This document shows, piece after piece, positions 1-27,173 of a stretch of 27,173 nt of DNA. Each line of letters opens with the position of its first letter. The stretch's first letter is position 1. A program made the position numbers and the translations under genes. This stretch comes from Calditrichia bacterium (GTDB lineage Bacteria; Calditrichota; Calditrichia; RBG-13-44-9), in NCBI GenBank assembly GCA_037381445.1, contig JARRQT010000036.1, positions 1-27,173 of the forward strand, written 5' to 3'. The notes beneath the pieces are model-generated. The model had not been told where the DNA came from, did not search any database, and saw only the letters and a program-made list of their open reading frames with translations.

Positions 1-441
1 CCGAATCTGCAGGAGCAGTTCCTTGAATTCATTCCGAAGATACTTTACATCGGAAATCTGCAGATCGGTACAGTCCGCGGTAAGACCGCTGCGGGTGAAT
101 GAGGCCACCCTCGGCGCCAAGTCCCTTCCGACAAACGTGGCGCCGTACAGGACAATACGCGGTTGATATTTGGTAACCAGTTCATTCATCACCCGGCCAT
201 ACGGCAGCGTCTGATAATCTTTCAGCGCCGCATGGTCCACCACCAGCGCTTCTCCCGCGCCATAGCGAAAGGCTTCTTCCGCAACCGGCTTCACGTTGTG
301 CCCGATAACCACTGCTTTCAATTCCCCGGAAAGATTCTGCGCCAGTTTCCGCCCCTTGGAGAGCAGTTCCAGACTAACATCCGCTGGTTTGCCGTTCTTC
401 TGTTCAATAAAGACCCATACTTCTTTTGTATTCGTTTTCAT
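1..441 (-). CDS. etfA: Electron transfer flavoprotein alpha subunit, 5' part (runs off the window edge)
   Basis: Not in the ORF track. Manual translation from ATG at 441 gives MKTNTKEVWVFIEQKNGKPADVSLELLSKGRKLA...GATFVGRDLAPRVAS...GLTADCTDL, typical of an EtfA N-terminus. It lies 9 bp downstream of etfB. Confidence 0.93.
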   Translation of the reverse strand, partial: MKTNTKEVWVFIEQKNGKPADVSLELLSKGRKLAQNLSGELKAVVIGHNVKPVAEEAFRYGAGEALVVDHAALKDYQTLPYGRVMNELVTKYQPRIVLYGATFVGRDLAPRVASFTRSGLTADCTDLQISDVKYLRNEFKELLLQIR

Positions 442-450
442 AGCTGCCCT

Positions 451-1341
451 TTATCCAAAAATCCGATCTTCCATCAATTTATCGATTAAACTGCCGACGC
501 CTTCTTTGCTCGCCTCAAATTTTTCGTGCTCCCCGCCGCCAAGCACCACCGATTCCACTTTATAGACTTTGGTGGGAGAACCGCTCTGACCAATGCGCTG
601 TTCATCCAGCTTCAATTCATCCATCGTCAGGGTCGGGATAAACAATCCCCGGTTCTGATACTCCACCTTCAAATCATCGATATAGAGCAACGAGTTGGCG
701 TTTGCCAGTTCTTCCAGTTCCATCAGCGTGCGTGCATTTTTGTAGGCCATTACCCGTTTTGCTTTGAACGGGCGTGGTTCTGCCGCTTCCTTGATCACGG
801 TAACCAGCAGCGGAAGTCTGCTTTCCAGAATTTCAAAACCGCCGTCAATCCTTCTTTTGATTGTGATTTTATCCTTCTTCAGATCCATTACTCTGTCAGC
901 GTAGGTTATTTGAGGAATGCCAAGTTTTTCCGCGGTTTGGGGACCAACCTGGGCGGTGTCACCGTCAATGGCCTGCCGTCCGGCAAAAATCAGATCGAAA
1001 TCGCCGATTTTGCGGATGGCCTCGCTTAATACGTAGGACGTTGCCAGGGTATCGGCGCCCGCAAATTTTCTGTCACTAATCAAATAAGCTTCATCTGCCC
1101 CCATATAAAGGCACTCGCGCAGGACTTCGGACGCTTTGGGCGGCCCCATGCTGATCACCGTCACCTTTCCGCCGTAATTGTCCTTTACCTGCAGGGCGGT
1201 TTCCAGAGCAATTTTATCTTCGGGATTAAAAATAGCGGGTAATTTTCCGCGGTTTACCGTGCCGTCCGGCCGCATCACCTGCCCGGAAATATTCGCCGTA
1301 TCCGGCACCTGCTTAACCAATACAATAGAATGATAACTCAT
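451..1341 (-). CDS. etfB: Electron transfer flavoprotein beta subunit (FixA/EtfB)
   Basis: Motifs VKQVPDT, NPED..ALE.AL, SMGP, SDRKFAGADTLATS, GRQAIDGDTAQVGPQ and GSPT.V. RBS GAGG upstream. Confidence 0.96.
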   Translation of the reverse strand: MSYHSIVLVKQVPDTANISGQVMRPDGTVNRGKLPAIFNPEDKIALETALQVKDNYGGKVTVISMGPPKASEVLRECLYMGADEAYLISDRKFAGADTLATSYVLSEAIRKIGDFDLIFAGRQAIDGDTAQVGPQTAEKLGIPQITYADRVMDLKKDKITIKRRIDGGFEILESRLPLLVTVIKEAAEPRPFKAKRVMAYKNARTLMELEELANANSLLYIDDLKVEYQNRGLFIPTLTMDELKLDEQRIGQSGSPTKVYKVESVVLGGGEHEKFEASKEGVGSLIDKLMEDRIFG

Positions 1342-1716
1342 ATATTTGCCTCATATCCTCAGTTAAAAGAAAAGAATATAAAAACAAAGCATTCGAAAAT
1401 GAACATGAAATGTTTTTTTCGATGATTTTTTCTGCCAGTAATTTTCCGATTCGCTTTTCGCCAGAGGATATCGAACGCCTCGGAGTAAAATAGGCCTGCC
1501 TCTTTTTGCTGCAACCCGCTAAAGGATTTTCAGAGCGGAAACCAGCCATAAGTCATAGAATTTGGCATATTATATGAAACGTAACAAATACCTGTCAACC
1601 CATATCCAGGAAAGCATATTCCAGGCGGAAATAGGACCACGGGCGAAGCGGCACTTTATTTTTCGCTACTCCGCTCGCGGATTCAAACTTCGGGGTTCTG
1701 TTGAAGAGAAACCGAT

Positions 1717-3651
1717 CTATTTTTTAAGATGGTCATCAAACCAGCGTTTGGAACGGCGCGCTTCATCCAAGGCGTGATTCGGCTCCCGGCTGATGCCGTG
1801 GCCTTCGCGCGGGTATATCACGAATTTCACCTCACGGCCCAGAGTATTCAGAGCCTGATACATCTCCTGTGAATTGGCCAGGTTAGTATAGCGGTCCTGG
1901 GTGCCATGGAGAATAAGCACCGGCGTATGAATATTGGTCACATAAAATGCCGGCGAATAGGCAATATAGTGATTTCCCATATCGATCGGCTTCTCCCAGT
2001 AATAGATGCCGAAATACATTTTTTCGAAGGCCGGCTGCCAGGAGTTGCTCCAGTCCGTAAGCCAGCTGAAAATGCCGAATTCGGAAACAGCCGCAGCGAA
2101 ACGGTTGTTCTGAGAGATGATCCAGTTGGTCATATACCCTCCGTAGCTGCCGCCAATGACTCCCATGCGGGTGGAATCGATATAACCTTCTTTAACAATG
2201 GCATCCACTCCTGCCATGATATCCTCGTACTCCCCACCTCCCATATGTCCGCCCATTTTATACCAGATTGCATTGCTGAAGGCATCGCTGTAACCGCTGC
2301 CGTAAGGACCGCCATGAACCGTCAGCACCAGCGGATATTTTTTATTCGGATCGAAATCGGGCGGAAAGAATAGAATCCCCTCGATCTGCTTTCCATCGGT
2401 ATTCTTCCATGTATACAGTTTCTGGGTGCCGAAATTGTAAGGTTTTAATTGGGCGGAAAAATCGGACAGCAAAAGCTGTTTTCCCTTTTGAATAGAGGCA
2501 ATTTCCGGCAGATGGGTCCCGTCTTCCCACAGATAAAAAAGAGCATTCTTTTTGCCCGCAAGATGAATATCCAGCGCATTTCCCCCATCAGGGTTCAGCA
2601 CAGCATAGCGTTTTTTCTGAGCCAGGTAATTGAACTGATACAGCGGTGTCAGTGTGCCCTCCGCAACCTGAATCACAAACGATTTACCATCCGGTTTCCA
2701 TTTGTAATCGGTCACGGAAAGATTCAGATCGCGGGTAAGCGTGGCTGTATCGGGCTGGGCCACTCCCGGTGAAAAGCGGATGCGCGCCAGATCGGTCTCG
2801 GCAAACTCAACATCCGGGGTGGTTTGATTGATGTAGGCAATCCAGCGGTCATCCGGAGAGAATCTCGGTTGGGTTTCTGGTCCGGGGAAATTGGTCAACT
2901 GCTGCTTATCGGCGGAGGAAATATTGACCAGCCACAAATCATATTTTTGTTCATCATTGTAGGAGCCGGTATAATTGGTTTGATAAACGATCCACTGACC
3001 ATCATGCGAAAGCGAGAATCGATCCACTCCGGGATCCAGCTCCACCAGCCGTTTCACCTTGCTATTGCTGAAATTCAGGGTCCAGAAAACCTTGTTTTCC
3101 TTCACGCTGTCCTTTACTACCGCATCAAATTTCAACCGTTCATTCCGCTCTTCCCGTTTCTGAACGTCTTCCGGTTTTTCGGCGGTGGAAAGCAGAACAA
3201 TAAATTTTCCATCGTCACTCCAGCGATAATCTTCCACGCCGTTTTCCAGCCCGGTAAGACGCCGGGCTTCACCGCCGGCCATGGGCAGTGCCCACAACTG
3301 GGGTGTGCCGGATTTCTTTTCATTTTTATCATTCACATATTCCCTTCCGGAAAGAAACGTCACCCATTTCCCGTCCGGCGACCACCGGGGTGAATAATCG
3401 CTGACCTCGTCATAGGTCAGGCGCCGGGGTTCTGCATTGGCCGAAGGCATATACCATAACTGCGTCTGCCAGCGGCTGTCTTCGAAGTTTGCGCTGCGGA
3501 TAGTAAAAACGAACTGACCGCCGTCCGGACTGACCGCCAGGTCTCGCGGGTATTTAAATTTCATAAAATCTTTGATGGTGATTTTCTCTGCGGCGTGAAG
3601 AAGAAATGGAAACATGAAAATAAAGAGCGTTACAGTGAGGAAACGTTTCAT
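1717..3651 (-). CDS. Secreted S9-family (prolyl oligopeptidase / acylaminoacyl) peptidase with PD40-type beta-propeller; appears to carry an internal deletion
   Basis: Signal peptide MKRFLTVTLFIFMFPFLLHA from ATG 3651 with GGAGG RBS, preferred over the track's start at 3693. Repeats PRWSPDG and PRFSPDD. Catalytic motifs HGGP, GGSYGG (Ser), HGTQD (Asp) and EGHG (His). Confidence 0.92.
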   Translation of the reverse strand: MKRFLTVTLFIFMFPFLLHAAEKITIKDFMKFKYPRDLAVSPDGGQFVFTIRSANFEDSRWQTQLWYMPSANAEPRRLTYDEVSDYSPRWSPDGKWVTFLSGREYVNDKNEKKSGTPQLWALPMAGGEARRLTGLENGVEDYRWSDDGKFIVLLSTAEKPEDVQKREERNERLKFDAVVKDSVKENKVFWTLNFSNSKVKRLVELDPGVDRFSLSHDGQWIVYQTNYTGSYNDEQKYDLWLVNISSADKQQLTNFPGPETQPRFSPDDRWIAYINQTTPDVEFAETDLARIRFSPGVAQPDTATLTRDLNLSVTDYKWKPDGKSFVIQVAEGTLTPLYQFNYLAQKKRYAVLNPDGGNALDIHLAGKKNALFYLWEDGTHLPEIASIQKGKQLLLSDFSAQLKPYNFGTQKLYTWKNTDGKQIEGILFFPPDFDPNKKYPLVLTVHGGPYGSGYSDAFSNAIWYKMGGHMGGGEYEDIMAGVDAIVKEGYIDSTRMGVIGGSYGGYMTNWIISQNNRFAAAVSEFGIFSWLTDWSNSWQPAFEKMYFGIYYWEKPIDMGNHYIAYSPAFYVTNIHTPVLILHGTQDRYTNLANSQEMYQALNTLGREVKFVIYPREGHGISREPNHALDEARRSKRWFDDHLKK

Positions 3652-3814
3652 TTTGACCTCCCAATAGTGGTTTAATTTTTCAGGTTCTGCCAAATCCGGC
3701 GTCTAATTACCGGGTTGTAGTGGTCGGACAGGAAACCGCGGGCTCGCACGACTTGTACGTCGGTGATCCCGGAGTCACGCAGTACCGCATCCCGAAATCT
3801 ATTTGGGAATATCA

Positions 3815-4567
3815 TTATTTCTTGAAAATAAAGGCGTGATTTTCAAAGGCTTTCAAATTGCTGAAGCGGCCCCAGTTTTTGTAATAAACCTCCCTGTAAC
3901 CCAGCCGCCGCATGGTTGCCCGCAAATCGCCATCCGTAATGCCCCATTGCCACACATTGTGAATATCCTTCCAGGGCCGGTTATGCTCCGGATTGATCTC
4001 TTCTTTATGACTATGGATAAAATCGTATAATCCATCCTTGCGGCGGGGGGCCAGTTCCCTGTATTTATCCAGCGGCAGATCCATCAGCCGGATTGTCCTT
4101 TTGGCACCGATAAACTGCTGGTTGTAAATGACGAAGCAGTCGGATACGGCAGAATATTTTTCCAGAATCACATCCCAGTTGGGATTCACCTGATGCAGCA
4201 AGACGTCAAAAAAATAGACGGCATCTACCCGCTCAATTTTGTCAATGACCGAATCCAACGCAAAATTTCCTTCAATTTTGGCCAATTGGCTGAATTTTTT
4301 CAGCTTGCTGTTCACTTTGTCATTGTAATTGGTATCCACCAGGAAAGCTTTTTGAATGGGGTAATTTTTCAGCGTAAAGATGGTATATCCGGCATCCACT
4401 TTCCATACGCCGCCCAAATCCGCAAAGGAAGTCGGGTTCCGGAGAACATTATCGAATGCATAGCGGATCAGCCCGATTTTTTCCCTGTCCACATAAATAT
4501 TCAGTCCCTGCAGCAGGCTCTCATAATTCCGCGATGCCTTTTTGATTTTTCTGATCATATTCTTCAT
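3815..4567 (-). CDS. Putative class I SAM-dependent methyltransferase-like protein
   Basis: ADLGGVW (motif I-like), FLVD, IEGNF and VDAVYFFDVLLH (motif IV-like). GGGAG RBS. Confidence 0.6.
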   Translation of the reverse strand: MKNMIRKIKKASRNYESLLQGLNIYVDREKIGLIRYAFDNVLRNPTSFADLGGVWKVDAGYTIFTLKNYPIQKAFLVDTNYNDKVNSKLKKFSQLAKIEGNFALDSVIDKIERVDAVYFFDVLLHQVNPNWDVILEKYSAVSDCFVIYNQQFIGAKRTIRLMDLPLDKYRELAPRRKDGLYDFIHSHKEEINPEHNRPWKDIHNVWQWGITDGDLRATMRRLGYREVYYKNWGRFSNLKAFENHAFIFKK

Positions 4568-4873
4568 CTTGTTATCCGACTCCCCTCTGAATTAAGTCCG
4601 TTCAAAAACGCAGCCCGATCCTTTCTGCGGCGGCCAAAGCAAAAATTTAATGAAGTTGTTTGGCAATTACAACGCCGGTATATTTTTCAAAAGAAGCCAA
4701 AGTCTCAAGAGACTTTCAATTCAGGTAACTCCGGCAATATCCCATTCGCGTATTTGGATAAACAAGAGAAGACCACAGAAAACTGATTTAAATAGTTCTT
4801 TATTTTTTCCTTAAAAAGATTATATTTCCCCGCTCAGATAAATGACAAGTTAGATTGAAAGGAGATCATTGGA

Positions 4874-6010
4874 ATGGAATATTACAGACACGGCAGAACC
4901 CTGGTGCCCATGGGCGGGGTATTCGACGATGCGGATTCTGCCATACAATTCGCGGCGGAATTTGAAACGGGTGTGCGCACCGAACAGGTGAAATCGTTGC
5001 AATTCACGGTAAATGAAGACGGCTACCTCAACATATTCATCGGGGAGGAACCTTTTTTCCTGACTTATCCCGCTCTTAAGGACGTGTGCCGCATGTTGAA
5101 ACTGCCCGCTTCGTTCATCAATAAATTTCCTCCCAGCGGCCTGATGCTGGAGAATCTGAATCAGAACCCCTATAAAAAGGAAGATGCGCACACCATCAAA
5201 TTAATTACCTGGAAATGGGAAGAAAACCAGGTGATCGCCGGTTTTCTGCCGATGGAAGTGCCCCACATTCCCATCGGTGAATATCTCACCACGCTGAAAG
5301 ACGAAGGCGTTTTCAACCGCGACGATGCCAAACTGGATTCAATCGTGGTCAACGGTGAGGAGGTTGTGCTCTATTTTCTGCTGCCCGAAGAGATGGCCCA
5401 GGAAGGTTTCAGTTTCAATGCCGGTTACTCGCTGCACTACTGCCCGGCCCAGACCAACGATACCGTCATTTATCCCTTCTACCATATGGCAGTAACCACC
5501 CAGACCGGCGAACTGTTTGATTTCGATTTTGAATCTGCAAAGAAACTGCATATCGCAAAACGCAAGAAGAAGGATTTCGAACAGGTCACCATGGAATTGT
5601 CCACCCAATATGCGGGCGAAGACCTTGGGGTAGATTTTGAGAATAATCTGAAGCGCGGAATTACCGCCCGGCGGTTGTCATCCCTGAAGTTTGCCCTGCT
5701 GAAAACCTTAAAATCGCGCGCCACTTCCATATACAGCTACAACGGAATTAAAGTGGAAACCGGTGCGATTGTGGAGGAGGTGGTCCCGGAATTCAAACAG
5801 TTTGTGCAATCCCACCGGGAGCAGCTTAAAACAAAAGAGAATTATGAAACTAACAGCATGGCGGTGGATTTTTATCTTCCGCTGTTTTATAACCGGATTT
5901 TCACTTTCCGGTCCAGCAGCGAAAATCCCTATTTTTTCGTCCGTTACCGGCGCTCCATCGGAAAAATGTTTGATAAAATACTTGAAGAAACGGGAGACAT
6001 TATTCTCTGA
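4874..6010 (+). CDS. Hypothetical 378-aa protein, divergent DUF932-like
   Basis: Long ORF with AGGAG RBS. LTYPALKDVCRMLKLPASFINKFP..LMLENLN resembles the N-terminal pattern of phage/plasmid DUF932 proteins (by eye). The CDS call is solid; the family call is tentative. Confidence 0.6.
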   Translation: MEYYRHGRTLVPMGGVFDDADSAIQFAAEFETGVRTEQVKSLQFTVNEDGYLNIFIGEEPFFLTYPALKDVCRMLKLPASFINKFPPSGLMLENLNQNPYKKEDAHTIKLITWKWEENQVIAGFLPMEVPHIPIGEYLTTLKDEGVFNRDDAKLDSIVVNGEEVVLYFLLPEEMAQEGFSFNAGYSLHYCPAQTNDTVIYPFYHMAVTTQTGELFDFDFESAKKLHIAKRKKKDFEQVTMELSTQYAGEDLGVDFENNLKRGITARRLSSLKFALLKTLKSRATSIYSYNGIKVETGAIVEEVVPEFKQFVQSHREQLKTKENYETNSMAVDFYLPLFYNRIFTFRSSSENPYFFVRYRRSIGKMFDKILEETGDIIL

Positions 6011-6078
6011 GAATTAAAACTCTCCGAACTTTATTCTGCTGGTGCAGCAATTTGACCAGCTTTTATCATTAACAAACG

Positions 6079-6112
6079 AAAAAAGGCAGATATTGAAATA
6101 CCTGCCTTTTTT
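6079..6112. terminator. Bidirectional rho-independent terminator between the 378-aa gene and tRNA-Ser
   Basis: AAAAAAGGCAG-ATATTGAAATAC-CTGCCTTTTTT hairpin with T-tracts on both strands, between convergent genes. Confidence 0.85.
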
Positions 6113-6115
6113 ATT

Positions 6116-6202
<87 letters not shown>

Positions 6203-6225
6203 TGAGGATATTACGTCTCTATATT

Positions 6226-6267
6226 AAAGACCAAATTTAAAACAAAAAAGACCAAATTTAAAACAAA
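6226..6267. repeat. Perfect 21-bp tandem duplication upstream of tRNA-Ser
   Basis: AAAGACCAAATTTAAAACAAA at 6226-6246 and 6247-6267. Confidence 0.92.
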
Positions 6268-6284
6268 CTCATTTATGAAAATCA

Positions 6285-6749
6285 CTAATTGGTTTCACGC
6301 AGCTTGCGGAAAAAATCCGATAAAATCAGAGAACATTTACTTTCCAGAACACCGCTGATAACCTCGGCATGGTGATTGAGCCGCTGATCCTGCACAATAT
6401 TGTAGAGCGTCCCGCATGCACCTGCTTTCGAATCAGGTGCGCCATAGACCAGCAGGGGTATTCTGGCAAGGACAATGGCGCCGGCGCACATGGCGCAGGG
6501 TTCCAGGGTGACATATAACGCCGTATCCAGGAGCCGCCTCGATCCCAGATAATCGGCTGCGGCCGTAATAGCCATCATTTCCGCGTGGGCCGTGGGTTCC
6601 TGTAACGTCTCCGTTAAATTATGTCCGCGACCGATAACCTTATTTTCATAGACCACAACTGCGCCAATAGGAACCTCTCCCTTTTCGTAGGCTTTTTCGG
6701 CTTCGCGAAAAGCCAGTTCCATCCAGTAATCATGATCTAAATTTAGCAT
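6285..6749 (-). CDS. tadA: tRNA adenosine(34) deaminase
   Basis: GEVPIGAV, PTAHAE, LYVTLEPCAMCAGA and FFRKLR motifs. It sits directly upstream of tRNA-Ser. Confidence 0.96.
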   Translation of the reverse strand: MLNLDHDYWMELAFREAEKAYEKGEVPIGAVVVYENKVIGRGHNLTETLQEPTAHAEMMAITAAADYLGSRRLLDTALYVTLEPCAMCAGAIVLARIPLLVYGAPDSKAGACGTLYNIVQDQRLNHHAEVISGVLESKCSLILSDFFRKLRETN

Positions 6750-6878
6750 ACCAAATATTGAAAAAGGGCAAATTCCCGCTTATTAAATACAAACCTTAAA
6801 AAAACCGGGGCAAAAATAATACATTTTACATGGTAAATCAATGATAAAAGAAGATTCTGATTTTCGCCCTTTTATATC

Positions 6879-7433
6879 TCAGTAATCCACGCCGGGCTGA
6901 GCCAATATTCCCTGCTGGAAAGGATGTTTGATTTCGGTCATCTCAGTGACCAGGTCTGCGGCCTCGATTATTTCTGGTGCCGCACTCCGTCCCGTCAATA
7001 CCACATGCAGGTAGGAAGGTCGGATGCGCACCACCTCCAGAACCGCTTCCGGCGTGATCAGTTTTTCTTTTATCGCCACATTCACCTCATCCATGATGAT
7101 GAGGTCATAATCCTTATCCAACTGTTCCCTGATATATTCCAGGGTTTTGCGGGCCGCTTCTTCGTGTTCTTTGCGCGGCTTTTTATCTCCCATAATGCCC
7201 ACAAAGCCTTTTCCCATTCGTACCAGTTCCAGGTTGGGCTCCAGCTTTTTGTAGCCTTCCAGCTCTCCGTAAACCCAATCCCCTTTTATAAACTGCACCA
7301 TCAGGATTTTCCAGTTGTAGCCCGCCGCCCGGACAGCCATTCCCAAAGCAGCCGTTGTTTTTCCTTTTCCATTGCCGGTATAAACAATCATCAGGCCCCT
7401 GCGTTTGTCCCTGGGAATTTCAGGTAAAGTCAT
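6879..7433 (-). CDS. cobO: Cob(I)yrinic acid a,c-diamide adenosyltransferase (CobO/BtuR)
   Basis: YTGNGKGKTTAALG, VQFIKG, DE, VLTGR and ADLVTEMTEIKHPF motifs. Confidence 0.95.
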   Translation of the reverse strand: MTLPEIPRDKRRGLMIVYTGNGKGKTTAALGMAVRAAGYNWKILMVQFIKGDWVYGELEGYKKLEPNLELVRMGKGFVGIMGDKKPRKEHEEAARKTLEYIREQLDKDYDLIIMDEVNVAIKEKLITPEAVLEVVRIRPSYLHVVLTGRSAAPEIIEAADLVTEMTEIKHPFQQGILAQPGVDY

Positions 7434-7530
7434 ATCACTGCCTCCTTTATAGATGAATCAAAACAGAGCCTATAATACAAATAATAACAATGAAATGAAA
7501 GAATAGAAATGACTATTGTCCGAAAAAGTA

Positions 7531-9303
7531 TCAGATAATTGGAAATTCCACCCGGAAAAGACTGCCCTTCCCCGGTTCGCTTTCCACTTCAATTTTTCCT
7601 TCCAGCAATTCAACAATGTGCCTGACGATTGACAGCCCCAGGCCGGTTCCCTGAACATAACTGCTCCGCGCTGCTTCCACGCGATAAAATCTTTCGAAAA
7701 TTCGCTCCCTTTGCTCTTTTGTAAAACCGACACCGGTATCCTGAACTTCAATTCTAAGATATTCATGCTCAACTTTAATCCGCAGCCAGACGCTTCCTTC
7801 CGGATGATTGTACTGAAGCGCATTCATTATCAGATTGGACAGCAGGGTATGCAGCAGATTTGCACTTGCCCGGATAAAAATATCTTTTTCAAAATCCATG
7901 ATTTCAAAATCGAATTTCATTTTGCGCGACCGCGAAATGTGCATAAACTCCTCTGCCACCTCCTGGATGTCCGGGATTGGATTAATTCTGTCAATCGTAG
8001 TGATCTCGTTCTTTTCGATACGGGATAGCTGAAGCAGATCGGTCACCAAATTTTCCAGGTGTTCGGTCCGACTCACAATCTTTTCCAGAAACTTTTTCCT
8101 GAGTTCACGATCTTCAGCCATTTCCGAGAGCAGCGTCTCCGCATAACCTCGTATGGAGGTAAGCGGCGTTTTAAATTCGTGGCTTACATTGGCCACAAAA
8201 TCCTGCCGTATGGTTTCCAGCTGCTGCAGTTGTGTCACATCCCGCAGGGTTACCAAAAAGCCGCTGTCCTCCCTCGGATTGAATTTCAGAGGCAGAATCT
8301 TGTATTCGATAAATGAATCACCATAATATTTCAATCGTCTTTTTATGGGCTCCCGCTTTTCCAGATAGCTTTCTATGTCCTGGATGAGCGGAGGGAAGTG
8401 CACCCAGTCATAGAACGGCCGGGTGTGGTCTGCGCCATCTTTTAATTTCAGGATATCGATAAAAGATCGGTTGTTAAGCAGCGGGAGGCCATCAAAGTCG
8501 AATGCCGCCACACCTTCATCCAGCGAGTCAAAGATATTCAGGAGGAGCTGCTGATCGGAAACCAGTTCTTCGCGGGCAATCTGCAGTTTTTCCCCGATGG
8601 CGTTGATATCAGCCTTTATGCGGTCCATCTCCTCATATTTCTGATCGGGGAGCATCTGATAGTCCGGTGCTTCCTTTTGCCCGATCAGCGGCGTTCTGAG
8701 ATTCTCCATCTGCCGGGTTAACCAGTTCCAGTACAACAGAACAGCCCCGATGACGACTACGATAAGAAATAAATTGATGCGGGCAATCAGACCGGTCACA
8801 TAGGCCATTCTGTTTCGAAATTCAGGATATAGCAGCGCGAAGCGGATAAAACCAATCACCCGTCCGTTTTCCCGGATAGGCTCGGCATAATAGAGCAGTT
8901 CCTGGCCGATGGTGGCACTGTTTCTTATGGCCAGACCGGAGCCGGTGCGCAAAGCCTGCTGCAATTCCTTGCGGTTGAGGTGATTCTCCACATTATTCAG
9001 TTCATCAATGGGGATTTCAGAATCAGCCAGCACTTCTCCCTGTTTCCCGATAAGCGTTGTCCGCATTCCGGTAAGATTTTTGATCTCGTCAGTGAATTGC
9101 TTTAACCGGACCCGGTCCCTGTTCTCAAGCGCTTTATCATCAATCAGTCCCAAAGAGAGGGCCGCTTTTTCATGCAGATCCTGGCGAATGCCATTCAACA
9201 AAAAAGTCCGGGTATGATTCCAGGTGTACAAATCTATGACGATCAGCGTGAAGACTGTGGTCAGAATTGTAAAAAGCAATGTTCGTGAGGATATCTTGCT
9301 CAT
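7531..9303 (-). CDS. PhoR-like membrane sensor histidine kinase (2 TM, periplasmic domain, PAS, HisKA, HATPase)
   Basis: DFVANVSHEFKTPLTSIRGYAETL H-box, NLIMNALQY, DTGVG, IFERFYRV and GTGLGLSIV. Periplasmic ENHLNRKE pattern as in PhoR-like kinases. ATG 9303 (MSKISS, just before TM1) is preferred over 9453. Confidence 0.9.
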   Translation of the reverse strand: MSKISSRTLLFTILTTVFTLIVIDLYTWNHTRTFLLNGIRQDLHEKAALSLGLIDDKALENRDRVRLKQFTDEIKNLTGMRTTLIGKQGEVLADSEIPIDELNNVENHLNRKELQQALRTGSGLAIRNSATIGQELLYYAEPIRENGRVIGFIRFALLYPEFRNRMAYVTGLIARINLFLIVVVIGAVLLYWNWLTRQMENLRTPLIGQKEAPDYQMLPDQKYEEMDRIKADINAIGEKLQIAREELVSDQQLLLNIFDSLDEGVAAFDFDGLPLLNNRSFIDILKLKDGADHTRPFYDWVHFPPLIQDIESYLEKREPIKRRLKYYGDSFIEYKILPLKFNPREDSGFLVTLRDVTQLQQLETIRQDFVANVSHEFKTPLTSIRGYAETLLSEMAEDRELRKKFLEKIVSRTEHLENLVTDLLQLSRIEKNEITTIDRINPIPDIQEVAEEFMHISRSRKMKFDFEIMDFEKDIFIRASANLLHTLLSNLIMNALQYNHPEGSVWLRIKVEHEYLRIEVQDTGVGFTKEQRERIFERFYRVEAARSSYVQGTGLGLSIVRHIVELLEGKIEVESEPGKGSLFRVEFPII

Positions 9304-9590
9304 AATATATTTATCAATCCCGGTAGTTTTTATGGAAGCATGAAGCTGCGAAAATGATCCTTTTCCGGCTAATTTATGACAGCCAAATATCCCTGTCAAT
9401 CTATATTTAGCCGGTTTCCCGTTCCTTTTACGGTTTCGATCAGGCCGGCACAAGTTCTATCTTTATGTCCCATAAACAAAAAAATAAATTACAGTGCCCC
9501 TGCAAAAAAACATCCCATAAAGCACTCCATTGAAATAATCTGGCATCAAATCATCATTTGCTCCTAGAACAAATAATGCTTGCGACCATA

Positions 9591-10372
9591 TCAATGGCCG
9601 GCAAAAACCTGGTACCAAATGCGGATTCCCGCCATTGCTATAAGGAGATGAATTCCAATTCTAAAATATCGCGTCTTAATCATGCAACTCACATGCGCAC
9701 CCAGTTGGGCGCCCGGGAAAGCCCCTGCCACCAGTGCGGCGGCCAACATCCAGGGTATCTGACCGGTTATTTCCTTACCGGCAAGGCCAGCCAGGGCGCT
9801 AAGGAAAACGATTCCCAGATTACTTCCGATCGCAAAACGCGTGGGAATATGAAACAGGTGAATCATGAGACCGGAATGAGAATAATTCCGGCGCCCAGTC
9901 CGGCAATTCCTGAAATAATTCCTACCGTCAGCCCGGTCAGGAGTGCCGCCAGGCGGTTGAAGCTAATATCCGCAGAAGAGGCGTCAACTTCCGACCTGTT
10001 GTTAATTGAGAGAAATATTGGGGCAGTCGCAAAAACCGTCATGGCGCCAAAGATAGCCAGAATGATTTTTGAGGGCAGATAATCAGAAATGAATCCCCCG
10101 AGAAAAGCGCCGCAAAATATGCCGCCTCCCATAAAAATGATGATTTTATAATTCACGTATTTATGATGGAGGTGATGAAGCAAACCAGATGATGAAGCAG
10201 CCAGAACGTAGACAACTGAAATGGCCGCTGTTTGTTGCGCAGATAGAGATTGTCCTGTGACCAGCGGAGGAATGTAAAGGAGAAGCGGAATCATAAATAC
10301 CGCCCCTCCCAATCCCAGCAAACCTGCAACAAAGCCACCGAAAAAACCCAGCAGAAGAAGAAGCAATTCCAT
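9591..10372 (-). pseudogene. TauE/SafE (TSUP) family permease split by a frameshift near 9866
   Basis: ORF 9863-10372 (GLLGLGGAVFMIP...GIAGLGAGIILIP) and ORF 9591-9866 (AIGSNL...GAFPGAQLGA) are consecutive parts of one TSUP protein. The junction reads ATT CCG GTC TC ATG ATT. Confidence 0.85.
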
Positions 10373-10744
10373 ATCAGCCTGCTTGCTCGGATTCGTTCAT
10401 TTTAGCATATTACCGAAAATTTCTATTTCTTATAACATTTTCAACATCATAGTACCGCCTGTCAAAATGACATCTCCCGCCCCGCTTCTTCGCCCAAGTC
10501 TAAATGGAAAATATCACCAAATACCGGAATCATCTGGCAGGCATAAAACCATACTTCCGATAGATTTCCTGCCCTTTTTTGCTCTTGAGGAAATTTAGAA
10601 AATATTTAGCTCCCTGCCGTCATGATGCGAATAAGGGTCTGCCGATGGTGAATGTGTGTTAAAAAAGTGGTGCCCGACTTCACTTTCGTATCCAGAATTT
10701 CATTGGACAATTCATCACCACCCGCCTTTTTATAGGCACTAATG

Positions 10745-11435
10745 AGTCGTCCCTGAACAACTATTTAAAGCCATATATAATAATAACTTGTAATAAGGTT
10801 TGTCCCGTACTATATTGCAGGAAAACGAGAATGCGGCTTAAAAAACTGGTGATTTATGACTCCCAAAAAACACAATGAAGTGCCCCGGCCATTTCAATCC
10901 CGTCTGGATCAAATCTTAAATATGAAGCACCCCTTATGTATCCTGGCCCAGCAGATAGAGTGGGAATATTTTGAAAAGGAATTCGGGCCTTTTTATTCGG
11001 AAAGCCAGGGCAGCCCAGGAAAGCCTATGTGGACCTTGGGTACCGGGGGCATGGATATGAGGGAGACACAGAGATCCGGGTTGTCAATTACAGAACAATG
11101 AAGCGTATGAACCGCTCGGTGCGAAGATGGATGAAGCGCAGATCAGCCATTGAGCCGATCTTTGGCCATCTCAAATCAGGAAATCGCTTGAACCGCAATT
11201 ATCTGAAGGGTGAAGAGGGGGACAGAATAAATGCCTTACTGGCTGGATGCGGATATAATTTCCGTGGGAATCCATCCCTATGGGAAAAGCTCTTGAGAGC
11301 TTTCTTTTTGCCTTTAATTATTCGCACTCTTATGGAAAAATTACGCCTGCTGCTCTCAAATTATGAACAAAAAGCTTTCCTGATTTAGACCGTCCTAAAT
11401 CTCCAGACACAAAACAGACTTTTTCAGGGACGACT
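10745..11435 (+). mobile_element. IS5-family insertion sequence, internally deleted (about 690 bp), terminal IRs intact
   Basis: Perfect 13-bp inverted repeats AGTCGTCCCTGAA (10745-10757) and TTCAGGGACGACT (11423-11435) enclose transposase fragments. Confidence 0.9.
10856..11388 (+). pseudogene. IS5-family transposase remnant (N-terminus joined out of frame to C-terminus)
   Basis: N-terminal part RLDQILNMKHPLCILAQQIEWEYFEKEF...G.PGKP. C-terminal part YVDLGYRGH...KRRSAIEPIFGHLK..NRL.RNYLKG..GD.INALLAGCGYNFR. The central region is missing. Confidence 0.9.
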
Positions 11436-11474
11436 AATTTTTGTCCAGCCGATAGAAGAATCCGAGCAACAACC

Positions 11475-12587
11475 TTAGGCAATACTATGGGCAAAATCCC
11501 TGGGAAGGATACCGAATCGCCGGTAAAAGCATTTGGAGAAATACGATGGATTGTTAAATCCGGTTTCCAATGCGATTTGAGCGATATTGTCCTGCTGTCT
11601 TTCAATTAATTCCAACGCCTTGTTTAATTTATATTCTTTCAGAAATTCCGAGGGCGAATATCCCGTTAAGGCAGTGGTATGCCGATATAGTTGTGACTTG
11701 CTCAAACCCATCTGGCTGTTGAAATCACCTAATTTAAATCCTGACTGATTCCAGGCTTTTTCGGCGATGCTCATCAAACGGCCCAAAAATTTTTCCTCCA
11801 TCGGATTCAAAGTTTTGACTATTCCTTCACCCGATAAGAGTTCCGATTTTTCCTTCTTATATTTGTCTCCTACCACCGAGGACATCAGTATCTGACCCTT
11901 GCCGGCCACGTAGGCCAATCGCTTGGCAAACAGAATTGCATCTCCAAAAAACTCATCCTTATCGGTAACTGGATTACCTGCACTTAAACCAATAGCCACA
12001 TCAATAGGCGGACAAGATTTTTGGCGGTTTTGTTTTCTGAAATGCTCTTGTATGTCCAGCGTGCATTTAACGGCATTGCTTGTCGAAATGAAGGAAGCCA
12101 AGATAGTTTCTCCTGTATACTCCACTTCCCGGCCTTCGTATTTCTCAATTGCCTGTTCAATCGATTCATTGCATAGTTTTAATAGACCAGCACTTTCGGT
12201 GTTTCCGAGTTTTGATTTTAACAGGGCTGTGTCCTTTAAATTGATAACCATTATTGCCCGAAATGCCGGGCCGATTAACTTAAGCAACTCGATTTCATCC
12301 CTGGCCTCGGGATCTTTAATTCTGCCTAAAAAAGCTTCCACAATATTAAATTGCACTTTGATGATTTGATTGGGTATATCGCCATGGGCCTCATTATGCC
12401 ACGAGACCACTGCTTCTTCATCCGGCGCCTCAATCAAACAAAATACATTTCCCCTTTCAGCATCAAACCAGTAGGTAAAGGCCTTGCAATTATACTTATG
12501 CTGAATCTTGATGTCCTTTTTGTGTGCCTCTGCGGCATCTATTTCAGTTATTCCCGGGGAATCATGACGATCCATGAAAATAGGCAT
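11475..12587 (-). CDS. DUF4242 (SCO4226-like) + degenerate class III nucleotidyl cyclase domain + AraC HTH transcriptional regulator
   Basis: N-terminus MPIFMDRH...AH.KD...Y...YWFD..RG.VFCLIEAP..EAV...H.EAHG. Middle region G.EV..TGE..LASF, IGLSAG.PV, FFG....A.RL, GQIL. C-terminus MGLSKSQLYR and IAQIALETGFNNPSYFSKCF..RFG..P. Confidence 0.88.
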   Translation of the reverse strand: MPIFMDRHDSPGITEIDAAEAHKKDIKIQHKYNCKAFTYWFDAERGNVFCLIEAPDEEAVVSWHNEAHGDIPNQIIKVQFNIVEAFLGRIKDPEARDEIELLKLIGPAFRAIMVINLKDTALLKSKLGNTESAGLLKLCNESIEQAIEKYEGREVEYTGETILASFISTSNAVKCTLDIQEHFRKQNRQKSCPPIDVAIGLSAGNPVTDKDEFFGDAILFAKRLAYVAGKGQILMSSVVGDKYKKEKSELLSGEGIVKTLNPMEEKFLGRLMSIAEKAWNQSGFKLGDFNSQMGLSKSQLYRHTTALTGYSPSEFLKEYKLNKALELIERQQDNIAQIALETGFNNPSYFSKCFYRRFGILPRDFAHSIA

Positions 12588-12754
12588 CGTTTTCTCCTTT
12601 CAATCTTCAGGAAAGGGAATTACATCCCGATCTATTTGAAATGTTGATGTTCAAAAACTTTATTTTGCTATACGAATGAAAGATAAGTCCATTTCCTTGA
12701 AATAGCAAATTTTACCTTCCCCATCTGTTTATTCATTGTTGCTTAAAATTCGAA

Positions 12755-12780
12755 GAAGCCTTCCCATGTGGAAAGGCTTC
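12755..12780 (-). terminator. Likely intrinsic terminator after the 195-aa lipoprotein gene
   Basis: Minus strand GAAGCCTTTCCA-CA-TGGGAAGGCTTC followed by TTCGAATTTT. Confidence 0.6.
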
Positions 12781-12823
12781 CCAATATTAAGACGATTGGT
12801 GAGTAGTCTGCACCAGCATACCA

Positions 12824-13411
12824 TTAGGGCAACAGCGCCGGATTAAGTTCCGCAAACATACCATCTTTATTATGCAGCCAGATCCAGGCGTGTAGTGTCC
12901 AGAAATTACCGACATCGTTCCACTCCCATTCATCCATCTCGCCGGTAAAGCCTTCCGGTGGTGTCCCCCCAGCCTGCGGTCCCGGAGTCGCCACCAGATA
13001 TTCAACGGCTACCAGTTTTTGGTGACCACTATTACCTACTGAATTGAAAACCAGGGCTTCCGGTTTGTCCACCTCAAACTGACCATCGACCAGAGACCCA
13101 TTGACATAATGGTCGCCCATGCCCGGAACGAAATAATTGATATTGCCATAACCGGCAGCCATGGCACTATCCAGATTATGGTATACCGCCGTTGCACTGC
13201 GAGCGGTGGCCAACTCCTTTAACAGCGTCCGGCTAAATCCGGACTCGAGCGTCAGAGTTGACTTGCTTGGGCTGGATTCTCCCTCTATTTTCTGAACGGG
13301 AGAAATCGGTGCCTCGGATTGACAACCAAACAGAAACAGCAACACCACAACTGATAGAAAAACAGGGGCGGCTTGTCGCACTCCCCAGTGAACTTCTTTA
13401 TATAAATACAT
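12824..13411 (-). CDS. Uncharacterised lipoprotein (GMG.HY / PEAL / LVAVEY / LHAW.W..N..G.FA..NP family)
   Basis: Hydrophobic signal with lipobox LFGC and GGAGG RBS. The C-terminal domain carries conserved-looking His/Glu/Trp motifs seen in an uncharacterised secreted protein family (by eye). Confidence 0.8.
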   Translation of the reverse strand: MYLYKEVHWGVRQAAPVFLSVVVLLFLFGCQSEAPISPVQKIEGESSPSKSTLTLESGFSRTLLKELATARSATAVYHNLDSAMAAGYGNINYFVPGMGDHYVNGSLVDGQFEVDKPEALVFNSVGNSGHQKLVAVEYLVATPGPQAGGTPPEGFTGEMDEWEWNDVGNFWTLHAWIWLHNKDGMFAELNPALLP

Positions 13412-13533
13412 GATGATACCTCCGTATTGTGAATGATATGATGAGTTAATTAGGTTAGAGTCCTCATGGATAATGAGTACCCTAACACTTGGCTTGAACG
13501 ATAATGCGTTCGAATAATCTCTTGGTGGTCACG

Positions 13534-13887
13534 TTATTCGCCCTGTTCCACTTCAATAATTTCATCCGGAACCATACCATGGGCTTCGCGATGAACGGCA
13601 ATGGCCGCCTCCTTGCTGGGAGCCTCGGAGAGACAATACACCGTTCCCTCATCTTCGTTGTACCAGTATTTCAGATATTTAACCCCGTACTTATCCTCTA
13701 CCTCCAGATCCTTTTTGTGGGCGTTAGCCACTGCTTCTGCGGTTAGACCTTCCAGATTTTTATGCATATCCAGATACAGATGCTTACCTGCGCTGGCCTG
13801 GGCGGATTCTGTTTCCTTACCGCAGCCCAACATTACCAGGGCTGCCAAGAACGCCCCAATCAATAGCCAATCTATTTTATGACTCAT
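13534..13887 (-). CDS. Lipoprotein with DUF4242 (SCO4226-like, His-rich) domain
   Basis: Lipobox MLGC followed by YLDMH...AVANAHKKDLEVEDKYGVKYLKYWYNEDEGTVYCLSEAPSKEAAIAVHREAHG, clearly homologous to the N-terminus of 11475-12587. GGAGGAG RBS. Confidence 0.88.
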   Translation of the reverse strand: MSHKIDWLLIGAFLAALVMLGCGKETESAQASAGKHLYLDMHKNLEGLTAEAVANAHKKDLEVEDKYGVKYLKYWYNEDEGTVYCLSEAPSKEAAIAVHREAHGMVPDEIIEVEQGE

Positions 13888-13929
13888 GATGACTCCTCCA
13901 ATTAATATGTTAGATCTATGCTTCTTACT

Positions 13930-13995
13930 ATTATATAAACATGGCTGGATCGGGAATCTACCACGATTGGTTCAAAGAATAGCAATTTTGGTTCA
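13930..13995 (-). promoter_or_regulatory. Candidate AraC-activated promoter: TATAAT -10 and two direct-repeat half-sites at 21-bp period
   Basis: Minus strand TGAACCAAAATTGCTAT (13995-13979) and TGAACCAATCGTGGTAG (13974-13958), 12 of 17 identical. TATAAT at 13935-13930. The -35 position is non-consensus (GATTCC). Confidence 0.6.
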
Positions 13996-14637
13996 TTGGT
14001 GGTATGAGACGAACAATTTTCCAGAAAGGGACTTAAACTGCGCTCTGTACTGATTTGCATCAGAGAACGCAAAAACATTTCCTGAAATAATTTGAGAGAC
14101 AGGAAAAATTTAATACATCCTGTTTCCGGGGCTTTCCGGAATCTATTTTCTTGTCAAGTTTAAATCAGCCAGACGGCTTTTTCCAATCCGAATTTCTTAA
14201 TAAATTCCGAAAACGGATCGCCTGTCAAATTTAGTGATTGCCAACAGAATTGGGATTTACTCATCCCAATTTATTGAACAGATCGTCGACAGCCGATCCA
14301 TGCCTATTCCAGGAATTTTTAATTGTATCAAACAATCAGTGGGGCATGTTTCTTCCAGAGAGGTTAAAGTTATAACAATATTCTTTTGGTCAAATTAGCT
14401 GAAATGCGCCTATATATTTATTTTCGGATAATTTATTTGGAAGCCATTTCAGCACAGGTTTGAATCATTGCATCTGTAAATGAAATGGAAATAAGATAGA
14501 TTTCAATTATCCTCCATCCAGGCAAATACAATGATACCAGTCTAACTCCCTGTCCGGGGAGTCATACTCACCCCATGTTACTTCGAAGTATATTTGGAAA
14601 AATCTGGCGGGATATTTGGATAAAGCAGCTATACATC

Positions 14638-14673
14638 GCTTGTCCCGCGGCCTTAATTTGCTGCGGGACAAGC
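14638..14673. terminator. Strong hairpin downstream of the secreted propeller gene
   Basis: GCTTGTCCCGCGGC-CTTAATTT-GCTGCGGGACAAGC, a 14-bp stem with one imperfect position. There is no clear U-tract on the minus strand. Confidence 0.6.
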
Positions 14674-14712
14674 AATTAATTCATCACCATCTGTAATGCG
14701 TATCGTCTGAGA

Positions 14713-16707
14713 CTATTTGATCATCATCATCTTCTTCATCTGTTTATACTCACCTGCTTCAATCTGATAGAAGTAAATACCACTGGGAAGCGATATGCCG
14801 TTATTGTCTCTTCCATTCCAGGCGACAGTATGTTCTCCGGCCTCATAATAGTCGTTCGCGAGCGTTTTTACCTCCTGACCCAGGGTATTATAGACAATCA
14901 AACTCACCTGGCTGGCGCCGGGAAGCCGGAAACGAATGTCGGTTGAGGGGTTAAATGGGTTGGGATAGTTTTGCGCCAGTTCGAAGGTGGCGGGGGCAAG
15001 CGTTAGCACTGATGCTGCAATATCCTCTTTGGGAACCGGCAGACCAAAACTTTTTACCTTCGCAAACGCGACACTGGGTACATATCGTTCATTCACCGCA
15101 GGCCCGGGATCAATATCATACAAAACGCTCTGCGCCCAACTGGCGTAAACCATATTTAAAAAGCTGACGCTGAAAATATAATCACCAAAATTCGGGATAA
15201 TATTGGTGGCTGCAATCGACCAGTTGGAAGTCTCTTCGTTCAGACGGACCGGCTCCAGGAATGTCTTTCCGCCATCAAGCGACTCTGCCCAGTAAACATC
15301 CACCAGCGACTGATATGAGGAATGCCGCCTGTAGGGAGAGCCGACAGAGATATTGGTTGCCAACGGATTTGGCGGCTGAGGCTGATATTCGGTATCCTGA
15401 TAATAGAAGATGTCCACGTTTCCGCTTGGCTGGACGCTGACCACCGGCCAGAACTGGTCTTTTCCGTCACCGGGTGTTGCGCTGCTGACGAGGGTCGGCT
15501 CGCTCCAGGTGTTTCCATGGTCATCCGAATAGGAGACATAAATATCACCATCATTCACGCCTCCGGTTGCGAATTCCTCTCCGGTGCTGGTGTTTACGAA
15601 AATCCCGTTGGTGTGAATAAATGGATTATTATTCGCATCCTGAAACGTCACATAGATTCGCCCCTTGTGAATGGAATAATTGTCGACCGCGATACGCGGA
15701 AAGTCATTGCTTCCGGTCCGGTTATAACCCACCGGCGGATAGAGAGCGGTTCCGGTTATATTTTTGATGAGCTGCAGGGAACCAAATGTTTCCCCCTGAT
15801 CAAAAGAAGCCTTGAACAGGATATCCGGCGTGCCTGTGAATCTTCCCCGTTCCCACGTCACATACACTTCCCCATTGGGTCCTACCGCCACCGCCGATCC
15901 CTGCTGTCCAAGCGGATCCGGTTCTTTAACCACTGTCGGGCCCATCCACGTTCTGCCGCCATTGAGCGTGCGGTATAGCTCAATTTGCGAACCGTTTGGC
16001 GTGAAGTTGGTGACGCAGATGTACACCGCGCGACTGGTTAACCGTTTGTCAGCAGCCATGGCTTCCTTATCCAGAAAATCATCCGGACTGGGAGGAGTAA
16101 TAATATCGGGTCTCCCCCAGATCAGCCTGCTGCCCCAAAATATGCCCTTATGAACAATCATTCCAACGCCGGCAAATCCCTGACTTATTGGCCTGGCTGC
16201 AAGATTTGCAAAAAAGAAGGCCGCATTGCCGATATCCCCATTATCCAGCCATGGATCTCCCCGGGGTACAACCGGCAATCCCTCATAAGTGGCCGAAGGC
16301 AGTCCATTACCATCCTGAAAGGTCCTTCCTCCGTCAACGGAATACCCATAGCCGGTAAGACCCTCCAACTCCAGCGGCACCAAAAATCCATCGGCGTCAT
16401 TCCATCCGATTATAACATGCCTTCCTAAGGGTCCCACCGCAATAGTGGTTTCGCTGCGTCCCAGCAGACCGTAAGGCGGCTCATTCGCACTATAAAATTG
16501 CGGACCGCTAACAATTATATTGGGTCCAACCATGGGAGGAAAAATCGGGTTATGCAAAACCGGGACAATATCGGGCATAATATCATCAATTGTCAAGTTT
16601 GCAACGGGAAGGTTAACCGGCCGTTCCATATCCGCGATAATCTGACTGTTGGAAATGCCTATCAATAAACACAAATTTATGATTAAAATAATATAAATAT
16701 TTTTCAT
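14713..16707 (-). CDS. Secreted Asp-box (BNR, sialidase-like) beta-propeller protein with C-terminal FlgD-Ig / secretion sorting domain
   Basis: Signal peptide MKNIYIILIINLCLLIG (ATG 16707, GGGGGAAG upstream). Five Asp-boxes: SVDGGRTF, TLNGGRTW, SFDQGETF, SDDHGNTW, SLDGGKTF. C-terminus LAQNYPNPFNPST...YNTLGQEVKTL...WNG...SGIYFY...KKM. Confidence 0.9.
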   Translation of the reverse strand: MKNIYIILIINLCLLIGISNSQIIADMERPVNLPVANLTIDDIMPDIVPVLHNPIFPPMVGPNIIVSGPQFYSANEPPYGLLGRSETTIAVGPLGRHVIIGWNDADGFLVPLELEGLTGYGYSVDGGRTFQDGNGLPSATYEGLPVVPRGDPWLDNGDIGNAAFFFANLAARPISQGFAGVGMIVHKGIFWGSRLIWGRPDIITPPSPDDFLDKEAMAADKRLTSRAVYICVTNFTPNGSQIELYRTLNGGRTWMGPTVVKEPDPLGQQGSAVAVGPNGEVYVTWERGRFTGTPDILFKASFDQGETFGSLQLIKNITGTALYPPVGYNRTGSNDFPRIAVDNYSIHKGRIYVTFQDANNNPFIHTNGIFVNTSTGEEFATGGVNDGDIYVSYSDDHGNTWSEPTLVSSATPGDGKDQFWPVVSVQPSGNVDIFYYQDTEYQPQPPNPLATNISVGSPYRRHSSYQSLVDVYWAESLDGGKTFLEPVRLNEETSNWSIAATNIIPNFGDYIFSVSFLNMVYASWAQSVLYDIDPGPAVNERYVPSVAFAKVKSFGLPVPKEDIAASVLTLAPATFELAQNYPNPFNPSTDIRFRLPGASQVSLIVYNTLGQEVKTLANDYYEAGEHTVAWNGRDNNGISLPSGIYFYQIEAGEYKQMKKMMMIK

Positions 16708-17423
16708 AACTTCCCCCATTCATCATCCTAAAATTATTCTGGTGAAACGGAATCCTTTCATCTGTTTAATATTCCTTTTGGCTTATTTCAAAGACATATA
16801 ATGGCAATTAATTCAGTATCCCGGATTTGTTGAATCCGTAAATATTGGTTTCATGTGGAATTTGAATTGATAATTTATTTTCTACAGGTATGGAGGACTT
16901 TTATTTAGAGGAATAGATTCCACAGTTTGACCCTCTTTTGAGAAAGGGATTGGCTTCATAGGGGATAAATAGAAAAAACAATCAGGAGAACTGATCAAAC
17001 AGCTTTGGTCTTATGGCCCCTGAAAGCGCTCGGAATATGTTTTAAAAAAGAAAAAATGAGCAGGAAGCTGAATCAGATATATATGAAAAAATGAATAGGA
17101 TTAGCCGCTATGTGAAAAATAGCTACGCCGAACATTATTAAATATTTAGTGCCAAAACAAACAAATTAATATAATTATACAAAAATAAAACAATATTTTC
17201 AAGACCTAACCGGGCCACATTGCATATATTTTCCATATTGTTCAAAAATTGATACCCCAATATCAAGAAAATCAGCCACTTTGATGAATAAATTTTTTTA
17301 TGAAGGTATTTATCTTTATGAGAAGGGATTATAGACAGCATAACTAATTGCGAGGGAGGAAATCCAAATCATCGCCCTAGGTTTTTGCAGCGCTTAAAAA
17401 AAGATTTTTGGGAGAAAAAGGAT

Positions 17424-18143
17424 TTAAGACATTCTGCTATTCTTTAGCTCCTGCCACCATTTTTTCACCACACCGGATTTTCCGTACCAATCTTCATCCG
17501 TGAAACTATAGTGCTTTACTCTTTCCAAAATGATCATCATCGAGCCATTCAAAAGCGCTGAAGCAAGAGGGACGACCCCATCTCCCCACTCCTTCCCATC
17601 GCCGGTGAGATATTTATAAATCGAATATCTCACTCTCACTTCCGGCGAACCATGGGGATTTCCAAAAAGGGATTTTCCGGCAATGGAAAAATATTTTACC
17701 TCCGGGGAAAAATATGCACCCGGATACTTCTCCTCTACCCAGCGCCGGAGAAAGGCCCCCTTTTTGTTGTAATGGGGGCTCCCTAAAGTAATGATCTGGT
17801 CGACATAATCTAATCCATGATATGCCCGTTTTTGAAATGGTTGGGGACTTAAATACAAGCGGGAAATCACCCCCCCGGCACTGTGCCCAACTACAGTTAC
17901 TTTGCCGGTTTTCGATCGCTCCAGAGCGCGACGGACCATTTTATCGAGCTTAATGAGGATGCGGCTCCAGCCTGTTTTTGAAACCGCCAGAAACCACTCC
18001 CAGGGCTGCACACCGACGATAAAAACCGGCTGACCGGTGAGTTCATGCAGGGTTGTTTTCATTTCCGAATATAAGCCCGGTGCTGAAAAAAGTCCTCCCA
18101 AAATCACAACAGGCTGATTGTCATGAAAAGCGGCTGAATTCAT
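17424..18143 (-). CDS. Alpha/beta hydrolase, lipase/esterase (PGAP1-like)
   Basis: VGHSAGG nucleophile elbow, ITLGSPH, WGDGVVP (Asp) and VKHYS (His). No signal peptide. Confidence 0.88.
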   Translation of the reverse strand: MNSAAFHDNQPVVILGGLFSAPGLYSEMKTTLHELTGQPVFIVGVQPWEWFLAVSKTGWSRILIKLDKMVRRALERSKTGKVTVVGHSAGGVISRLYLSPQPFQKRAYHGLDYVDQIITLGSPHYNKKGAFLRRWVEEKYPGAYFSPEVKYFSIAGKSLFGNPHGSPEVRVRYSIYKYLTGDGKEWGDGVVPLASALLNGSMMIILERVKHYSFTDEDWYGKSGVVKKWWQELKNSRMS

Positions 18144-18173
18144 TCGAACTTTAAAATATTATGATGAAACCGG

Positions 18174-18917
18174 TTAACCGGCGGAAATATCTGTCTTCGG
18201 CTTATCCTTAATAACGCCAAGTTTTTTTGCCATTTTCAGCAGTCCCCGGCCCATACCCGATAACTGAATGACCTCGGCGGGATCATTCCATTTTTGCTCC
18301 CTCCTGATTTTGAACCAGTGCCGTGCCTCGGGTATAATGGCGATCGTATAAAGGATATTAACAATTACCGCATAAATCAAGTAATTAGTATCATGGAAGC
18401 GGAACCACAGCCAGGGAATGAGCAAAACGATTCCCGCCATGTAGGCGCTGAATACATCACGCAAGACAAGCAGTCCAATCAGCATGCCACCAATGGAAGT
18501 GGTAAAGATTGCTATCCAGTCAATCGCCAGCACACCGCCGTAAATTGTCGACAGCCCGCGGCCGCCTTTAAAACCGTAGTATACCGGCCATATGTGCCCG
18601 ACTACCCCCAACACGGCAAAAATCAGAAAGTAGTCGGTCCCGGGAAATATCTGTCTGAGGATAAGCACAGGTATAAAAATTTTGAACATGTCCAATAGGT
18701 AGGTCATAAATCCGAATTTCGAACCCACCTGCGCTGATACGGAGGAAGCACTCACCGTTTTCAGCACCATTTTTTTATCGCTTCCTTCCAGCCCGACGAC
18801 TGTTTCCTCTGCCACTTTCTTATCGGGCGCGAAAATTCTGGTGATAATTCTGGCAAACGAGATGGCGCCAATAAAATATCCCGCCAGCGCAGTAGCGATG
18901 ATAATAAAAATATTCAT
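18174..18917 (-). CDS. Divergent PlsY-family (acyl-phosphate:glycerol-3-phosphate acyltransferase-like) membrane protein
   Basis: AGYFIGAISFA, LLDMFK, GHIWPVYYGFKGGRGLST and multiple TM helices. Motifs 1 and 3 are non-canonical. Confidence 0.85.
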   Translation of the reverse strand: MNIFIIIATALAGYFIGAISFARIITRIFAPDKKVAEETVVGLEGSDKKMVLKTVSASSVSAQVGSKFGFMTYLLDMFKIFIPVLILRQIFPGTDYFLIFAVLGVVGHIWPVYYGFKGGRGLSTIYGGVLAIDWIAIFTTSIGGMLIGLLVLRDVFSAYMAGIVLLIPWLWFRFHDTNYLIYAVIVNILYTIAIIPEARHWFKIRREQKWNDPAEVIQLSGMGRGLLKMAKKLGVIKDKPKTDISAG

Positions 18918-18928
18918 GAACGGCCTCC

Positions 18929-21442
18929 TTAATTTTCTAAAATGTGTTTAAGGTAAACCCTACCGTTATTTCCGTCCAGCGTTATGGGCTGACCATCCTT
19001 AATCAGCCGGGTGGCTTTTTTGACACTAACAACCGCCGGTAGTCCGTATTCCCTGGCGATGATGGCGCTGTGCGACAGTTGTCCTCCGCTTTCGGCCACG
19101 ATGCCCCCGATTCCCGGGAATAGCGGCGTCCACCCCACATCTGTGAAAGGAACCACCAGAATGTCGTTTCTGGTCAGTTCGGTCTTGACATCCGCCGGGT
19201 CCAGAATGACCCGGGCATACCCCTGTATAATGCCTGCACTGCCCGTTATTCCCACCAGATAATCCTGATCGCCCGCATAAACGGCGGCAAGATTCGCAAT
19301 CATATTTTCGCAAATAATATCTTCGGGTTCAATATCAGAATCTAATTCCATCTGCTCTTTACGGGACTTGACCAGATTTTGGATTGAAGCCGACGGTTCA
19401 GGGTTCTCGATGAGCTCCTGCAATTCGGCGAAAGACAAATAGAATATATCTTCTGTTTCATTTATGATGCCCTCATTTCTCAGGTAATTTCCCAGCTCGA
19501 GAAATATTCGCCGCGCCTGATATGCATCCTCGGACATCTGAAAACTGGTTTTCTCGCGGAACTGCAAATAAAGGATAGTAGATTTCAGCAGGCGATTGAA
19601 TAAAGGCCTTAACGCCCAGTTCATATTTTGGTTTACTTTAAAATGTGCTTCTCTCCTCACTTTCCCGGCGTTTTCATATTTTACTTTTTCCGGAGCCGCC
19701 GCCAGCCTCCCGATTGCCTTCCAGACCAGTTCGGGATTCTCAATCCAGGGCGAAACAGTGAAATCCGTGCCGCTGATGCTCAGAAATCCGAATTGTTTCA
19801 GGAAGCTATCCACTTTTTTCAAGAGCATTCTTCCTTCTTCGCTCCCTGCCAGCTTTCTGTGGATGTTCTCGATATTATCTTGCCGTATCGTATTAAGGAT
19901 TTTTCTGTCCGCCTTTCTCACCATTGAGCCCAGCAAGGCCAGCTTCTGATTCGGTTCCAATGCCTTCAATCCAATTAATCCCTTGATCAGATCTCCCGGC
20001 TGAACCTCCGCGGCAAATTTTCTGACCACTTTTTTCAGGAGTTTATTGCGGATGTTCATATTCATGGCGCCGATCCACATCCACCACTGGGTTTTGCCAT
20101 GCTCCTTGCTTAATCGCAAGACAGCTTCCATCAGCTCCTGAGGCGTTTTCTCCGTCCAGTTGGAATTTCTGTACGATTCCAGAAATTGATTATGTTTCCC
20201 CAGAAATTCTTTGATATCGTTTTTAATCCCCGAATAAAACCAGACAAAACGCACTAACCGAAAAAAAGTGTGAATAAGACGGATATTAATCTCCGGACGC
20301 CGGCGAACTGCTCCCTCATCCCGGGTCATCATCTCAAAGAAATTTGAAGGGAGACCGATACGCTCCAGGAGCTCTCCGACAAAGGTAATATTTGCATATA
20401 CCCGGGAATGAATGTGCTCCGTCATTTCGGAAAAATCGAGTTGGTTCGGACCGATGATTTTTGCGAACATTCTCCCGAATACATTTCTGGTCATGGCCCG
20501 GACATTGGTTGTCCAGTACAGCGGTTTAATCAGCCCCGGTGACATTTCCGCCACCAGTTTCCGCGAATAAATTCTTTTGCCGGCCAAAGAAGTAATCGGG
20601 CGGGACTGCAAAAAATGGAATTCGGCACCATCCCACGCCCATTCAATGTCCTGCGGCAATTTGGCTCTAAAAGATATGGCCCTTGCCAGTTGTGAAAGCC
20701 GCAGGACCTGTTCTTCAGGGAGCACGGGACCATTTCTCTCCGACGAATAACTTTCCGATATGACGCCTCTGGTGTTTACGACATAGCGGTCGGGTACAAT
20801 CTTACCGCCTGCCACGCCGTCTCCCAGACCGGCTGCTGCCTCGATAATCACGTTCCGCCGGCCGGTGAAGGGATCCGCTGTGAATGCCACACCCGCTGCT
20901 TCAGCATTGACCATTCGCTGCATAACGATGGCCATAGCAGGACCGTGAAGTTCAGCCACTGCACGAGTTTCTCTTTGCTGGGAGAGATATCCGGTGAGTC
21001 TTTTATTGAAAAGGGATTTGTAGCATCCCACTATAGCTGCAACCAGTTCCTGCTCTGTTTTCACATTGAGAAAGGTATCGAGCTGGCCGGCAAAGGAAGC
21101 GCTCACACTGTCTTCACCAACCATGGATGAGCGGATTGCCACAGGCGCTTCCAGTTTCTGAAACGCTTTAAAAAAATTTTTTCGAATATTTTCGGGAATT
21201 TGAAAATCAATAAAATCATCTTTTTGCAGGCCTACCAATACATCCTTATCATTCGCAGCAATTTGGCGACTCTTTTGACGGGAGAAATTCAGAATTTCTG
21301 CCAGGGCGTGCGTTGTAATAATAAATGCTTCAGGAACATTAAATCCCATTCTGGCCAATCTTGCCAGACTGGCGCCCTTACCGCCGGACAGTGTTTCCTG
21401 AGCGGCACTCTTTTCGCGGATACTGATAATGGAACGGGCCAA
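18929..21442 (-). CDS. ATP-dependent dikinase with RPH/PigC architecture (PPDK_N ATP-grasp, substrate domain, C-terminal swivel phospho-His domain)
   Basis: GGKGASL, AIRSS..GED...SFAGQ, QRMV..AGVAFT, GLGD.V, PQDIEWA, LQSRPIT, and C-terminal TDVGWTPLF and GGQLSHSAIIAREYGLPAVV. TTG start with GGGGA RBS. Confidence 0.92.
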   Translation of the reverse strand: MARSIISIREKSAAQETLSGGKGASLARLARMGFNVPEAFIITTHALAEILNFSRQKSRQIAANDKDVLVGLQKDDFIDFQIPENIRKNFFKAFQKLEAPVAIRSSMVGEDSVSASFAGQLDTFLNVKTEQELVAAIVGCYKSLFNKRLTGYLSQQRETRAVAELHGPAMAIVMQRMVNAEAAGVAFTADPFTGRRNVIIEAAAGLGDGVAGGKIVPDRYVVNTRGVISESYSSERNGPVLPEEQVLRLSQLARAISFRAKLPQDIEWAWDGAEFHFLQSRPITSLAGKRIYSRKLVAEMSPGLIKPLYWTTNVRAMTRNVFGRMFAKIIGPNQLDFSEMTEHIHSRVYANITFVGELLERIGLPSNFFEMMTRDEGAVRRRPEINIRLIHTFFRLVRFVWFYSGIKNDIKEFLGKHNQFLESYRNSNWTEKTPQELMEAVLRLSKEHGKTQWWMWIGAMNMNIRNKLLKKVVRKFAAEVQPGDLIKGLIGLKALEPNQKLALLGSMVRKADRKILNTIRQDNIENIHRKLAGSEEGRMLLKKVDSFLKQFGFLSISGTDFTVSPWIENPELVWKAIGRLAAAPEKVKYENAGKVRREAHFKVNQNMNWALRPLFNRLLKSTILYLQFREKTSFQMSEDAYQARRIFLELGNYLRNEGIINETEDIFYLSFAELQELIENPEPSASIQNLVKSRKEQMELDSDIEPEDIICENMIANLAAVYAGDQDYLVGITGSAGIIQGYARVILDPADVKTELTRNDILVVPFTDVGWTPLFPGIGGIVAESGGQLSHSAIIAREYGLPAVVSVKKATRLIKDGQPITLDGNNGRVYLKHILEN

Positions 21443-21857
21443 TGACGTCCCCAGTTTTTTTAATCAATAGGTCAGAACGTTATCGGAATCGGGTGAGCGT
21501 TCTCAAAAACGTCCCAAAAAGCAACGGGGATTTCCGATATTCAGAATTTATGGATTTGATAATTATTTATAGACCAACCGCTTCACTAAAGTCCGGTATT
21601 CCTCAGAAACAATATTTGATAACAGAATGGATAGTTGATATTAAATCCTGTTTGATGAACAGGAGAAAAAGGCAGGTAACAGATTAAATAAATATTTCTT
21701 ACAGGCGAGTTGATTCTCCCTGGAAAAGGCAACAGAAAACAAGCTCGGAAAAATCCGGCAGCGGCGCTGACCAAAGCTGCGGAAATTTCGCGGCTATTAG
21801 GATATTCTTTTTTTCTGTGTATTGCAGTCATCGCTCCGACCGTCTTTAATAAAACAA

Positions 21858-22595
21858 TTACCTTCGCAGCATTGCCTTGGTAAAAGTATAATCCGGGATA
21901 TCCGCATTAAAAAGAATCGATTCCAGGATAAATTCGGTGCCGTCGCCGCTCTTCAGCACATCTTTGAAAATTATATCGGTTGCCACCCAGCGGCCTTCAA
22001 TCTGCTCCACCTTCTGCACAACTGTCGTTTTCAGGAGCTTGCCGCTCTTTGCATACCTGTTTTCTTTCAACACCACAAAGCGGTCCTTGTCAACCCAGAT
22101 TTTTCTTGAGAAATAAGCGATGTCGGCATTTTTCGCGCTTAGATCCAGAATCCAGCAGGGACGCCCCATGAACTCTTCATCGCCTCCCATGCTGGCGTCA
22201 TAAAGATTTATGAGCTTGGGATCCTCCATGAGATCTTCGTAGGAGAGATCGGAACCCATTACCGACTGCCTCAGCATATGCCCGGAAATCAAAATGGTGC
22301 GATCCGTGGAAGGCGTATAGGTCCAGAGCTGATCCTTTAGCTTGAGCATTTTTATTCCTTTTTCCCGGGGGGGCGCCAGGTATTCGGTGAAGGAGTGATT
22401 CATTCCCTGTATCCAGGATTTGGATTTCACCATGCGTGTCCCCCGACGTCCCTTTATATGCATTTCCGCAATGCTGATTTTATTGTCGGAACCCATATTC
22501 TCATCAACTTTTTTAAGAATCCAGTCTCCGGTTGGGACCTGTGCCGTTAATAAAGAGAATAAGATCAAAACAAGAAAAATACAGTAATTTCTCAT
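21858..22595 (-). CDS. LolA-like periplasmic protein ('outer membrane lipoprotein-sorting protein' family)
   Basis: Signal peptide, P.REKG.KMLK, W.Y.PS.DR...IS, QSVMGSDLSYEDL, Y.RKIWVDK and SGKLLK. Confidence 0.88.
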   Translation of the reverse strand: MRNYCIFLVLILFSLLTAQVPTGDWILKKVDENMGSDNKISIAEMHIKGRRGTRMVKSKSWIQGMNHSFTEYLAPPREKGIKMLKLKDQLWTYTPSTDRTILISGHMLRQSVMGSDLSYEDLMEDPKLINLYDASMGGDEEFMGRPCWILDLSAKNADIAYFSRKIWVDKDRFVVLKENRYAKSGKLLKTTVVQKVEQIEGRWVATDIIFKDVLKSGDGTEFILESILFNADIPDYTFTKAMLRR

Positions 22596-23866
22596 GCTTC
22601 CAGTTCCTTGGCTAGTTGAGATGTTTGCCGTTTGTATATGCCAATTCCCGAAATAGATGTCCCCAGGATCGTGGCCATCAAACCGGGAATGAATCCAATC
22701 ATAAAGCTTACCGGAGTCACCCTGGCCCGCAGAACATCAGAAATCATCATGGATGCGTTCTTCAACATGGAGGAAATGTCTATCCCGTGGATCTGCAAAT
22801 AATAGGAAATACCGATTCCCAGGCCGGTCCCGATCATGGAACCCATAAAACCGATCATCAAAGATTCTGCAAGCATGGAACGATAAATGTGCCCCTTGTC
22901 CTCGCCCAGTGCCAGGCGGACGCCAATCTCGCCATAACGCCGCAGACTTCCCATTAACCCTGCGTTCCAGAGCACAATTGACATGACAATCACAAAGATT
23001 CCGATCAGCGCCGCGGAGACATAAGCGGACAGGTCGAGCGTCTGGGCAAGCCCGCTCTGATTCCGCAGGGTGATCATTACCGGTGCGAACTGATCTTCAT
23101 CTTCCTTATAGGAATCATTAAATCCTGCGGCGATTCCCTCTGCGAGTTCATTGCGGTAAATGTCATCCCGGAAAAAACCCAGAATTTCACCCGCAGCATC
23201 ATCCATGTCCAGTGCCCTTTGAATGTCCGAGATATCCGCCAGCATTGCCCCCCTATCCATGGCGGAAATGCCAAAGCGGATGGTTCCCACCACGGTAAAA
23301 TTGTAGGTAGACATGCTGCCGTACATCGTCGAACTGATAAGTGTGGCAATATCATTCAGTTTCACATTCAGACGCTGCGCCAGTTCATCGCTGATTAAAA
23401 TCTCCCCGGGATTCTGCGGCAATCTTCCCCGCAGCAATGCATCAGACAGATTCAGAATTTCCGGTTCAGGGCTCTGCGGCGACAGAAAATCAATCGACAA
23501 TCCCACCACAGGCCCCTGGCTGCGGGTTTCTCCCTCCGCGTCAGGAATGTCCAGCAGTCCACCGAACCGAATTCGCGGCGTCCATTTCATATCCGGAAAT
23601 TCTTTTTTTAAATCGCCCAGCAATTCTTCGACCCCGATATAAGCCAGGTCATTGGGGATCTGATCGGATTCCTGCGCATAGGCGCGGGACATGATTTTGA
23701 CATGACCTGTGCTGAAGTTGGCATTGGCCCGTATCAGATCGATTTCGGTGCCTTTCACCCAGCAATACATGATGACGGTGAGAGTAACACCAGCCACCAC
23801 GGTCAAAGTGGGAAAGAGGCTCCGCGAGCGGTCACGGATCAGTCCTTTGAACAGAAATTTTATCAT
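22592..23866 (-). CDS. ABC transporter permease, LolC/E-MacB (FtsX) family
   Basis: TM1, large periplasmic domain (TGHVKI, GRLP..PGEILI), RRYGEIGVRLALG and three C-terminal TMs. Confidence 0.92.
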   Translation of the reverse strand: MIKFLFKGLIRDRSRSLFPTLTVVAGVTLTVIMYCWVKGTEIDLIRANANFSTGHVKIMSRAYAQESDQIPNDLAYIGVEELLGDLKKEFPDMKWTPRIRFGGLLDIPDAEGETRSQGPVVGLSIDFLSPQSPEPEILNLSDALLRGRLPQNPGEILISDELAQRLNVKLNDIATLISSTMYGSMSTYNFTVVGTIRFGISAMDRGAMLADISDIQRALDMDDAAGEILGFFRDDIYRNELAEGIAAGFNDSYKEDEDQFAPVMITLRNQSGLAQTLDLSAYVSAALIGIFVIVMSIVLWNAGLMGSLRRYGEIGVRLALGEDKGHIYRSMLAESLMIGFMGSMIGTGLGIGISYYLQIHGIDISSMLKNASMMISDVLRARVTPVSFMIGFIPGLMATILGTSISGIGIYKRQTSQLAKELEA

Positions 23867-25035
23867 GTCAGTTTCCCCCGCAAGGCATCGGTCGGCTTCA
23901 ATTTCGAAATTTTTCTGGTGGGCAGGAAACTGACAATGGTGGTGATAATCAAAACCAGCAAAGTGGTGCCCAGGACGAGGCCGGCACTGAACGTCGGGAA
24001 GAGCTTTTCCCCGATGGCAAATCCATAGCTGTCAGTATTGGATGGCAATTTCCAGCCGATGCGCGCAAAGTATGCCAGCAACGGGATCCCGTAGAGAGCA
24101 GCAGCCAAAGCGGCCAGCACGCCGTGCATGGCGCCTTCCAGGGTAAAAAGCTGAATCACCTTCCCCCGGGTGAGGCCCAGAGCCATCAAAGTGCCCATTT
24201 CCTTTCGGCGGCGGAAAATCGATAAAATCTGGGTGTCGAAGATGGCCAGCATTGCCAGAAAAAGCAGGATGAAATAGATAATGGTTGAACCGATTGCCTT
24301 GGATTGCACCATATCCCGGATATCCTTGAGCAGATAATCCGGAGTTTTGAAGTTCCAGCCGGCAACCGCGGTGGCATTTTGAGCCGTCTTGTTGATGATG
24401 ACTAGTGTTGCTTCATCCTCCATCCCCGCCAACTGCTGCAGTTTCTGCAGGGGAATCCATATCTGGCTGTTATCGATGCTCTGTACGGTGGTTTTCATAA
24501 CTTGAACGATCCGAACATCCTGTGCATCAAAGGTCCCTCTGGCATCCCGCCACTGCATGGTCACATAATCTCCCACCTTTAATCCGGTACTTTTCGCCAT
24601 CCGGCTGCCGATAAGGGCGGGGATTTCGCCATCGGATTGCGCCAGAAAATGGGAAGGCAGGGTAATTATACTTTGCGCCGGACTGATGCCCTTAAGCAGA
24701 ATGGTGCGGATGCGGCCGTTGGGATAAATATTGCCCTGAATGATGAGCAGCGGCGTCGCCTCCCCGCGATCAACCATCCTCTTCAGGTCCCCGGGAATTA
24801 CGCCGTGGGCGTCCTGCAGCGAAAGGGGATCGAACGGATCGTAGTTTTCATGCCAGTACTGACCGCCCCCGTATTGGGTGTCAATCATCGCCTGCGCAGC
24901 CTGCTCATTCATACCCTCCAGCAGTCCCTGGGTAGTGATGATGGCCACGAAAGCAAACGACAGCACGATAACGTTCAACCAGGTACGAATGCCGGCACCC
25001 AGAATATTTCTTACTGCCAGTTTAGGGATTATCAT
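23863..25035 (-). CDS. ABC transporter permease, LolC/E-MacB (FtsX) family
   Basis: KLAVRNI, RRKEMGTLMALG, EG and P...I..L.P.DALR. Overlaps its neighbours. Confidence 0.92.
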   Translation of the reverse strand: MIIPKLAVRNILGAGIRTWLNVIVLSFAFVAIITTQGLLEGMNEQAAQAMIDTQYGGGQYWHENYDPFDPLSLQDAHGVIPGDLKRMVDRGEATPLLIIQGNIYPNGRIRTILLKGISPAQSIITLPSHFLAQSDGEIPALIGSRMAKSTGLKVGDYVTMQWRDARGTFDAQDVRIVQVMKTTVQSIDNSQIWIPLQKLQQLAGMEDEATLVIINKTAQNATAVAGWNFKTPDYLLKDIRDMVQSKAIGSTIIYFILLFLAMLAIFDTQILSIFRRRKEMGTLMALGLTRGKVIQLFTLEGAMHGVLAALAAALYGIPLLAYFARIGWKLPSNTDSYGFAIGEKLFPTFSAGLVLGTTLLVLIITTIVSFLPTRKISKLKPTDALRGKLT

Positions 25036-25753
25036 TTTTCACCTTTTTTTGTCCGGAAGGGGAAAACAGCTCATCCCTGGCGATTTTCCCGTCAAATAAT
25101 GAAATCTTTCGCTGCAGGTAGCGAATGACTTTTTCATCGTGAGTGGAAAAGAGAAAAGTGGTCCCCAACTCGCTATTCAAATTTTTCATGGTCTGCAGGA
25201 TGTTGTGAGAATTCTCCGCATCCAGGTTCGCGGTTGGTTCATCCGCCAGCACAATCGCCGGCCCTTTCACAATAGCGCGGGCGATCGCCACCCGCTGGCT
25301 CTGCCCCCCCGACAACTGGTTCGGTTTGGACTTCGCCCGGTCTGCCAGATACACCCACTCCAGCGCATCCATCACTTTTTTCTTCCGCTCCTCGGCAGTC
25401 AGATTCTGAAGCAGTAAGGGGAATTCCACATTTTCAAAAACCGTGTAAACGGGCAGCAAATTGAAGGTCTGGAAGATGAAACCGATATGTTTGTTGCGGA
25501 GCTGAGCAGCCTTCTTATGCGAAAGGGTTTCCACCTTCTCCCCCAGTACTGAAGCACTTCCCGTTGTAGGAACATCCAGTGAGCCGATAATATTCAGCAG
25601 CGTGGTCTTCCCGGACCCGCTGGGTCCCACTAGACCGGCGAATTCGCCTTTCTTAAGGGTAAGATTTACTTCGCTCAGCGCCACCAGTTCATATTGGCCC
25701 ATCGGGTATATCTTTGTCAGATTCTCTGTTTTGATCAAAACTTCATTTTCCAT
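25022..25753 (-). CDS. ABC transporter ATP-binding protein (LolD/MacB-like)
   Basis: Walker [39 protein letters not shown] and STHD. Confidence 0.96.
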
Positions 25754-25803
25754 GTCAGCCCCAATTTTGAAAAGAAGTATTGCTGCGTATGAAAACGACC
25801 GGA

Positions 25804-26952
25804 TTAGTGATTCAGCACAATCATCAGTTGGACTCCTTTTCCCGCGAAGAGATTATTTCCCGCCTGGTTCTGATAGATCCTGTTTTTGTCCGGATTCAGG
25901 AAAGCCATCAGGTGGAAGCTCCAATGATCGTATGTCCTTCGCCAGTTCAGAAAGCGGTAATACTCACTGTTTTCCCAGTCATAATAGAAAATGCCCTCCA
26001 CTCTGTCCAGCAAACCAATCGGATAACTGAACGATCCGGCCGAAAATTTAAGTCCCTCCCCTTTTCCTAACGCCTCCCGGGAATTCTCCAAAATAAAATA
26101 TTCGCTCATAACGTTCAATCCGTTGCCGATGTCGAAGGTATAATCCGCCCCCAGTGTGGCGGATCTCTGCCAGACAAAGGGCAGCAGCGGATTATCCTGA
26201 TGGGTCAGAACTCCCTCAAACCAAAAGCCAATCTCCACATCCCATTTGCCATCTACCGCAAAGCGATTTTCGTAGGAGACCTCCTCATTCAATTTCATCT
26301 GCGGGAAACTCATATAGTTGAAGGACATCTGTCTCTGGTGAAAGGAGAATCCAATCTCTCCCGCAGATAAAGGGTATTGGAGTCTTCCGCCGTATTCAAA
26401 GGAATTTTTGCGGGTTTCATAAACCTCCCATCCCCTGGTGTGCTTATTTCCATACAAACCCCAAATCCAGAAATTGGCATTATTCATAAAATAATACCGG
26501 AATAACAGGGCGTACACCCCATCGGTGATCTGCAGGGGATCTCTGGGATCAATGGCGTCGAACCACATCAGGGGACGAAAGAGCGTCGCCGAACCGAAAT
26601 TGATTTTTTGCAGTCCCAGCCTGGCTTCGAAACGGGCTGTCGCAAAACGAATCCACAAGCGGTACGGTTTAATTTCCCCTTCGGAATCGACATTCCTGAG
26701 TGTTTCGAACTGACCGTTTCGATAACCATTGAACGAAGCTTCCAGATTAACCGCTTTGTTGTCGGAAAACATCTTCTCAACTGCAAAACTTGGAATATAT
26801 CGGAGACCGTAGAGATTCAGGGTTCTGTCGGATCTATTAACGGAGTACCAACCTGATAGCTGTCCCTGATAATCCAGAACCTGAGCAAAGAGAGGCCAGC
26901 CAATTAAGATGAGAGTGAGTATGCATCCCGGAATGACTCGGGTTCGATGCAT
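25804..26952 (-). CDS. Putative outer-membrane beta-barrel protein
   Basis: Signal peptide from ATG 26952 (GAGGAAATC RBS). Alternating aromatic beta-strands; RLGLQKINFG and DPRDP...DGV.A patterns as in barrels found with LolA-like/ABC operons. Confidence 0.72.
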   Translation of the reverse strand: MHRTRVIPGCILTLILIGWPLFAQVLDYQGQLSGWYSVNRSDRTLNLYGLRYIPSFAVEKMFSDNKAVNLEASFNGYRNGQFETLRNVDSEGEIKPYRLWIRFATARFEARLGLQKINFGSATLFRPLMWFDAIDPRDPLQITDGVYALLFRYYFMNNANFWIWGLYGNKHTRGWEVYETRKNSFEYGGRLQYPLSAGEIGFSFHQRQMSFNYMSFPQMKLNEEVSYENRFAVDGKWDVEIGFWFEGVLTHQDNPLLPFVWQRSATLGADYTFDIGNGLNVMSEYFILENSREALGKGEGLKFSAGSFSYPIGLLDRVEGIFYYDWENSEYYRFLNWRRTYDHWSFHLMAFLNPDKNRIYQNQAGNNLFAGKGVQLMIVLNH

Positions 26953-27173
26953 GATTTCCTCGTCCTGAATGCATTTGATATTTAAGCGTAAAACGGATAA
27001 AAAATCAAACAATTCCGGCTGCTGTTCAAAAATAATTCAAATTTTCCTAGATGGCAATAGAATTATTGCCCAAAATCAATCTTGATTTGTTATAGGCTCA
27101 TTTCGGAAAGGTGTGCTTTTCTTCGGCAATGCGGCGCTTTGATCCGGTATTTGTATGAAAACCACTTTCCACC

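Follow-up and report, generated by a model that had tools for sequence, protein, structure and literature searches.

The window, the whole 27,173-nucleotide stretch that was analysed, comes from an uncultured Calditrichia bacterium from sediment and carries a three-gene core of intact open reading frames, all on the minus strand. These encode a dikinase of RPH/PigC architecture (18929..21442, 837 aa, TTG start; Pfam PPDK_N and PEP-utilizers domains, predicted structure and fold match), a membrane protein of PlsY fold (18174..18917, 247 aa; Pfam G3P_acyltransf, predicted structure and residue map) and a small GHSAG alpha/beta hydrolase (17424..18143, 239 aa; Ser88-Asp188-His211; Pfam PGAP1-type alpha/beta hydrolase). 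Gaps of 11 bp (dikinase to plsY-like) and 30 bp (plsY-like to hydrolase) separate them; an AGGAGG overlaps the dikinase stop, shortly 5' of the plsY-like ATG, and the hydrolase gene has no clear ribosome-binding site. The tight spacing and the plsY-like ribosome-binding site described in an earlier, sequence-only reading of this DNA are thus as it gave them. That reading recognized the three genes as a unit but missed five co-conserved transport genes upstream, with which the full unit comprises eight genes. Scans for promoters and terminators gave counts no higher than chance level.

The upstream genes, also on the minus strand, encode a predicted outer-membrane beta-barrel (porin/DUF1302-like; 25804..27012, 402 aa), a LolD/MacB-type ABC ATPase (25022..25753, 243 aa; PF00005), an FtsX/MacB-type, LolC/E-like permease (23863..25035, 390 aa; PF02687 and PF12704), a second FtsX-type permease (22592..23866, 424 aa; PF02687) and a LolA-like periplasmic carrier (21858..22595, 245 aa; PF17131, E 4e-54), the last lying 415 bp from the dikinase start. 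The barrel protein had no Pfam or NCBIfam match, and its nearest ESM Atlas clusters are named porin (score 0.99). LolD-like ATPase, FtsX permeases and LolA-like carrier are features of the type VII ABC transporters LolCDE-LolA and MacAB, but the module proteins score below all curated cut-offs (LolD, 239.9 bits against 307.75; LolCE, 61.8 and 29.2 against 362.45; TIGR02211/TIGR02212) and are accompanied by a barrel gene of their own. YbbAP-TesA and the heme exporter HrtBA are also type VII ABC transporters.

Linkage across genomes

The dikinase and PlsY-like genes are linked far beyond chance. The dikinase accompanies the PlsY-like clade at 74 of 80 loci in genomes that together cover about a dozen phyla, which supports the recurrent linkage that the earlier reading calls for. 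Among loci that extend 400 bp or more to each side, the two genes are direct neighbours in 68 of 70 from genomes and 38 of 39 from metagenomes. Both orthologues are carried by the same five of 40 relatives. Ornatilinea apprima (L094) is a cultured carrier. In a class survey, two of ten PlsY-like regions retrieved were without the dikinase, and a third had it about 5 kb off. Fisher tests were kept out of the evidence because kin genomes are not independent.

Transport genes follow the pair to varying degrees. Of the 80 genome loci, 59 have an FtsX-type permease, as do 42 of the 48 loci of at least 12 kb; a fused double permease of 861 aa occurs in Chloroflexota. Among 160 module loci, the LolA-like carrier is present in 48 and a homologue of the barrel in 29. 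The window-type hydrolase was found in 36 of 160 loci and was absent from 124, many loci being short; the lipase proposed earlier as a pathway member does sit in this operon, but as an optional component. The cyanobacterial PlsY-dikinase fusion mentioned in the earlier reading was not recovered, a weak search with the PlsY-like alignment as query yielding no longer, fused forms among proteins of 469-2000 aa. The dikinase/PlsY-like gene block is widespread and unstudied: no paper on the pair was found in the literature searched, in keeping with the earlier statement that no characterized pathway of this kind is known.

Among mobile elements, the plasmid collection returned RPH/PpsA-like genes for the dikinase, canonical PlsY only for the PlsY-like protein and no match for the hydrolase; the chelatase-like protein described below had no relative in the plasmid collection or in viral contigs, and viral contigs held 14 weak hydrolase loci.

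The dikinase and the PlsY-like protein

The dikinase has the domain order ATP-grasp, substrate domain and C-terminal His swivel (Pfam and fold), and its predicted structure (pLDDT 84.7) best matches RPH-Lm (5HV1; E 1.9e-42), to which the fold alignment gives about 24% identity. Equivalents of RPH-Lm Lys22, Arg117, Thr136, Arg666-Glu667 and His825 are present: K22, R104, R629 and H791 are kept in 67 of 67 aligned homologues, in all of which position 123 is T or S and position 630 is E or D. These features place the protein in the broad RPH-like His-swivel dikinase group, and the RPH/PigC architecture with intact ATP-grasp and histidine reported earlier stands. It shares this architecture with RPH-Lm (5FBS/5HV1) and the condensing enzymes PigC/RedH/HapC but, unlike them, is linked with a membrane protein as partner and with an ABC system, and lies far below the model cut-offs, whether for rifamycin phosphotransferase (NF041857, 335.8 against 999) or for PigC/RedH (NF052631, 332.9 against 1300; NF052632, 326 against 1350). 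PEP synthase and PPDK were likewise rejected, the His domain being C-terminal rather than central and no pyruvate-binding Pfam domain being present; the TIGR01418 score was 239.8 against a cut-off of 739.75.

The PlsY-like protein has the seven-helix fold of PlsY. Its predicted structure (pLDDT 87.3) superimposes on Aquifex aeolicus PlsY (PDB 5XJ5-5XJ9; PF02660, TIGR00023) with Z 22.3 and rmsd 3.0 over 197 residues for 5XJ5, the next match having Z 6.4, and Foldseek matched it to PlsY at E 4e-7. The phosphate hole is kept, with H108, G118, G119, G121 and A57 invariant and S or T at position 58 in 121 of 121 close homologues; the residue map pairs Ala57/Ser58 with Aquifex Ala40/Thr41 and H108 with His92, and the pocket in the Aquifex enzyme also takes in the backbone of residues 104-107, the roles being those given in the Aquifex study (PMC5700162). 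Its TIGR00023 score, by comparison, was 63.8 bits against a cut-off of 137.2, and the equivalents of Arg45, Ser142, His177 and Asn180 are replaced in 121 of 121 homologues: Asn180 by Glu (Glu197 here), Ser142 by Tyr and His177 by M, I, A, S or T, with the Arg45 position variable. The Lys104 equivalent is Arg, and the alignment position of Ser35 is unsure. Asn37, the oxyanion residue of PlsY, also appears lost, at a site where the alignment is unsure. Neither a GSGN nor an HxxN motif occurs in any of the 121 homologues; a beta-hairpin stands in place of the GSGN loop, and there is an extra C-terminal MGRG helix region. To judge from these alignments, the protein is a PlsY fold that retains the acyl-phosphate pocket and has lost the glycerol-3-phosphate clamp. 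The earlier assignment to the PlsY family thus holds for fold and acyl-phosphate pocket, but not as a normal PlsY. Unlike the PlsY of the PlsX/PlsY and FakAB/PlsY routes, it is also accessory to a canonical plsY elsewhere in the genome, which has two PlsX-family genes as well.

Accessory genes and phototroph relatives

The hydrolase triad (S88, D188, H211) is 100% conserved among 121 homologues and the protein has no strongly hydrophobic segment, as expected of the cytoplasmic GHSAG enzyme that had been proposed. Its matches in the PDB are generic Bacillus-type lipases (best E 1e-5), and it may resemble plant At5g17670. No function is given for that plant protein in a preprint. The nearest relatives of the window hydrolase belong to phototrophs. 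Among Chloroflexota, the family is present in 18 of 23 reaction-centre-bearing genomes (missing from five) against 11 of 278 others, a link traceable to roughly two lineages; all six class-level phototrophs are syntenic kin. In three genomes, tandem relatives lie two genes upstream of bchU and bacteriochlorophyll synthase, and a quick tree clusters module and phototroph copies together with support 100. The phototroph hydrolases may be lipases, because chlorosomes hold lipids too, and the dikinase was found in none of five phototrophs tested.

A membrane-anchored chelatase-like protein with four invariant His residues was found in eight of 201 Anaerolineae-class genomes, in all eight beside the dikinase or PlsY-like gene. 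All 12 members examined match Ferrochelatase and CbiX profiles at E ≤0.01 (best E 6.5e-14 and 1.2e-13, respectively), which together with the conserved His residues indicates a class II chelatase fold. A second ferrochelatase-like protein is encoded within the module operon at locus L140 (PF00762, 29.1 bits against a cut-off of 27), and a third, in the actinobacterial locus L115, is head-to-head with the dikinase (hemH, E 4e-19, below its cut-off). The latter two barely align with the membrane-anchored protein. By their profile matches, these are three separate recruitments of predicted ferrochelatase-fold genes to the module, in different lineages.

A secreted chlorophyllase/PETase (cutinase)-like hydrolase, scoring higher as PETase than as Chlorophyllase, was found at 42% identity or more in six genomes, always beside module genes. 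PucC-family transporters occur in 16 of 160 module loci; as a specific marker PucC was rejected, being present in 57 of 201 class genomes and adjoining the module in only two. Any of four tetrapyrrole-pointing genes is present in only 59 of 160 loci, and nothing in the host genome matched any of the three chelatase-like proteins, the secreted hydrolase or PucC as reference. A stay-green Mg-dechelatase, found in one of five module genomes, is uninformative. DUF454 may have a link to heme. Other neighbours include an ICMT/PEMT-like gene (26 of 160 loci), an HlyD-type adaptor (14 of 80), a FakA/DegV fusion that lies upstream at L038 and L043, an acyl/thioester-reductase-like SDR in L069, L071 and L156, and single occurrences of desaturase, LPG synthase and PlsC-type genes.

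Discussion

We consider it probable that the dikinase acts as a kinase feeding the PlsY-like protein, which would serve an acceptor other than glycerol-3-phosphate, with ABC transport. In the fuller reading that we tentatively favour, at a little short of an even chance, the genes form an accessory module by which an amphipathic acid is activated, converted and then exported; the acid would most likely be a tetrapyrrole, either a chlorin or a porphyrin, activated via its propionate. The tetrapyrrole as substrate, drawn from gene neighbours only, is about as likely as it is not, leaning slightly towards not; it is suggested, in place of ordinary phospholipids, because ferrochelatase-fold proteins and the secreted hydrolase travel with the module and the window hydrolase has its nearest relatives in phototrophs. 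Hosts in dark anoxic sediment would have little need for photodetoxification, and lipid genes lie beside some loci; both observations speak against a tetrapyrrole.

Under the tetrapyrrole reading, the cytoplasmic hydrolase and, in Anaerolineae, also the secreted chlorophyllase/cutinase-like enzyme would trim ester groups; some lineages would also use a ferrochelatase-fold protein to take out or swap the metal. The dikinase would convert ATP to AMP and Pi, passing phosphate from His791 to a carboxylate at the Arg629-Glu630 site to form an acyl-phosphate, which the PlsY-like protein would hold in its phosphate hole (His108, G118-G119-R120-G121, Ala57/Ser58). The acyl group could then pass to a long-chain alcohol or amine or, by cyclization, to the substrate's own carbon; the invariant Glu197 may act as the base. 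The product would be pulled out of the inner membrane by the type VII ABC transporter, and in bacteria with two membranes the LolA-like carrier would take it to the barrel. To our knowledge, no His-swivel dikinase phosphorylates a carboxylate. If the scheme is true, acyl-phosphate is made by a His-relay dikinase and the PlsY fold has been adapted to an acceptor that is not a lipid, or to ring closure, neither of which is described in the literature searched. What becomes of chlorophyll or heme would then be connected with uncultured lineages that are abundant in sediment.

The main rival is synthesis of an unusual lipid, in which the dikinase would make fatty acyl-phosphate, the PlsY-like protein would acylate an acceptor that is neutral or cationic (a fatty alcohol, an amine, a sugar or a hopanoid) and the Lol-like system would deliver the product to the envelope. 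The retained acyl-phosphate pocket, the Lol-like genes, the ICMT/PEMT-like gene and the FakA/DegV, SDR, desaturase, LPG synthase and PlsC-type neighbours all fit, yet each lipid neighbour occurs in only one to three loci, and the ferrochelatase-fold recruitments and bchU-operon relatives of the hydrolase would be left unexplained; we regard it as unlikely, if a serious contender. Less probable still is an RPH-like modification and efflux system, whereby the dikinase would phosphorylate a hydrophobic compound (phytol, a fatty alcohol or a xenobiotic) on a hydroxyl or enol group, the PlsY-like protein would only present the substrate or bind the phospho-product, and the ABC system would pump it out. 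Loss of Asn37, the HlyD-type adaptor, the patchy spread among relatives and RPH as the closest solved structure agree with this, as do characterized relatives among the matches listed, whose substrates are rifampin, aromatics, aniline and pyrrole aldehydes. However, the dikinase reaches only 336 of the 999 required by the RPH model, and the carbonyl-binding Ala57 and Ser/Thr58, as assigned in PMC5700162, are kept throughout, which a phosphate monoester would not need.

The route first proposed for this locus, in which the hydrolase frees a fatty acid, the dikinase activates it and PlsY acylates glycerol-3-phosphate to lysophosphatidic acid, bypassing PlsX/FakAB, has operon order, PlsY fold and acyl-phosphate pocket in its favour. 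The glycerol-3-phosphate clamp is nevertheless lost in every homologue, N180D alone costing Aquifex PlsY more than 95% of its activity according to PMC5700162, and both PlsX and PlsY are encoded elsewhere in the genome; this bypass or salvage is therefore very improbable, and the frequent absence of the hydrolase, albeit from many short loci, also counts against it. The alternative offered in the earlier reading, phosphorylation of an alcohol acceptor by the dikinase, may still hold.

A more specific version of the tetrapyrrole reading, which we regard as a long shot, is prokaryotic chlorophyll catabolism. Dephytylation, demetalation and 13-2 de-esterification would give pyropheophorbide, the dikinase would form its 17-3 acyl-phosphate, and the PlsY-like protein would use Glu197, with no second substrate, to give 13-2,17-3-cyclopheophorbide enol, or would re-esterify it to a long-chain alcohol, before ABC export. 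A route to the cyclopheophorbide enol would call for the steps just proposed for the module, with removal of the phytyl group, the metal and the 13-2 ester, activation at the 17-3 acid and ring closure. Catabolism accumulating this enol is reported in microeukaryotes (protists), and a 2019 paper described its genetic basis as unknown (PMC6775998). If this version is true, the module would supply the first candidate genes for that reaction and a bacterial source of sedimentary chlorins. Even under the lipid alternative, the annotation glycerol-3-phosphate acyltransferase PlsY would be wrong for hundreds of proteins that carry it, which matters for claims of ester-lipid synthesis drawn from PlsY counts.

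Conservation and spread of the module

The dikinase (18929–21442), PlsY-like protein (18174–18917) and hydrolase (17424–18143) are encoded by linked minus-strand genes separated by 11 and 30 bp, in agreement with the coordinates and spacing of the sequence-only reading. The module is real, intact, widespread and uncharacterised, and it is unlikely to be a bypass of PlsX. No description of the PlsY–dikinase pair was found in the literature covered, which comprised main texts and few subscription papers. The window is a complete contig of a 5.1-Mb, 92% complete genome; its DNA is present in salt-marsh metagenomes, possibly its source, and in sediment metagenomes, and its closest loci are, by record title, from uncultured Calditrichaceae (PlsY-like protein 70–71% identical). 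Five further same-strand genes precede the trio; their products are a barrel predicted to be porin-like, an ATPase of ABC type, a pair of FtsX permeases and a LolA-like protein, whose gene ends 415 bp before the dikinase start.

The dikinase/PlsY-like linkage seen earlier recurs widely. Scans yielded 397 confirmed stretches in the species-genome set and 526 in the metagenome set; among the best 80 of each, the dikinase is present in 74/80 genome and 64/80 metagenome loci, and in 68/70 and 38/39, respectively, of those with at least 400 bp of flank on both sides. Judged by record title, hosts span Calditrichota, Acidobacteriota, Aminicenantes, Zixibacteria, Chloroflexota, Bacillota, Cloacimonadota, KSB1, WOR-3, Krumholzibacteria, Fibrobacterota, Bacteroidota, Desulfobacterota and Actinomycetota. 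An FtsX permease occurs in 59 of the best 80 of the 397 genome loci. In two-membrane hosts the module comprises the barrel, the ATPase, both permeases and the LolA-like gene; in Chloroflexota the permease is a single fused protein of 861 aa, accompanied in some cases by an HlyD adaptor. Both orthologues occur in the same 5 of 40 relatives. However, coupling is not complete: among ten PlsY-like regions fetched in an Anaerolineae-class survey, two lack a dikinase and one has it ~5 kb away.

The PlsY-like protein and the dikinase

By sequence, the PlsY-like protein belongs to a distinct clade (418 matches, the best 120 of which are 53–96% identical; 144 representatives with E at or below 1e-30), and its predicted structure matches PlsY only (Z 22.3). 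We mapped residues by alignment to 5XJ5, using the canonical PlsY of this genome to bridge the two, and took their roles from PMC5700162. The acyl-phosphate side (H108, G118, G119, G121, A57 and S/T58) is invariant in 121/121 close homologues. In the same 121, the glycerol-3-phosphate side is replaced (Ser142 to Tyr, His177 to M/I/A/S/T, Lys104 to Arg), Asn180 is always Glu and Arg45 is variable; of 112 distant representatives, 86 have Glu or Asp at position 180, and the set shows free variation at Lys104. In PlsY, N180D costs more than 95% of activity, according to PMC5700162. The oxyanion residue Asn37 also appears to be lost, in a stretch that a beta-hairpin makes hard to align.

Two PlsX-family genes are present in the window's genome, one of them in a fab operon, together with a canonical PlsY near gpsA. 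Thus, with the glycerol-3-phosphate site lost, the module is accessory and lies outside PlsY proper. A third, diverged PlsY paralogue in this genome (L002, G000:C332:1313-1882) keeps the GSGN motif and lacks the His177/Asn180 motif. Some loci (L059, L070, L098, L140, L162 and L219) carry two different PlsY-like genes, which may point to a heterodimer or to a pair of distinct acceptor specificities; L140 has two dikinase/PlsY-like pairs in tandem.

The dikinase has the domain order of RPH/PigC and scores far under the curated cut-offs for RPH (336/999), PigC (333/1300) and PEP synthase (240/740); the top fold match of its predicted structure is RPH-Lm. Compared with residues named as critical for RPH in PMC4844700, K22, R104, R629, H791, T/S123 and E/D630 are kept in 67/67 aligned homologues. 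We regard it as an active-looking kinase. The genome encodes a second RPH-type dikinase (L008, G000:C164:10829-13303), ~27% identical to module dikinases, in a glycosylation-type cluster with a glycosyltransferase, a methyltransferase and a polysaccharide flippase, as well as three long PPDK_N-containing frames of 609–1091 aa clustered on one contig (L006, L009 and L010, G000:C188).

Neighbouring genes and the hydrolase family

Across 160 loci, accessory genes encode the hydrolase (36), ICMT/PEMT-like proteins (26, once together with the hydrolase), PucC (16), chelatase-like proteins (11), secreted hydrolases (8) and DUF454 (8); as many loci are short, these counts are lower bounds. The chelatase-like protein is membrane-anchored; its profile is that of a two-domain class II chelatase, and four of its His are invariant. 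Its gene adjoins the dikinase or PlsY-like gene, often lying between them, in all 8 of the 201 Anaerolineae-class genomes that have it; one additional copy is broken and stands alone. A second ferrochelatase-like protein lies within the operon of L140, and the gene for the third is arranged head-to-head with the dikinase gene at an actinobacterial locus (L115). The three barely align, which suggests separate recruitment. The secreted hydrolase, matching PETase and Chlorophyllase profiles, is found at ≥42% identity in 6/201 class genomes, each time beside module genes. A search of the window's genome found neither a chelatase-like nor a secreted-hydrolase gene. As a pigment pointer, PucC is weak evidence. 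HupE/UreJ with DUF6512, or ECF genes of the CbiQ type (for uptake of nickel or cobalt), adjoin some Anaerolineae modules (L099, L106, L107, L111, L091 and L188).

The window's own hydrolase family is found in 15/201 class genomes, as 8 close and 7 distant copies. Seven of the close copies are in module-type genomes, and six of the distant ones in the only six class genomes with photosynthetic reaction centres, which are syntenic kin. Over 301 Chloroflexota genomes, the family occurs in 18/23 with reaction centres versus 11/278 without. In three genomes (G477, G446 and G335) a tandem hydrolase pair lies two genes upstream of bchU and bacteriochlorophyll synthase, both scoring above cut-offs; a fourth (G276) has the pair, with bchU not confirmed. 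In Chloroflexus, bchU and bchK are placed with chlorosome genes by PMC3150298. A quick tree of 81 rows, in which three module rows were wrongly labelled 'other', joins module and phototroph hydrolases (support 100) apart from ten others. The dikinase is absent from the five phototrophs tested. Phototroph copies often sit beside ArsA/Get3-type ATPases (L324, L331 and L318), and a 31% identical relative (L333:6001-6546) comes from a contig whose label is that of a giant-virus MAG.

Proposed mechanism

From the observed linkage, folds and residues we infer all chemical steps. A dikinase reaction spends two high-energy bonds, so a high-energy product suits it, and the PlsY-like partner keeps exactly the pocket that holds acyl-phosphate. 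In the simplest scheme, the dikinase would activate an amphipathic acid, the PlsY-like protein would transfer it to an acceptor other than glycerol-3-phosphate, and the ABC system would extract the product. The earlier proposal that dikinase-made acyl-phosphate feeds PlsY, taken as acylation of glycerol-3-phosphate that bypasses PlsX or FakAB, is not supported, given the glycerol-3-phosphate site lost in 121/121 and the genome's own PlsX genes and canonical PlsY; we give it very little credence. Phosphorylation of an alcohol by the dikinase, followed by efflux, seems improbable.

Lipid pointers beside the module exist but are scattered: a FakA/DegV fusion at two loci, an acyl-reductase-like SDR at three, and single genes for a desaturase, an LPG synthase and a PlsC-type protein in a neighbour scan of 54/134 candidates (the other candidates were permeases or probable shadow ORFs). 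Ferrochelatase-fold proteins are known as tetrapyrrole binders. The three recruitments of this fold, together with the hydrolase's pigment-operon relatives, tip the substrate towards a tetrapyrrole and away from a fatty acid, which we consider unlikely, if less so than the alcohol. A chlorin or porphyrin propionate is thus our best-supported lead, held tentatively at somewhat under even chances. In its boldest and least probable form, the product would be a cyclopheophorbide enol made by ring closure; no second substrate is required for this, and both the emptied acceptor site and the newly gained Glu would be accounted for. PMC6775998 reports this compound in protists and sediments and calls its genetic basis unknown. 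Dark anoxic hosts, the lack of both accessory genes in the window's genome and the dikinase-free phototrophs argue against such closure.

Flanking genes

A secreted 668-aa protein with BNR repeats and a C-terminal sorting domain of the FlgD-Ig/Por type is encoded 700 bp downstream of the operon (14713–16719); its gene was not seen in the recurrent clusters of related loci. At 11475–13887, an AraC regulator whose N-terminal domain is SCO4226-like and nickel-responsive adjoins a separate SCO4226-like gene and one for an unassigned 195-aa protein. The TauE/SafE gene (9863–10372) covers only 154/237 profile positions and is followed, with an overlap of 4 bp, by a 91-aa ORF (9591–9866), and thus may be split. 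A CobO/BtuR corrinoid adenosyltransferase gene (6879–7433) lies 10 kb from the module, and another directly follows the PlsY-like gene at L074.
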